Positions 1 to 64,000 of a stretch of 64,000 nt of DNA are shown one piece after another. Source of the stretch: Candidatus Bathyarchaeota archaeon. GTDB taxonomy: Archaea > Thermoproteota > Bathyarchaeia > Bathyarchaeales > Bathycorpusculaceae. The position numbers and the translations under genes were made by a program. The stretch is from positions 1 through 64,000 of the forward strand of contig CAWGYA010000001.1 of NCBI GenBank assembly GCA_963826715.1, given 5' to 3'. Positions within the stretch are counted from its first letter, which is position 1, and each line of letters starts with the position of its first letter. The notes under the pieces were generated by a model. That model had not been told where the DNA came from. It saw only the letters and a list, made by a program, of their open reading frames with translations, and did not search any database.

Positions 1-223
1 GATAATATTTACTCAGATCCAATGTTCTACCTCCGTCCTCTTCACTCCAACTTTGCTACTTCCACTTTGGCCCAGCTGCCTTGTTCCGATATTTACGGCT
101 GAAAGATTATGGGCTAGTTAGCTAAACTTTTAATCTTTTGCGCTGGCGATGCAGTTTCAGGTTTTTAAGCACCTTTGCCATCTATAGTGACTTTGGTAGA
201 CAAGAAGACTCAGTATTTTTTTC

Positions 224-349
224 TCATTTCTTTCTATTCCATCTGCGGTTACCCGGGGGTCCTATAAGAAAATAACCTATCAACATAATAACAATAGTTA
301 CAACGACAATTATCACAACTGCTACTTCAGACGTTACGCTCACCTCCAT
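224..349 (-). CDS. small single-TM protein (41 aa)
   Basis: Manual translation MEVSVTSEVAVVIIVVVTIVIMLIGYFLIGPPGNRRWNRKK: hydrophobic helix plus basic tail; below ORF-track cutoff. Confidence 0.45.
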   Translation of the reverse strand: MEVSVTSEVAVVIIVVVTIVIMLIGYFLIGPPGNRRWNRKK

Positions 350-485
350 TTTTAGTATCTAAGTCTAAATATTTCTGCAATGACGAAAAGTGTGATACAA
401 TAATAATTTTTTTGCCATTCATTTCTTTCATTTACCGCGACCTCTCATGAATTGTGCTTTTCACTTCTCCACAGATAAAAAGTCT

Positions 486-1229
486 TTACTTCCATTTTGT
501 TAGTATTTCCTCCCTTCGGAAAGTTGCTGTGCTAACATAGAACAGCGCCGCATCAACCGCTAAAAGTATACCTGAAATTATAAGCAGACCGTTTACGTCA
601 AGAGTTATTATGCCAAACTCGCTAGCAAAATATGTGCCCAGGAGCGGAAAGAAAATAAAAATTCCAAAACTGTTAGCGCTGCGCACATCATTAACTCTCG
701 ATGAAACAATAACACTGAACAAAACACTCATAACAATAACAACCGGCATCAAAACTAACAGCAAAGTGGCGATGTTCCAGTTTGGAAAATAAAAGTAACC
801 TAGCGTACTGAAAGTAACACCGTCAACTCCCACCATGAAAATTACCGCAGCAGCATACATTGCCACTAAAGTTGGAATAACTGCAGAAATAGCTTTTCCA
901 AGCAATATTTCTCCATCAGTAAGGGGCGTAGCTAGAAGCGGTTCCAGACTTTTCTCCACTTTCTCCCCCACTATACTATAGGAGGCAATCCCTAAGGGAA
1001 CGTATGCTGCTCCTATAACTAAAAAGAAGGAAAAGGAGTTAAGCAAATTTGGAAGCACACTAGGCGCTGCAAGTCCGGGGCTCCCCCTTAATGCTAAATA
1101 CTCCAGTATCACCGGAAACAGAACCGAGATGATAACTGGGAAGACGATGATTGAATACCAGACGTTTTTTACGCGCCTAAATATCTTAAAGTCCCTTGAG
1201 GCTATAATCCACGCTTTAGATAACCTCAT
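486..1229 (-). CDS. ABC-2 type transporter permease
   Basis: Multiple TM helices, SIVGEKVEKSLEPLLATP motif; overlaps ATPase gene. Confidence 0.9.
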   Translation of the reverse strand: MRLSKAWIIASRDFKIFRRVKNVWYSIIVFPVIISVLFPVILEYLALRGSPGLAAPSVLPNLLNSFSFFLVIGAAYVPLGIASYSIVGEKVEKSLEPLLATPLTDGEILLGKAISAVIPTLVAMYAAAVIFMVGVDGVTFSTLGYFYFPNWNIATLLLVLMPVVIVMSVLFSVIVSSRVNDVRSANSFGIFIFFPLLGTYFASEFGIITLDVNGLLIISGILLAVDAALFYVSTATFRREEILTKWK

Positions 1230-2146
1230 GCTGACGCCCTCACAAGCTTCAAATATACATCCTCTAAAGAGGACCCAACAACATTAACTGTATTAACATG
1301 ACCACCCGCTAAAACCATAGCTTCAACAGCACCCCAATTCTCTTTATCGGGGTCTGACACATCAAAAGATACCTTATTTCCCTCACTATTCAAATTCTTA
1401 AGTGACAGTTTTTTCAAAGCAGTTAGAATTTTTTCGTTAACTTGTTCCAACGAGACAACGGTTTTCTTACCCTTAACTGCCCCCTCAAGATCTTGAGGGG
1501 TACCAGTCACAAGGAGCTTAGTATTTAAAATCCCTATTGTGTCACATATCCTCTGTGCCTCATCAAGGTTATGGGTATTTAGGAAAATGGTTTTCTTCTG
1601 CTTTTTTAGTTCAAGAATAAAATCCCTAACTGTCTTTGCAGATTCAGGATCCAAGTTTGCCGTCGGCTCATCCAAAAACAATACCTGTGGATCATGAATA
1701 AGAGCGCGTGCAATGGCTAACTTTTGCTTCATACCTTTAGAAAAGGTTCCCGTCAAAGCATTCCTTTTTTCCCAAAGACCCAACATCTCAAGAAATCGCT
1801 TAATGCTTTCTTTCCTTTGAGATTCCGAGCAATCATATATTTTTCCATAAAAGTCTAGGTTATCATAGGCGGTTAGTTGTTCAGATAGCCCGACATTATC
1901 AGGAACCAAGCCAATCATTTTACGTATTTTTAAAGAACCCTTTTTATTGCCGATTTCATACCCGCCTATTGTGGCGCTTCCACTTGTCTTTGATATTAGG
2001 CAACAAAGCATCCTAATGGTGGTGGTTTTTCCTGCGCCATTTGGTCCTAGGAAGCCAAAAACTTCTCCATCAGTAACGTGTAGGGTAACGTTATCTACGG
2101 CTATTAGGTCACCGAATTTTTTGGTTAGATTTTCAGCTTCAATCAA
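1226..2146 (-). CDS. ABC transporter ATP-binding protein
   Basis: Walker A GPNGAGKTT, signature FSKGMKQK, Walker B LFLDEP. Confidence 0.95.
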   Translation of the reverse strand: MIEAENLTKKFGDLIAVDNVTLHVTDGEVFGFLGPNGAGKTTTIRMLCCLISKTSGSATIGGYEIGNKKGSLKIRKMIGLVPDNVGLSEQLTAYDNLDFYGKIYDCSESQRKESIKRFLEMLGLWEKRNALTGTFSKGMKQKLAIARALIHDPQVLFLDEPTANLDPESAKTVRDFILELKKQKKTIFLNTHNLDEAQRICDTIGILNTKLLVTGTPQDLEGAVKGKKTVVSLEQVNEKILTALKKLSLKNLNSEGNKVSFDVSDPDKENWGAVEAMVLAGGHVNTVNVVGSSLEDVYLKLVRASA

Positions 2147-2587
2147 ACTGACATCACAAAATAGAATGATACTATAACTGCTTAACTATTTTTGAGGTGA
2201 ATTCAGCTTTTAAACCTAAACTCTTGGATTGATGTCTCTGTCCTAAGTGAGAATAAATGAGTTTAGACAACTAGATCTTGCTTCGCGTGCGCTTAAGCTT
2301 TCTATAACTTCATCTTTGGAATCTAAATCGGTGTTTACTAAAACAACTGCTGAAATCAAATGTTAATCCTCGCTATTCGGATTTATCTATGAACAACATA
2401 ATTAAGATGTGTTGTTGTATGGGTGAAGCCACAAAGCGCTAACTATAAAAAGTCCTACTTATTTTCAAGTATTAGCTACGTAATCCATTAAAAATCAAAA
2501 ATAGAAAAAATCAAAATAGCACTTGACTACAAGGAAACTCTCAGGGAGTTTTCTTTTTACAAGGAGAGATTGTCTACGAAAACATGG

Positions 2588-2990
2588 TTAGGGTGCTAAG
2601 GACTGTTCTTCCTCTTTGGATTGTCTAGTTAATTCGTCAAAGACAGCTATGCATTTCTTAGCAACCAAGGACCAGGTGAATTTTCTGCTGTTATTATATG
2701 CGTTTTGTTCTAGGGATCTTTGGAGAGATTTGTTTTCAATTATTTCTATAACTTTTTCAGCTATAGAGGCTGAATCGTCAAATTTTGCATAACAGACCGC
2801 GACCGTTATCCAAGACTTCTTTTGCATGAAGGTAAGGTGTAGAAACCATCGCTTTTCCTGCAGCTAAAACGTAAAATAGTGTTCTGCTGCTTAGCTGGTT
2901 AGGTGAAGGATAGTGTGTAATGTAAACGTCGGTTGCCTGATGATAATTGGTGATAATTATAGAGTTCAGGTTTGGAGAGAAAAAGATCAA
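2588..2990 (-). pseudogene. GT4 glycosyltransferase C-terminal remnant, frameshifted
   Basis: QATDVYITHY..TLFYVLAAGKAMVSTPYLHAKEVL continues in another frame as KFDDSASIAEK...FTWSLVAK; N-terminal domain absent. Confidence 0.7.
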
Positions 2991-3156
2991 AATTTAGTCG
3001 CCCACACACACCATTTCAAAGTCAGCTATCATCTTTAGAACAAAGGGATCCGAACGGATCGTGCTTTGTTTGACGAGAATACTCGCGAATGTTGTTTCAT
3101 CCTGTAACAACTTAATGTTATAAACTGAAACACTCAACAATAAATAAGGTAAATAT

Positions 3157-3393
3157 ATGGAACAAGTCCATGCATACAAATTGGATTTGACTAAAATAGA
3201 CGGAAACGGAGACTTCTCATGTCCAAGATGCAGAAGTACCATTTCACCCGATGATACTACAGAAAAGACTTACTTCATTATAGAACCAAAAGTCAATAAA
3301 AACGGCTTGGAAGAACTTGTGATTAGCTGCAACATATGTAAAAGTTATATTTATTTGACTGGATTTTCTCTTTTGGATGAATTGTCTATTTAG
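3157..3393 (+). CDS. small Zn-ribbon protein
   Basis: CPRC...CNIC pairs, 78 aa. Confidence 0.75.
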   Translation: MEQVHAYKLDLTKIDGNGDFSCPRCRSTISPDDTTEKTYFIIEPKVNKNGLEELVISCNICKSYIYLTGFSLLDELSI

Positions 3394-3680
3394 GGAGGTA
3401 ACTCTCTAAATACACTGATTTGCTTTTTGATTTTGTTCCAACTTCGCAAGAAAATTTTAAGGCATAATAACTATTCTTAGGGAACAAACCAGCCTTACTG
3501 CAATAGCAACCCATGCACCGAGTCTCAAGCACCAACTCCAGAAGCACCATACTTAAGTGGCTACTGCTATGCAAACGGTTATGGGTTCCTTCTTTCATAC
3601 CTTATTTCCCTGCTTGCATAGCGCATGTAATGTTGCAATTTATGCCCAATATTACAAAATAACCTTAAATTAAAGGTATT

Positions 3681-3757
3681 TGGTGCCGAGGGCAGGGTTT
3701 GAACATGCGACGACTCGGTCTTCAGCCGAGCGCTCTCCCAGGCTGAGCTACCTCGGC
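3681..3757 (-). tRNA. tRNA-Phe(GAA), CCA encoded
   Basis: GCCGAGG acceptor stem, anticodon arm CTCGG-CTGAAGA-CCGAG, T loop TTCAAAC; one T-stem mismatch. Confidence 0.92.
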
Positions 3758-3817
3758 ACTTATTTGGATGTTTTGGGCCATTTTTAGGAGAGGCTATACC
3801 ATCAATGTTGAAGATGT

Positions 3818-4764
3818 TTATTTACGTTTTCGTAGGAATATTAAATTGTCCTTTTGGCAAATGTATTCGAAGCCGACTTCAAGCAATGCTTTGACTTCCT
3901 CAGCTTTTTCAACGACTCTTACTGTGAATTCATCTCTTGAAGGTTCAAACAACATATTTTCAATGTTGATGTAGATTTCAGTGTTTTTGACGCTTTTGTG
4001 TCCTAGAAAGTTTTTTACGTGAAATACGTCTTTTGTTTTGTGGTATTCGATGGTGGCTTTCCAGTGTCTGAATGTATGGAAGCTTATTCTGTGAAAACGA
4101 GGATTTTGCATTTTCTCAGCTAATCTTTGTCTTGCGTGCAAGTGCATTGATTTCATTGAGTAGATTGAGGCTTCTCCAAAGACCTTTCTTGATTTCTCCT
4201 TTGGCAGATTGCGAAGCATCACGATTAGTTCTTGGCTAACGCGCCACATTCGTGGGTTAGAGTTTTTTTCTGATGCATTGAGTACTATTATGCTTCTTTC
4301 GAAATCTACATCCGTCCATAGTAATCGTTTTGCTTCGCCGCGTCTCATGGCTGTTTCTTTGAGTAATAAGAGGAATGTTGAGAGTTTCTTAGGGGCGGCA
4401 GTAATTAATGCGTCTATTTCTTGCTCAGTAGGGATAAACGGAAATGTATCTGTAACCTTGCATAGCGGCGGTTCCCAGGTCATGTTGTTAAGTTTTAGGA
4501 AATTAGTGTAGGCTATTATCACGTTTCGCCGTCTGTTTTGGCTCCATTTTTGTGCTGCCATGACATCTTAACTGAGTTAGAATCGAATAGGTTAGCACCG
4601 CGATTTGATAGAGTGTTTAAAGCTGACCGATTTAGTCTTATGGTTTCTTCGCTGTAGTTTTGGCGTTTTAGATAGATCAGATATTCTAAGGTTTTTCCTT
4701 TAACTTCCTGTTGTGTTTTCTCTATTTCTCCAGCTACAGTTTTTATTTCTGGATGCTGGTCCAA
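3818..4764 (-). pseudogene. tyrosine recombinase/integrase, frameshifted near 4570 and probably N-terminally truncated
   Basis: Catalytic R (TAMRRGE), K, HTFRH, LGHKS and Y intact in 3818-4561; N-terminal part 4519-4764 joins if one base is added at GTTAAGATGTC. Confidence 0.85.
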
Positions 4765-5134
4765 TTTTTTCGCCTTGTCCTAATTCAATAACCAAGTCAC
4801 TGTAATCCAAATCATCTTTTTTGAAAAAATAGATATTTTTTCCCTCATCGAAGGCTTTTCTCAATTCCCGTTTTAGTTCGTGCCTTTTGTTGAAACCAAG
4901 GGTCATAATTTATACGAAATTTTTGCTATTTTTTATCCCTTGGTCTACATAAAACCGCCATTCATCCGTTTCTTCAACCGTGTTTTTCGGAATATCTTCG
5001 CTATCAAGAAAAGCGGTTCGCTCAAAATGGGGAGCATGAGTTTTCAAGTATTTTGCATACTTAGTGCGAGTTCCAGAATAGTATGATATGAAGAAATCGC
5101 ATACTTCTTCATGGTTGCCTTTGGTTTCACCCAT
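4700..5134 (-). pseudogene. TIR-domain protein with internal TAA, apparently truncated
   Basis: DFFISY...AFLDSEDI...IKNSKNFV*IMT...ELKRELRKAFDEGKNIYFF; the two ORFs are in frame across the stop at 4910-4912. Confidence 0.7.
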
Positions 5135-5242
5135 CTAATCACTTCTTAATCTTTCGGACACTGTTATCTTAGTTGATTAGTTTTGCATCTCTACGCATTT
5201 AATTATTTGCCATTGAAATTGATTGCCTAAAAATTTAGATAG

Positions 5243-5315
5243 TTGACAATGAGACAGACATTAGACACGCACGCGCACCCTCACTCACTGTCAGACTGTC
5301 TGTGTCTATCATTGT
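5243..5315. repeat. imperfect palindromic repeat 1
   Basis: ACAATGA-GACAGACA ... TGTCTGTGTC-TA-TCATTGT arms; core CGCACCCT..CTGTCAGACTGTC. Confidence 0.6.
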
Positions 5316-5350
5316 TATTCCTTAGGTTGCCACCAATTCTATTAGAATCT

Positions 5351-5578
5351 TTATTGATTGTTAACGTTAAGTGTTCCTTCTGGTTTTGACGATTTGATTA
5401 GATACCATCCATATACAAACAGGATGAGTGCTGCTACTAACAAACCTATTCCTAATGGAATAAACAAGCTCGCCTCAGCGAAATTAAAAAATCCTAACAT
5501 AACTACAATTCCAAAAATTCCTAACAAGACTGCTAATACAAGGAGCACTCGACCACCAAGATAACCCGCAAAACCCAT
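5351..5578 (-). CDS. small 2-TM membrane protein
   Basis: 75 aa, two hydrophobic helices, AGGTG RBS-like site and TATA upstream. Confidence 0.75.
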   Translation of the reverse strand: MGFAGYLGGRVLLVLAVLLGIFGIVVMLGFFNFAEASLFIPLGIGLLVAALILFVYGWYLIKSSKPEGTLNVNNQ

Positions 5579-5641
5579 ATCTTTTCACCTTTATCTCTAT
5601 TTATAAAATAGTTGGCTGAAGTATAAAAGCTGTTACTGCAA

Positions 5642-5735
5642 GTTAACACAGACAAACCTCTGCAATGAGTGCCCACGCACCCTGCACATCTCTGTCAGTC
5701 ACTCTATCTGTCAAACTGTCGCCAGTTTGTCTCAA
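5642..5735. repeat. imperfect palindromic repeat 2, related to repeat 1
   Basis: AGACAAAC ... GTTTGTCT arms; core CGCACCCT..CTGTCAG..CTGTCAAACTGTC. Confidence 0.55.
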
Positions 5736-5821
5736 AGTCAGCGCTCGGTTGTAGTTGTGGTTCTACAGTCACATATCGTTAAGTAGACAATAAGGCAGTT
5801 ATAAAAGAGGTGATTGTGCAA

Positions 5822-5941
5822 ATGAGGTTTTTGCGTAATATCAAAGCTGGTTTGGCTGGGTGGCTCTGGTCTGCTATTGTAGTAGTGGTATTAATAATAG
5901 TTCTTGTTGCTGCTTTGAAATTTCTTTTACACTTAATATAA
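5822..5941 (+). CDS. small single-TM protein (39 aa)
   Basis: MRFLRNIKAGLAGWLWSAIVVVVLIIVLVAALKFLLHLI; GAGGTGA RBS and TTATAAA upstream. Confidence 0.65.
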   Translation: MRFLRNIKAGLAGWLWSAIVVVVLIIVLVAALKFLLHLI

Positions 5942-5983
5942 GTCAGCCATGCGTTTTAGCGTGTTTAGGAGGTGTAACAAATT

Positions 5984-6184
5984 ATGTCAGATCAACATAT
6001 AGATGTCAAAGAACAGATAGAGAAACTTGGTGAGAAATGGAGTGAGTTCCAGAAATCCTGGGTTAGCAACTTTAAAGATATTGATTTTGAAGTGTTAGAG
6101 TGGAACTTTGGTGTTGGAAAAAACGAAAAAGAATACATCATAGACTTGAAAGCCAAAGTCGCTATTAGAGAAAAAAAGATGTAA
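5984..6184 (+). CDS. hypothetical protein
   Basis: 66 aa, strong GGAGGTG RBS. Confidence 0.75.
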   Translation: MSDQHIDVKEQIEKLGEKWSEFQKSWVSNFKDIDFEVLEWNFGVGKNEKEYIIDLKAKVAIREKKM

Positions 6185-6354
6185 TCCCATTTGCAATGGT
6201 GAACTCAACTTCCTTTTTTCACCACTATACCTTTTTCATTATTTTTTAAAGCCCAATAGTTTTCACAGAACACCTTTTGTTGCTGTAAGCAAACAGTCAC
6301 AAATCATTAATTAACAAGGCAATCGACCTATCATGTAAGAGTTGCAGGAATTAG

Positions 6355-6741
6355 TTGACTACCTTAAAAGAAATCATACACGCATTACTCGATGAAATTA
6401 AAGATATTCTAAAAGAATATGTGCATGAAACGGAGTCTAATCTTAAGACGCGCCTCAAAAAACTACTATTAACTGGCATTGTTATTAGCATTTTGATTTC
6501 TTTGGTAATTTCGTTTTTAGGATCAGCTTCTCTGTTTATCCTCATAGGATCGCTAAAATATCTCATGACGATGATGCCGCCATGGCAGGCTTGGTATATA
6601 ACAGGGATCACTTCAGCCGTCACTGGAGTACTCATCCTCTTGACACTTTACATAATAATAAGAAATCAATTGAAAGCTCCCCAGCCATCAACTGCAAAGA
6701 AAACAGAGGACAATATTGATGGGGGGCAAAATAATGACTAA
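6355..6741 (+). CDS. 2-TM membrane protein, holin superfamily III/YqjE-like
   Basis: Amphipathic N-terminus, two TM segments with PPWQAW, polar tail. Confidence 0.6.
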   Translation: MTTLKEIIHALLDEIKDILKEYVHETESNLKTRLKKLLLTGIVISILISLVISFLGSASLFILIGSLKYLMTMMPPWQAWYITGITSAVTGVLILLTLYIIIRNQLKAPQPSTAKKTEDNIDGGQNND

Positions 6742-7304
6742 AGATGCGAAAATTAGAATGCGTGGATTATGAAATAGACGAAATAACGCTAAGGATTTTA
6801 CTAGAACTTGACACCGCTTTTTCCATAGGATTATGCCAGAGTATCAAACAGCAAGTCCATAATGGCAACTTGTTTATTGATAGATTGCTTATTATTTAAT
6901 TGGTATATATTAACTATCAAAAAGCGACTTATAGTCAAGTCTTCGGTTGTACTCTCTTTTGATGCTTGGTTCCAGCTTCAAGGGTTTAAGGCTAAATTCT
7001 TAATAAAGTAGCAAGCGGAATTTATTTTCTATCGTTAACTTTCCCTAAACAGCGCTTGCAGTAAGTATAGGGTACTGCTTCTCTCGGCTGGGTAATTATA
7101 GTTTTTTCCCTTATCAGTCCTAGCCGTTACACCGCGTTTCTTACGGCGCTTAAAACCGCTAACTTCAACGTAAGCACTAACCAAGATAGAAGCCTCCAAA
7201 AAAGAAGGGATTAAGCTGGTAGAAATGGAGATAAATGCACAAAACACAGGAATGAGCTACCTAAACACATATCCTGGGATACCACATCAAACATGATGCA
7301 TAGT

Positions 7305-7318
7305 ATTTTAAAGCTTTC
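7305..7318 (-). promoter_or_regulatory. BRE/TATA-like promoter upstream of the tRNA-Phe 5' remnant
   Basis: Minus strand GAAAGC-TTTAAAAT about 40 nt upstream of the remnant start. Confidence 0.45.
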
Positions 7319-7548
7319 TGAAGTATCCGCAGGTAACCTAGATGCCGAAAAGCACAGAATGGTTCATCAGAAGATATCCTACTATTGCACCACCAAAAAA
7401 ACTCAACATAACCAATATGCCATCATGTTTATGTTCTTCAAAGTTTCCAAAATTCATCATGTATATTTTCACCTGTACCTTATGGGTTATGAGTTGGATA
7501 GGGAAAGGTTTTATGAAAGCAAACTATGTATTTGGAATCCGAATAGAT

Positions 7549-7625
7549 GGGCCGTTAGTCTAGCTGGCTAGGACGTCGCCCTCACGCGGCGAAGATCACC
7601 GGTTCAAATCCGGTACGGCCCACCA
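7549..7625 (+). tRNA. tRNA-Val(CAC), CCA encoded
   Basis: GGGCCGT/ACGGCCC acceptor stem, TCGCC-CTCACGC-GGCGA anticodon arm, GGTTCAAATCC. Confidence 0.96.
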
Positions 7626-7823
7626 TAACCTTCAATCAAAATTTGGTCAGGATATCAATTTTTGGCGGTTTTAACCCAAATAAAGATATGTTTTGCATTG
7701 TCTAACGTATTTATTTCTGTTGGATACGGCAAAGTAAAAGCAAACAACCCCTTGATAGTTACTTATAAATAGATGCTTTATATACTCCATTATTTATTTA
7801 AATAGGGAAGCACGTGAATTGAC

Positions 7824-8387
7824 ATGAGTAAACGAAAACCTATCATTAACATCCAAAACATTGTCGCTTCAGTTTCACTCAACCAAAAAATAGACTTACA
7901 GAAAATCGTGGAAAAATTCCCACAAACCGAATACAACCCTTCTGTTTTTCCGGGTCTCGTTTTCAGATTAAAAAAACCAAAAACAGCCACCCTCATTTTC
8001 GGGACAGGCAAAATGGTATGTACAGGCGCTAAATCCGAAAAAGAAAGCCGCAGCGCCGTAGAAAAAGTTGTTAAAGAACTCCGTGGCGAAGGAATCCAAA
8101 TCACCGAGAAACCGATCGTTAACATTCAAAACATTGTTGCCTCAGCAGAACTCGGCGGTGAAATCGACCTTGAAAGCTTAGTGTATAAGCTTGAACGAGT
8201 TATGTATGAACCCGAACAGTTCCCGGGTGCAGTATTTCGAATGGCCGAACCCAAAGTAGTCTTTTTAATCTTTTCCGCGGGCAAACTAGTATGCGTCGGC
8301 GCAAAGAAAGAAGAACAAGTCTACGAAGCAGTCGACAAAATTCAGCAGTTACTCGAAGAAAAAGAGCTAATTTATTATTCCTCTTAA
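7824..8387 (+). CDS. tbp: TATA-box binding protein
   Basis: Two repeats NIQNIVAS...YxPxxFPGxVFR...LIFxxGKxVCxGAK. Confidence 0.98.
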   Translation: MSKRKPIINIQNIVASVSLNQKIDLQKIVEKFPQTEYNPSVFPGLVFRLKKPKTATLIFGTGKMVCTGAKSEKESRSAVEKVVKELRGEGIQITEKPIVNIQNIVASAELGGEIDLESLVYKLERVMYEPEQFPGAVFRMAEPKVVFLIFSAGKLVCVGAKKEEQVYEAVDKIQQLLEEKELIYYSS

Positions 8388-8391
8388 ACCT

Positions 8392-9108
8392 TCACCCTTT
8401 TATTCTTCGACGAACCGCAGGGTTTGAATCAGAAATTTTTTTTAGGGCCAACTCAAAAGTTTCATCAGGCTCAAGTTCTTTTTTAACGAAAACACCCGTC
8501 CTGCCAACCACCGCGCGCCTACAAAGTGCATGCACACGATCCAGTATTGTCTCCGGTGAGATACCAAGGCTTTTAGCTACAACTTCCTCATGTCCAACCA
8601 CACTAGTCTCTATATGCCCCAAAACCGTTGGCTCAATAAGCATGAGTCGCTTATCGACGCCCGCCACACGTACATTCGTCTCAAGCTGAAAAAGAGTTAA
8701 TTCACCACCGAAACGATAAAATTCCCGTTCAACACGACGCATCTCCATAAGCGGAAACGTGACGGTTGTTTGCGCATCCACAATTATATGGGCTTTCATT
8801 GCGTAGTTCGGAGTAGCCTGAACAAGAAAACGGTTGTTTATAGCGATTCTGACTTTTTCGAGGGCTGACTCAACTAGAAAGCTGTTTTGCACCTCAGGAA
8901 TAAAAATATCAACATCGCTTTTTGACGAAACGTCACCACGTGCAACGCTTCCATGAGTAACCGCAAGAAGATTATGACTCTTTAGAACATTCGTAATCAG
9001 CAAAGCTTTTTTTCGATACTCTTCAAGCATCCGCCAACGATCCTTACAATAAATCACTGTTGAACTTTCTGGGGCATTTTTTGGTTTTAACGTCATTTGA
9101 TATACCAA
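8392..9108 (-). CDS. Pol-beta superfamily nucleotidyltransferase (archaeal COG2413-like)
   Basis: HGSVARGDV..SDVDI motif; GVDKRL. Confidence 0.85.
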   Translation of the reverse strand: MVYQMTLKPKNAPESSTVIYCKDRWRMLEEYRKKALLITNVLKSHNLLAVTHGSVARGDVSSKSDVDIFIPEVQNSFLVESALEKVRIAINNRFLVQATPNYAMKAHIIVDAQTTVTFPLMEMRRVEREFYRFGGELTLFQLETNVRVAGVDKRLMLIEPTVLGHIETSVVGHEEVVAKSLGISPETILDRVHALCRRAVVGRTGVFVKKELEPDETFELALKKISDSNPAVRRRIKG

Positions 9109-9132
9109 CCAAAGAAAAATTACTGTCGCAGT

Positions 9133-9885
9133 TTAAAGATAGAGTAAACCAATACCCGCCCAACCCTGAGAGGGGTCGCAGATAAATTCGCGGAAAGTAA
9201 ATTGAGTTTTAATTTCATACCAAAACTTGTAGACCCCACATCCAATTTCTTCAGGATGCTGACATATATCATGGAACGCAATCAACCCGCCTTTGCGAAC
9301 CAATGGACTATACATTTCAAAGTCTTGTTTAACCCCCAAATAAGTATGGTCACCATCGATGAAAAGAAAGTCAAGCTTATCGCCTGCTAAAATCGATTCT
9401 ACTCGACTAACACTTTTTGTGGAATGAGAATCTGCCCGCAGCAAAAAAATCCGTTGATTATCACGTGCAAAATTAGTAAAAAAAGGAGCCTTAAAGTAAG
9501 GGTATCCACCACCAAAGTTTCCTCCTGGCAAATCTAAACTAAGAATTTTTGCATTCGATGCAGCAATTTGAGCGAATAGAAATAGGGTACCCCCATTGTT
9601 GGTTCCGATTTCAAGCATTGACTTGACATTTTGTTTTTTTACTTCCAGCAGTAACGCTTCAATTTCAGCCGGTACTTGCAAGGCAGCTATAGACCAACCA
9701 ACATACTTTAACGGCATCTTTTTGAAAATGTTATTGCCCAAAGTTATACAGTCAATAGGCTGTTGGCATTTTTTCGAATATTTTATAAGAAGTGCAGAAG
9801 CTAAGCGAGCTCTGCAACCGTAGAGGTTTAGTTTATTACTTATATCTTCAACCAAAAAAGTGGGATGAAGCCACTTCAGATACAA
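9133..9885 (-). CDS. class I SAM methyltransferase (Methyltransf_24/CmcI-like)
   Basis: LEIGTNNGGT, FLFIDGDHTY, GGLIAFHD. Confidence 0.85.
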   Translation of the reverse strand: MYLKWLHPTFLVEDISNKLNLYGCRARLASALLIKYSKKCQQPIDCITLGNNIFKKMPLKYVGWSIAALQVPAEIEALLLEVKKQNVKSMLEIGTNNGGTLFLFAQIAASNAKILSLDLPGGNFGGGYPYFKAPFFTNFARDNQRIFLLRADSHSTKSVSRVESILAGDKLDFLFIDGDHTYLGVKQDFEMYSPLVRKGGLIAFHDICQHPEEIGCGVYKFWYEIKTQFTFREFICDPSQGWAGIGLLYL

Positions 9886-10031
9886 TCACTACCTGCCTTG
9901 TAACGTCAAATTATCGCCTTAAGCTTTTTAACTTTTCACTTTGCCAGAAAGAAATTTGAAAACAACTTCAATAGTTAACAATAAGCAAAACTCTTTAAAC
10001 ACTTCATTAATTCAACATTGCTGACACTATC

Positions 10032-10979
10032 TTGAACGTAACAACAATGTGCAGTTGCTGCAAACAAAACTTAGCCTTCTTCTACAGGCAATACTCTGGC
10101 GAACGTCTCTGCAAACGGTGCTTCACCCAATCCGTTGAATCAAAAGTCCGCTCTACAATAACCCGGTATGGAATGCTAAAATTTAACGACGCCCTCGCCG
10201 TGGCGGTCAGCGGGGGAAAAGACAGCCTTGCACTACTTTACATTCTTTCGAAAATCCAGAAATATCGGCCAAATACAACCTTAACAGCAGTCACAGTGGA
10301 CGAAGGCATACGAGGCTATCGCGATGAAGCTCTCGAAATCGCAGCTGCCGCATGTAAAGAACTAGAAATACCTCACATTGTTGTTTCTTTTAGGGAACTC
10401 TATGGGTTTAGTTTAGACGAAATTATTCAACGAAGCCGAAGGGAAGGACAAAGTGAGCTAACAGCCTGTGCATATTGTGGGGTTCTGCGCCGCAGAGCTA
10501 TAAATACAGGTGCAAGACAGATCAAAGCTGACAAAGTTGCAACAGGACACACCTTAGACGATGAAACTCAGACGGCACTTATGAATATTCTACGCGGCGA
10601 TATAATTCGCTTAGCAAAAGAAAAACCCATATCCAGTGAGGTGCATCCAATGTTTGTGCAAAAAATCAAGCCTTTCTGCGAAATTCCTGAACGAGAAAGC
10701 GCTCTTTATGCTTATGTAAAAAAAATCGAATTCCAAGACACACCTTGCCCGTACGCTGGAGAAGCTCTTCGTAATGACATACGCGGAATATTAAACCGTA
10801 TGGAAGAGAAGCACACCGGAACAAAATTCACAGTTTTTCGGACCATACAGAGATTGCGTCCAGCGATTGAAGAAACAGCTAAAAAAGAAAATTACTGCAA
10901 CTGTCGAGAATGTGGAGAACCATCGGCACATGAATCATGCAAGACCTGCGAATTACTCTGGCACATTCGCAAAGACTAG
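10032..10979 (+). CDS. ncsA: tRNA 2-thiolation protein (NcsA/TtuA family)
   Basis: PP-loop SGGKDS, CAYCGVLRR, TGHTLDDE, terminal Zn fingers. Confidence 0.88.
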   Translation: MNVTTMCSCCKQNLAFFYRQYSGERLCKRCFTQSVESKVRSTITRYGMLKFNDALAVAVSGGKDSLALLYILSKIQKYRPNTTLTAVTVDEGIRGYRDEALEIAAAACKELEIPHIVVSFRELYGFSLDEIIQRSRREGQSELTACAYCGVLRRRAINTGARQIKADKVATGHTLDDETQTALMNILRGDIIRLAKEKPISSEVHPMFVQKIKPFCEIPERESALYAYVKKIEFQDTPCPYAGEALRNDIRGILNRMEEKHTGTKFTVFRTIQRLRPAIEETAKKENYCNCRECGEPSAHESCKTCELLWHIRKD

Positions 10980-11176
10980 CGACTAAAGCCCTCTTGACTT
11001 TTGATTTTTTTCAAAATTTCTGAAGCTTCAAAAGCTGTGTTTGCAGCTGCTACCCTTTGAGTTCGCTGTAGATTTACATTGGTTCCGCAATATGGGCAGA
11101 TTTTTGTTTTCTGACCCTGCTTAGTTAACATATAACTTCCGCATTTAAGGCATTTAACTACGATTATTGGTCCCAC
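10976..11176 (-). CDS. Zn-ribbon protein (DUF1922-like)
   Basis: CLKCG...CPYCG. Confidence 0.75.
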   Translation of the reverse strand: MGPIIVVKCLKCGSYMLTKQGQKTKICPYCGTNVNLQRTQRVAAANTAFEASEILKKIKSQEGFSR

Positions 11177-11251
11177 TTTGAGTCAGCTTCCGAAAGATTT
11201 TTCCACATACAATTAGATAATAGTTTAGGATTATATAGTAGATGTGGGAAA

Positions 11252-11611
11252 ATGAGCAACGAAGAGCAGAGTAAAGATAGGTCGCAATTGATGGATTTGG
11301 CTGTACAGTATTTTAAAAAAGAAGGTTACAAAGTCAACAATGAAAATGTAACGATTGAGGGTCACAGCGGCGTTTTGCGCCATTTCGATTTAATTGTGCA
11401 AAAAGGTAGAAGTGAGCAGAGCGTGTGGGTTAGAGATTGGAACCGTACAATTGGAGTCAATGTTATCATCAATCTCGACACATCTTCTGAGGATGTAGAC
11501 CTCTCTAGCCCGATAATGATAGGTGAGAAATTCAGCGATCATGCTAAATCTTATAGCAACCGTCGAAAAATCTCGCTACTTACTAAACAAAAAATCGGTA
11601 GTTTCAGATAA
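11252..11611 (+). CDS. Mrr-like PD-(D/E)xK fold protein, probably degenerate
   Basis: EGHSGVLRHFDLIV, FSDHAKSY motifs typical of small archaeal Mrr_cat proteins. Confidence 0.65.
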   Translation: MSNEEQSKDRSQLMDLAVQYFKKEGYKVNNENVTIEGHSGVLRHFDLIVQKGRSEQSVWVRDWNRTIGVNVIINLDTSSEDVDLSSPIMIGEKFSDHAKSYSNRRKISLLTKQKIGSFR

Positions 11612-12194
11612 AGTCATTTCTTAAGTACTCATCAAGGATACCTTCTCGCTCCAAGACACTCATCCAATCAATTCCACCAACAAGGCAACTTTTGCGTTTA
11701 TCCAAAAGATCTAAAATGTCATCAACAACTTTTTCAACGGGTTTGTTTGTAACATCAATTTCACAGACATTTCCTGCATGAACCTGCAATGCCTCGCCTA
11801 AACATATATCAAGAATTTCTGCTTGAATGTTCTCCCACAATTTATTACCACTATATCCACGTTTCTGCATGAAGGATTTGAGTTCTTTTGGGTTTCTGCG
11901 CAAAACAAAAATTTTTGGTGCATACTGGGTTGAGACTATAGCGCTCGCATAATGCCCATCGACAATAATAACGGTGTTCTCTGCAGCTTCAATAGTCTCA
12001 GCGAGTTTCTTCCGGGTTTTTTCCTCGTCAATAATGAGGGTATTTCGACCCTCATCTTTACCTAATACAAGATCGTTCGTTTTGACGAAATCGGTTAGGT
12101 TGATATAACATGCTCCGAGTTTCCCAGCAAGTGGTACGGCAACTGTGGTTTTTCCAACACATGGAGTACCTGTGATTAGAATTACTTGTTTCAT
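11604..12194 (-). CDS. adenylate kinase (AK6/Fap7 type)
   Basis: ITGTPCVGKTT, VDGHY, ENIQAEILD; start reassigned to MKQVIL. Confidence 0.88.
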   Translation of the reverse strand: MKQVILITGTPCVGKTTVAVPLAGKLGACYINLTDFVKTNDLVLGKDEGRNTLIIDEEKTRKKLAETIEAAENTVIIVDGHYASAIVSTQYAPKIFVLRRNPKELKSFMQKRGYSGNKLWENIQAEILDICLGEALQVHAGNVCEIDVTNKPVEKVVDDILDLLDKRKSCLVGGIDWMSVLEREGILDEYLRNDFI

Positions 12195-12379
12195 TGGGTT
12201 TATTTTGGTTTGGCGAGTAATTATTGGTTTTGGCCTCGACCCATTATCCCACAAATTTTTATTACTAAAAAAATTAATTACAGCTTATATTATGAGCTAA
12301 AATGCCTTTATGGTTGTAATGAAATCAGTATTTTTAGGTAACAACTAAAGTTATTTTTATCAGGAAATCATTTCTTCTT

Positions 12380-13120
12380 GTGACAAAATTGAAAGTTATA
12401 CCTGTAATCGACATCCTAAACGGAAAAGTGGTACATGCAGTAGGAGGTAAACGTAGTCAGTATAAACCCATCGAAAGCGTTCTTTGCAAATCATCAGACC
12501 CAACCGAAGTAGCGAGTGCATTCAAAGCTTTGGGCTTTACTGAGGTATATGTCGCAGATTTGGATGCAATTATTGACTGCAGTATGAAATTCCCAGAAAT
12601 CGTTCGCATCGCCAAACAAACAGGACTTTCATTAATGGTTGATGCAGGCGTGACTAACATTGAACGCGCAGAAAAGTTACTTCAAAGCGGTGCAATAAAA
12701 CTCGTGATAGGAACCGAAACTCTGCAGTCTAAAAGTTTCATTGCCCAAGCAATAGAGCGTTTTGGAAATTCCCAAGTAGTTTTGAGCTTAGATTTGAAAG
12801 GCAATAAGGTCATCACTAAAGCGGAGGGGGTTGAGGGCACCGATGAGCCTCTGCAGCTATTACGCGAGTTTGAAATCAAGGGAGTTAACCAGGTTATCGT
12901 ATTAGATTTGGAGCGGGTAGGCAGCGCCAAAGGAGTTAACTTAGATTTTTTAAAAAAGGCAATGGCTGTAGGTGTAGACATTGTTGTAGGTGGCGGGGTT
13001 GGAGGGATTTGCGATATAGTTAAACTTAAAAACATTGGAATTTCAGGAGCGCTTGTTTCAACTGCCCTTCATAATGGAAAAATCACGATAAAAGACCTCA
13101 AACGCTTAAGCCTTATTTAG
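12380..13120 (+). CDS. HisA/HisF-related TIM barrel protein (C1-cofactor associated type)
   Basis: IPVIDILNGKVVHAVGGKRSQYKP, YVADLDAI, LDLERVGS, GGGV. Confidence 0.85.
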   Translation: MTKLKVIPVIDILNGKVVHAVGGKRSQYKPIESVLCKSSDPTEVASAFKALGFTEVYVADLDAIIDCSMKFPEIVRIAKQTGLSLMVDAGVTNIERAEKLLQSGAIKLVIGTETLQSKSFIAQAIERFGNSQVVLSLDLKGNKVITKAEGVEGTDEPLQLLREFEIKGVNQVIVLDLERVGSAKGVNLDFLKKAMAVGVDIVVGGGVGGICDIVKLKNIGISGALVSTALHNGKITIKDLKRLSLI

Positions 13121-13123
13121 ATG

Positions 13124-13846
13124 CTAAGATTGTTTTGCGAGACAAACAATACCCCCCAACTGGGTAAGTCGAGCCCCAGCAGAGGACTCATGGCTAATCA
13201 CACGAGTTTTCACCTGCTTGTTTTGGGCAATTTGCAAGAGCCTATTCAAACGATATTTTTGATGACTCTTTAAAAGATAGTCATCTGTTAGCAGAAGATA
13301 CTCAGGCTGCAATCTTCCAGTCGGCTGATAATTCAGAATAAGATCCTCGGCTTCCTGCAACGAAAAAAGCACTAAATTATCGGTTTTGCTTAGGCGTTTT
13401 TCGAGAATTTCGAGCAGGTTCGCGGTTTCGTCTGAAGCATTTTCTTGGATTAGTTCTTTGAAGGTGACGGTTTTTGTTATTGCTGCTACCTGGAGCGGGG
13501 AACTCGCGGACCCTGTTATCATTGAGATTGAAACTTTGTTTGCGCCTTGTAGGAGCCATGCGTGGTGAGCTTTGATATGGCTGAGTACATCATGGGCATA
13601 GTTAGCTCTAGGTGGAGAAGCCACTATTATGCTTCGTACGCCCTCTTTCAGGATAGGTCTCAAAACGTTCACTATAGTTTCGTGAAAGCTGTATAGAGCT
13701 TTTTGGTCTTTGCGGTCACTGTTTAAGGGGATGACTTGGTGTTGTTTGGCGACTTGACTGAAAATATACCAAAGTACCGCGTGGTCTTGTTCTATGCCCA
13801 TTAACAATGCAACGGGGTAGCCACGTTTGTAGTTTTTCGGTTTCAT
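13124..13846 (-). CDS. eRF1/pelota-like protein, domains 2-3 only
   Basis: C-terminal SHESSAGARLTQLGGIVCL resembles pelota STEHEAGSKLLSLGGIVAL in this window. Confidence 0.7.
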   Translation of the reverse strand: MKPKNYKRGYPVALLMGIEQDHAVLWYIFSQVAKQHQVIPLNSDRKDQKALYSFHETIVNVLRPILKEGVRSIIVASPPRANYAHDVLSHIKAHHAWLLQGANKVSISMITGSASSPLQVAAITKTVTFKELIQENASDETANLLEILEKRLSKTDNLVLFSLQEAEDLILNYQPTGRLQPEYLLLTDDYLLKSHQKYRLNRLLQIAQNKQVKTRVISHESSAGARLTQLGGIVCLAKQS

Positions 13847-13974
13847 TCCTTTATTCCTGTCCGCTATTCATCTGTGAAGCATTGGATTTATTTTAGGTGC
13901 CGCTTTTTACCTAAATTTTAAAAAAAGCAGACAAAAACGGTAAGTTTATCAAACCCGAAAACCGTTTTTCTTGC

Positions 13975-14307
13975 ATGAACAAGCTCTCTACTAAGATAGA
14001 ACTCGACTGTGAACTGAAGAAAAACAAGAAAGTACTGGCATTGTTTTATGCAACGTGGTGCCCCTTCTGCATGCGATTTGTTCCAAACTTCGATAAAGCA
14101 GTTGCAAAAAAGGGCTTTGAAAAAGTCATCCATGTTCTCCTCGACGACTACGAAAACAAGCTATGGGATGACTATGATGTTCCCGCGGTGCCAACGATTA
14201 TTTATTTTGAAGACGGCAAGGTTTGCAAGCGACTTGATGCCCAACTGGGCAGGGGTCTTAATGAAAATACTTTCAAAAAATGGATAGAAGAATTCAAAAT
14301 CAGTTAA
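13975..14307 (+). CDS. thioredoxin family protein
   Basis: FYATWCPFC, VPT. Confidence 0.92.
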   Translation: MNKLSTKIELDCELKKNKKVLALFYATWCPFCMRFVPNFDKAVAKKGFEKVIHVLLDDYENKLWDDYDVPAVPTIIYFEDGKVCKRLDAQLGRGLNENTFKKWIEEFKIS

Positions 14308-14351
14308 AAATTCAATTGTTCAAAAAATAAAAAGAAAAAGAGATTTTATTT

Positions 14352-14849
14352 TTATGTTGGTGGTGGCGGTGGAGGCGGAGCTGCAGCAAATGGTTGCTTC
14401 GCTTGAACAACTACTGTTCCAGCCATGCGATCAGTGTATTTCTGCGACTTATTTCCAGTTGTAAGGATGCCTAATAGCCAGTCAAGAAATAGTAATATCC
14501 AGTAGATTTTACTGATGTTTCGTAAAAATGCTTTGTCAAATGTTACTTTGCCGCCATTTGTCGTTTGTACTTGTAATCCCAAAAGTTTTTTGCCGATTGT
14601 CATTCCACCCCAGGAAGCTTCCAAGAAGGCGCTGTAAATTACGAGAATTATGCCGTATATGAAGGGTAATAGAAATGTGGCGCCCCACCAGGGTACAATA
14701 CCAAAGATTCCGCCTGAAATGATAATTGGAATAAGCAGGATCGAGTAAATAATGCCGCCGATAATTCCGGTGATTATGCTGTCGATGATGAGTGCAATTA
14801 GTCGGTAAATCCAGTGCATCCAGTTTATTTGGTCAATTGTGCTTGACAT
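14352..14849 (-). CDS. RDD family membrane protein
   Basis: RLIALIID, TIGKKLLGL, DRMAGTVVV; poly-Pro tail. Confidence 0.9.
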   Translation of the reverse strand: MSSTIDQINWMHWIYRLIALIIDSIITGIIGGIIYSILLIPIIISGGIFGIVPWWGATFLLPFIYGIILVIYSAFLEASWGGMTIGKKLLGLQVQTTNGGKVTFDKAFLRNISKIYWILLFLDWLLGILTTGNKSQKYTDRMAGTVVVQAKQPFAAAPPPPPPPT

Positions 14850-14946
14850 TTTTTCTTTTAAAACTCCTTATTCAATTCTAGAACACAAAGCTATTAACAT
14901 TTTCTGTCCAAAATACGCGGGCAGAAAAATTAAGAAATTTAATAAA

Positions 14947-15594
14947 TTATGGAGCAAACCCTACTAAAAGCGCAAGCTCAAGCCACTTCCAGCTGAAATC
15001 CACATCCAAATAGCCGAACTCTCGCAACCAACGAAGTTGGGTCTCCACATCCAAAAGTTTATTCGAAGGGTCCTCAGTTTGAGGAGTTTGACCCACGGCA
15101 GCCTAAAACTTCAAATGCAAGTTCTCAGTTGGCGAAGAAACGTGTTCTAAGTTACAAAAAATTCCAGCAGAGTTCAAGTGAAAAAAGACTTCACTATATA
15201 ACTGCTTTTTTCGCCTGATCATTTAAGTGATGTATGGCTAAACTGGAGACGATTGCGTCAAAAGAACCTATATCTGGCAGCGGTAGGCTGAAATCATGCT
15301 TGACAATCGTAACCCGTGAATTACCTGCGAATCGCTGTCTTGCCTGTAAAAGCATAGGATCCGAAAAATCCAGCGCCACCCCCTCCGCCTGAGGGTTATT
15401 AAGAAGCACTAGTGAAAGCAATCTACCATCACCTGTCCCCAAATGTAAACTCTTCGGATATGAGTCGGGATCAAGTCTAAGAGGACACGTTCTCCTTCAA
15501 CTCGGTGGGGCAGTTTATCTGCCCTTGACAAATAGGCTAATGCGTGATTTACAGTTTGCCATTCACTTTTCTTACTCTGAGACATTGTTTTCAT
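14947..15594 (-). pseudogene. class I SAM methyltransferase pseudogene
   Basis: LGTGDG, DFS, SSLAIHH motifs spread over several frames, plus an in-frame TAG near 15105. Confidence 0.75.
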
Positions 15595-15726
15595 TTTAGT
15601 TTTGTGACAACCAGTTTTATTATACCTTGTTCTGCCTTCTACCTAAATTTTATTGTCAACCGAAAACAACGCTTATATCTCATTGACGGTTTTTATGGAA
15701 GAATATAGAGAGGGATTCTGAAAAAC

Positions 15727-16071
15727 ATGGAATTTTGTCCCACTTGCGGTTCACGTCTCGAACCCAAAAGAACCGGCATCGAAAACAACTTTGTACTTTG
15801 CTGCGCAAAATGTAACTTTACCAAGCAACCTGATGACCGAAAAACAGAGGCACGCACCGGAGTGGTTATTCAGCCTAAACCTAAACCCTTCATGACAGTT
15901 GTATCCAACGCCGATGAAGTCAACACTATGCCTAAAATTAAAAAGCAATGTGAAAAATGTGGCAACAGCGAAGTTTATGTGTGGATGGTACAAACGCGCG
16001 GCGGAGACGAAGCAATGACCCAGTTCATGAGATGCACCAAATGCGGTCATACCTTTAGAGAATACGCCTAA
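15727..16071 (+). CDS. tfs: transcription factor S / RpoM family
   Basis: MEFCPTCG, two Zn ribbons, QTRGGDE acidic hairpin. Confidence 0.92.
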   Translation: MEFCPTCGSRLEPKRTGIENNFVLCCAKCNFTKQPDDRKTEARTGVVIQPKPKPFMTVVSNADEVNTMPKIKKQCEKCGNSEVYVWMVQTRGGDEAMTQFMRCTKCGHTFREYA

Positions 16072-16146
16072 AAATCACTTATTACAATCTATTTTTCGAA
16101 AGATATTAAAGCATAACAGGCATAAAAATTATACTGATGAATATCC

Positions 16147-16242
16147 ATGCCTAGCAAACAAGGTAAACCCTTAACAAAGAAAGAGAAAGACGAAAAAAGA
16201 AAGGCAAAAAAAGCAAAAGGAAGCAAAACACAGACTAGTTAA
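16147..16242 (+). CDS. putative 31-aa lysine-rich peptide
   Basis: MPSKQGKPLTKKEKDEKRKAKKAKGSKTQTS; TATA-like site upstream. Confidence 0.45.
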   Translation: MPSKQGKPLTKKEKDEKRKAKKAKGSKTQTS

Positions 16243-16370
16243 TAGCCCAATTGCTTAAGCCTTCATTCACAGTTATTTTTTTATTTTTTAAGTGAGTGGA
16301 ATTCTTAAATCGGAAAAAGCTCACAAACTTAGAAAAACTTTTACTATAACTCGCCACACGTTTTTAACCT

Positions 16371-17126
16371 GTGGACCAAAAAATGGAATCCAAACGTAAA
16401 TGGCTCATATCAATCCTTTTAATCATCATAATCACTTTCAGCGTATTCTTCGCTAATTGGCAAGTTCAAATAAACACAGAAGTCCAAAAGGCAAACCGAG
16501 ATGAGTTGTTTCAACTTGCTCCCTTCAACATCTTCTCCACAGGTCAATACAATGGCTTAATGAGTTACGGCGAATTGGAAAATCATGGTGATTTCGGCAT
16601 TGGTACATTTGAGGGGTTAGATGGAGAGATGATAGCCCTTGATGGTGTTTTCTACCAGATTCCAAAAGAAGGTATCCCACGACAAGTTGACCCAACTCAA
16701 AAGTCGCCCTATGCAACCATCACCTATTTCGAAGCAGACAAAACATTTTCAGTTTCAGGCTTAAACTACACCGACTTGAAAACATATCTTGACGAGAAAT
16801 TAACATCAAAAGATGTAATTTACGCTATAAAAGTAAGTGGAGTATATAATTGGGCACAAACACGAAGCCCACAGAAGCAAGCAGAACCATACCCAGACAT
16901 CAATACTGCATTGCAAACTCAGGCTATATTCAACTTAACGAACGTCTCAGCCACGGCAGTTGGTTTCTGGTTCCCCAACAGCATGGATGGCGTGGACTAT
17001 TCAGGATATCACCTTCACTTAATTACTGATAACCACATAGCAGGCGGACACCTTTTGGACTGCATAATACAAAACGCTTCAGTCCAAGTAGACTTAATTA
17101 AAAACTATAAACTTATCCTTTCATAG
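16371..17126 (+). CDS. budA: alpha-acetolactate decarboxylase with N-terminal TM/signal
   Basis: HGDFGIGTFEGLDGEMIALDG, GYHLHLI..GGH. Confidence 0.88.
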   Translation: MDQKMESKRKWLISILLIIIITFSVFFANWQVQINTEVQKANRDELFQLAPFNIFSTGQYNGLMSYGELENHGDFGIGTFEGLDGEMIALDGVFYQIPKEGIPRQVDPTQKSPYATITYFEADKTFSVSGLNYTDLKTYLDEKLTSKDVIYAIKVSGVYNWAQTRSPQKQAEPYPDINTALQTQAIFNLTNVSATAVGFWFPNSMDGVDYSGYHLHLITDNHIAGGHLLDCIIQNASVQVDLIKNYKLILS

Positions 17127-17346
17127 GGACAACTATACGCACAAAAACGATTTCACCCATTTTTCAATTGAAAAGTAAATGTAAGAATGGTTTTAAAGTG
17201 GACTGATGACGTTTATTCTGCGCCAATGAAGACAATTGCACGTAAGCAATGGACTTTGTCCAAAGTGGCTGAAACATTATCGGTTCTGAGGCGCCAATTA
17301 TCTCTGGACATGGCAACGTTAATTAGTAAATCCCTGGGGTTATGCT

Positions 17347-17673
17347 ATGAGTATAATGCCAAAAAATCCTATTGGCCCCTTCTGGTTTATCAGAGATGGG
17401 GAACGATTTATCCAGTGCAGCAAAGAGGCTATTGACAACGCAATACGAGAAGGCAAAAGTATCAAATACAACGGCTACCCCAACCGCAAAACTGCAAAAA
17501 TTGCAGAGCATCTGGAAAAATCTCGTATGGCACTTCTGTCAAAACCGGATTTGCCCCATAGACTTCGCTCAGTTTTGACTAACCCAGAGAATGTGGTACT
17601 GATCCAAGTAATCGATGTTAATGACCCTGAGTTTTGGATTCAAGAATCAAAAAATCCAAAATATCAGAAGTAA
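17347..17673 (+). CDS. hypothetical protein
   Basis: 108 aa ORF with plausible composition. Confidence 0.55.
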   Translation: MSIMPKNPIGPFWFIRDGERFIQCSKEAIDNAIREGKSIKYNGYPNRKTAKIAEHLEKSRMALLSKPDLPHRLRSVLTNPENVVLIQVIDVNDPEFWIQESKNPKYQK

Positions 17674-17856
17674 CAACCAAATAGCCAAACAATCAAAAAT
17701 AAAAAATGCCCATGATAAACGGTTATTATTCTATGAAAACAAGAAAATTAAAGAAATCGTAGATCAGATGGTTGCTTTAATAGCGTCAATATAAACACCT
17801 AATCTTTTTCGGATAGTTTATTATTCAAGAAATTAAATTATTAATGAGGATTCTAA

Positions 17857-18411
17857 ATGGAACTTGATGTTTGTATTAAGGGTAGACGAAGTGTCAGATC
17901 CTTCACTAAAGAACCAATCATAAAAGAGCAGATGGAAGCAGTTTTGGAGGCAGGTATTTGGGCACCTACAGGCATGGCACGTGAGCCTTGGCGATTCATC
18001 ATAATTGAAAACAAAGAACTAATAAAGTATGTTTCCGATCAGACCAAAAACGCAGTTAAACAAATGATGCCACCCCTTGCCAATCAATTCTGCACCGAAG
18101 CGGACATCGTTTGCTATAACGCTCCAACACTGGTTTTAGTATGCACTGAAAAAGATCCACAGTGGGAAAAAATAAACATTCTCGATAGCGTCCTTGCTAC
18201 ACAAAACATGTTCCTTAAAGCCTACGAGCTAGGATTGGGCACTTGCTATATGGGATTTGTAAATTTGCTAAATAGCAAACCAGAGGTATTGCGTAAAATA
18301 GGTATACCAGATAATTGCGAGTTAGCGGTACCCTTCATTATTGGACACCCTAAGGTAAAGCCTGAAAAGGGAAAAAGAAAAAAACCTAATATTCTAAAAT
18401 GGATAAAATAG
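17857..18411 (+). CDS. nitroreductase family protein
   Basis: RRSVRSF, WAPTG..EPWRF, GLGTC. Confidence 0.93.
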   Translation: MELDVCIKGRRSVRSFTKEPIIKEQMEAVLEAGIWAPTGMAREPWRFIIIENKELIKYVSDQTKNAVKQMMPPLANQFCTEADIVCYNAPTLVLVCTEKDPQWEKINILDSVLATQNMFLKAYELGLGTCYMGFVNLLNSKPEVLRKIGIPDNCELAVPFIIGHPKVKPEKGKRKKPNILKWIK

Positions 18412-18570
18412 CATCGCTTTTTTTCTTCGGTAATTCCCCTTTTGTTACTGAAAAAACCCTGATTCATAGATATTTTAAATAAAAACACTCCGTTTTAGCC
18501 GATTTACGTGCGAGCGACGGAAAATGTTTTATTCTTATACATATGATAAGCTTGACGCAGAGGAATAATC

Positions 18571-18735
18571 ATGGCAAAATGCACGACTTGTGGAAAAGAA
18601 GTAAAGACCGCAAAGAAAACCTGGAAAATGGCAGGCAAACCAGACAAGAAAGGTAAGAGAACCCAACTTACAATCGCACTTTACGACTGCTGCGGTAAAA
18701 CCTTCCGCGAAGTTGTAGACAAGAAAAAAATCTAA
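18571..18735 (+). CDS. Cren7-like chromatin protein with Cys pairs (54 aa)
   Basis: MAKCTTCGKEVKTAKKTWKMAGKPDKKGKRTQLTIALYDCCGKTFREVVDKKKI; Cren7 pattern K-x-W...I-x-L-[FY]...GKxFR; GAGG RBS. Confidence 0.75.
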   Translation: MAKCTTCGKEVKTAKKTWKMAGKPDKKGKRTQLTIALYDCCGKTFREVVDKKKI

Positions 18736-18967
18736 ATCGAAATACTGTCCATTTCCTTTTTCTATTTTTTGTTAAAAGGTCCAAATGGGTGCATTTTGAG
18801 GCGGATACATATCCCTCAAGAAATTGAGGTTGATAAGGCAGTTACATCATAAAATATTGATAACCTAAAAAACTAATAACGAAATTTTTGGAGTAGTGAG
18901 CCAAATAAGCTCGCTGATGTCACAAACGTGAAATGTCTTTAATGTCAACATTTGATTTTTTTAGCAA

Positions 18968-19648
18968 TCAGAAGGGTTTGTTGCTGATTTTGGTGTAAAC
19001 ATCATTTTTGCCTTCTAAGGCGGCTTCAAGACGTTGTGGATAAAACCCGTTAACGACATAACAATCGAGTGATGTTTGAGAGAGAAGCTTAGGTAGATAC
19101 CTATCAACGCTTGTTCGTTTATTTAGCGCTAAAAGGTCATCAATTGAGAGCTTCCTGAGCAGTATTGCACCAGAGTTAACTTTTGGGTTGTCAGTGTAAA
19201 TACCATCAACGTCAGTTATCAGTATTACTCTACAGGCATCCAACAGCCTTGCAATGTATAAGGCGATTGAGTCAGAGGTGACATCCCATGAGTTTTCCAA
19301 AGGATTCTCCTTAAACATTAATCTCGAAGGCAAAAATACAGGTAACCGGCCGTGATCAAACATATCTTGGGCTTTCTCTATACTCTCCGTGGCAACAGCA
19401 TTAGGAAGCAAATCTGATAATACCAAACCATATTGATCCATACCCAAAATCGCCATACGATGCGCCGCTGTTGCAGTAAGACACAAGCGTTTGTCGAATT
19501 CGCGTACAACATCCGCAAATTCACCACCTCCTCCAACCACAATCAATCTATGCTTTTTTGATAAAACACCAATTTTTAGGCATAAAACGCGTAGTTTCAG
19601 AGGGCATCTTGACAGACTCCCGCCGACTTTTAAAACTGAGACGTCCAT
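18968..19648 (-). CDS. mfnE: amino-acid kinase family, [5-(aminomethyl)furan-3-yl]methyl phosphate kinase
   Basis: KVGGSL, GGGEFAD, AHRMAI, SWDVTSDSIA; mfn operon context. Confidence 0.85.
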   Translation of the reverse strand: MDVSVLKVGGSLSRCPLKLRVLCLKIGVLSKKHRLIVVGGGGEFADVVREFDKRLCLTATAAHRMAILGMDQYGLVLSDLLPNAVATESIEKAQDMFDHGRLPVFLPSRLMFKENPLENSWDVTSDSIALYIARLLDACRVILITDVDGIYTDNPKVNSGAILLRKLSIDDLLALNKRTSVDRYLPKLLSQTSLDCYVVNGFYPQRLEAALEGKNDVYTKISNKPF

Positions 19649-20707
19649 TTTATGTTTCCACCAGCAATTTTATTTGCAGTCATCAATGCCACAGCAACAG
19701 CAGGAGTTGCATAAACGGTTTCTTTTGGCAATATTGCATCTAAATCGATGATTTCATCGACTACCAATTGCTCGGCTGCTCTACGAGCAAGAAACTCTTT
19801 ACCCATCCCAGTAACAATAACACACACATTTTCCTGTGTTAGTGACTTAATATACGTATATGCTTTTTTTAGATCATCAGCTATTTGACGGATTTGTTCT
19901 CGGTAAATGTAATTAGCAATTTCACAGATTTCTTCTACAGAAAGCATATCAGTGTCTGCGCAAACGACGCGTGCGAGCCGCGCCAAAGATTCCGCCACTG
20001 TTTTTCCTCGCCCATCAGTTGTCTCCGAAGTGTAATCTACATCTGGTATGTTCCCCAAAACCAGATGAACATCGCCCGAAACTGCAAAAAGCTCCGATGA
20101 GACCCTTGCCAAACCATCTTTCAAGGGAATATTCTTCACAATAGCTGCAATGTTTGTTCTTAAACTCCCAGTATAAACGAGTTCACCGCATACCAGTTTA
20201 TCGACATCAGTTTTGCCCTGCGCCGCAACTTCATTATTTAAAATTGGAATTATACTAGTGCCTAGTACTCCCGACATCGACGACGATAGCGTTTTTTAGA
20301 AATTGAGCAACAAGCCAACCTGTACCAGCCCAATTTGCAGAGGCAACTTTAAGAGGAAACAATTTTGCCTCTTTAAGAGTTATAAGAGTGGCATCTGTGT
20401 TTAAGACAAAGATAGGTGTTTTGTTAAAGACCTTTTTGACGCTTGCAAGAATATGATAAACGCCTTCACTTTTTGTTTGATAAGCATCTGAGAGCTCTGC
20501 AGTCATAGTTACACCAACCGCGTCAAATTTCTCGATCTTTAATCGTTCCTTGAGGTTAGCCAATATAAAAGCAAGTTTTTCAGGATGCTTCCAAACAGGA
20601 AAATATTCAGCCACCACCGCGACACTTCGCAAGCAACCGTTTTCTAAATGCACCGCAGCGACTTTGATGTTTGCTCCTCCAACATCGTATCCTAAAACGT
20701 AAACCAA
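19630..20707 (-). CDS. mfnF: MfnF (hydantoinase A-like), split by one extra base near 20262
   Basis: GYDVGGANIK, TMTAELSD, ASANW, VDVGST|TSIIP, ELVYTG..RT; single extra G breaks the frame. Confidence 0.82.
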
Positions 20708-20717
20708 ACTATTTCCC

Positions 20718-21944
20718 TCAGCAAATAATGCTATGCAGAGCCTTATTAGCTCTACTCAACTGTATCTGGGCCGCCTCAAGGGTCCCGCCCAACCCAAGGA
20801 TTATGGCAAAAGATGATGTACTGCCCTCCAAAGGAAAAGGTGGCGAAACTATCTCGTTCTGGCTAAGAGTTTTTCGATAAACTTCCAAAGAGGGTAAAGG
20901 AATTTGGATTTTTTGAAGACATGCAACCCCATCGTTTTGCAACTTAAGGGGAAGTTTACCAACCATGACCACCTGAACAATTGCCTCCGCAAAATTAATT
21001 TCGCTCACACAGCGCAAGCCTACATAAGAAGTCGTCAACCGAGCGTTAATATCCACCACAAAGAGTCCTCCATCGCCCAACACCATATCCACACCCACAT
21101 ATCCCTTCAGTCCCTGAAATGATTCAACAGCTTTCTCAGCCAACCTTAACGCCCTCACCATCATAGGGTGTTCAAAGGGAATGATACCACCGAGATAGCT
21201 TGATTCTTCACTGGAGATCGCTAGGTTAATCTGCTGCCTGTTCAGAGACAAAGCCACAGCTTTTTTACCATCTGTAATCAAACAAACACTTGCTGATTCT
21301 CCATCCACGTATTGCTGGGCAATAAAATGCCTACTTTTAGACTCTTTCCTAAGTTTTTTTAGGGCCTCTCCAATCTGAGCGTCGCTTTTCAACAAAGTTA
21401 TTCCACTGCAACCCGTTCCAGCGGTAGGTTTGAAAACAGCGGGATAACCTAGTTCGTCCAAAGCTCTCTTAACGCCTTCAGGGTCGTTAACGTTTAGAAT
21501 TAAAGTTTTTGGAGTTTGCACACCTGTTCTTTGGAGGGTTTCGTAGAGTATCTCTTTATTAGAAACCTTAGAAATAGAATGGGATTTGCAGTTTAACACT
21601 ATTTTATTAGTTTTTTCAGCACGTTTTACAAGATATTCAAGTTTTTGACAACTTTCAGGGGCAATAACGTAGATGGCGTCGTTTATTTGGGCGATACAGG
21701 CGAGAAACTTGAGGGATTCTTCAGCATAAATTACGGGAACAATGCAGTCAGCATCAAGGGGCGAATTAAGTTTGATTAGGCGTATGTCCAACAACACGGT
21801 AACTTCGTGACCTGCCCGTTTAAAATCGGCTGTTGCGGATCTTAGCATCGCATAGGCTTCAGCCAAAACTTCTGACACTAAAGGGTGTTCTGCGCAGCCT
21901 CCACCGCAAAAATGCTCATAAAGTAAAATTCGCAAAAAAGTCAC
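20718..21944 (-). CDS. mfnD: ATP-grasp tyramine-L-glutamate ligase
   Basis: LLYEH, IAPE, KP..GTGC, GYVGVD, INARLTTSY. Confidence 0.85.
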   Translation of the reverse strand: MTFLRILLYEHFCGGGCAEHPLVSEVLAEAYAMLRSATADFKRAGHEVTVLLDIRLIKLNSPLDADCIVPVIYAEESLKFLACIAQINDAIYVIAPESCQKLEYLVKRAEKTNKIVLNCKSHSISKVSNKEILYETLQRTGVQTPKTLILNVNDPEGVKRALDELGYPAVFKPTAGTGCSGITLLKSDAQIGEALKKLRKESKSRHFIAQQYVDGESASVCLITDGKKAVALSLNRQQINLAISSEESSYLGGIIPFEHPMMVRALRLAEKAVESFQGLKGYVGVDMVLGDGGLFVVDINARLTTSYVGLRCVSEINFAEAIVQVVMVGKLPLKLQNDGVACLQKIQIPLPSLEVYRKTLSQNEIVSPPFPLEGSTSSFAIILGLGGTLEAAQIQLSRANKALHSIIC

Positions 21945-21947
21945 CTT

Positions 21948-23078
21948 TTAAATCTCTTCTGTATTTAACGATTCAAGAAAAGCCTTGGCATTCTTTCTTT
22001 TCAAGTGAGGCATAACCACGAGACGTATACAGTCATAACGTGGAATATAAGATACAAACCATCCTCGTTTCCATAGGCTATCAGCAAGTTGCTTCGTATT
22101 TCTGCTTCTAAAAGCAATGATATTTAGATCCGGTTCACAGATCAGGCGCATCCCTGCCTTTTTTATCCCATCTGCAAGAATCCAGGTAATTCTCATGCAA
22201 CCAGATACAATTTTTTGATAGCCTTCTCTACCCAGAACTTTGAAGACAGCCCATGCCGACGCAACTGACGCGCCTGTTCTTGTACCCACAAATGTGTATT
22301 GCTCAGAGCCAGATAGATACGGAGTTTCAACTTTTAAGGCATCAATTAACTTTGAATTGTTAAAAAGAATTCCACCTGCTGGAATGGCTGCCAACCCCAT
22401 TTTATGCGGGTCAACTGTAATGGATGATACACCCTTCAAGCGGAAATCAAAAGGGAGTTTGCTCTTTTGAAAGGGGATTACTAACCCACCGAATGCCGCA
22501 TCCACATGTAAATATAGGTTTTCTGCCAAAGCGATATCGGAAAGCTCCCCGATTGGATCCACTGCTCCCAGTTCAGCTGTGCCTGCAGTACCGACTAATG
22601 CGACAGTGTTTTTAGTTATAATTTTTTTAACCGCGGAAATATCTACCCTAAAAGCACCATCCAAGGGGGCATATCTGGGTTTTAGATTTGTTATATTACA
22701 GATTTTTGTAAACGAGAAATGGGCAGAGTTTGGCAAAATAACCTCGGGTTTAATGATTTTCGAACTTTTTTTGGCCACTTGCATCGCAAGAAGATTAGCT
22801 TCAGTTCCTCCAGAAACAATAAAGCCAGCAGCGCTCTCAGCATTTAAGAGACCAGCAAGATCAGAAACAACTTGACGTTCTAACTCCGCAGCCTCGGGAA
22901 AAAGTCCTCTGTCACCGAGATTTGACTCAAAGAAAAGGTTGTAAGCTTTTTTGGCAATAGGATGAGGTCGAGTGCACATTGAACAAAGAATTCGACCGTC
23001 GTCATAGCGACTATCGTTTTTGCATCGTTTCTTCAGTTCAGCCAAAACTATTTTTTTGGTAGAACCACTCTGCTGCAC
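21948..23078 (-). CDS. mfnA: L-tyrosine/aspartate decarboxylase
   Basis: SMCTRPHP, NLGD.GLFP, SGGTEAN, HVDAAFGG, DPHKMG. Confidence 0.93.
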   Translation of the reverse strand: MQQSGSTKKIVLAELKKRCKNDSRYDDGRILCSMCTRPHPIAKKAYNLFFESNLGDRGLFPEAAELERQVVSDLAGLLNAESAAGFIVSGGTEANLLAMQVAKKSSKIIKPEVILPNSAHFSFTKICNITNLKPRYAPLDGAFRVDISAVKKIITKNTVALVGTAGTAELGAVDPIGELSDIALAENLYLHVDAAFGGLVIPFQKSKLPFDFRLKGVSSITVDPHKMGLAAIPAGGILFNNSKLIDALKVETPYLSGSEQYTFVGTRTGASVASAWAVFKVLGREGYQKIVSGCMRITWILADGIKKAGMRLICEPDLNIIAFRSRNTKQLADSLWKRGWFVSYIPRYDCIRLVVMPHLKRKNAKAFLESLNTEEI

Positions 23079-23080
23079 AA

Positions 23081-23803
23081 CTACGCCCTCTTAATCTGTC
23101 GCAAGGCTTCCTTTAATCCAGTAACAAGCTCACGAGTTACGATGCCACCATTTCGATCATTATTTGTGCACGCTGCACCCCTTAAACCAACGATGTCTGT
23201 GCCTAAACGATAAACCATAGATATATCTTGTCTGCGAAGGGAACCTGCCAAAGCCGCCGCTAAACCGAAATTATGGGCAGAAGCAACGAAATCTTCGAGC
23301 TGCTTTGCGGATTGATAATCGAAGAGTGTAGACCCGTTTTTTGTGGCAGTATCAAGCATAACCACGTCAGCACCTGCTCTACTGGCAATTTCGGGAATAG
23401 ATACTGGGTCTATGGTTCCAATTTTTTCGAAGTCAGCGTATCCCGCGGCAACCACTTTTACATGGGGGCGGCAGTTTTTAGCAGCTCGAATAACTTGTCT
23501 TAACAAAAAAATAGCTTCGTCCACTGTTCTAACTCCAAACAACCCAACCTTAACATAGTCAACACCCAGAGAGGCGGCACCCAAAGCCGCCAGTGAAAAC
23601 GAACCCGGCATGTTTGGTGCGTCACCGATTGCACAACTTATTTCAACTCGCGTCGGGGCAAGTTTTTTTATTGCGCTAATGACCCACGGGTAATTTGCAC
23701 CCAACGCACCCTCTTGGGGGTTTTTAACGTCGATTATGTCTGCACCGCCAGCAATGGCTTCCTGGGCTTCAGCTTCGTTTTTGGGGCTTATAAGTAGCTT
23801 CAA
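23081..23803 (-). CDS. mfnB: (5-formylfuran-3-yl)methyl phosphate synthase
   Basis: LLISP, GGADIIDVKNPQEGALGANYPW, MLDTA.K, LAGSL. Confidence 0.95.
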   Translation of the reverse strand: MKLLISPKNEAEAQEAIAGGADIIDVKNPQEGALGANYPWVISAIKKLAPTRVEISCAIGDAPNMPGSFSLAALGAASLGVDYVKVGLFGVRTVDEAIFLLRQVIRAAKNCRPHVKVVAAGYADFEKIGTIDPVSIPEIASRAGADVVMLDTATKNGSTLFDYQSAKQLEDFVASAHNFGLAAALAGSLRRQDISMVYRLGTDIVGLRGAACTNNDRNGGIVTRELVTGLKEALRQIKRA

Positions 23804-23888
23804 GTGGCATCACAAACATGCGGCTAAAGGAAGCCTTTAAAGCTTTCCCGTCGTTGAGGCTGTTTTACTAAATCCCCTCTTCAACAAG

Positions 23889-24236
23889 CTAATGCTTTAG
23901 TGATACTAACTCCAGTTTAGTTAACGGTGAACCAGAGGCCTTCATAGTTCGTATAGCTTTGAGGTGTTCTAAATCATCCATCGCTGATTCAATCATCTGA
24001 CGCTCCAACTCATCGGTAAATTCCGCGTGGTTCACCTTGATTGTCGCTACATAGATTTTGGCCTTCTTTATTTTCCTCAAATCAACGCTTAGATCAGCAT
24101 CAAGGCAGAGGTGCTCACCAAAATCCAAGTCTACTGCGTCAACATGACGGTCATTTTGGTTAACACGGTTTATTCGTATTCTTTTCTGAATTGTTTCAAT
24201 TAGTTTCCAGTCAGGAACCATCATATCAATCACCAA
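23889..24236 (-). CDS. hypothetical protein
   Basis: 115 aa ORF directly downstream of pelota. Confidence 0.6.
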   Translation of the reverse strand: MVIDMMVPDWKLIETIQKRIRINRVNQNDRHVDAVDLDFGEHLCLDADLSVDLRKIKKAKIYVATIKVNHAEFTDELERQMIESAMDDLEHLKAIRTMKASGSPLTKLELVSLKH

Positions 24237-24257
24237 GTTGCATATCGTATCTATATT

Positions 24258-25352
24258 TTAGCTTTGAGATGCATTTTCCGTATAAATTGGATACCTTAGC
24301 AAAGCTACAATGCCACCTAAGGAAAGTAACTTTGAACCAGCTTCATGCTCTGTGCTCACTACAGTTATTGCGGCATTGCGTTTCTCCACTTGCCGCATCA
24401 AATCCTCAAGCTTTAGCCTTTGCAATTCGTTAGCGTCGCGCAATGTCGTGTCAGCTACAATTAGCTTTTCAACCGCGCCCAATAAAATTGCATTCTCAAC
24501 CGGCCCCAACCCGTATGTTACTGTACCTTCACCTTTGCCCAAGCGTTTCATTACTTCCTCAATGGTTTCGGTTTCCTCCACGATTCGGAGATCATGCGCA
24601 GCCTTTAGCAATACTCCTGAACGCAATGCCTCGTCAATACCCGCTGTTCCCCCATTATTCACGCTTTTAATATCCGCTATCGCTTTAGAAAGTTCTTTGG
24701 ATTCTTCTTGAATATAATTTATGAAGTCGTTTTTTACATATCCTGCACCTATAATAACTATGGGATTGTGATTTATCCGCCAGAGTTTATCGAGGCTATT
24801 TAAGGCTAAACGGAAATAGGCTTTGGTGGCCTCCACACGTTTGTCAGCATCTTGTTTGCCGGGTAGCCGCATACGTTGGTCAACACGGGTTTCGTACCCA
24901 TACTGCTTGGTTTCTGCAACGGCAAAACCCTCGTCATCTATGGAAATAATTAGGAGAGGTTTTTCTACTTCACTGGCTTTGGTTAATCGATCAAGGAGAT
25001 GCTTTACCCACTCTTTTTTCACAATTGTCATCTGTTGATTGAGGGCAATAGCAAGAGTATGATGTGCGCCTGTAGGAATTATATCCGGTGCATGAATTAT
25101 TAGGCCGTGCACCCGAAGCTTTCCTAAAAATTTGTCCCAACTAACTGACTCCACTTTTACACCCATAAATGCGGATACACGTTCCCCGCTTTTTGGGCGG
25201 CTGGTTTCTGTATCGGTTTTTATGGCGCGGCTACTATATGCATAAACTTCATCGCCTTTGTAGATTACATTGTATAAGTGCCAGAGGTCGTCTGAGGTAT
25301 CGGGAACAACTTTGATGAAACCTTGATGAAGATTTTTCTCTGTAATTTTCAA
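24258..25352 (-). CDS. pelA: pelota / Dom34 ribosome rescue factor
   Basis: DDLWHLYNVI, LRVHG, GAHHTL, LGGIVALLRY; TTG start at 25352 preferred. Confidence 0.95.
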   Translation of the reverse strand: MKITEKNLHQGFIKVVPDTSDDLWHLYNVIYKGDEVYAYSSRAIKTDTETSRPKSGERVSAFMGVKVESVSWDKFLGKLRVHGLIIHAPDIIPTGAHHTLAIALNQQMTIVKKEWVKHLLDRLTKASEVEKPLLIISIDDEGFAVAETKQYGYETRVDQRMRLPGKQDADKRVEATKAYFRLALNSLDKLWRINHNPIVIIGAGYVKNDFINYIQEESKELSKAIADIKSVNNGGTAGIDEALRSGVLLKAAHDLRIVEETETIEEVMKRLGKGEGTVTYGLGPVENAILLGAVEKLIVADTTLRDANELQRLKLEDLMRQVEKRNAAITVVSTEHEAGSKLLSLGGIVALLRYPIYTENASQS

Positions 25353-25702
25353 GTAGCAACCACTCTTTGGCAAGCACAAACATTGAGTGTACAAAACTTA
25401 AATTCTTTCTTATCAAAATTACTTTATCTTTTTAGGATTTTGCAGTTAAAAGTTTAAAAAAATATTTTACCCGCTCTTGAAAAAGGAAGACAAGAGACCA
25501 TCGATAGCATGTTGCAACCACTTACAGACAACTTTAGTATCTGAATTTTTCAGGTTACTCAAAATTTCATAGCTCGAATGGGAAATCAAAGGAAAAAAGT
25601 TCAGACAGTAAATACTTTTCAATTAGTCGATCTGGCAGAATCAGCAGACAAAAATTTTTGAAGATAAAAAGAAGGTTGGGGAAAAACCCTGGGTTTGCTG
25701 CT

Positions 25703-27871
25703 CTAAATAAGATGCAGCAGGTTGAAGAATAGCGGGATGAACACTATGCTTAGTGTGCTTAGCAATTTTATGAGTACGTGTAGGCTTGGTCCTGCTGTGT
25801 CTTTCATGGGGTCGCCGACGGTGTCACCTACGACTGCTGCTGCGTGGGCTGGGCTGTTTTTGCCGCCTAAGTGGCCTGCTTCGATGTATTTCTTTGCGTT
25901 GTCCCATGCACCGCCGCCTGTGTTCATCAATAGCGCCAGAGGTACTGCTGAGAGGGTTGCGCCGATTACTAGTGCGCCGACTGCTTCAGGACCCATCAAG
26001 ATACCGATGATGAGTGGTACGATCACGACGATTAGGGCTGGAAGCACCATGCCTCTAAGCGCTGATTTTGTGCTGATGTCAACTGCTCTACCGTAGTCTG
26101 GTTTGCCTGTGCCGTCCATGATGCCGGGGATTTCTTTGAATTGTCGTCTGACTTCTGCAACCATTTCTCCTGCTGCTTTGCCGACTGCACTGATGGCTTG
26201 TGAACTAAAGAAGAAGGGCATCATTGCGCCGATGAAACCTGCTACGAGCACGGCGGGGTTGGAGATGTCTATGCTAATTGCCACGCCTGTTTGCAGGCTA
26301 ACTTCTTCGAGGTATGTTTGGAAGAGCAACTGCGCTGCGAGGAGTGCCGAGCCGAGGGCGAAGCCTTTGGTGAGGGCTTTGGTTGTGTTGCCGACTGCGT
26401 CGAGGGCTTCCATGGTTGCTTCTGCGCCGCCTTCGCCTGACATTTCTGCGATGCCTGCTGCGTTGTCCGCGATTGGGCCAAAACCGTCGAGGGCTAAAAC
26501 CATACCCATGACTGCCAGCATACCCATAGTGGCGAGGGTTGTGCCGTAGATGCCACCGATGAAGGGGTCAATACCGATTTCTAATCCGAATTGGGTTCCG
26601 AACCAATAGGAAGCGAGGAGTGCGATAACCAATGAGACAATTGGTAATGCGGTGGTTTCCAAGCCGACGGCAAATCCTGTGATAATATTGGTTGCGCTAC
26701 CTGTCTCGCTGGCTTTAGCAATCTTTTTGACTGGTCCGCGGTCTCGTCCAGTGTAATAGTCTGTGATGTAGTCAATTGCTACGCTTGCAGCTAACCCTGC
26801 AAGTAGACAGTAGAATAGATACATGCTGCCGAGTAAAAAGAAGGATGCGAAGAAGAAGAGTATGCCTGAGACGATAGTGGTTACCATGAGTCCTTTGCGA
26901 AGTGCTTTCATGGGGTGCTTGGCTTCTGATTCGCTGAGCTTCACAAAAGGCATGCCGACCAATGTGGCAAAGATTCCTAAGGCTCTTGCAATGAGAGGGA
27001 AGAAAAGGAAAATCAGATTGCCTGTGGCCATGCTGATTAAGCCGCCGATGATCATGCCACCGATGTTCTCGCCCGTGGCTGACTCAAAGAGATCTGCACC
27101 TCGGCCAGCGCTGTCACCGACGTTGTCACCGACGTTGTCAGCGATGACTGCTGGGTTTCGTGGGTCGTCTTCGGGGATGCCTGCCTCGACTTTGCCGACG
27201 AGGTCTGCGCCGACGTCAGCTGCTTTGGTGTAGATGCCGCCGCCGAGCTGGGCGAAGAGCGCGATTAATGAGGCGCCAAAGCCCATGCCGACTATGCCGC
27301 TTGCTGCTTGGCGGCCTAACACGGCTGAGTCATAAGCAGTCATGGTGCCGAACATGGCGTTGTAGCCGCCGTATAACAAGAAGAGAAAACTTACACCCAA
27401 CAAAGATAACCCGACAACCGCCATACCCATCGTGGCGCCGCCGTAAAACGCGGTTTTCAACGCTTTTTCTGCGCCGAAGTCTTTTGCCGCTGCCACAGTT
27501 CGCACGTTGGCTTTGGTTGCATTGTCCATGGCGATGTAGCCAGCCGCCAGTGACGCGACTGCTCCCACCAGGAACGCTGCAGCCGTGCCAACTCCAAATG
27601 GCCCAGAGGGCAAGGCTACCCACAGCAGCGCAAAAATGACTACTGTGATTATACCGATGGTCTTATACTGCCTTTTAAGAAATGCGTAAGCGCCTTCGCG
27701 TATTGCATTGCCTACTTCTACGGTTTTGGGTCCGCCCGGATTCATTTTTCCTATGCGGTACATGAGTAAAAGTGAAGCAATCACAGCGATAACACCCGCT
27801 ATGGGTGCTATCCAAAAGATGAGGGGGTTAGTTGAAGTTAGAATTTGTAGGGGTATGTACATGTTGAACAA
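25703..27871 (-). CDS. hppA: membrane-bound H+-translocating pyrophosphatase, K+-independent type
   Basis: GGGIYTKAADVGADLVGKVE, EDDPRN, DNVGDNVGD; GNTTKA (Lys) marks K+ independence. Confidence 0.96.
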   Translation of the reverse strand: MFNMYIPLQILTSTNPLIFWIAPIAGVIAVIASLLLMYRIGKMNPGGPKTVEVGNAIREGAYAFLKRQYKTIGIITVVIFALLWVALPSGPFGVGTAAAFLVGAVASLAAGYIAMDNATKANVRTVAAAKDFGAEKALKTAFYGGATMGMAVVGLSLLGVSFLFLLYGGYNAMFGTMTAYDSAVLGRQAASGIVGMGFGASLIALFAQLGGGIYTKAADVGADLVGKVEAGIPEDDPRNPAVIADNVGDNVGDSAGRGADLFESATGENIGGMIIGGLISMATGNLIFLFFPLIARALGIFATLVGMPFVKLSESEAKHPMKALRKGLMVTTIVSGILFFFASFFLLGSMYLFYCLLAGLAASVAIDYITDYYTGRDRGPVKKIAKASETGSATNIITGFAVGLETTALPIVSLVIALLASYWFGTQFGLEIGIDPFIGGIYGTTLATMGMLAVMGMVLALDGFGPIADNAAGIAEMSGEGGAEATMEALDAVGNTTKALTKGFALGSALLAAQLLFQTYLEEVSLQTGVAISIDISNPAVLVAGFIGAMMPFFFSSQAISAVGKAAGEMVAEVRRQFKEIPGIMDGTGKPDYGRAVDISTKSALRGMVLPALIVVIVPLIIGILMGPEAVGALVIGATLSAVPLALLMNTGGGAWDNAKKYIEAGHLGGKNSPAHAAAVVGDTVGDPMKDTAGPSLHVLIKLLSTLSIVFIPLFFNLLHLI

Positions 27872-28033
27872 CGCATGTCCATTTTACTTATATATTTTTC
27901 TAGCATTTTTTTTGCTATATTATGATAAAATCTATAGCTCGGATGGCAGCTTAAACAATTTTTTGCATGGGCGCTTGGTTGCATTTTTAAGCAAGCCCCA
28001 CATATTTCAACTAAGACACCCAGCAAGTGAAAT

Positions 28034-29164
28034 GTGATGCCTCAAAGATTAATAGTTGTTAAAGTCGGCACAGGTGGCATAACTACCCGCGACGGCAAAC
28101 TTGACCAACGACAGATGGCAAAGCTTGCCGAGCAGATTGCAGACGCCAACAAGCAAGGCGACAGAATAGTGCTGGTTAGCTCTGGCGCAGTCGCCGCCGG
28201 CATAGCGGAGCTGGGCATCCCCCCTAAGCCCAAAGACATGGCGTTTCAGCAAGCCGCCGCAGCTACTGGGCAAAGCGTTCTTATGGCGCTTTATCGCGAA
28301 CTTTTTAAAAAACACTGTTTGAAGGTGGCACAGATACTGCTCACCGCCGAAGACCTCTCCAACCGAGCATCATACGTGCACACCTGCGACGTTTTGGGAT
28401 TACTGCTTAAGGTTGGGGTGTTGCCGATTATCAACGAAAATGATGTCACTTCCGTTGATGAGCTTATGCGCACTGAGGGCTACAGGATCAACTTCAGCGA
28501 CAACGATATTCTCTCGGTGCTGGTAGCGGGCGCAGTATGCGCGGACCTTGTAATTATCCTCTCAGATGTGGAGGGACTCTACACTGCTGACCCCTCTGAA
28601 CCCGATGCGAAGCTTATTAGAACGGTCGATGCAATCACCGACGAACTCAAAAACTCGCTTAAAGGCAAGAACAAACGGGGCAGGGGCGGCATCCAAAGCA
28701 AACTTAAAGCCGCCGAAATTGCAACTTCCTGCGGCATCCCCGTCATCATCGCCAATAGTCGACGCATAAACGTAATCGCCGACATCTTGGATGGCAAAGA
28801 AGTAGGCACCTACTTTAAGCCTCAGTCGCGGATGCCCGCTGTTAAACGCTGGATAGCCTTTGGCGCCTCAGTCAAGGGCACGATTCATGTGAATGAGGGC
28901 GCAAAAAAAGCCATCCTCGACGGTGCTAGCCTCTTGCCCGTCGGAGTCGTCGGCGTCAGCGGAACCTTCGATGAAGGTGACGTAGTCACATTGGCAAATG
29001 AACGCGACGTTGAGTTTGCGCGGGGCAATCCCAACTACAGCAGCGCCCAGTTAAACCTAATTAAAGGTCTGCAGGTATCTGATGTGCAGCGAAAACTCGG
29101 CGCTGACAAACCCAAAGAGGTAATAGAGCACCGAAGCATACACTTAAGCGAGGATTCAAAATGA
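28034..29164 (+). CDS. proB: glutamate 5-kinase with PUA domain
   Basis: VVKVGT, VSSGAVAAG, INENDV, DNDILS. Confidence 0.96.
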   Translation: MMPQRLIVVKVGTGGITTRDGKLDQRQMAKLAEQIADANKQGDRIVLVSSGAVAAGIAELGIPPKPKDMAFQQAAAATGQSVLMALYRELFKKHCLKVAQILLTAEDLSNRASYVHTCDVLGLLLKVGVLPIINENDVTSVDELMRTEGYRINFSDNDILSVLVAGAVCADLVIILSDVEGLYTADPSEPDAKLIRTVDAITDELKNSLKGKNKRGRGGIQSKLKAAEIATSCGIPVIIANSRRINVIADILDGKEVGTYFKPQSRMPAVKRWIAFGASVKGTIHVNEGAKKAILDGASLLPVGVVGVSGTFDEGDVVTLANERDVEFARGNPNYSSAQLNLIKGLQVSDVQRKLGADKPKEVIEHRSIHLSEDSK

Positions 29165-30402
29165 TCGAGGAAATCTGCCAGAAAGCCAAAGCCGCAGCGT
29201 TCGATATGGGCCAGCTCTCAGCGGAGGTCAAAAACATGGCTCTTTGCAAAATGGCTGACGCTTTGGAGGCAAATGTAGAGAGAATTTTATCGGCGAATAA
29301 AATCGATGTGCAAGCCGCCAGAGCACGCGGACTCAAATTCACGTTGCTGGATCGCTTGGCGCTGGACCAAAAGAAAATCGCTAACATGGCAAGAGAGCTA
29401 CGTGAAGTCTCCGCTTTATCAGATCCTATCGGCGAGGTTTTGGCGACTTGGACGCGCCCCAACGGCTTAATTATTAGCCAAATCCGCGTTCCCATAGGTG
29501 TAGTGGGCGTAATTTACGAATCTCGTCCCAATGTGACTTCAGACTCTGCTGGAATCTGCATCAAATCAGGCAACGCTGTGATTCTCAGAGGCGGCTCAGA
29601 CGCGCTTAATTCAAACGTTGCCGTCGGCGAAGTCCTACGTGAAGCACTTTCTGCAACCAAAGTACCTGCGGATTCGATTCAAATCGTGAATTCGCCTGAC
29701 CGCAAAATCGCCGAGGAACTCATGGGCATGCGAAAATATATCGACGTGCTAGTTCCAAGAGGCGGCGCAGACCTCATAAACACTGTGGTTGAGAAGTCTC
29801 GGATTCCCGTTATCGAGACAGGCACAGGAAACTGCCACATATACGTCGAAGAAGAAGCTGACCTTGCAATAGCAACGGCTATTGTGATTAACGCCAAGGT
29901 GCAGCGCCCTGGAGTCTGCAATGCCGCCGAGAAACTTCTCGTGGACAAAAAAATTGCAGATCAATATTTACCTCTTGTCATCGCTGAATTACGCAGAAAC
30001 GGCGTAGAAGTCAGAGGCGACAGAGCAACGCAAGAAATTGTATCTGAAGTGAAGGCCGCCAACGAAAAAGACTGGTATACAGAATACCTCGACCTCATCA
30101 TTGGAGTTAAAGTGGTCGACAACCTTGAAGCCGCGATTTCGCACATCAACAAATATGGAACCCATCACTCAGAAAGCATTATAACCCGTGATTTTACAAA
30201 AGCCCAAAAGTTCCTAAATGAAATCGATTCTGCAGCAGTCTATTGGAATGCTTCAACACGTTTCACAGATGGCAACCAATTCGGCCTCGGAGCAGAAATC
30301 GGAATAAGCACACAAAAACTGCATGCACGTGGACCCATGAGCATCAAGAACCTAACCACCACAAAATATGTGATTGTAGGTCAGGGACAAATCCGCAAAT
30401 AA
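29161..30402 (+). CDS. proA: gamma-glutamyl phosphate reductase
   Basis: IYESRPNVT, GNCHIY, CNAAE, NASTRFTDG, GISTQKLHARGP. Confidence 0.97.
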   Translation: MIEEICQKAKAAAFDMGQLSAEVKNMALCKMADALEANVERILSANKIDVQAARARGLKFTLLDRLALDQKKIANMARELREVSALSDPIGEVLATWTRPNGLIISQIRVPIGVVGVIYESRPNVTSDSAGICIKSGNAVILRGGSDALNSNVAVGEVLREALSATKVPADSIQIVNSPDRKIAEELMGMRKYIDVLVPRGGADLINTVVEKSRIPVIETGTGNCHIYVEEEADLAIATAIVINAKVQRPGVCNAAEKLLVDKKIADQYLPLVIAELRRNGVEVRGDRATQEIVSEVKAANEKDWYTEYLDLIIGVKVVDNLEAAISHINKYGTHHSESIITRDFTKAQKFLNEIDSAAVYWNASTRFTDGNQFGLGAEIGISTQKLHARGPMSIKNLTTTKYVIVGQGQIRK

Positions 30403-30604
30403 CACTTCACTCTTTTTAGAATATTTTTTTTAAAAAAGCTCATTAATTCAAAAATTAGCAATAATATCCCATAGATCCCCTCTCAGCTTTAAAAAAATTA
30501 ATTTTTATAGAAGGTTATTTTCGAGCACCTTATAGTAAGGAAATAAATTATCTGCTAAGCAATTTGAGAAAAAAAATCGAAAAGTCCAAGAAACAGAGGG
30601 AAAA

Positions 30605-32113
30605 TTATGGGGTTATAAATGGCAGCTGGCTTAGCATTGGCTGAATTAATTGGAGCACTATATCAGGGAATAAGCCTAAGATGAAGATAGCTCCGACGAG
30701 TATGAAGACGGGGATGAGGATATACTTGTTTTCTTTGATGCCTTCTAAAACCTTGGAGGGCTTTCCATACATGATGTTCATGAGCCTGAATATGTAGGCT
30801 GTCTGCAACACACTGGTTAACACACCTATGACTGCAAGCCAGGTTAGGTTTACGCTGATGGCTGCGGTAAACACGAAGTATTTGGCGATGAAGCCGCCCA
30901 GTGGGGGCACACCAGCAAAGCTCAAGCCCGCCAAGATGAGGGCAAGGCTGGTCCAAGGCATCTTTTTGCCTACGCCTGCGAAGTCTTCGAGGGTGTGGAA
31001 GCCGTGACGGTTTAGGATACCTACTGCCATGAAGGCTGCTGCGGTGGTTAAGCCTCCGATGAGGAAGAAGTAAAGGTTTCCTGCTAAGCCGAGGCTGGTT
31101 GCGCTGGTGATGGCGACAAGATTGTAGCCGACGTCTGCGACGCAGATGTATGCGACGAGGCGTTTGATGTTGTTCTGTATGAGCGCGAAGAGGTTACCTA
31201 CTATCATGGTTAAGGCTGCCATGATGGCGAGCATAAGTGTCCAGTCGATGGGTCCTTGGCTGGGCGGAAGCACAATGAAAAGTAGGATACGGATGAGGAT
31301 ATAGTAGCTGCCTTGGTCAACAAGCGCCGAGAGGAAGGCTGCGGATGGTGCTGGTGCAGCTGTGTATGCGTCGGGGAGCCAGAAGTGGAAGGGCACGATG
31401 GCGGCTTCAATTGCGTAGCCAGCGGCGATGAAAACGAAAGCTATGAGGAGCAGGTTCATGTTACCGGGGGCTATTGCGCCGAGTGCGTCACGAAGGGCAA
31501 TGTAGTTGAGGGTACCAGTGATGCCATAAACAATGGATAAGCCCAGCAGCACAAACGCTGAGGCAATGATGACCATGATTAGGTACTTCATGGTAGCGTT
31601 TAAGCTGAATGCGTTTTTGCGGTACATCATCAGAAACGCTGCCGCTGCGGTTGCGGCTTCCCAGAAGATGAAGAAGGTTAACAGGTCGCCTGAGAGGACC
31701 GCGCCGACTAGGGCGGCAGTGAGTATGAGCATGATGGCAAAGTAGCGGTCTGAGGGGCGCTCGTTGGTGTCCATGAAAAATACGGTGTAGACCATCACAA
31801 CGGCGGCTATGGCGACTATGATAATTGCCATGTAGATAGATACGGCGTCGATTAGGAAGGAGGTGGTTATAGCGGGGTTAGCTGAACCATCCAAAGTTAG
31901 TTGAAGCGCCGAGGGGTTAGATACGCTGTAGTAGCTCAACACAAGGTTAACTACGGTTAGGCTTGCGACTGCAAAAACCGCCAAAACCCAACCCAAGGTG
32001 AGAGCTGTTTTGTGGCTGCTGCTTTTGCGAATTATCTTGAAGATTGGGATTGTTAGCAGGGCTGCGATTATCAGCGTGAATACGGGCAATATTACATCAA
32101 GAAGGGTAACCAT
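30605..32113 (-). CDS. antiporter-like subunit N (NuoN/FpoN-like)
   Basis: Many TMs, FWEAA, PFHFWLPDAY, GFIAKY. Confidence 0.88.
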   Translation of the reverse strand: MVTLLDVILPVFTLIIAALLTIPIFKIIRKSSSHKTALTLGWVLAVFAVASLTVVNLVLSYYSVSNPSALQLTLDGSANPAITTSFLIDAVSIYMAIIIVAIAAVVMVYTVFFMDTNERPSDRYFAIMLILTAALVGAVLSGDLLTFFIFWEAATAAAAFLMMYRKNAFSLNATMKYLIMVIIASAFVLLGLSIVYGITGTLNYIALRDALGAIAPGNMNLLLIAFVFIAAGYAIEAAIVPFHFWLPDAYTAAPAPSAAFLSALVDQGSYYILIRILLFIVLPPSQGPIDWTLMLAIMAALTMIVGNLFALIQNNIKRLVAYICVADVGYNLVAITSATSLGLAGNLYFFLIGGLTTAAAFMAVGILNRHGFHTLEDFAGVGKKMPWTSLALILAGLSFAGVPPLGGFIAKYFVFTAAISVNLTWLAVIGVLTSVLQTAYIFRLMNIMYGKPSKVLEGIKENKYILIPVFILVGAIFILGLFPDIVLQLIQPMLSQLPFITP

Positions 32114-32114
32114 G

Positions 32115-33746
32115 TTAAACAACCGCCCCAAATGTTACTGTTTGAATTAGTTGCATAAAGAAAGTCGGGTAAATGCCGATCAGCACAACGAGCACCACCA
32201 AGATTGCAAGAGCCGCCTTCATGTAGTTAGGCACATCTACGATTTTGTGACCGCTGTGCCCTTGAGTTTTGACTTCATCAGAGCTGAAGGTGCCATGTGG
32301 GTTATGCGAAACCTCCACCAGGCCCATTTCCTCTTTGGACTGCCCCAAGAACACTTTGGAGATGAATCTTAGTGAATACGCCAAAGAGAACACAGTGGCG
32401 ACCAGCATGAGTATAGTGGGCCAAATGTAGAAACTGTCAAGCTGTATGATTTGGAAGGCACCCACGAAGATGAGGAATTCGCTAATGAAGCATGCCAACG
32501 GCGGAGCACCAGCAATGCTTAGCGCGGCGATTGTGCCTGAAACGGCTGAGAAGGGCATCTTGCCGGCTAAGCCGCCCATCTTGCGGATATCGCGTTCTTC
32601 GCTTTGATGCATGACGCCTCCTGCGGTAAGGAAGAAGAGACCTTTGCTTGCTGCATGAGTGACTATGTGAAGCACGGTTCCCACTATTGCTATGGCTGTA
32701 CCAGCGGCTAAGGGTACGGGGTTTCCGCTTGCTAAACCAATTGGGAACAATGAAAGACCGAACATGATGTAGCCCATATGCGCGATGCTGGAGTAGGCTA
32801 TGACGCGTTTAATGTCGTTAGCTACCAATGAAAGGAGAGAACCAAAGAAAGCTGTCACTATACCAAAGATGGTGAGCACATGAAGGAAGTCTGTTCCGAA
32901 GGCGACGCCGACGGCTGGAAAAACCATGCCGAAGGATAAGCGCAAAATAGCATAAGCTCCTGCGCTGATGATAACACCACTGAGTAACGCTGACATAGGG
33001 GCGGGTGCTTCAGAGTGAGCGTCGGGAAGCCACATATGCACTGGAAACACAGCCATTTTAACCGCGAAGCCCCCGGTTAGTGCGACTATAATCCATTTGG
33101 CAATGCCTGAATTCGCTGCCGTTGCCAAGAGACCCTGTGCAGTAAACATGTCAGTTGAGCCAGTTATGTAGTAAGTTGCACCGATACCTAGTAACACGAA
33201 GACAGCGCCTGCGTGGGTAAATATGAAGAGTTTAAGCGCAGATTTGTAGGAGTTTCTGTAACCCCACTCACCGACTATGAAATAGGCGGGAACAAGCATG
33301 AGCTCCCAGCAGAAGTAGAACAGAATCATGTTGCTGGTTAGGAACACACCGATTAAGCCCACGGACAGCATACAGAGTAGGGCGTAGTAGACTGGGAGGT
33401 TCTTTTTGCCTGCCATGTAGTTGATTGAGAATATGGAGGCAACAAAGATGAGTACCAAGCTGATGAGGGCTACGGAAACGCTGATGCCGTCCACGAACAG
33501 GGTAAACTGGGCAAATGCGGTGTCACCAGTAAGTGCTGTGGATATCCAACTGTAGGATTCGAAGTATTGGTGGCTTGCGCTGTTTAGCACCGACGGAATC
33601 GTACTGGCAACCAACGCGATGTTGACTAGCGCGATAATGGCGACAAAGGCGGCGGCTGCTTTAATGGATTTCTTTCCAGCGAGATAAACGAAGGGTATGC
33701 TTAGAGCAGGTATTAGGAATACTAACAGTAGTGCGGGAAACATCAT
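32115..33746 (-). CDS. antiporter-like subunit M (NuoM/FpoM-like)
   Basis: WELMLVP, VKMAVFPVHMWLPDAHSEAP, AYSSIAHMG. Confidence 0.92.
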   Translation of the reverse strand: MMFPALLLVFLIPALSIPFVYLAGKKSIKAAAAFVAIIALVNIALVASTIPSVLNSASHQYFESYSWISTALTGDTAFAQFTLFVDGISVSVALISLVLIFVASIFSINYMAGKKNLPVYYALLCMLSVGLIGVFLTSNMILFYFCWELMLVPAYFIVGEWGYRNSYKSALKLFIFTHAGAVFVLLGIGATYYITGSTDMFTAQGLLATAANSGIAKWIIVALTGGFAVKMAVFPVHMWLPDAHSEAPAPMSALLSGVIISAGAYAILRLSFGMVFPAVGVAFGTDFLHVLTIFGIVTAFFGSLLSLVANDIKRVIAYSSIAHMGYIMFGLSLFPIGLASGNPVPLAAGTAIAIVGTVLHIVTHAASKGLFFLTAGGVMHQSEERDIRKMGGLAGKMPFSAVSGTIAALSIAGAPPLACFISEFLIFVGAFQIIQLDSFYIWPTILMLVATVFSLAYSLRFISKVFLGQSKEEMGLVEVSHNPHGTFSSDEVKTQGHSGHKIVDVPNYMKAALAILVVLVVLIGIYPTFFMQLIQTVTFGAVV

Positions 33747-33747
33747 T

Positions 33748-35694
33748 TTAGAGTCCTCCTAAAGCTAAGATTACAAGTATAGCTATCAGTATGAAGCCCA
33801 CCACGGCAGCGGCAATATAATTCCTAAACGAGTCTGATGGACCCTTCTTTAGACCTAATGCTTTGTCGGGGTCTGCCGCGTGGCTAATGTCTGAGCCTGC
33901 CTGATCGGGGATACGGCTGAACAGCGAGTTTTCTACGCGGGTCAATGCATTGGAGATGCCGGTTATGCCGCGTGCGATGGCATTGTAGAAGTCATCGAGG
34001 AAGTAGGCGTGGTTTAGCAATACAGTTAAGGGGTTTTTGCCTGCGGCGACGTTGCGGAGGCCGTTGAAGTTCTTGTAGTAGCTCCAGTAAGCTAAGAGGA
34101 AAACGGGCACTAGCAAAGTGAGGAATATGGGTGTTTCAAGGCTGGTAAACGCACCCAGCAAAGTTTCCTCGAGTTCTATATGCATGAAGCTGGCGACCAG
34201 AGGCTGAGAGATCCCCCAAACGATGCATAGGCCCGCTAGTATGGCTGCGGGGATAAGCATGACTTTGGGAGCTTCGTGAATGTGTGTTTTTTGGATGTGC
34301 TCGGATTCTTTGCCCATAAAGACCAGGCTGAACATGCGGACACAGTAAGCAAAGGTGATGGCAGTTGCGGCGAATATAAGCACGGTTTGGATGATGTCAC
34401 CTGCGCTGAGTACGCTATTGAGGATTAAGCCTTTGCTAAAGAAGGCTGCAAACGGAGGCAAACCACTGGTAGTGATTATCATAATCGCCATCAAAGCAAA
34501 GGATATAGGCATGACTTTTCGCAGTCCACCCATCAAACGCATATCGCGCGTGCCCAATGCGTGGATGATGCCACCTGCTAAGAGGAAGCCCAAACCCTCG
34601 AAGAAGGCGTGGCTGACCATGTGGAATATACTTGCAAACCACCCTACAGACATGGCCACTTCGGCGCCAACGATGTGGGGTATACCAGTACCTAAAGCAG
34701 CCATCATAAAGCCAATCTGACTGACAGTGGAGTAGGCAAGGACACCTTTGATGTCTGTAGTCATCAGGCCTAATGAAGCGCCGATAAATGCGGTTACAAT
34801 CCCGACCCAAGCGATTGTGGGGAACCAGTAATACTGAGTATTAAGTGCTGTGATCAACGCGGGAGCCGCTGCAAAAATTAGAATAAAACGTGAAAGCAGA
34901 TAGATACCTGCCTTGACCATGGTGGCAGCGTGAAGTAAAGCGCTGACTGATGTTGGAGCTTCCATGGCGCTATAAAGCCATGTAAAGAGCGGGAACTGAG
35001 CGGACTTGGAGATTGCGGCACCCAAAATCAGGAAAGCAACAATGCTCAAGAGCCCCAGATTAAGTGTTCCTGCACCTGCGGCTTCCTCTAAACCCGCGAT
35101 GGTGCCGTGGAAACTAAATGTGCCAAACATCATGAATAAAATTCCGATGGCGGCAAGCATACAGATGTCGCCGATGCGTGTCATAAGGAAAACTTTAACA
35201 CCTGCGCGGATAGATTCCGGTTTTTTATACCAGAATGAAATTAGAGCATAACTGCATAAACCCACCATCTCCCAAAAGATAAACATCTGCAACATGTTAT
35301 CAGAGATAACAAGACCAATCATAGAACCGATGAATAACAAAAGCAGATAGTAGTATCGAGTTAGACCTTCCTCGCCTTTCATATATCCTTGAGAATAAAT
35401 CGCGATAATAAGCGCGAAGAATGCAACAAGACATGTAAATATTATACTGAGGGAGTCGACGTAAACTCCTGCATCTATACCAGGAATCCAAGAGATAGTA
35501 TAGCTTACTGCTACTCCACTACTCGACCAAACACCTGGCACTAAAGTTAACGCTAAAACTGCTACTACTCCAGCTATTGCCAAAACGAAGTAGTTACGAG
35601 CTTTATCACTGTATTTTGCTATTACGGGAACGAATAAACTTGCTATGAGAGGGATAACCCAGACAAACCATGCAGAGAATTGCTCAAGCATCAT
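33748..35694 (-). CDS. antiporter-like subunit L (NuoL/FpoL-like)
   Basis: FWEMVG, KSAQFPL, AMEAPTSVSALLHAATMVKAG. Confidence 0.93.
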   Translation of the reverse strand: MMLEQFSAWFVWVIPLIASLFVPVIAKYSDKARNYFVLAIAGVVAVLALTLVPGVWSSSGVAVSYTISWIPGIDAGVYVDSLSIIFTCLVAFFALIIAIYSQGYMKGEEGLTRYYYLLLLFIGSMIGLVISDNMLQMFIFWEMVGLCSYALISFWYKKPESIRAGVKVFLMTRIGDICMLAAIGILFMMFGTFSFHGTIAGLEEAAGAGTLNLGLLSIVAFLILGAAISKSAQFPLFTWLYSAMEAPTSVSALLHAATMVKAGIYLLSRFILIFAAAPALITALNTQYYWFPTIAWVGIVTAFIGASLGLMTTDIKGVLAYSTVSQIGFMMAALGTGIPHIVGAEVAMSVGWFASIFHMVSHAFFEGLGFLLAGGIIHALGTRDMRLMGGLRKVMPISFALMAIMIITTSGLPPFAAFFSKGLILNSVLSAGDIIQTVLIFAATAITFAYCVRMFSLVFMGKESEHIQKTHIHEAPKVMLIPAAILAGLCIVWGISQPLVASFMHIELEETLLGAFTSLETPIFLTLLVPVFLLAYWSYYKNFNGLRNVAAGKNPLTVLLNHAYFLDDFYNAIARGITGISNALTRVENSLFSRIPDQAGSDISHAADPDKALGLKKGPSDSFRNYIAAAVVGFILIAILVILALGGL

Positions 35695-36011
35695 TGTGAT
35701 TCAACCTCATTTTCGCCTTTTTCCTGCATCCGCGTCATTATTTTGCCAAGATCGCTTGTACCGTAGCGTTTAGAAACAATAACAAGCAACGCCAAGATAA
35801 CTCCGCTAATAGCCGTGTCAGTAGCGAACGCTAAAATCAAGAAAGCTTCACCTAGACCTAAGCCAATTGAGGGAGCCAGCATCACAAAGTTAAGCGTAGC
35901 AGCCGTGGCAATAAGCTCAACCGATATGAATACTTTAAGCAGCTGACGGTTAGTTAATAGACCATAGATTCCGATTGCCAGCATTACTACTGATAAAATG
36001 ACAAAGTCCAT
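35691..36011 (-). CDS. subunit K (NuoK-like)
   Basis: GIYGLL...ISVELI, 3 TMs; operon position. Confidence 0.85.
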   Translation of the reverse strand: MDFVILSVVMLAIGIYGLLTNRQLLKVFISVELIATAATLNFVMLAPSIGLGLGEAFLILAFATDTAISGVILALLVIVSKRYGTSDLGKIMTRMQEKGENEVESQ

Positions 36012-36472
36012 TAGTTAGCCCCCTTTTTTTTCTCGTATAAGACAATAGCTATTCCTAAAGCCACCGTTAAAATGACTATTCCTTGCAAAAGTACATCTAC
36101 ACCACGTAAGTTCCAGAGGGCATCTCCAAAAGTCACGTCAACACCAATAGAAGGTGAACCTGAAACCGAGAGAAATATAGCAGGCAACGAAAAAAGTATA
36201 CCTGCACCAAATAAGCCGGCGACGCGAGTTGGTGAAGCTTTTTTAGTTAGTTTTTCACCCAGCATTTCGCCTGATAGAAACAGGACAGCTAAAGTGCCCA
36301 CGCCCACAACGAACTGGAAAATCGCCGCGTAGATAGCGCCGTTTAACATGTAAATTAAAGCTGTAAATAGAAAAGTTCCGGCAAGCGCTGCAACTGAGTA
36401 AACCACTTCATCTAGGAACAACGCGAGGACTGCGGAAACTATTAGACCTATGGCAAGGATTTCAAAAATCAT
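36011..36472 (-). CDS. subunit J (NuoJ-like)
   Basis: About 5 TMs; operon position. Confidence 0.8.
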   Translation of the reverse strand: MIFEILAIGLIVSAVLALFLDEVVYSVAALAGTFLFTALIYMLNGAIYAAIFQFVVGVGTLAVLFLSGEMLGEKLTKKASPTRVAGLFGAGILFSLPAIFLSVSGSPSIGVDVTFGDALWNLRGVDVLLQGIVILTVALGIAIVLYEKKKGAN

Positions 36473-36915
36473 TGTGATCCGTCCTTCTTATGTTTAAATT
36501 CTGGCTTCATAACAAGAGAACCCTTGTCAGTTGTAGCTAACTCATAGAGGTCAGACTGCTTGATTGCTGCTCGTGGACAAGTTTCAATGCATTGATAACA
36601 GAAGACACATTTATTGAGATCAATTTGGGGACGTTTCTTACCTTCAACTTCAACGATTTGGATGGCATTAGCAGGGCAATCGCGCTCGCATACCCGGCAG
36701 TTGGAACCTGTAACGGATTTGACATCCAAGACAAAGTTTGGACCGCCTGCAAAGTCAACGCAGTTACAAGAGGTGATTTCGTAGACTAATTTGCCCCGAC
36801 AATCTTCTGGGAGAGAGGGTTTAACAAACGGATACTTCGTAGTGGCGGGTTTAGTGAAGAGATGCGATATTGCACGTTTAAATATTGGGGATATGCGTGA
36901 CTTCTTTTTAGCCAT
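36469..36915 (-). CDS. 2x[4Fe-4S] subunit I (NuoI-like)
   Basis: PATTKYPF, CRVCERDCP, CVFCYQCIETCP. Confidence 0.9.
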   Translation of the reverse strand: MAKKKSRISPIFKRAISHLFTKPATTKYPFVKPSLPEDCRGKLVYEITSCNCVDFAGGPNFVLDVKSVTGSNCRVCERDCPANAIQIVEVEGKKRPQIDLNKCVFCYQCIETCPRAAIKQSDLYELATTDKGSLVMKPEFKHKKDGSQ

Positions 36916-36919
36916 CTTG

Positions 36920-37927
36920 TTACACTCCGATTCCGAATGGATGATAGACCCATGTTACCAATGCGATAGTCACCATAAGCGAGATTAGTGCAGCAGGTAA
37001 GAGTATCTTCCAATTGCCCGAAAGAACTTGGTCGATACGAAGGCGGGCAACAACTGTTGTGATATACTCGCTAATGATTACAACCACCAGTAGCTTAAGC
37101 ACAAACCATAAAGTAAAGAAGAACCAGTCTAATCCAAAGAAAACTGGACCATTGGGACCGCCTAAGAACAGCTCAACAACCAGGGCTGAACCAAAAACAA
37201 CTTGGACGTCGCGTGTTAAATGAAGAAAAGCCAGTTTGGCGCCTGTGTATTCTGTTTCTAAACCGCCAACCAACTCGGATTCTGAGTGAGGCACGTCGAA
37301 GGGGTCTTTTTCCAGCTCTGCTTGCAGGGTGATTATGAAGAGCACAAACGCCCATGGAGCTAGTAAAATGAAAGGCAAGGGGGCGTTTGCTATTTGGGAT
37401 ATTGTTATGCTTCCTGCTATGAAAGCGGGAGATAAGGCAAGCAGGAATAAAGGAATATCGTAACCGAGGAATTGGGTTAAAACGCGGGCTGAGCCAATTG
37501 TACCGTATGGGTTAGAGGATGCCCATCCTGCAAGAAACAATAGGAAGTTTGCTATGGTCGAAAATGCCAAAATAATGATTAAATCGCCAGTGAAGCCACC
37601 TGATGAGAGCACACTTGCACCATCTATAGGTAAAAAACACATCGCAAACATCATAATACTGAATGCCGTTAAAGGCGCAAATCGAAAGACGAGTTTTTTG
37701 GTATCTCGAGGTTCGATGTCTTCTTTAGTTAAAAGTTTAATAAAATCAGCCAGGGGTTGAAGGATTCCGGCAGGTCCAGCAACCATCGGTCCAACTCGGT
37801 TCTGAATACGGGCTTCAAATTTGCGTTCTAACCAATCACAGAACAAAGTTAGAAATAGAATAAAGGTGAAGCCTGGAAAAACAAGTATACGAAAGATTAG
37901 CAGGAAATAGTCAATCATGAATATCAC
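36920..37927 (-). CDS. subunit H (NuoH-like)
   Basis: ERKFEARIQNRVGP, QPLADFIKLLTKE, PFDVP, ETEYTG. Confidence 0.93.
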   Translation of the reverse strand: MIFMIDYFLLIFRILVFPGFTFILFLTLFCDWLERKFEARIQNRVGPMVAGPAGILQPLADFIKLLTKEDIEPRDTKKLVFRFAPLTAFSIMMFAMCFLPIDGASVLSSGGFTGDLIIILAFSTIANFLLFLAGWASSNPYGTIGSARVLTQFLGYDIPLFLLALSPAFIAGSITISQIANAPLPFILLAPWAFVLFIITLQAELEKDPFDVPHSESELVGGLETEYTGAKLAFLHLTRDVQVVFGSALVVELFLGGPNGPVFFGLDWFFFTLWFVLKLLVVVIISEYITTVVARLRIDQVLSGNWKILLPAALISLMVTIALVTWVYHPFGIGV

Positions 37928-39498
37928 CTATCTGTGCATGAGAAACAAGGGTCTAAGCTGACAAAGTTGGAGGGCACATCAGCAATGCTCTCACCTATAG
38001 CTGTCTTAAGGAATGAAGGTATGTTAGCAAACGTCGGTGTACGGATTTTAACTCGGTAAGGCATATCAGTTCCGTTGCTTCGGACGTAATAGAAAAGTTC
38101 ACCCCTGGGCGCCTCAGAGGAGCATACAGCTTCACCTTCAGGCACACTTCTTGGAAGATCAACTCTTATCGGTCCCGCTGGAAGATGGTCCACAACATAT
38201 TCAATGATATCAATGCTTTCTTCCACTTCGTCAAGGCGAACGTTCATTCTCGCCCAAACGTCACCATCAGTGTATACAATTTGCTTGAATGGAATTTCTT
38301 TATAGGCAGAGTATGGTATAGTTTTGCGAATGTCCATATCCACGCCGGACCCTCTTGCCACTGGACCGACAACCGAGAGCTTGAGGGCATCTTCGCGACT
38401 TAAAGTCCCAACATCTTTCATGCGAAGTCGAAGCGTTGGTTCATCCAAGTACATTTTGCGATAGAAGGGCAGTTTACCTCGCAAATCTTCAAGCACAGTT
38501 TTGATTTTGGGAACATGCTCAGGGTTTAAGTCTCGTCTGACACCGCCTATTGTAATTAATGACCCATATACGCGGTTACCACTTGTCAATTCTATTAGGT
38601 CCATTATGGGTTCCCGATCTCTCCAAAAATACTGAAAGAGGGTTTCATACCCGATTTCTAAGCCTGCATGTCCTAAAGTTAAGAGATGGCTGTGTAAACG
38701 GTTAAGTTCTAAAGCGATAACCCTCAGATACTCCCCTCGTTCAGGAACAGATGCTTTATGTATTTTCTCAACCGCGCCAACGAAGGTATATGCATGAATT
38801 GCGTTGCAAATCCCACAGACACGCTCCACCAAATATGTATCTTGCAGATAAGTGCGTGATTCAGTAGTTTTTTCGATACCCCGATGAACATAGCCTATGC
38901 GGGGTTCAACCTTTGTAACTGTTTCACCGTCAACAGTAACTGAAAACTTTTCCGGCTCTAGCAATGCAGGATGCTGAGGACCTATGATGATTTTTACTTC
39001 TCTGCCTTCAGCTGCTGTATTGGCTTCTCTTTCGGGTGTTGGAACAAGTTTCACTTTTGTTGGGTCAACGTCTTTACGTAAGGGATAAACTCCGTCAGGC
39101 CAGTTCTCGGAAAGTACAAAATGACCGTTGAATTCATTTCCTTCGAATACGACGCCTAAAAGGTCAGTTACTTCAAGCTCATGGAATGCTGCACCGGGGT
39201 GGATGTCAACAACAGTTTTAATTTTCGGATTCTCTTTAGGCACTTCTGCCTTGATAGTGAGGAAGGGATCTGATGTATGCACATGATAGTAAACACCTAT
39301 AGTTGCACCCAGATCTATGCCTGTTATGGCTGTTATGCCTGTCTTCTCATCCGCGTCTATCATAGCTTTTAAGACATCATAATGTAAACCGTTATTGGCA
39401 GTAATTACAGCCGCCTCTAGATTGCCTCGTTGAACTTTGATTTTTTCGCCGAATTTTGATTCAACTAAACTAATGACATCAACTTTACTATCGGACAT
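37924..39498 (-). CDS. group 4 [NiFe] hydrogenase large subunit, NuoC-D-like fusion
   Basis: NuoC-like N-terminal part (WPDGVYPLRKD), GPQHP, L1 ERVCGIC, L2 DPCFSCTDR. Confidence 0.93.
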   Translation of the reverse strand: MSDSKVDVISLVESKFGEKIKVQRGNLEAAVITANNGLHYDVLKAMIDADEKTGITAITGIDLGATIGVYYHVHTSDPFLTIKAEVPKENPKIKTVVDIHPGAAFHELEVTDLLGVVFEGNEFNGHFVLSENWPDGVYPLRKDVDPTKVKLVPTPEREANTAAEGREVKIIIGPQHPALLEPEKFSVTVDGETVTKVEPRIGYVHRGIEKTTESRTYLQDTYLVERVCGICNAIHAYTFVGAVEKIHKASVPERGEYLRVIALELNRLHSHLLTLGHAGLEIGYETLFQYFWRDREPIMDLIELTSGNRVYGSLITIGGVRRDLNPEHVPKIKTVLEDLRGKLPFYRKMYLDEPTLRLRMKDVGTLSREDALKLSVVGPVARGSGVDMDIRKTIPYSAYKEIPFKQIVYTDGDVWARMNVRLDEVEESIDIIEYVVDHLPAGPIRVDLPRSVPEGEAVCSSEAPRGELFYYVRSNGTDMPYRVKIRTPTFANIPSFLKTAIGESIADVPSNFVSLDPCFSCTDR

Positions 39499-39499
39499 C

Positions 39500-39988
39500 T
39501 TATTTTACCTCTTGACCAACTGGGACCTCTACTGGAGAAGCCTCAACCTTGGTTTTTTTCTGTTTTGGTGGATTAATCGCGTTTAGAAGCTTCACAACTC
39601 CATCGATTATTGCTTCAGGTCGCGGTGGACAACCGGGTATATACGCGGAAACTGGAAGAATCTTGTCTACTCCGCCAACTACATTGTAGTTACCTTCAAA
39701 AACGCCGCCGCTACAGGCGCATGCTCCAATCGCTACAACGAATTTAGGTTGAGGCATCTGATCGTAAACTCGCTTTAATCGTTCAGCACATTGCTGAGTT
39801 ACACAGCCCGTCACTAGAAGCACGTCAGCATGGCGAGGGGATGGCTCAAGTTTTATGCCGAATCGCTCAACATCATATTTTGGCGTAAGCAACGCAACAA
39901 TTTCAATGTCGCAACCATTGCAAGCACCCGAGTTAAAATGCAGAACCCATGGAGATTTTACGCGAGCCCATGTTTTTGTATCTGTCAT
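39500..39988 (-). CDS. hydrogenase small subunit (NuoB-like)
   Basis: ACNGCDIE, SPRHAD, GACACSGG, PGCPPRP; ATG overlaps the upstream stop (TAATG). Confidence 0.93.
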   Translation of the reverse strand: MTDTKTWARVKSPWVLHFNSGACNGCDIEIVALLTPKYDVERFGIKLEPSPRHADVLLVTGCVTQQCAERLKRVYDQMPQPKFVVAIGACACSGGVFEGNYNVVGGVDKILPVSAYIPGCPPRPEAIIDGVVKLLNAINPPKQKKTKVEASPVEVPVGQEVK

Positions 39989-40320
39989 TATTCTTTTCCT
40001 CCTCCATCTAGGAGCACTAAACCTGCGGCAAGGATAATACCGAGGTAGAGAATTAATAGAAGCCAATTTGTGCTTGCCAACGCAAACGCAGCGAAGGCAA
40101 GAACCAAAACAGATGAATCAAATACTACGAAGTAAATGAGATATTTATAGAGAGATACGTTGATTTTTAATCCTTGAAAAGTAACTTTTTCTCCGCAAGC
40201 ATAAGCCGATTGCTCATTTTCGCTTAGGACGGTTTTGGGAGCTGAACGTTTACCAATAACAAAGATTGCTAGTGAAGCAATGAATATCAAGAAAAAGGCA
40301 ATGATAGCTTCAACAATCAT
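39988..40320 (-). CDS. subunit A (NuoA-like)
   Basis: 3 TMs, YACGE loop, YFVVFD. Confidence 0.85.
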   Translation of the reverse strand: MIVEAIIAFFLIFIASLAIFVIGKRSAPKTVLSENEQSAYACGEKVTFQGLKINVSLYKYLIYFVVFDSSVLVLAFAAFALASTNWLLLILYLGIILAAGLVLLDGGGKE

Positions 40321-40680
40321 TCGGTTTTTTCCACTCCATAAATTTAAATGTTCTTTTAGTCAAGGCAACATCAAGGATTGAGCCGAATCGGCGTTTATTA
40401 TATCCAACAGCGTCGATACAACCGTATTTAAGTCTATCTACATTATAACTGGGCAAATGAACAAAATTTTGGCAACCTTTCAAATGATTAGCAAATGAGT
40501 AGCGGTCGATTTTACTTAAGTTGCCTAGCATAGTCTCTCCCATTGCTTTTCTCTCCTATACTGCCCCGAGATAGTTCACTAAAAACACTACACTTGCATT
40601 TAAATTTTAAGAAACAGAAAGTGAAAAATTTCATGATTTTTCACAATATTATCTGAAGTTTTCTGTGAGTAATATTTTCT

Positions 40681-41784
40681 TTAAACCGATATTTCATCAC
40701 TCAACCCATTCTCAGGATACGGGAATAAATGAGTTTTCTCAAGCGGATACGTAATTGTGATTTCCTCACCGACAGAAACCCAATCCTCCGTCAACGAAGG
40801 ACGATTAATCACAAAGTGATCACCATTATCCAGTCTAATATCATAGCGGACAATTGTACCCTCAAAAGTAGTTTTATCAATTTTTCCAAATAGGGCATTA
40901 TTGGCAACAAGATGCCCACGATGCATTTCGCAGGTTTCAGGGCGAATCGCTAATACAATACGTTCCTCTTCTTTGATATCTCGCTCGTTAAAAGCCTTAA
41001 TTTTAAGGCCCTGCCGCAATTCTATTTCAGAGAAGTCGCCTTCATTTCGGGTAATGTAGCCCTCCAAAAAGTTTGATTCACCAATAAAATGTGCAACAAA
41101 CAAGCTGCTAGGATGCACATACAGGTCTTTAGGTGAACCAATTTGAATAATTTTTCCTTTTTTCATAACGGCGATTCTATCCGAAATAGACATTGCTTCA
41201 GCTTGATCATGAGTAACATGAATAGCAGTTAATTTTAGGTCCTTTGCCATGCGACGAATTTCATATCGAATTTCATTACGGACTTTAGCGTCCAATTGAC
41301 CCAGAGGTTCATCCAAAAGTAAAGTTTTAGCTCCCGCAGCCAACGCGCGTGCTACCGCAATTCGTTGCATCATCCCCCCGCTGAGCTCACTCGGATAGGC
41401 ATCCAGACGTTCACTAAGTTTTACGAGTTCAAGAACTTCATGCCCAATAGTTTCAGCTTGCTTGGCATCGTAGTTTTTGACTTTGGGACCATAAATCACG
41501 TTACTCCAAGCAGTCATGTGAGGAAAAAGCGCAAAAGTTTGAAAAACAAAGCCTATGTCCCGATCTTCCGGAGGGTCTTTGTCAACACGGCGCTCACCTA
41601 TGTATATTTCACCACTATCAGGGTCAATAAGTCCTGCGATAACTCGCAGCAGAGTCGTTTTACCGCATCCACTTGGACCCAGTAGCGAAAAATATTCTTG
41701 ATCGCGAATAGTTAAACTGACGTGATCCAGTGCGTAGACGTTACCATATTTTTTTGTGACGTTTACAATTTTGACATCGGGCAT
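40681..41784 (-). CDS. ABC ATPase with TOBE domain (Fe3+/thiamine/polyamine class)
   Basis: GPSGCGKTT, LSGGMMQR, LLLDEP, VTHDQ. Confidence 0.94.
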   Translation of the reverse strand: MPDVKIVNVTKKYGNVYALDHVSLTIRDQEYFSLLGPSGCGKTTLLRVIAGLIDPDSGEIYIGERRVDKDPPEDRDIGFVFQTFALFPHMTAWSNVIYGPKVKNYDAKQAETIGHEVLELVKLSERLDAYPSELSGGMMQRIAVARALAAGAKTLLLDEPLGQLDAKVRNEIRYEIRRMAKDLKLTAIHVTHDQAEAMSISDRIAVMKKGKIIQIGSPKDLYVHPSSLFVAHFIGESNFLEGYITRNEGDFSEIELRQGLKIKAFNERDIKEEERIVLAIRPETCEMHRGHLVANNALFGKIDKTTFEGTIVRYDIRLDNGDHFVINRPSLTEDWVSVGEEITITYPLEKTHLFPYPENGLSDEISV

Positions 41785-41832
41785 GTTTAGTTTTCTCCTC
41801 TTGAAAATTTTTTGGTACTTTTTGTTATCATG

Positions 41833-43431
41833 TTATTCTTTTCCTTTTTTGGTTAACAGCCTCAACCCGAACAGAATAATGAAGCTGAAGAGAATAAGCA
41901 ACCCACAGGCTAAACCGACCGTTAAAGTGCTGACACCGGTTATTGGAGCAATTACACCTCTAACCGAATTCACCCAGTTAACGATAAGAACAGGCGCCGT
42001 GGTCAAGTTGTCCGTTACCGCTAAGGAAGCTCCAGTTTCACTTACGCTACGGGTAAATACAATTATTGCCCCCGATAATATAGAATATTTGGTAAGCGGC
42101 AGAACAATACTTCTAAACACCGTAAAAGGTTTAGCGCCTAAAGTTTTTGCAGCTTCCTCCAGATCAAGGTTGATCCGGTCCATTGCCGCAGACATTGACC
42201 TCACAAAGTAAGGGTAAGTTATTGCTAAATGGGCAAAAACTAACAATAAAAAGTCCGGGATACCTGATATACCCTGCCAGAAAAACTTGAGCGAAACACC
42301 CAAAGCAATAGAAGGTACAATAATTGGCACATTTATTAGAGAATCAATTATAGCTGAAGGGAGTTTGCCAAAGGTTTTGCGAGTAATAAAGATAGCCATA
42401 GGAATGCCTGTAATAATTCCTAAAACAGTAACAATACCCCCTAATCCGTAAGAGAGAAGCAAACTTTGCCAAAAACTGGACCAAATACCCGCTCCAGTGA
42501 AAGCATCAAACAAATTAGTTCCAGTGAAAACAGCCTGGAAAGCCGGCAAAGCAACGAAAACCGATGGAAGCAAAACTAAGAGTAAGAAAACAGCCAATGC
42601 TATGCTATTACGTGACCAAACGCCCCCTTTGTAGCTTATTTTTTTCTCAAATAAAGGCAAGCCCTTGCCGAATGGAAGTTTGATACGGTTTCCTATTATG
42701 CGAATTAGAGCAAAGAGAACTAAAGAAACAATAATTAAGATAAGACTGGCAAAAACGGTTCCGCCCTCATAAGCTGCTTGGGAAATTGTGCCCGAAGCTA
42801 GATTGTTTTTTAGATCTTGTATGAATACCGGACCGTTCTGAAAAACAAGACCTGCCACAATAAAGGTAGCGCCTGTTTCGGAAAGCGACCGGGCAAAAGC
42901 CAAAGAAAACGCAGCAATAAGAGATGGCTTTATAATGGGGAACGTTACCGTTCGGGCGGCTGTCATCGGTGGAGCACCCATGGTTCGTGATGCTCGTTCA
43001 TACTCCATTTTATAGTCCATCATTGCCCCAACCACAACACGAACAACAACAGGGAATGAGAAAGTAAAGTGCAGAAGCATAACCAAAAGCCAACCCGGAG
43101 AAACAAGAGAATATCCGAAAAGCCCTGAAATACCGCTGCTTGATCCCCAGAAAAGCAGAAGCGAATATCCTAAAGCTGCTGTAGGAACTATGAAAGGTAA
43201 ATCAGCCAAAGTATCTAAAATTCTAATCCATCTTGAGTTGCTACGGGTGATGAGCCATGCCAAAGGGACTCCCGCCACCAAGTCCAAAGCGGCAACGATT
43301 AAACCAATTGTAAAAGAGTTTAAGATAGCTGTGAGCGCAGCTTGGGTAAGTTGAGGATTCTCCAGAAAACTTTGCATCGCTGGAGCTTTGATTAGGATTC
43401 CTATAATTGGTGGCACGAGAATAATAACCAA
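41833..43431 (-). CDS. ABC importer permease with two EAA repeats (FbpB/ThiP class); true start probably upstream
   Basis: YERASRTMGA and LEEAAKTLGA loops; frame stays open upstream of 43431. Confidence 0.88.
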   Translation of the reverse strand: MVIILVPPIIGILIKAPAMQSFLENPQLTQAALTAILNSFTIGLIVAALDLVAGVPLAWLITRSNSRWIRILDTLADLPFIVPTAALGYSLLLFWGSSSGISGLFGYSLVSPGWLLVMLLHFTFSFPVVVRVVVGAMMDYKMEYERASRTMGAPPMTAARTVTFPIIKPSLIAAFSLAFARSLSETGATFIVAGLVFQNGPVFIQDLKNNLASGTISQAAYEGGTVFASLILIIVSLVLFALIRIIGNRIKLPFGKGLPLFEKKISYKGGVWSRNSIALAVFLLLVLLPSVFVALPAFQAVFTGTNLFDAFTGAGIWSSFWQSLLLSYGLGGIVTVLGIITGIPMAIFITRKTFGKLPSAIIDSLINVPIIVPSIALGVSLKFFWQGISGIPDFLLLVFAHLAITYPYFVRSMSAAMDRINLDLEEAAKTLGAKPFTVFRSIVLPLTKYSILSGAIIVFTRSVSETGASLAVTDNLTTAPVLIVNWVNSVRGVIAPITGVSTLTVGLACGLLILFSFIILFGLRLLTKKGKE

Positions 43432-44035
43432 AAAGATGATGATTGCGGAGAGGTAGAGGGTGTACTTTAGGGGTTTTTTAGAGGATAAACCATTGAGTGT
43501 TTTCCAGACTTTACTGCTAATCCTTGTGCCGCTCCTGTTTCCAAGGGTAATTTAGCTCAAAGGAGAATTAATTTAGTGTTCAAGTATATTAGCTGTTACA
43601 TAGTACTGGAGCCTTTTTCAATATTTTTCTCTTAAAATACATAGTTAATGGTAAACGATGATAACTATAGAGAATCGACTTCTAAAACTGGATTCATTAA
43701 GAATCTTTTTTAACAATTAATCGGCCAACCATAATTCACCTAAAAAGACCCGAATTATGGAGCAACTTAAAGGCATAAAACTCAAATATCGACCATATTA
43801 ATGCCCTTAACAATATTTTGAGTCAATAAAATTTGAGATAAAAAGCTTGGACAACTAATCGGAAATAATCATCATCCAAAGTCTAAGAAAACAATGCAGA
43901 AAAAATAGTAATGAAAACTATTTTATCATCCGAGATGATATCTCAAAATTCTGGAGTGTCTTTAGCAAAGAAAAAAGATTGAATCTTCGAATATATGTTT
44001 CAAACAATAGAAAAACATAAAAATGGAGACCATTT

Positions 44036-44686
44036 TTAGGCTTCCAAACTACTTCTTCTATTAACAGGTTTTTCAGATGAAACCTCAGGAAAACGTTCCT
44101 TGAGTCTGCTCTCAGCAGCCACCTCGGCTTCTTCCAAAATCTGCAAAGCATCAGCACTTGCCATAACCGTATCAACAGGCGAATCACCGCTTTGGTTGGT
44201 TGAAACTACAATATCCGAAAGCAAATTGCCAATATTTCCAAGCTCCTGACTTGCCTCAGGTAGAATACTACACATCTCTGTCCTCACATTACTTAGAAGA
44301 CTCCTTGCAGGCGCCAGCACCGTCACTAAATCTCCAAGCTCAGAAACCGTGTTTAGACGCATTGAAACACTTTGCAGAGCAAGAGAAGCATGAGAAAGCA
44401 TTCTTTCAACTTTTCGGATTTCTGAGAGTTCTGTTGCGAGTATATTTGCCCGAGCTTCATCCCTCTGAGTCATAGCTTTTACCACACGATTAAAAATTTC
44501 AGCATCTCTGCCTTGAAAACGCGAAACCGCCTGGTCAAGCGTCTTAGTTTGTATGTCTAAACGCTGAGTAACCTGCATAATTTGCTCTTTCAAATTCTCC
44601 GATGGCTTACCAACATTAGCTATTTTGGAAACAATTGATTGATCTTTTGGCTTGCTGTTCCACCGGTCCACAAAATGTCTAACCAA
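44036..44686 (-). CDS. ESCRT-III (Snf7/CdvB-like) protein
   Basis: Helical, RANILATELSEIRK, RLNTVSELGD, ILEEA..AE.RLKERFP. Confidence 0.85.
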   Translation of the reverse strand: MVRHFVDRWNSKPKDQSIVSKIANVGKPSENLKEQIMQVTQRLDIQTKTLDQAVSRFQGRDAEIFNRVVKAMTQRDEARANILATELSEIRKVERMLSHASLALQSVSMRLNTVSELGDLVTVLAPARSLLSNVRTEMCSILPEASQELGNIGNLLSDIVVSTNQSGDSPVDTVMASADALQILEEAEVAAESRLKERFPEVSSEKPVNRRSSLEA

Positions 44687-45021
44687 AGCTATTCCTCAAG
44701 CTTCTCTAAGGCGCCTTTAATAAAAGAGTGTTCGACTCAATTAAGTTAAACGTTAACTTACTATCATGTAGTTTTTTATATTAAACTATAAAGTGCAAAA
44801 GATTTTTTAGAGGTTTTCTACATGAAATTGAATGCTTTTTAATAGAAAAGGGTTTTGAGAGTATTTAAATGAGTTTTTGGAGTAATTACAAGCCAATGAT
44901 TTTAAGACTAAATTAGGTAACTTTCAACCTCAAACCAAGATTCTTTTAAGATAAAGTGGAAATGGAAGAAAAACAAAAATTATATTAGTGGTTTAACGAG
45001 AGATTAAATATATCTTTTGGA

Positions 45022-46032
45022 GTGGACAATTTGGAAACTCTTTTGTTAACGGATGAACAGGTAAAGAAACTTCTTTCAATATCTGAAGTTATCAAGGCTG
45101 TCGAATTAGCCTTCGTACAAAAAGGAAATGGTCGAGTTCAAATGCCCGCTAAGGTTTACTTGTACTTCAATAAGTACAACGGCGATTTAAGAACCATGCC
45201 CAGCTACCTTGAAGACCTAGAAATATCAACCGTTAAAATAGTAAATGTTCATCCAGACAACCACGTCAAATACAAGCTACCCACAGTCATGGCAATTATT
45301 ACCCTGATTGATCCATCAAACGGATTCCCACTTGCCATAATGGGAGCCACAACTTTAACAGATATGAGAACAGGCGCCGCAGGGGGAGTGGCCGCGAAAT
45401 TCTTAGCCAAGAAAGATCCCCGGATTGTTGGTTTGGTGGGTGCAGGCGCCCAATCAAGGACGCAGCTAATGGCGTTATTTGAAGTATATAGTAAACTCGA
45501 AGAAATCAGAATTTGGAGCCGACACCCAGAGACAGAAAGCACCTTTTTAACTGAAGCAGAAAAAGCTTATGGGCATTCGTGCAAGTTTATTTTGGAACCA
45601 AGCGTAAGAAAAACCGTAGCAAATGCAGACATTGTGGTAACTACTACACCATCAAGACAACCCCTTGTTATGGATGATATGATTTCTCCAGGTATGCACA
45701 TTAACTGTATTGGAGCCGATGCATTTGGGAAAGAAGAACTTGACCCACTCATTTTGAAGAGGTCAAAAATGGTGGTTGATGATTGGGAGCAAGCATCTCA
45801 TACAGGTCAAATAAACATACCCTTGATGTTGAGGGATAAAATAATAACTAAAGAGGACATATGGGCAGAAATCGGTGAAATAGCCGCTGGGTTAAAACCT
45901 GGACGAACATCTGAAGACGAGATTACGGTATTTACTTCAACTGGATTAGCGGTTCAGGATGCTGTTACTGCTAAAATTGCATATGATAAAGCGTTACTAA
46001 ATCGTATTGGAAAGTTTATCAAGATTGTTTGA
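45022..46032 (+). CDS. ala: alanine dehydrogenase (ornithine cyclodeaminase/mu-crystallin family)
   Basis: GDLRTMP, KIVNVHPDN, RTGAAG, GAGAQ, STGLAVQD. Confidence 0.88.
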   Translation: MDNLETLLLTDEQVKKLLSISEVIKAVELAFVQKGNGRVQMPAKVYLYFNKYNGDLRTMPSYLEDLEISTVKIVNVHPDNHVKYKLPTVMAIITLIDPSNGFPLAIMGATTLTDMRTGAAGGVAAKFLAKKDPRIVGLVGAGAQSRTQLMALFEVYSKLEEIRIWSRHPETESTFLTEAEKAYGHSCKFILEPSVRKTVANADIVVTTTPSRQPLVMDDMISPGMHINCIGADAFGKEELDPLILKRSKMVVDDWEQASHTGQINIPLMLRDKIITKEDIWAEIGEIAAGLKPGRTSEDEITVFTSTGLAVQDAVTAKIAYDKALLNRIGKFIKIV

Positions 46033-46110
46033 AGAAAAGTAACTTAGTTTGCAAAGAATACGCATTTAGAAACATCGAATTGTAAATTCTTACTTAAAAT
46101 AAAAAACTTA

Positions 46111-46566
46111 TTATGTCAGTGCGTTTAACGCTTCTTTTGCGTGCTTATTGAATTTGAGCTGCGACACGAAAATATGCTTCACGATACCGTTTTTGTCTAT
46201 AACGAAAGTTACTCTGCCTGGAATGCCCAATGTGGCGGCAACCCCATATAATTTTCGAACACTATTATTGGCATCGCTCAACAGGATATAGGGCAAATTA
46301 TGGTGAGAAATAAATTGTTTATGTGACTCCACAGTTTGGGAACTAATGCCTATAACCTCTGCATCTTTCTCTGTGAAGGCTTCATAGCTATCCCTGAAAG
46401 ACTTCGCTTCCTTGACACAAGTCGGTCCTTCATCTCTCGGGTAGAAAAATAAGACAATATTCTTTTTTCCGAAAAATTGTGATAGAGTAATATTTTCGCC
46501 GTTGCTTGCTGGAAGTGTGAAATCCAGGGCTTTGTCACCAATCTTTAATTTAGTCATATTTTTCAC
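46111..46566 (-). CDS. bcp: BCP/PrxQ peroxiredoxin (1-Cys)
   Basis: FFYPRDEGPTCVKEA, LLSD, RVTFVID. Confidence 0.85.
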   Translation of the reverse strand: MKNMTKLKIGDKALDFTLPASNGENITLSQFFGKKNIVLFFYPRDEGPTCVKEAKSFRDSYEAFTEKDAEVIGISSQTVESHKQFISHHNLPYILLSDANNSVRKLYGVAATLGIPGRVTFVIDKNGIVKHIFVSQLKFNKHAKEALNALT

Positions 46567-46823
46567 TCTAAAGATTAAAGGTGTTTTTTCCGGATTTTAA
46601 TCTAATCTAATTTTGAAATTCTGCTCTTAATACTTTGTCAGCGTGGTATTATTAGGAATGTAGTAGATGTTTTGAAGCAGCCTCCAATAGATGACTTTTT
46701 TATGGAATCCATAAATCCGGATGACAACAAAAGCGCACATATGCACATCTCTTAATTCCAACCTAATATCTGATTTGGTTGCGCTAAACGATGTATATTA
46801 ATTTTTTTTATTAACAGAAATGC

Positions 46824-47567
46824 CTATTCGCTGAAGTATTCAACGAAAATGTTACCATTAGCTGTGGATAACTTCAGATCAAGAGTACCTGAGCCATATG
46901 TTGTAATACCGTTTAAGTGAGTTGATGTTTGAATATTTGAGTTGATAGCTATGCCTTGGTAGCTTACCTGTCCATTCGCGGTTGAAGCGTCAATTTTAAA
47001 AAGTGTCCCTTCGAGCAAATCGATGTTTATGTTACCGTTTAAGCTTGATGCTGCTATAGATGTAGCATTATTGTCTTTTATCTCGATTCTGCCGTTATTA
47101 GTGGTTGCAACCACCGTTATATCGTTTAGCAAAGGTTTGATAATATTTCCATTTAATGTATTAAGGGTCAAGTTGTATTGGCTATTGTTAGGTAATTTGA
47201 TCACGATACTAGCTTTGTAGTTAACTTTTATTTCGGTAGAATCTTTGATTTTTGCTTCAGCAATTATTAGGGCGCTCTCACCTTGGGTCTGATTTGTTGT
47301 ATCAACTATTAATTGGTTGATGTGCCCTTCTGGAGCTTCGAGCATGTAAGTGATTTCTATGAGGCGGTTATCGGTTGTTTGGATTTCGATGTCTCCGTTG
47401 AAGGTTGCGGCTTTGATTTCTACATTTTGCATAGGAGAAAATGACGATGTCTCTTGTTTTTGCTCAAGGCGGGCTAAGGCACTATTCAGAAAAGAATAAC
47501 CACCAATTATCAAAATACCTACCAAAATAATTGCAGCGCTAATTATGAGTTTATTCTCAAAGTTCAT
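46824..47567 (-). CDS. DUF4097-like beta-repeat protein, membrane anchored
   Basis: N-terminal TM; repeated TxNGxI motifs. Confidence 0.8.
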   Translation of the reverse strand: MNFENKLIISAAIILVGILIIGGYSFLNSALARLEQKQETSSFSPMQNVEIKAATFNGDIEIQTTDNRLIEITYMLEAPEGHINQLIVDTTNQTQGESALIIAEAKIKDSTEIKVNYKASIVIKLPNNSQYNLTLNTLNGNIIKPLLNDITVVATTNNGRIEIKDNNATSIAASSLNGNINIDLLEGTLFKIDASTANGQVSYQGIAINSNIQTSTHLNGITTYGSGTLDLKLSTANGNIFVEYFSE

Positions 47568-47881
47568 TCTTACCGCACCTACAGTTTGTTCCCATTTGTA
47601 TGTCGACTAATAGTAGTTATAAGATTTTTCATCGCGCAATATACTTCTTAGAAAAAAAAATTCTAATTAAAAAATATCTTGGGAAAATTTCGAGAAAACC
47701 CAACTTCAATGTTTCTTCGGATAAAACTATTTTGATAGAAATTTGGTAGACAAATATTAAACATTAAACCCTAACTCCTTTTTTATTCGTCCGTTTTTAA
47801 TCCAAAAATTATGAGTAAACAAAGTGCGCTTTCCGAAAAATATATCAACAAAAACGTGAGCTTTTTCATCGGCAACAAAAG

Positions 47882-48976
47882 ATGACCACAACAGAACGGA
47901 TTTTTGTAAAAAAAGCTACAAAAAAGAGGGGGAGCCGAGAAAGCCGCAAAGCAAGTTTCATTTTTTACCAAGCTCTCTATGGGCCATTCGTTTTTCTTAG
48001 GGCAATTTATCGCCAAGTAATTATCCTTGCAACAATGTTCATTTGGGGTGCTATAATTTTCTCTATTTATGAGCAGCTTCCACCCCTTAGTGCCCTTCTT
48101 GCTTCCGTTTCAACAATAACCACAATCGGATTTTATGTTCCCAACGGAGGCAACTACTTCACTATGAATCCAAGCGAATCGGTGCTCTTAATTATAATGA
48201 TCGTTATATCGGTAGGAGCAGGGGCGTCTATATTGCAAAGTAGCATTAACACAATTGTTAAAGGAGATTTAGCTAAAAGTCAAGCAGAAAAAAGGCTTAT
48301 CAGCAAACTATGTCAGCATGTTATCGTTTTAGGTTACACCCATTGGGGACGCTACGTTGCTGAGAAGCTTGAAGAACTAGGTTTAGACAACGTTATCGTC
48401 ACTCAGGATCTCCGAACTTACGAAGAATTGCTCAAAAAAGATGCCTTCGTTGTTTTTGAACAAGCGACACAACCAATGGAATCATTAAAAGCTGCAGGCA
48501 TAGAACGAGCCTTAATCGTTGTTAGCGCACACCAGAAAGACGCTGATAACATGCTTTCTGTCCTTAGCGCTAGAAAGCTTCGTCCAGATATTAGAATAAT
48601 AAGCGTTGTTCATGATCAATCCCTAATTGAGACTGCAAAAAACGCTGGCGCTGATATGGTTATACCTTCCTCAGTGACAGTTGGTCATCTACTTGCACTT
48701 TCTGCTGTAACCCAGAATTTAGTAGGTGTTGTATTCTCGGAGCGCATAGGTACGAAAGAGATTGCAGAGTTCTCGGTTTTTAAATCATCGCCTCTTATCG
48801 GCAAGTCATTATCCGAGATTTCAAGTTGTGTAACTATTATAGGACTTGTTCGAGAAGGAAAGGTAATAAAAAATCTCTTCGACCCATCACTGCGGATAAA
48901 TGAAGATGACACATTACTCGTTTTTGGCGATCCTTCATGCACCGTATCGTTAGAAGAACAAGCAAAAGCGCTTTAA
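47882..48976 (+). CDS. 2-TM ion channel with RCK (TrkA-N/C) domains
   Basis: TM-pore(STITTIGF)-TM, HVIVLGY, AGADMVI, TrkA-C domain. Confidence 0.85.
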   Translation: MTTTERIFVKKATKKRGSRESRKASFIFYQALYGPFVFLRAIYRQVIILATMFIWGAIIFSIYEQLPPLSALLASVSTITTIGFYVPNGGNYFTMNPSESVLLIIMIVISVGAGASILQSSINTIVKGDLAKSQAEKRLISKLCQHVIVLGYTHWGRYVAEKLEELGLDNVIVTQDLRTYEELLKKDAFVVFEQATQPMESLKAAGIERALIVVSAHQKDADNMLSVLSARKLRPDIRIISVVHDQSLIETAKNAGADMVIPSSVTVGHLLALSAVTQNLVGVVFSERIGTKEIAEFSVFKSSPLIGKSLSEISSCVTIIGLVREGKVIKNLFDPSLRINEDDTLLVFGDPSCTVSLEEQAKAL

Positions 48977-49344
48977 CCTTAAGATAAGCCTTCAAAAGTA
49001 AATTATAACAAGCAGTGACAAAGAGCTAATAAATTCGTTAGAACTAACAAACATCACAGCACATCCTAAGACCACTAAAGAATAATAATTTGATAAATTA
49101 AGAAGAGGCTATACCCTAAAGGAATGCCTTGTGCGGTTGTGATCTTGACTGGGAGAACTCAAGCGAGAGCAAACCGATTAATTTTAGCCATCCTCTCAAT
49201 AGTTTTTGCCGAACAGCAATCTGTAAAATTACGATTATTAAAAAACTATGACTGCAAAATTATTAAAAATCGATAACAAATGAATACATTTAAACCCAAA
49301 TCAAAAAAGTTTTGAAAAGATTGATCACAATTGTAAAAATTAAG

Positions 49345-49418
49345 TGCGGGAACCGGGATTTGAACCCGGGTCCTAGACTTGGCAAGCCTATGTACTAACC
49401 AAGCTGTACTATTCCCGC
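49345..49418 (-). tRNA. tRNA-Gly(GCC)
   Basis: GCGGGAA/TTCCCGC acceptor stem, TAGGC-TTGCCAA-GTCTA, GGTTCAAATCC. Confidence 0.95.
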
Positions 49419-49892
49419 ATTTAGCGTGTTTGCACGCAACAATCTAAACACACTTCCTAATAAACTATTTTTCTTAGTCTTGAGTCTTTTCTATTTCTAA
49501 TAAAGTTGACTTAAATCCCAGCGAATCATAGCGTCGAAATACCAAAAACTAAAACGAATTCGGTAATTTTCATCAACCACAGTAAAAGATTACAAATAAA
49601 GCTGCGGATATATCAGTAAATTCCATCAATTACTTAATGTTATCCAATTTTAAGAAAGACCAATAAAATATTAAAATGTTATTATTCTTAAAACAGTTCA
49701 GTGTTACTGAATTATGTCTTTTTTATAATTAGTCATTATACATCAAACTTTTCAGAAATTAAAACCTGAATAGTGGTTAATCTCAAATGTTTCTATGATA
49801 TAGTTTAGGTTTGAAACTACTAATTCCCGATTCAGAACTTAAATTCATAAGTCAGTTATAGGGCATAACACAATTTTGCTTACTAATTAAAA

Positions 49893-50090
49893 ATGGAGAA
49901 AGTGTGTAGAATGAAGAATATTGCTGAAAGAAGTAGAAAAGAATTAGAAGCAAAATTTGCCAATGTTTTCGATGAGCAAATTACTAGTTTAGCTACAGAA
50001 TTGCGGGATATATTGCTAGATGACATGGTGACAGCCTTCGAAAATAGACTAAAAGTGTTAAATCATGGTCTAGAAAAAACAGCCATTTAG
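49893..50090 (+). CDS. small helical hypothetical protein
   Basis: 65 aa ORF. Confidence 0.6.
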   Translation: MEKVCRMKNIAERSRKELEAKFANVFDEQITSLATELRDILLDDMVTAFENRLKVLNHGLEKTAI

Positions 50091-50177
50091 ACGCTAACAT
50101 GGTTAATAATACTGATCAGTAATACATAAACGATATATACAAAAAAAGATGACATAGACAAAAGAGGAAACAAAAAA

Positions 50178-50471
50178 GTGCGTCGATCTAAACTCGAAAT
50201 GTATGTTGACATACTCACGGTACTTGCTCACAGGGGTCCATTAAAACTAACACATGTCATGTATAAAGCGAACGTAAATTGCAGCGTCCTCAAAGAATAC
50301 TTGGACTTCCTTATGAAGCAGGAACTAGTTGAAGAACGCACCGTCGGTAAACGACGAGTGGTTTTCGCCGTAACTCAACGAGGCATCACGGTTCTAAAAT
50401 ACTTCAAAGAACTCAAGCAGGTTCTGCCCATAGTCGAAGAAGCAAGAAACCAAGCGCCTGTTCCCTATTAA
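50178..50471 (+). CDS. winged-helix transcriptional regulator (archaeal HTH_45-like)
   Basis: RRSKLEMYVDIL, THVMYKANVN, YLDFL, TQRG. Confidence 0.88.
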   Translation: MRRSKLEMYVDILTVLAHRGPLKLTHVMYKANVNCSVLKEYLDFLMKQELVEERTVGKRRVVFAVTQRGITVLKYFKELKQVLPIVEEARNQAPVPY

Positions 50472-50673
50472 AACCCTTTCTTAAAACACCTCCTTTCCCC
50501 CAATTCTTTAAATAAGCTTTAACCTAACTTTTTATTTGAATTTTAGTCACTTTCTTGCGTCTGCCCTTAGGCTTAAAAATATGAATTTCAGTATCGCAAG
50601 ACTTAATAAACAGAAAAATAGCATATGCTTTAGTATACAACAACTGTACACATGAAAAACAACTCGGGGATAT

Positions 50674-51066
50674 TTGGTGATAAGAAACGATTTATCTAGC
50701 AAGAAACCGTTGAACATACTTGAAAAGATAGAAGAGAGCCTCGAGAAGTTAAATGACAAAATGGAAGTTATGATTGAGATTCAACGGAATAACAACACCT
50801 CAGAAGGTTCGAGACCTAAAGCGGCTTTACCTGATGTGTCTTTGGATGTTATGACTTTGCTATCAATGCCCGATCACCTTCGCAAAACCGCCATGACAAT
50901 TTGCAGAGCCGGTCGCGCCACAGCTGAAGAAGTTTCGGACCAAACTGAACGAGCAAGGGCTGTTGAGAGCGCCTATCTTAATCAGCTAGTCATTATGGGT
51001 TACCTAAAAAAGGAGCGTAAGGGAAGAAAAGCTTATTTCTACATAGAACGAGAGACAAAGAGTTGA
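50674..51066 (+). CDS. coiled-coil plus winged-helix DNA-binding protein
   Basis: LLSMPDHLRKT, ATAEEVS..T.RARAVES.YLNQL, RKGRKAYF. Confidence 0.8.
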   Translation: MVIRNDLSSKKPLNILEKIEESLEKLNDKMEVMIEIQRNNNTSEGSRPKAALPDVSLDVMTLLSMPDHLRKTAMTICRAGRATAEEVSDQTERARAVESAYLNQLVIMGYLKKERKGRKAYFYIERETKS

Positions 51067-51070
51067 GCTT

Positions 51071-51850
51071 ATGAGCAAAATAATCGCTGTTCACTCCTAT
51101 AAAGGCGGAACTGGAAAAACATCTCTATCGGTTAACTTGGCAGCTACGTTTGCCAAAAGCGGAAAAAAAGTTTGCCTATTTGACCTTGACTTTAGAGCTC
51201 CCAGCTTATTCGCGATCTTGAAAGCGCAAAATGGAGAATACTGGTTCAATGATTACTTGAATAACGCATGTGAAATTAAACAAGCCATGATAGATTTAAG
51301 TGACCGCATTTCAGGGAATGGAAAACTCTATGCTAGTCTCGCCAACCCCGCGACTGAGGCTATTCGTGATATATCGTCTAAAGACCGCAAATGGGAAATG
51401 CGTGCGCTGGGTAGATTACTTGCTCTTAGGGAAACTTTACTACGCGACGAAAAATTCGATTATTTGGTCTTTGACACCAGTCCGGGATTACAGTATTCCT
51501 CGATTAATGCTATAGTAGCGGCGGACTTTGTGGTAGTAGCAACAACCGGCGACCGTTCAGATGTAGATGGAACTAAACGCATGCTCGCAGAGCTCTATAA
51601 TCTCTTCGAAAAGAAAACTGGCTTAGTATTAAACAAAGTACTTGATCCTTCAGCTGCATCTCGAAAGGCTGAGATGCAGAACAAAATCAAAGCAGAATAT
51701 CAGGTTCCCATGCTGGGCATGGTACCGTGCTTTTGCGAAATTCTACGTGCAGAAGGCAACTTAATCTTCGTTGAAGATAAACCTGACCACCCTTTCACAA
51801 AGATTCTGAACGAGATGGCCGGAAAAATTGATAAGAACGAAGTAAACTAA
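51071..51850 (+). CDS. MinD/ParA family ATPase
   Basis: Deviant Walker A KGGTGKT, DLD..AP, DTSPG. Confidence 0.9.
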   Translation: MSKIIAVHSYKGGTGKTSLSVNLAATFAKSGKKVCLFDLDFRAPSLFAILKAQNGEYWFNDYLNNACEIKQAMIDLSDRISGNGKLYASLANPATEAIRDISSKDRKWEMRALGRLLALRETLLRDEKFDYLVFDTSPGLQYSSINAIVAADFVVVATTGDRSDVDGTKRMLAELYNLFEKKTGLVLNKVLDPSAASRKAEMQNKIKAEYQVPMLGMVPCFCEILRAEGNLIFVEDKPDHPFTKILNEMAGKIDKNEVN

Positions 51851-51926
51851 TTTTTTCTTTTCCTATTTTGCTTACAAAAAGGCTTAAACAATACTAATTT
51901 GTCATTTTGGAAGAAAGAGACGGTAT

Positions 51927-52541
51927 TTGATGAATAGATCAGCGATTATTTTAGCAGGCGGTTTATCAACACGATTTGATGGCATCGATAAAGGCATGTT
52001 TCTTTTAAATGGCAAGCCTCTGCTAACACATGTTATTGATGGCATCAATGGTCTTGTTGATGAAATAATCATAGTTACCAACTCATCTATGCGCGCTACG
52101 GTTTACTCGAAGATTGTTCCCGCGGATACTAAATTTGTCGTTGACATCGAAGAAGCCAAAGGACCTTTAATCGGAACTTTGACCGGTTTTGAAGTTGCCA
52201 AAGGCAAGTATTCATTGGTGTTACCCTTTGACAGTCCATTAATCTCACGAAATGTAATTTCATTGATGCTTGATTTATGCGAAGGCAAAGCGGCGGCGGT
52301 TCCACGTTACCCTAATAGGGAAATAGAACCTCTCCATGCAGTTTACGAAACCAAACAAGCGTTGGAAGCAGCGAGAGAAGCTATAGCGGAAGATAAATTT
52401 GACATGCATACCTTGGTTGATAAGCTTCATGGTGTACGTTATGTTTCAACTATGGTTATTGAACAATTAGACCCCGCCCTCAAAACCTTTGTTAATATTA
52501 ATACTCCAAATGATCTGAAAAAAGTGATGTCAGGTAAATAA
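51927..52541 (+). CDS. mobA: molybdenum cofactor guanylyltransferase
   Basis: LAGGLSTRF..DK, GPL.G, EPLHAVY, NINTP.DL. Confidence 0.9.
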   Translation: MMNRSAIILAGGLSTRFDGIDKGMFLLNGKPLLTHVIDGINGLVDEIIIVTNSSMRATVYSKIVPADTKFVVDIEEAKGPLIGTLTGFEVAKGKYSLVLPFDSPLISRNVISLMLDLCEGKAAAVPRYPNREIEPLHAVYETKQALEAAREAIAEDKFDMHTLVDKLHGVRYVSTMVIEQLDPALKTFVNINTPNDLKKVMSGK

Positions 52542-52793
52542 AATCAAATCCAAAAAAAGTCAGTTAAAATGGAAAATGATTTAATGAGATTCCTGCTCTG
52601 TCTCATCCATGGCACTTGATTTTTAATTGTGGGTTAGGTTTCTATGTTCCAAATAATGTTAAAAAAACTAAGTTTTTACATCTATATTTTCGCGGTCCCA
52701 TATGGATTTTTAATATATCCAGGAGAACTGCACATAAAAAATATTGAAAGTTAACAATAAAATCACTATCTCTCCTTTTTAAAAAATAACTCG

Positions 52794-53783
52794 TTATATT
52801 GGGGGCTTAGCGATTTCTGAGCAATTCAGGTTTTTCGTCCATTGATTAAATTCTTCTGAAACGGGGTGGTCTTGGAATAACTTTTTACGATTAGATTCTA
52901 ATAAGAGATCTTCTTTACCAGCAAACTCAGCTGCAGTTACTATTTTGTGACCTGAAAATTGTGCTTTCTGGAAGATCTTATCCATTTTGCTGCGCCAAAA
53001 TTTGTCTCGGAGTGTGTGATGCTCCAAAACCACCAAGGGAACTACCGAAACAATCTTCTCTAGATTTATCAGACCCAAATCAAGCTGGGACTGCTCAACC
53101 CTAAACCCTGCAAGGTATAGAGGTGGACCTCCAAGCATAATCATAGTGGGTTTAGCACTTATAATGAAGTTTGTCGTGTTCATCGACATCGGGCCTTGCA
53201 CGTCTGGTGCATGCATAAAACGCTCTCCACAACAGTCTATAGTTGTCATGATTACCCAACCTAGAATCCCTCCCTCGACGCCATGTGCCATTGCCCCCGA
53301 AAACCGGATTGCTGTATTGCCAAATTGAAAAGTTTTGTCGTCCGCTTCAACCAATGAATTAGCGTGCTTGCCTCCAGTCTTCATGAACATCAATGCCCGT
53401 TGGCGCTGACTGGCATTAATGTTCTCTTTGGGGTTTTTGATAAATACCTTTTTCCCTTGATAAATTTGCCTAGCGGTTTCGGATCCATCTGTCCAGTTAA
53501 CAATCCAATCTGTATAGCTTGGAGTGTGGTGGTCGAAGTGGTAATGACTAATCGTGGTGATTGTTGCTTTGTTGGCGGCTTCTGCAATAACTTGTCGGAG
53601 ATGAGCAATCCTTTGGAATTCAATAGGGTGGGGCGGCAAGCCAAAACGGTAAGGACAAAGCGATACACCTGCATCGAGCAGTATCACCAGATCAGGTGTC
53701 TCTACGAGCGTACACATAGAACGTACACCGAAGCTCTCGGCTGCCAGAGGAGTGACCTTAATTTTTTTAAGGGAAAATTCCAT
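52794..53783 (-). CDS. metallo-beta-lactamase fold hydrolase (UPF0282-like)
   Basis: AAESFGVRSM, SHYHFDHH, DVQGP, EHH.LRD. Confidence 0.88.
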   Translation of the reverse strand: MEFSLKKIKVTPLAAESFGVRSMCTLVETPDLVILLDAGVSLCPYRFGLPPHPIEFQRIAHLRQVIAEAANKATITTISHYHFDHHTPSYTDWIVNWTDGSETARQIYQGKKVFIKNPKENINASQRQRALMFMKTGGKHANSLVEADDKTFQFGNTAIRFSGAMAHGVEGGILGWVIMTTIDCCGERFMHAPDVQGPMSMNTTNFIISAKPTMIMLGGPPLYLAGFRVEQSQLDLGLINLEKIVSVVPLVVLEHHTLRDKFWRSKMDKIFQKAQFSGHKIVTAAEFAGKEDLLLESNRKKLFQDHPVSEEFNQWTKNLNCSEIAKPPI

Positions 53784-53898
53784 GTCAATTTAACCTACAT
53801 ACTCGTTAACTGGTTGGAGAGTAAAAACTTTCCCACTATTTCCCCGCCGCAAAGCATTAAAGCTTCAGAGCCTAGAGACAAATTATAAGGCTGATTTT

Positions 53899-54465
53899 AT
53901 GAGTCAACAACCGAGAGAAAACAAAAATCTTGAGGTCGCAACATTGGCTGCAGGGTGTTTTTGGTGCACTGAAGCCGCGTTTAGCATAATTAAAGGAGTG
54001 GAACACATTGAGCCAGGCTATACTGGAGGCATGATGCATAGCCCTACCTACGAGCAAGTGTCTACAGGAGAGACAGGACATGCTGAAGCAGCGCAGATTT
54101 ATTTTGACCCCAAAATTATTAGCTACAAAGAAATTCTCGAAATCTTCTTCACAATACATGACCCAACTTCGTGCAACCGTCAAGGTGCGGACGTGGGAAC
54201 TCAGTACCGCAGTGCCATATTTTATCATAATCAAGAGCAAGAGAAAACTGCGAAGACCCTAATCGAGGAGCTTAATGCTGAGGGCATTTGGAGCCACCCC
54301 ATCGTCACGGAAGTAGTTGAAATCCAACACTTCTACCCAGCCGAAACCTACCACAAAGACTATTATAAAAAGCATCCCAAAGAACCCTATTGCCAAGCTG
54401 TGATTACCCCAAAGATTGCTAAACTACAGGCGCGTTTCATCGATAAAATCAAGGTTCCCCTATGA
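53899..54465 (+). CDS. msrA: peptide methionine sulfoxide reductase A
   Basis: GCFWC, GYTGG, TGHAE, QYRSAIF, AETYH.DY. Confidence 0.96.
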   Translation: MSQQPRENKNLEVATLAAGCFWCTEAAFSIIKGVEHIEPGYTGGMMHSPTYEQVSTGETGHAEAAQIYFDPKIISYKEILEIFFTIHDPTSCNRQGADVGTQYRSAIFYHNQEQEKTAKTLIEELNAEGIWSHPIVTEVVEIQHFYPAETYHKDYYKKHPKEPYCQAVITPKIAKLQARFIDKIKVPL

Positions 54466-55031
54466 TCCCAGAACCAACTAAGAACAACGTAGACGCTGTT
54501 TTGCAAGAGATAGAAAAAACGGCGCAAGAAAGGGTTTTACCCATAATTGGACCCCAAAAAGGCAAACTTTTGGCGGAAGCAGTGTGCAAAACAAACCCCT
54601 TTCATGTTCTGGAGGTAGGCACATTAATTGGGTATTCGGCAATTTTGATGGGAAAAGAAATGCAGCCAGGTTCAGAAATTGTTACAATAGAAATTCATCC
54701 AGATGAAGCAGAATTAGCTAGGCAAAACATTCAAAAGGCCCATGTACCGCCCAAAATCAAGGTAATTGTTGGCAACGCCTTAAATGTCATCCCAACTCTA
54801 CGGGGACCATTCGATTTGGTTTTGATTGATGCCGAAAAAACAGGGTACCTCCAATATCTAAAACTCGCTGAACCAAAACTCCATAAGGGTACAGTGGTGT
54901 TCGCTGACAATGCGGGAATCTTCGCCGACCAGATGGCAGATTACATTTCCTATGTGAGAAACAGCGAAAAATACCAAAGCCGCTACATCCAAGTAGAAGA
55001 AGATGGGGTAGAAATAAGTGTAAAGCTTTAG
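54462..55031 (+). CDS. O-methyltransferase
   Basis: LEVGTLIGYSA, LIDAEK, ADN. Confidence 0.9.
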   Translation: MIPEPTKNNVDAVLQEIEKTAQERVLPIIGPQKGKLLAEAVCKTNPFHVLEVGTLIGYSAILMGKEMQPGSEIVTIEIHPDEAELARQNIQKAHVPPKIKVIVGNALNVIPTLRGPFDLVLIDAEKTGYLQYLKLAEPKLHKGTVVFADNAGIFADQMADYISYVRNSEKYQSRYIQVEEDGVEISVKL

Positions 55032-55046
55032 TTTTTTAATTTTAAA

Positions 55047-55595
55047 TTAGAATCTTCGAAATCTTTGACGCCCGTTACGTTTGGATTTAGGTTTTCTCAA
55101 TCGTTCACCACACCTGGGGCAGTATGCTTTTCCGTCAGATACCACGAGATTTTCACCAGCTGACCAAAAATGGTTGTTTGGACACTGAAGGTCAAAATCG
55201 AAGGGTTGAGTTTCGTAATCTTGGGGGTGGGTAATTATGTCATCTTTGAGAGAACTATTACTTTTTATGATTTCAGTTTTCGGGTAAACTATAGCCGGTG
55301 CAAAAGGTTTAGTTTCTATTGATTTGGGCTCGGTAGCAGCTTTTACCTTGGCGATGACTCTTCTTGAGGCAATGCCATTAGTTACCTTAATTGGCTCAGG
55401 AGGAACAATAACTTTGGATGAAATATTATTTTCGAATTGGATAAATGGCTTTGTGACTTCATTCTGAATTTTGAATGGTTTATGTGCTCGCGGATTTTTG
55501 ATTTTTATTAGCGGCGCAGTAGTAGAGGTTCCGCATTGAGGGCACTTTTCGCTGTATTCGACGAGTCTTCGTCCGCATTTTCTGCAAAACGGCAT
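55047..55595 (-). CDS. Zn-ribbon protein
   Basis: N-terminal CRKCG..CPQCG and C-terminal CPNNH..CPRCG. Confidence 0.8.
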   Translation of the reverse strand: MPFCRKCGRRLVEYSEKCPQCGTSTTAPLIKIKNPRAHKPFKIQNEVTKPFIQFENNISSKVIVPPEPIKVTNGIASRRVIAKVKAATEPKSIETKPFAPAIVYPKTEIIKSNSSLKDDIITHPQDYETQPFDFDLQCPNNHFWSAGENLVVSDGKAYCPRCGERLRKPKSKRNGRQRFRRF

Positions 55596-55719
55596 ATTGT
55601 CACTTTAACTTTTTAGATAAGTGTTGATTTGGCTACCTTTAAACTTTAACCAAGAGGTATAAGCAAAATTGTTTTAAAGTACCTGAATGTTTAAAGGTTG
55701 ACAACGCAGTTTTTTTCAG

Positions 55720-55844
55720 GGTGGGCGATGACGAGTCTGGCCCCGCAGACAACTGGATGATGTGGATCTTGAGTGCGAACGACGGTGACGATGATAACTT
55801 CAGGCTTGACTTGAAAGTTTAGCCGCCGCCTCTAAGAGCTCACC
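55720..55844 (+). ncRNA. putative multi-guide box C/D sRNA
   Basis: GC-rich intergenic island, TTTAAAG TATA about 25 nt upstream, terminal stem GGTGGGC/GCTCACC, three GATGA boxes. Confidence 0.65.
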
Positions 55845-55873
55845 TAATGTTGCTCATATAAAAGAAGGAAGTT

Positions 55874-56452
55874 TTATCTTTTTTCCGGCGGGGTTTCCCA
55901 AAGCTGCATTTTCTGTTTTTTGAGCTCAGTACGTTTCTTCTGCAAGTAATTATAAACAGTATGATGTTCGCATCCGTCAATAATCATTTGGACAGCATTG
56001 CGTGCAGCGTCAGCTTGTTCGAAACTACCTATAATTCCGATAGTGTGACCATAAACTACAACATCAGCCTCAGTGAGTTCTTCTATAAGTTTTCTGGTTT
56101 TACCTTCGGTGCCTATAATTCTACCTTTGATGCGTTTAATATCGGATTCGCTGCGTCCAAAAATTAAACGTAGGTCAATCATGTCATAGATGTCATCTTC
56201 ATTTCTGATAAGCCGAAAAGCGGTTTCGGGTGGGAACCCTCTGCCTATGCCTAAAACGACATCTTTAGCTCTAAGGAACAGCGAGGGGTCTTTTGAATTT
56301 TCTCTAAGCATAATGCCAACGCTGCCTTCCGTTTCGATTTCCATTTTAACGTCGAGTTTATCTTCAATGTACTGTTTGGTTTTGCCGTCTGGACCAATTA
56401 AAATACCAACGCGTTCTTTAGGAATCTTTACAAATGTATCAGGACCAACCAT
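55874..56452 (-). CDS. KH-domain rRNA processing protein (Dim2/Pno1-like)
   Basis: LIGPDGKTK, GRGF, GRIIGTEGKTR, H.TVY. Confidence 0.92.
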   Translation of the reverse strand: MVGPDTFVKIPKERVGILIGPDGKTKQYIEDKLDVKMEIETEGSVGIMLRENSKDPSLFLRAKDVVLGIGRGFPPETAFRLIRNEDDIYDMIDLRLIFGRSESDIKRIKGRIIGTEGKTRKLIEELTEADVVVYGHTIGIIGSFEQADAARNAVQMIIDGCEHHTVYNYLQKKRTELKKQKMQLWETPPEKR

Positions 56453-57237
56453 TACTTACCTACAACCATCTTATACAATACTTCAACTGGAAATACATCA
56501 ACATCTAACCGACTAAAGAACCTATTCACATTTGTTAAATCCCGGCGTAGCATAAAATCTGCGAGTGGATGCTGAATAGAAACCGATTGCGATACATCAA
56601 AAACGACTGGTTTTCCTTTCCACATCATGATATTATATTCACTGAGGTCGCCGTGTACAATTTTAGCTTTCTGGTGTAATCTCTTGAGGTATTTTACAAT
56701 TACTTTGTAAACTTTTTCAGGGTCATTGGGGGACTGCTCCTTGAGAGATGGTGCGCTTACACCCTTCTCTCCGATGAACTCCATAACTACGACGTTACTT
56801 TTGACGGCTATAGGTTTTGGCACCCTGACCTTTGCCATGTAAGCTTCTCCTAAATTGCGAAACTCTTTTTGGGCCCAAACAGCAATCAAAGAGCGAGTGT
56901 CATGTTTAACGTCTTTGAAGCGGGGATCGCCTTCAATGTATTTGTGCATCCCCCGCTTGAATTCAGCAGAAGAGGTCAAATAAATTTTTACGGCTAAATC
57001 AGTGCCGTCTTTGGTGGTGCCCCAATAAACTCGTGCCTCCTTACCTGAACTAACAACTCCATTTAACTCGTAAATCATGCCGCTGTTCATTAAATCAAAA
57101 ACCACCATGCGGGTAGCTTGGTCGAAAACCTCCTCTACAGTTGCACGTTGGTCGGATCTATTGTTAATTAGCATTTTGTCTCTGCGTTCCACGACCCTTT
57201 CGCGATGGGCTAGACGTTCTTGGACTTTACGGGACAT
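56452..57237 (-). CDS. rio1: RIO1 family kinase
   Basis: SSGKEARVY, AVKIY, WAQKEFRNL, VHGDLSEYNI. Confidence 0.95.
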   Translation of the reverse strand: MSRKVQERLAHRERVVERRDKMLINNRSDQRATVEEVFDQATRMVVFDLMNSGMIYELNGVVSSGKEARVYWGTTKDGTDLAVKIYLTSSAEFKRGMHKYIEGDPRFKDVKHDTRSLIAVWAQKEFRNLGEAYMAKVRVPKPIAVKSNVVVMEFIGEKGVSAPSLKEQSPNDPEKVYKVIVKYLKRLHQKAKIVHGDLSEYNIMMWKGKPVVFDVSQSVSIQHPLADFMLRRDLTNVNRFFSRLDVDVFPVEVLYKMVVGK

Positions 57238-57351
57238 AAATATTCAGGATGCTAATAGATACCGAGTATTTAAAAGCACTCAAAATAACAAGAAAAAAAA
57301 TAAAATTTACCTTTGAAAAAGCTTTTAAAACGCTAATATTGAAAAGGAAGA

Positions 57352-57657
57352 TTAAATGGTTAAAAGTCCTTTTCGCCTCAAGTTTTCTGCCTGTGCATGA
57401 GTATATCGCCAAACCACATCGCCTCTTGTGGCGGTCTGGAAATCCCAGGGAGAAACAATTACGATGTCCCCTTCACGTATCCAAACGCGCCTCTTCATTT
57501 TTCCGCGGATGCGGCAGAGTCGTTCAGCGCCGTCTTGGCATTTTACCATTATCCGATCAAAGCCCAAGAGCTTGGTAACTACGCCCAAAATTTCTCCTTG
57601 CCCAGGGTAGGTCATCTCGCTGATTGAGCCTTCGTTTAATACTTTTTTCTTTCCCAA
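57352..57657 (-). CDS. eif1a: translation initiation factor aIF-1A
   Basis: RLCRIRGKMKRRVWIREGD, SPWDFQ, WRYT. Confidence 0.96.
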   Translation of the reverse strand: MGKKKVLNEGSISEMTYPGQGEILGVVTKLLGFDRIMVKCQDGAERLCRIRGKMKRRVWIREGDIVIVSPWDFQTATRGDVVWRYTHAQAENLRRKGLLTI

Positions 57658-57867
57658 ACAGATGCCTCGGTTATCAGATTTGAAAATAATGTTTTTTCTT
57701 GCTTAAAAGCCTGTTCATTGCTAGTTTCACGTTCAACAGGATAAAAGCATTTTTAATAACCAACTTATTTTCATTCTGAAACAAACCTTAAGCGAAAGAG
57801 TCGTTGCAGCGTTCCACCCAAAGAAATCTTGATTAAATTGTAATAAATTTCCTTAATTCGAGCAAAC

Positions 57868-58542
57868 TCAACTAATAACAGTACCAACATTTTCCCCAGC
57901 AATTGCAGAAAGCATGTTCTGTGGATCATAGCCGCTCACAATTACCGTTTTGATATGACTCCGCAATAGCATCTTTACAGCTTCAGGGTCAATGATTTGG
58001 TGGATTCCCGCCTTATGCTCATTATACTCAAAAATCTTAGCTAACTCCTGAAAAGTTAAATGATCTAGCTTTGCAGCATTTGGGTATTTACGTGGATCTT
58101 TATTGTACACTCCATTTTGGTCGGTGCCCTTCAAGAGCATATCTGCACCAACACGTTCAGCCACTAATGTCGCAACTGTGTCTGTTGTGATTCCAGGTCG
58201 AAGACCACCCATAACCACGATTTTCTCTTTACTCAAACATTCTGTGGCTTCATCAAGTGACACCACAACTTTACTACATGCTGCTTCACCTAGTTTTTTG
58301 ACGAATAACTGCGCAAACAACCGTGAACATGAAATCGCAACTTCATCCTGCGAAATCATATCCAACCCTAATTTCTGTGCAATATCAATAAACTCTCGAG
58401 CCAATGCGCCACCACCTAAAACCACGGCTACTTGATGCCCCTGCTGCTTGATTGCCGCTATTGTTTGGGCATATTGACTCATTAAAACTGTGTTGATAGG
58501 GTTAGCTACAACTGATCCCCCTATTCGAATCACGATGCGCAT
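57868..58542 (-). CDS. pyrH: UMP kinase
   Basis: IGGSV, GGGALAREFI, MGGLRPGITTD, GVYNKDP. Confidence 0.92.
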   Translation of the reverse strand: MRIVIRIGGSVVANPINTVLMSQYAQTIAAIKQQGHQVAVVLGGGALAREFIDIAQKLGLDMISQDEVAISCSRLFAQLFVKKLGEAACSKVVVSLDEATECLSKEKIVVMGGLRPGITTDTVATLVAERVGADMLLKGTDQNGVYNKDPRKYPNAAKLDHLTFQELAKIFEYNEHKAGIHQIIDPEAVKMLLRSHIKTVIVSGYDPQNMLSAIAGENVGTVIS

Positions 58543-58868
58543 GTCTTGATCTCCATTGTCTTGTATCTATTACTTGGGGGTTAAAAATCTTTAATATCAA
58601 ATCACTTGCACACAGATGCAATAATCGCTTAACTTAATGAAAGCAACAACATTGACGGTTGGACTTTATAACTAACCATGCTCCCGGGTATGCATACTTA
58701 ACTCGTTACCCATTGATAATTCTGAATTCAGCGGGTAATTTCCGTTTATTACTTTGGCGAAAAATCCATCAAACGAAGGATCACGCACTTTAGCTAAGAC
58801 CCTGAGAAGAATGGAGGGAATTAGCAGCATTTTACCACATCATCTCTGAAATCAAATGCATTGGCAGC

Positions 58869-59720
58869 TTAGCTTGTCAAACGCTTCTTCATCAAATTAA
58901 TACTTAAAATAAAGAAAAACAACGTCACTACAACTAGCCAAACGAAACTAAAAAGAATCAACAATTCAGGACTCAATCCTAATATAGGTTCCACACTCAT
59001 CGAAACCAAGCCCCGAGTAACGTTAACTATGTGGGTTAATGGAAGTACACCCATAGCTAATGCTTGTGCACCCGTAGGAAGTGAAGTAAGAGGGAAAAAG
59101 GTACCGCTTAAAAAAAACATTGGGGTCAAAAATAGAAAAGATGGGTAATTGAAAAAATCGATGTTGGGTGCTGCTGCTGTGAAACACATAGCAATTGAAC
59201 TAAACATTAAACCACCAAAAAAAGCAATAAGCGGAACCAACAGAAATAGCGGTGAGGTAATAAGTGGATTAGCCGTAAAGCTTCCCGCGACTGCAATAAC
59301 GACCAATACGATGGAAGCGTTAATAGTGGCTCTTGTTGCCCCCCAAAGAAGTTCGCCCCCAACGACTTCTTCTACGCTCACCGGGGTGGCTATAATAGCA
59401 TCGAAAGTTTTCTGAAAGTACATGCGCACAAACGACCCAAAAGTACATTCAAAAAAAGAGCCATTCATGATGGCAATCGCAATCAAGGCCGGAGCGATAA
59501 AGTTGACGTAAGGTTGTCCGTTTATGTTGGGGATGAATCCGCCGAGTCCAAAACCAAACGCAACCAAATAGAGAATGGGCTCAAGCAGAGAGGGCAGAAA
59601 GTTAACTTTTATCGTTTTTAGAAAAACGTCAAGGTTCCTTCGCCAAACTTTCCATACTCGGTAGCTCAAATGTGGCATTGCGAATTTTGCGGGAGATTCA
59701 CGGATACTGGTTTGGCTCAC
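58869..59720 (-). CDS. ABC-2 permease (NodJ-like)
   Basis: LEPILYL, PMFFLSGTFFP. Confidence 0.9.
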   Translation of the reverse strand: MSQTSIRESPAKFAMPHLSYRVWKVWRRNLDVFLKTIKVNFLPSLLEPILYLVAFGFGLGGFIPNINGQPYVNFIAPALIAIAIMNGSFFECTFGSFVRMYFQKTFDAIIATPVSVEEVVGGELLWGATRATINASIVLVVIAVAGSFTANPLITSPLFLLVPLIAFFGGLMFSSIAMCFTAAAPNIDFFNYPSFLFLTPMFFLSGTFFPLTSLPTGAQALAMGVLPLTHIVNVTRGLVSMSVEPILGLSPELLILFSFVWLVVVTLFFFILSINLMKKRLTS

Positions 59721-60652
59721 TCTTCCCTCAGCCCGCGTCCTGTTAATTTAAGAAATACATCTTCTAGGTTGGCGCTACGAATCGATACATTCTGTAGCTG
59801 ATGATCTGCAATGAATGCTTCGAAGACTCCATGAGGCTTGTCTGTAAAGATTTGCATGCGATCACCGAAATGTTCGATGCGTACATCGGAGAGAGTTTCC
59901 TTGAGAAGCGGTACAAGCGATTCGTCGTAGTCTATCTCTAAAACTTCCTGCCCGACGTGCTTGCGGATAAGCTCAGTTGGGGTACCTTCCTCAATGATTT
60001 TGCCACGGTCGACAATTAAGATACGATCACAAAGGATTTGAGCTTCATCCATGTAATGGGTTGTTAAAATTATTGTGACTTGCTGTTTTTTTAAATGCCT
60101 CACTTCATCCCAAACCAGATGCCGTGCCTGCGGGTCCAACCCAGTGGTAGGTTCATCGAGTAGTAGAATCTGCGGTTTATTGATCAGCGCACGAGCAAAA
60201 ATCAGTCTACGTTTCATCCCCGTGGAAAGAGCCATAATGGAAACTTCCCTTTTTTCATCAAGCTGGAAAAACTTGAGTAGCTCATCTGCTCGCTTCTCAG
60301 CTTCCTCTTTTTGTATGTCAAAGTATCTAGCATATACAGTGAGGTTTTTTATGACTGAGAAATCTGGATCTAAATTATCCTCTTGTGGTGCGACACCGAC
60401 CAATTCTTTAATTTCTCGGCAATTACTGTGCACACTTTTACCTGCAAGCTTGAGGTCACCAGATGTTGGCAGCAAAAAACAATACATCATGCGTACAGTG
60501 GTGGTCTTGCCTGCACCATTTGGACCAAGAAAACCAACACATTCACCTCGATAAACTTGGAAGTCAATGTGATTGACAGCTGTAAAATCGTCGAATTCCT
60601 TAGTTAATGCTCTAGCTTCAATAAGCACCTCTCTACTTGCCATAAAGGTCAC
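59717..60652 (-). CDS. ABC ATPase (NodI-like)
   Basis: GPNGAGKTT, LSTGMKRR, LDEPTTGLDPQAR. Confidence 0.94.
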   Translation of the reverse strand: MTFMASREVLIEARALTKEFDDFTAVNHIDFQVYRGECVGFLGPNGAGKTTTVRMMYCFLLPTSGDLKLAGKSVHSNCREIKELVGVAPQEDNLDPDFSVIKNLTVYARYFDIQKEEAEKRADELLKFFQLDEKREVSIMALSTGMKRRLIFARALINKPQILLLDEPTTGLDPQARHLVWDEVRHLKKQQVTIILTTHYMDEAQILCDRILIVDRGKIIEEGTPTELIRKHVGQEVLEIDYDESLVPLLKETLSDVRIEHFGDRMQIFTDKPHGVFEAFIADHQLQNVSIRSANLEDVFLKLTGRGLREE

Positions 60653-60870
60653 ATATCAAATTCAATTGGTGAACTTAAAATTATCTAATCAATGTATGAC
60701 CAAAGGTTTCGCATTAACTTTTAACTTACAATGCGCCCATGTAAGTCCTCGAATAAAATCAGTGAATTCAAGCATAATTTTATGCATTTATTTGGCGGGA
60801 CATTAACCGAACATTTAATTAAAAAGTTTAAAGGCTTTTTTGTTCTTTGTTTTATCTGGCGATTAATATC

Positions 60871-63245
60871 TTGAAAGTTGTTTTTTGGCTTTTAGACATT
60901 AACTCTAAAATCGATAAGGACAAGAATACGATTGAGTTGTGGCTGTGGGGAATCAATGAGGCGGGTGAGAGAATATTACTTGTAGAACGCGACTTCACCG
61001 CATACATCTATGCTATCTTGACAGAGAACGCGAATTGCCAAAAAATTTTAGATACTATCTGTAGGATTTATGGCACAGCTATATCTAAGACAGAGGTTGT
61101 CTCCCGTAGATTTTTCGGGAAGCCATACACATCCATCAAGATCAGTTACAAAAATGCAATTTCCCCAGAGAAGATCGCCAAAAAACTTCGTAGCATCGAA
61201 GGCATTAAAGATTGCCTTGAAAATGATATTCGCGCCGCAATGCGCTACCTCATCGATAATGACGTGGTTCCTTGTAGCTGGATTGAAGTCAATGTACTGG
61301 AAGAAAAATTAGCCAAGGGTATAAGGGTTGCCAAAGTTTACACAATCAAATCGCCCCTCAAACAGCTTGAAAGATCTGAAGTGCCGGCACTTAGGATTCT
61401 GAGTTTCAATTTAATTTGTTACAGTCACAATGGCGCGCCCAAAGCTGATCTTGATCCGATCTTGATGATTTCTACTTCCACCAACATCGGGGAAGAACAC
61501 CAATTCATACTGGGCGAAGACAAAAACGATAAAATAATAATCGAAGAATTCATCAATTACATAAAAAGTTTTGATCCAGATGTCATCGCCAGCTATGGTG
61601 CCAACAGTTTAGACTGGGCTTACCTACGAACTCGAAGCCATAAAAATGGCATTAAAATGATTTTTGATCGTATAGGCATCGAGCCTCATAGCAGCTTTTA
61701 TGGGCACGTTTCCGCCACTGGTCTAATCAATTTAGATTTGGCGGATTTTATGGATGTTTTTCCGGAAATCAAAGTACACAATCTCAGAAACTTTGCTGAG
61801 CATTTGGACGTTTTGAAGGAGAGCCGAAGCTTCATTGAAGAGATGGATTTTGCAAATTATTGGGACGACTACGGTAAACGCTACGAGCTTGTTAAGTTTG
61901 GATCTGATAGCGCCTGTAAAGTAAACAGTTTAACAGTTTTACTGTTGGATTTTGCTATGCAACTCTCGATATTAACGAGTCTTCCACTGGATTATGTAAT
62001 GACAGCAGCTCCGGGCTTTCGAATAGAGTGGTATCTTATCAAGCGGGCGATGAAGATAGGTGAGCTTATACCGAAGCGAGTTAATCATCCCTATGTGCCT
62101 TACGCAGGCGGATTAGTTCTCTCACCTAAACCAGGCTTACATGAAAACATCGGAGTCCTAGACTTCAAGTCAATGTACCCTAACATTATGCTAAAGTACA
62201 ACCTTTCGCCTGACTCCTACATTGCACCCAACCAGACCATACCTCCCGGTGGTGTTTACATTGCGCCTGAAGTAGGGCATTGCTTTCGTAAATCCCCTCC
62301 CGGATTCTACAAAGAAGCCCTAACAAATTTAATCAAGGTTCGAAACGTCATACGCCAAAAAATAAATACACTAAATCCACAAACAATTGAATATCACGTT
62401 TTGGAAGCACGACAAAAAGCTGTTAAAATCATGACCAATGCCGCCTACGGATACTCGGGATGGGTTGGTGCAAGATGGTACCTTAAACCCGTAGCTGAAG
62501 CTGCCTCAGCATGGGGGAGACATATCATTACCTTAGCAGCGCAGATGGCGAAGAAAGCGGGCTTAGATGTTATATACGGAGACACAGACAGCCTATTCAT
62601 CCAATTCGATGAAAGCAAAGTGGAAAAGCTGCGGCATGAAATCGAGAGTAAGTTTAAGATGGAAGTAGAAGTTGACGAGACCTATCGACGAATCTTCTTC
62701 ACTGAAGCAAAAAAACGCTATGCAGGTCTACGACAAAATGATACTTTAGACATCGTTGGTTTGGAGGTTATCCGTGGTGATTGGGCAATGGTGGCAAAGC
62801 AGGTTCAAGAAAATGTACTGAAGATTATCCTAAAGGAAAAGTCGCCCAAAAAAGCAGAGGAGTATGTTAATAAAGTGATAACTGTTTGCGTAACAGAAAA
62901 GTTCCTTTGAGTGACTTAATCATCTGGAAAACACTTACTAAGCCTCCTGAGAAATATGCCATCAACACACCTCATGTTGAAGCTGCGAAGATGCTCAGGA
63001 AACGGGGCTGGCGTCTTACAAGTGGTGATAAAGTCGGCTACATTATAGTAGCGGGTAAAGGGAATCTCTTTAACAAAGTAAAACCCTATGTCTTTGCTAA
63101 ACCAGAAGATGTAGATGTAGAATATTACGTTACTAATCAGGTGTTACCTGCTGCTACGAGAATACTTGGTTATTTTAACATAACCAAGAAAGAATTATTG
63201 AAAAAAGAAACTAATGAAATCCGCAACCTAATGGATTACCTTTAG
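60871..63245 (+). CDS. polB: family B DNA polymerase (PolB3-like), one frameshift near 62885
   Basis: DFKSMYP, K...NAAYGY, YGDTDS, KKRYAG; C-terminus (LIIWKTL, YYVTNQ) continues in ORF 62886-63245. Confidence 0.92.
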
Positions 63246-64000
63246 GCTGGGATAGCATTTTGGAACGTAATAAGTTCCACGTTTAACGCAGGTTTTACAG
63301 CTTCTGAAACTCGTGATGCAACAATGCGGCGGATGTTTTTGTCTCCTGCGATGTCTACAATCCGCTGGGTAATGATGCCGTCAAAAACCACGGTATTAAC
63401 CCCAGTCATATGCTGAAGTTTCTCAGCTAACTGGCTAACTGGCAAACGCTCAATTAATTCCAGCTTATCGTTTAAAAGCACACCTTCAAGAGTACCAACC
63501 AAGGCTTTTGCAGCTTGAACGATAGTATCAGGAACTTCGATTTTTGGTCGCTCAGGAACAATGACTTTCTTTTGAACAGGAACAGGTGTTGGAGGCGGCT
63601 GCTGTTTCCCAGATAATTCATTAACTGGGATCCTATTTTCAAGAGCTTCGTTTATTTCTTTGCAGTTACATTCCTCGATTTCTTTTCCGCGTGGAGCGCG
63701 CCCAATGAATTTGACGTTTGTGACTTGCAAAAGTTCCTTCTGAATCAAGTCTCCACCCCTATCCCCATCGAGAAGCGCTGTAGCCATACGTTCTTTGGTA
63801 ATTTTTCGTATAGAATCAGGAACCTTGGCGCCTTCTAGCGCGACAGTGTTGAAGAGTCCACAACGCATCAAGTTGATGACGTCAGCGCGACCTTCGACAA
63901 CGATGATTTCTTTGGCTCCTTCTAAACCAGGTCCTGCGGGCAAGTCTTCAGGTCCATATTTTTCTACTTTACCCACTTTCATAGTATCGCTGATTTCTTT
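63242..64000 (-). CDS. dnaG: archaeal DnaG, C-terminal part (runs off window)
   Basis: TOPRIM VVEGRADV, LDGDRGG, DGIITQR. Confidence 0.93.
   Translation of the reverse strand, partial: KEISDTMKVGKVEKYGPEDLPAGPGLEGAKEIIVVEGRADVINLMRCGLFNTVALEGAKVPDSIRKITKERMATALLDGDRGGDLIQKELLQVTNVKFIGRAPRGKEIEECNCKEINEALENRIPVNELSGKQQPPPTPVPVQKKVIVPERPKIEVPDTIVQAAKALVGTLEGVLLNDKLELIERLPVSQLAEKLQHMTGVNTVVFDGIITQRIVDIAGDKNIRRIVASRVSEAVKPALNVELITFQNAIPA

Follow-up and report, generated by a model that had tools for sequence, protein, structure and literature searches.

A predicted tRNA-Leu wobble-methylation guide of Bathyarchaeia: a single box C/D sRNA lengthened by an inserted hairpin

The locus and its boxes

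The window, the whole 64,000-nt stretch of Candidatus Bathyarchaeota DNA analysed here, carries at positions 55690-55845 a locus that is read as one archaeal box C/D guide RNA of the ordinary type, with a D guide aimed at the wobble base of tRNA-Leu. This reading rests on comparison with about 140 relatives. The C/D sRNAs of archaea are generally seen as minimal RNAs of about 60 nt that act as rulers with rigid spacing. An initial annotation, here partly confirmed, had described the locus as a double-length box C/D-like RNA with up to four guides, and every motif that it named here is found in the sequence, among them the TATA element (TTTAAAGG, 55690-55697) and the terminal stem of GGTGGGC opposite GCTCACC. 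The features are as follows.

55690..55695, + strand: TATA-like element TTTAAA, putative promoter, 30 nt upstream of the terminal stem
55720..55726, + strand: terminal stem (C helix of the kink-turn), 5' strand GGTGGGC; pairs with 55838-55844
55727..55734, + strand: kink-turn bulge GAU (55727-55729) and box C AUGACGA (55728-55734) in RUGAUGA register, placed by the stem position and canonical relatives
55735..55745, + strand: D' guide, 11 nt, GTCTGGCCCCG, with the invariant core TCTGGCCCC
55746..55749, + strand: box D' CAGA; C, A or T followed by AGA in 28/28 genus members
55750..55756, + strand: K-loop between D' and C', 7 nt, varying in length and sequence among relatives
55757..55763, + strand: box C' ATGATGT; GATGAT invariant in 28/28 genus members, ATGAT or GTGAT in other lineages
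55764..55775, + strand: D guide, 12 nt, GGATCTTGAGTG, antisense to tRNA-Leu(CAA) 31-41; N+5 is G55771, facing C34
55776..55777, + strand: CG, corresponding to the opening two bases (4n, 3n) of the ancestral box D YGGA but severed from its GA; Y then G in 28/28 genus members
55778..55835, + strand: lineage-specific insertion of 58 nt, a hairpin between the YG after the guide and the terminal GA
55836..55837, + strand: GA of box D (reading AAGA with 55834-55835), adjoining the terminal stem
55838..55844, + strand: 3' strand of the terminal stem, GCTCACC; pairs with 55720-55726
55872..55884, + strand: T-rich stretch (TTTT, then TTTTTT), a possible archaeal terminator, 28-40 nt past the stem

Of 120 distinct upstream regions in the family, 84 have a TATA-like hexamer, with at most one mismatch to TTTAWA, that begins at -33 to -29 from the stem, and the position of the putative promoter is, as judged from these regions, conserved. 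At the other end, the T-rich stretch overlaps the stop codon of a convergent gene for a KH protein. The annotated neighbours aIF1A, Rio1 and KH protein are all present, but the functional link to a ribosome-biogenesis operon that had been drawn from them is not upheld, the KH gene being seldom nearby in relatives (within 1.5 kb in 12/29 loci of the genus and in 1/18 loci of other families).

That the RNA is of the box C/D type is borne out by the boxes and terminal stem kept among relatives. The locus combines a box C, a D'/C' pair with a short K-loop, spacers of about 12 nt and a guide complementary to a host RNA, in a genome that encodes fibrillarin (PF01269, C2:288386-289066), Nop5 (PF01798, C2:289407-290087) and two members of the L7Ae family (PF01248, C8:427911-428183 and C2:390905-391180). 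A scan of the locus against Rfam gave no family at the gathering threshold; the best C/D models (snoPyro_CD, sR1, sR11, sR23, sR39 and snoZ223) stayed at 9.6-14.8 bits (E-values 2.5-7.8), where the thresholds are 39-50, the top matches being snoZ223 (14.8 bits, cut-off 45) and snoPyro_CD (14.2 bits, cut-off 45). The folding energy of the single sequence is unremarkable (z = -0.24). Among the papers listed by one full-text literature search, none was seen to describe C/D sRNAs of Bathyarchaeota, which is not proof that no such description exists.

The terminal stem is kept in 11/11 and 28/28 aligned sequences, with G-C/G.U changes, and one compensatory change, U-A to C-G, is seen in it among the 28 genus members (L030). 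The terminus carries the signature of a kink-turn, with a GA against the 7-bp stem and the 3-nt GAU bulge before the GA of box C; the tandem G.A pairs use G55730 and A55731, and YG (55776-55777) and GA (55836-55837) stand 58 nt apart. Because the stem abuts both GA dinucleotides and canonical relatives agree, box C is placed in the register AUGACGA, which fits 6 of the 7 positions of the RUGAUGA consensus; A or G followed by TGA and then CGA, AGA or CAG is kept in 110/110 parsed family members. The C-like motifs annotated initially, GCGATGA (55725-55731), TGGATGA (55754-55760) and ACGATGA (55788-55794), do exist, but the register of the first has to be shifted, the probable functional box C being AUGACGA and not GCGAUGA. 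The D-like motifs CAGA (55746-55749), GCGA (55775-55778), TTGA (55806-55809, one base off its implied place) and AAGA (55834-55837) are likewise present, but two of them are rejected as D boxes: the A of GCGA varies among relatives (GCGC, GCGT, GCGG, GTGA), and TTGA is the apical loop of a hairpin.

As judged from the alignments, the YG after the guide is still part of box D. In insertion-free relatives a contiguous YGGA or CUGA directly follows the guide, the ancestral box D being taken as YGGA, and the D box of canonical forms opens with the same two bases as 55776-55777. Position 55776 covaries with 55733 (4b-4n): where 55733 is G (104 sequences), the pair is G-C or G.U in 103, and where it is A (6 sequences), A-U in 5. 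The 3b-3n pair of the terminal kink-turn is a C-G Watson-Crick pair, and kink-turns with such a pair are described as not folding in metal ions alone (PMC4382518). A-N-G-A followed by the stem is invariant in 28/28 genus members.

The family and the inserted hairpin

On the sequences compared, the RNA belongs to a single family of box C/D sRNAs with a wide distribution in Bathyarchaeia. When a 171-nt query was run against 61 genomes (E <= 1e-5), its first 60 nt or so were recovered in 30/36 genomes of the genus and in 12/24 others, and its second half aligned in 7 close relatives only. Within the genus, the terminal stem, the first two ATGA boxes, the first two spacers and the terminal GA are unchanged or almost so (28/28 aligned members), and the same elements are found again elsewhere in the order, in its other families, and in the 80 loci that were read among at least 115 pattern matches. 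In most lineages the RNA takes a canonical form of 63-73 nt, which consists of stem, C, 11-nt spacer, D', loop, C', 12-nt spacer, D and stem. Twelve of 13 loci read in other families follow it as stem, AUGACGA, 11 nt, CUGA, loop, AUGAUNN, 12 nt, YGGA and stem, and have no insertion. The thirteenth carries a different internal duplication. Box D' is mostly CUGA in other lineages; AUGA, ACGA and similar sequences also occur.

The inserted segment of the window folds through the helices 55783-55789/55822-55828, 55796-55798/55817-55819 and 55799-55804/55810-55815 around an apical loop at 55805-55809, and it takes up the third ATGA motif (55788-55794), the TTGA and what had been called spacers 3 and 4. 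It forms a single hairpin, 31-66 nt long, in 30/30 genus members. Among relatives, in the genus of the window and in some other lineages, the inserted hairpin measures about 31-67 nt and differs in sequence and length; compensatory changes occur in 8 of the 32 pairs of the alifold consensus, and all 8 lie inside the insertion hairpin. The double length of the sRNA is therefore attributed to a variable hairpin inserted beside the last box, and not to extra guides. One terminal stem closes about 125 nt, hence, as the initial annotation had proposed, the locus would specify a single unit and not two sRNAs of 60 nt.

A pattern search gave at least 115 matches, of which 80 loci were read and 62 parsed. 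In all 62 parsed forms GA adjoins the stem, and the insertion is missing from the 36 of canonical length. Seven forms have a gap of 2 nt between guide and terminal GA and another 7 a gap of 4 nt; the gap is 3 nt in 20 forms, 5 nt in 2 and 35-65 nt in 26. The commonest gap at canonical length is thus 3 nt (CGNGA, 20/62), for which a strict count points to U33, not C34.

Guides and candidate targets

The D' spacer measures 11 nt, and the D spacer 12 nt to the conserved YG or 70 nt if measured to the terminal AAGA. The D guide is invariant in 28/28 genus members, and GATCTTGAGTG is kept across the order and the class. The spacer complements quoted in the initial annotation are both correct, and the second spacer is, as it had suggested, antisense to the CAA anticodon loop of tRNA-Leu, with 11 Watson-Crick bp to the spliced host tRNA-Leu(CAA), spanning N+2 to N+12, and 10 plus one G.U to the precursor. 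When 5000 shuffled guides were compared with 48 host RNAs (8567 nt), 13 reached 11 bp. The target gene (G000, C2:400566-400689) contains a 36-nt intron and is wrongly labelled Ser(cga) by ARAGORN; the two UUR tRNA-Leu genes of the host contain introns, default tools either miss these genes or label them wrongly, and the annotation of both has been corrected here. The target sequence GGACTCAAGA of tRNA-Leu(CAA) is conserved across families, and GGACTTAAGATCC of tRNA-Leu(UAA) is exact in 48/61 genomes. tRNA-Leu(UAA) is matched by the D guide as well, position 34 then forming a G.U; such a pair at the target nucleotide may not support methylation. A host search for a second sRNA with a UAA-type guide found none, and a strict regular expression for canonical C/D sRNAs gave 0 matches in the host, which says little because boxes are degenerate in this lineage. 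Cm34 in tRNA-Leu(CAA) has been described as predicted and as not observed among the P. furiosus tRNAs analysed (PMC7668247).

The D' guide is invariant save for its first base (55735) in 28/28 genus members and is retained by other families, though it has diverged in a few lineages; since it is conserved across the class, it is judged functional. The first spacer had been likened to the D-stem of tRNA-Leu, but no such match was found in the host, and the D' guide has no host target above chance, 2510 of 5000 shuffles equalling its best matches. Several candidates were discarded. The host LSU rRNA sequence GGGGCCAGG (C8:1120798) pairs over 9 bp at N+2 to N+10, but site and guide are not conserved together: in an alignment of 22 LSUs the site is kept in 14/16 genus sequences, whereas 5/6 LSUs of other families read AGGGCAAGG despite unchanged guides, and the sole keeper (G046) has a diverged guide. 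LSU sites 894 and 2539 require two G.U pairs and are variable too. A 9-nt match to tRNA(CAU), GCCAGACTC, takes in bases of box C, would bring G26 instead of C34 to N+5 and leaves N+4 mismatched; the variation of 55735 (G, C or T among relatives) also counts against it. Perfect host sites for the D' 9- or 10-mer comprise just 4 others, GGGGCCAG followed by A or G, all within long open frames. In 5 other genomes there are 12 GGGGCCAGAG sites, 3 of them the sRNA gene itself and the remainder without common flanks.

The intron of pre-tRNA-Leu(UAA) offers 8 bp in the host, which is statistically unremarkable in shuffles, and was also set aside as D' target; GGCCAGA is found in 26/27 genus tRNA-Leu(UAA) genes versus 0/7 genes of other families. 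It may be speculated that within the genus the D' guide clamps the D-loop intron of this precursor by pairing over 7-8 bp with a conserved motif of the intron loop, with the D guide lying at the same time on the anticodon loop, in which case wobble methylation would be coupled with intron removal.

Predicted mechanism, alternatives and known systems

The locus is thus read, with a probability of about 0.7, as a single box C/D sRNA of about 125 nt that has its own TATA promoter, owes its length to an inserted hairpin and directs, through its D guide, formation of Cm34 in tRNA-Leu(CAA). If expressed, the RNA would assemble with L7Ae, Nop5 and fibrillarin into a methylation-guide RNP. The D guide would pair with tRNA-Leu(CAA) across its anticodon loop and the 3' side of its anticodon stem; C34 would then face the guide nucleotide that lies fifth upstream of the ancestral box D, which predicts Cm34. 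U34 of tRNA-Leu(UAA) may be a second substrate via G.U. The ancestor would have been a canonical sRNA of 63-73 nt, to which the genus added a hairpin on the box D strand between YG and GA. The YG would still pair with the CG of box C (3b, 4b), the hairpin would project from a three-way junction, and the register between guide and kink-turn would be kept despite it. More tentatively, and with the odds rather against it, a split box D could work in this way in an active methylation guide: the YG by the guide pairs with box C, and before GA there is room for a bulge of 1-3 nt or for a hairpin of 31-67 nt in a three-way junction on the NC side, with N+5 unchanged for L7Ae, Nop5 and fibrillarin. 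Such a bulge and junction model is proposed to account also for the 3-nt gap that points at U33.

With 60 nt between the guide and the GA of box D, the customary rule of counting to the fifth nucleotide upstream of a contiguous box D is not simply applicable. The insertion could hence have uncoupled the guide from box D, so that the RNA would not methylate but act as an antisense binder or chaperone of tRNA-Leu or its intron-containing precursors, or would direct a shifted site such as C32. AAGA may indeed serve as a self-standing box D with a displaced guide, because the A-N-G-A before the stem is conserved; the gap already ranges from 2 to 5 nt among short forms, both host UUR tRNA-Leu genes contain introns, and, inside the genus, the intron loop of tRNA-Leu(UAA) offers the D' guide a match of 7-8 nt. 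That match is at chance level, however, and is absent from the 7 introns outside the genus, while the covariation of 55733 with 55776 and the invariance of guide and YG in 28/28 inserted forms, as expected if ancestral register and function persist, argue for a coupled guide. Uncoupling is regarded as improbable.

The D guide could also have tRNA-Ala(UGC) as its real target, alone or beside tRNA-Leu. This tRNA (C8:330185-330259) offers 12 bp with one G.U to 55767-55778, spanning positions 34-44 with U39 near N+5, it would explain the invariant G55775 and Y55776, and its arm is conserved inside the genus. Outside the genus, however, the arm reads GCAAUCAGGA (5 genomes), GCAUCCAGGA (2) or GCACUCGGGA (2) beside an unchanged guide, the host match uses the unconserved A55778, and the guide bases G55765 and A55766 are explained by tRNA-Leu alone. 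We therefore rejected tRNA-Ala(UGC) as the D target and consider that reading very unlikely.

A fused double RNA with three C boxes and up to four guides is scarcely credible and already contradicted by the comparative sequence data: A or G followed by TGA and T or C does occur in 11/11 sequences of the window's subclade and in 23/48 distinct inserted forms, 8 of the 48 even containing a complete kink-turn signature within the insertion, but 25/48 have no ATGA motif whatever, so that the third C box is not a conserved box; in the window this box lacks a GA partner, the bases before the basal helix being UAG, and spacers 3 and 4 form the opposing strands of one covarying hairpin, missing from canonical forms, whose sequences are not kept past close relatives and reach at best 9-10 unconserved bp in rRNA or tRNA. 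The idea of a four-guide archaeal sRNA accordingly finds no support.

What is new about the single, hairpin-bearing guide RNA favoured here is the interrupted box D as a structural variant, the kind of box C/D guide itself being known. At one site, nature offers a graded series of 0, 1, 2, 3 and then 31-67 nt between guide and GA with an invariant guide, which lends itself to testing how tightly the spacing of guide and kink-turn fixes the nucleotide that is methylated.

An anticodon-loop guide with position 34 at N+5 belongs to a target class described in Pyrococcus in 2001, as summarized in PMC7994747. The present RNA shares with the Pyrococcus guide the box C/D architecture, one guide antisense to the anticodon loop and position 34 at N+5, and shares with tRNA-targeting sRNAs of Pyrobaculum a second guide without obvious target (PMC7994747). 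It differs from the Pyrococcus guide in its lack of detectable sequence membership (snoPyro_CD, 14.2 bits versus 45), in coming from Bathyarchaeia, a different phylum-level lineage, in that one guide could serve both UUR isoacceptors, and in a box D that is interrupted in the genus by a hairpin of 31-67 nt.

Guides for anticodon-loop riboses of intron-containing pre-tRNAs are also known from Haloferax volcanii as sR-tMet and the tRNA-Trp intron C/D guide. The latter is described as acting on anticodon-loop riboses of the pre-tRNA (PMC7994747). As with the Haloferax guides, the host tRNA-Leu(CAA) has an intron and the guide pairs with both precursor and spliced form. Unlike the tRNA-Trp intron guide, the Bathyarchaeia sRNA is predicted to be a free-standing gene with its own promoter, and it contains a structural insertion.

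In a k-junction, as described, the non-bulged strand of a kink-turn bears a third helix, which faces the bulge and separates the G.A pairs from the C helix, and for the two k-junctions tested, those of the Arabidopsis TPP riboswitch and DUF-3268, L7Ae is described as not inducing folding (PMC10573300, PMC4005666). In the sRNA, too, a helix appears to have been added on the non-bulged (box D) strand with formation of a putative three-way junction. Unlike in a k-junction, GA (55836-55837) adjoins the C helix (55838-55844) and the insertion lies 5' of GA, on the NC side; the sRNA is thus not a k-junction by that definition, the inserted helix not being placed between the tandem G.A pairs and the C helix. 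With GA against the C helix and the insertion on the NC side, the L7Ae face should stay free.

Eukaryotes have long box C/D snoRNAs that contain structured domains, U3, U8 and U14 among them; in eukaryotes, insertions usually lie between D' and C' or in 5' domains, and not between guide and box D. Like them, the sRNA joins a box C/D core with additional helices and is far above the 60-nt minimum; unlike in them, its insertion sits between the guide and the GA of box D.

In bacteria, the wobble ribose of UUR tRNA-Leu is methylated by the protein-only methyltransferase TrmL. In yeast, the protein-only Trm7-Trm734 is described as 2'-O-methylating nucleotide 34 of UUR tRNA-Leu (PMC6847430). The predicted product of the sRNA is the same 2'-O-methylated nucleotide 34 in UUR tRNA-Leu, but TrmL and Trm7-Trm734 are stand-alone enzymes that recognize the tRNA directly, without a guide RNA. 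The abundant, uncultured Bathyarchaeia would thereby gain a concrete, class-wide conserved modification guide for UUR leucine tRNAs, acting at the same wobble position that bacteria and eukaryotes serve with protein-only enzymes.

Conservation and box register of the sRNA

Comparison with related genomes shows that the RNA at 55720-55844 (plus strand) is a genuine and conserved box C/D sRNA, a single unit with a predicted action on the wobble position of UUR tRNA-Leu, that is, tRNA-Leu(CAA) and tRNA-Leu(UAA). All motifs listed in the initial annotation occur in 55690-55845, which sits within a 278-nt gap separating two minus-strand genes. Rfam at gathering thresholds found nothing but three tRNAs in the whole window, and its E-value mode gave weak C/D-type matches only (9.6-14.8 bits against cut-offs of 39-50). 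Single-sequence folding did not set the sRNA apart from shuffled controls, whichever strand was folded (z = -0.24 and +1.07). The sequence alone thus proves little and the comparative evidence is decisive.

A 171-nt query was searched against the host genome and 60 relatives. Its first ~60 nt (55719-55779) were matched at E <= 1e-5 in 30/36 same-genus genomes and in 12/24 genomes representing eleven further families of the order. For the second half (55780-55847), alignments were limited to seven close relatives among these 61 genomes. Full-length copies at 30 genus loci measure 106-140 nt. Conservation was judged from an alignment of 28 of them, in which the terminal stem, ATGACGA, (C/A/T)AGA, GATGAT, the spacer TCTGGCCCCG with one variable base ahead of it, the 12-nt GGATCTTGAGTG followed by Y-G, and A-N-G-A immediately 5' of the 3' stem strand are invariant or nearly so. 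The segment from Y-G to A-N-G-A varies in both sequence and length. For other families 20 loci were fetched, and the 13 that passed the filter and were read all contain the sRNA. The insertion is missing in 12 of them, leaving the layout stem, AUGACGA (or AUGACAG), 11 nt, CUGA, loop, AUGAUNN, 12 nt, YGGA (or CUGA, CAGA), stem.

Scanning a single genome of each prokaryotic species for the combined pattern of both guide cores gave at least 115 matching stretches. Nearly all of the 80 loci read are titled Bathyarchaeia or Bathyarchaeota, and they include three Candidatus Bathycorpusculum species with the inserted form. Three matches (L150, L165, L201) lie in assemblies titled Acidiferrales, Acidobacteriaceae and Xanthobacteraceae; L150 is of the same type as the Bathyarchaeia matches, and the contigs are probably archaeal contamination of bacterial bins. 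The remaining locus of the 13 read in other families (L043, genome G044, contig C24) carries a tandem duplication with two tRNA-Leu guide copies ~47 nt apart; the spacer between them holds an extra ATGA box and a segment complementary to the guide. This may represent a variant with three guides or with self-pairing.

The 7-bp terminal stem adjoins GAUGA on its 5' side and GA on its 3' side, which defines a standard kink-turn with a GAU bulge and G55730/A55731 opposite A55837/G55836.

Features of the sRNA and its flanks (window coordinates)
55047-55595, minus: zinc-ribbon ORF flanking the sRNA gap
55727-55729, plus: three-nucleotide kink-turn bulge GAU (stem-abutting register)
55728-55734, plus: box C, AUGACGA (RUGAUGA register)
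55735-55745, plus: D' spacer, 11 nt (RUGAUGA register)
55757-55763, plus: box C', AUGAUGU (RUGAUGA register)
55764-55775, plus: D spacer, 12 nt (RUGAUGA register)
55874-56452, minus: KH-domain ORF flanking the gap on the other side

Both spacer lengths are canonical values, and short relatives have a box D of YGGA or CUGA immediately 3' of the guide. Among 110 distinct family sequences, box C position 4b and the first post-guide base form G-C or G.U in 103 of 104 with G at 4b and A-U in 5 of 6 with A, the five coming from related lineages and hence from few independent events.

The TATA-like element keeps its position, starting at -33 to -29 in 84/120 distinct upstream regions, which supports the sRNA as its own transcription unit. 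The gene neighbourhood is conserved only loosely, the zinc-ribbon gene being within 1.5 kb in 13/29 genus loci. RIO1 and eIF-1A genes come after the KH gene, and the initial annotation had connected the sRNA with this aIF1A-Rio1-KH operon; no evidence of such a functional tie was seen, the KH gene lying within 1.5 kb in 12/29 genus loci and 1/18 loci of other families.

The inserted hairpin

Automatic parsing succeeded for 62 of the 80 pattern-scan loci, and the 18 others were scored by eye. The gap between guide and terminal GA is 2 nt in 7 parsed loci, 3 in 20, 4 in 7, 5 in 2 and 35-65 in 26; scoring by eye added seven (2 nt), three (3 nt), one (4 nt) and four (long), with one locus truncated and two unreadable. 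At one site, then, insert sizes form a graded series. The inserted segment of the genus is 31-66 nt long and, in 30/30 members, forms a single hairpin closing near its ends. RNAalifold on 11 sequences of the window's subclade predicted 32 pairs, 8 with compensatory double changes, all located in this hairpin.

Insertion hairpin (RNAalifold, window coordinates)
55783-55789/55822-55828, plus: helix
55796-55798/55817-55819, plus: helix
55799-55804/55810-55815, plus: helix
55805-55809, plus: apical loop

A fused RNA with up to four guides had been proposed for this region. These coordinates turn its third and fourth spacers into the two strands of the covarying hairpin and its TTGA into the loop. 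An (A/G)TGA(T/C) motif on the 5' strand makes up the third "C box"; it is present in 23/48 distinct inserted forms, and a strict full kink-turn signature inside the insertion occurs in 8/48, the window's copy being without it. The four-guide reading is therefore rejected.

Targets of the two guides

Default ARAGORN and Rfam listed neither tRNA-Leu(CAA) nor tRNA-Leu(UAA) in the host. The former, predicted to be the sRNA's target, is the gene called "tRNA-Ser(cga)" by ARAGORN (host contig C2:400566-400689, plus); its canonical 36-nt intron follows position 37. The earlier suggestion that spacer 2 resembles the complement of the CAA anticodon loop is supported: the D guide forms 11 Watson-Crick pairs (N+2 to N+12) with the spliced tRNA at positions 31-41, a length reached by only 13/5000 shuffled guides (48 host RNAs, 8567 nt). 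With the precursor it forms 10 Watson-Crick pairs and one G.U. With the ancestral box D (YG..) as the starting point of the count, N+5 falls on G55771, opposite C34. The host genome has neighbouring fibrillarin and Nop5 genes and also codes for two L7Ae-family proteins, and the sRNP most likely makes Cm34 in tRNA-Leu(CAA). In Pyrococcus furiosus, C34 of this tRNA is listed as a predicted C/D target but was not detected among the tRNAs analysed in PMC7668247.

Neither ARAGORN at default settings nor Rfam's tRNA model detected the second UUR tRNA, and lowered-stringency ARAGORN called it "caa" with a wrong intron.

Second UUR tRNA gene
Host contig C8:1147086-1147213, minus: tRNA-Leu(UAA), ~39-nt intron in the D loop

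Its anticodon arm offers the same 11 pairs, with G.U at position 34, and ribose-methylated U34 is possibly a further product. Across families GGACTCAAGA of tRNA-Leu(CAA) is kept, and the 13-nt tRNA-Leu(UAA) arm is exact in 48/61 genomes. Since neither D guide nor target varies, no test of guide-target covariation is possible. Host tRNA-Ala(UGC) pairs with the D guide over 12 bp including one G.U; it was rejected as a conserved target, as its arm changes outside the genus and the guide is constant.

The 13-nt arm motif is multi-copy in several relatives: three copies within 5 kb in G019 (contig C41), three in G031 (C3/C16) and in G035, two 68 nt apart in G015 (C3), and repeats in G026, G004, G002 and G032. 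The one copy read (L123) has the tRNA 3' part only, behind unrelated sequence, as would be left by integrating elements targeting that gene.

The D' core TCTGGCCCC is conserved class-wide and the D' guide should therefore be functional. A 9-bp complement (N+2 to N+10) is found in LSU rRNA at GGGGCCAGG (host contig C8:1120798-1120806), confined to the genus (14/16 LSUs); 5/6 other-family LSUs read AGGGCAAGG. It does not follow the guide across families and was rejected as a conserved target; the match may be coincidence or mark a secondary target peculiar to the genus. Further LSU sites match more weakly. A tRNA(CAU) match draws on box C bases in the wrong geometry, and other perfect matches lie inside open reading frames or have no context common between genomes. 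All 29 full-length tRNA-Leu(UAA) genes read in relatives (22 genus, 7 other families) have the D-loop intron. Its loop carries GGCCAGA, complementary to 7-8 nt of the D' guide, in 26/27 genus genes, where the intron stem covaries; the motif is missing in other families (0/7), and an 8-bp match is no better than chance (2510/5000 shuffles). The failure of these candidates leaves D' as an orphan guide.

Box D junction and known systems

The hairpin puts the D guide far from the terminal GA, and in the commonest short form (CGNGA) a strict count leads to U33 rather than C34. In the preferred split-box model, YG would go on pairing with CG of box C, and extra bases, from a single nucleotide up to the whole hairpin, would be extruded between positions 3n and 2n. 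This model fits the YG invariance in inserted forms, the 4b-4n covariation and the single insertion site. Alternatively, AAGA could be a self-standing box D, with the guide displaced or non-catalytic.

The orphan D' guide agrees with what PMC7994747 reports for Pyrobaculum tRNA-targeting sRNAs. The host tRNA-Trp gene (contig C2:265292-265467, minus) has an 84-nt intron. Inspection by eye showed the same AUGACGA box there and, just after it, complementarity to the anticodon loop of tRNA-Trp, which resembles the intron-encoded C/D guide of Haloferax and Pyrococcus. The sRNA itself is known in kind, and what is unusual in this genus is the structured insertion interrupting box D. Likeness to k-junctions is loose: L7Ae did not induce folding of the two k-junctions tested (PMC10573300), and the extra helix of k-junctions lies opposite the bulge, whereas here GA still adjoins the C helix.
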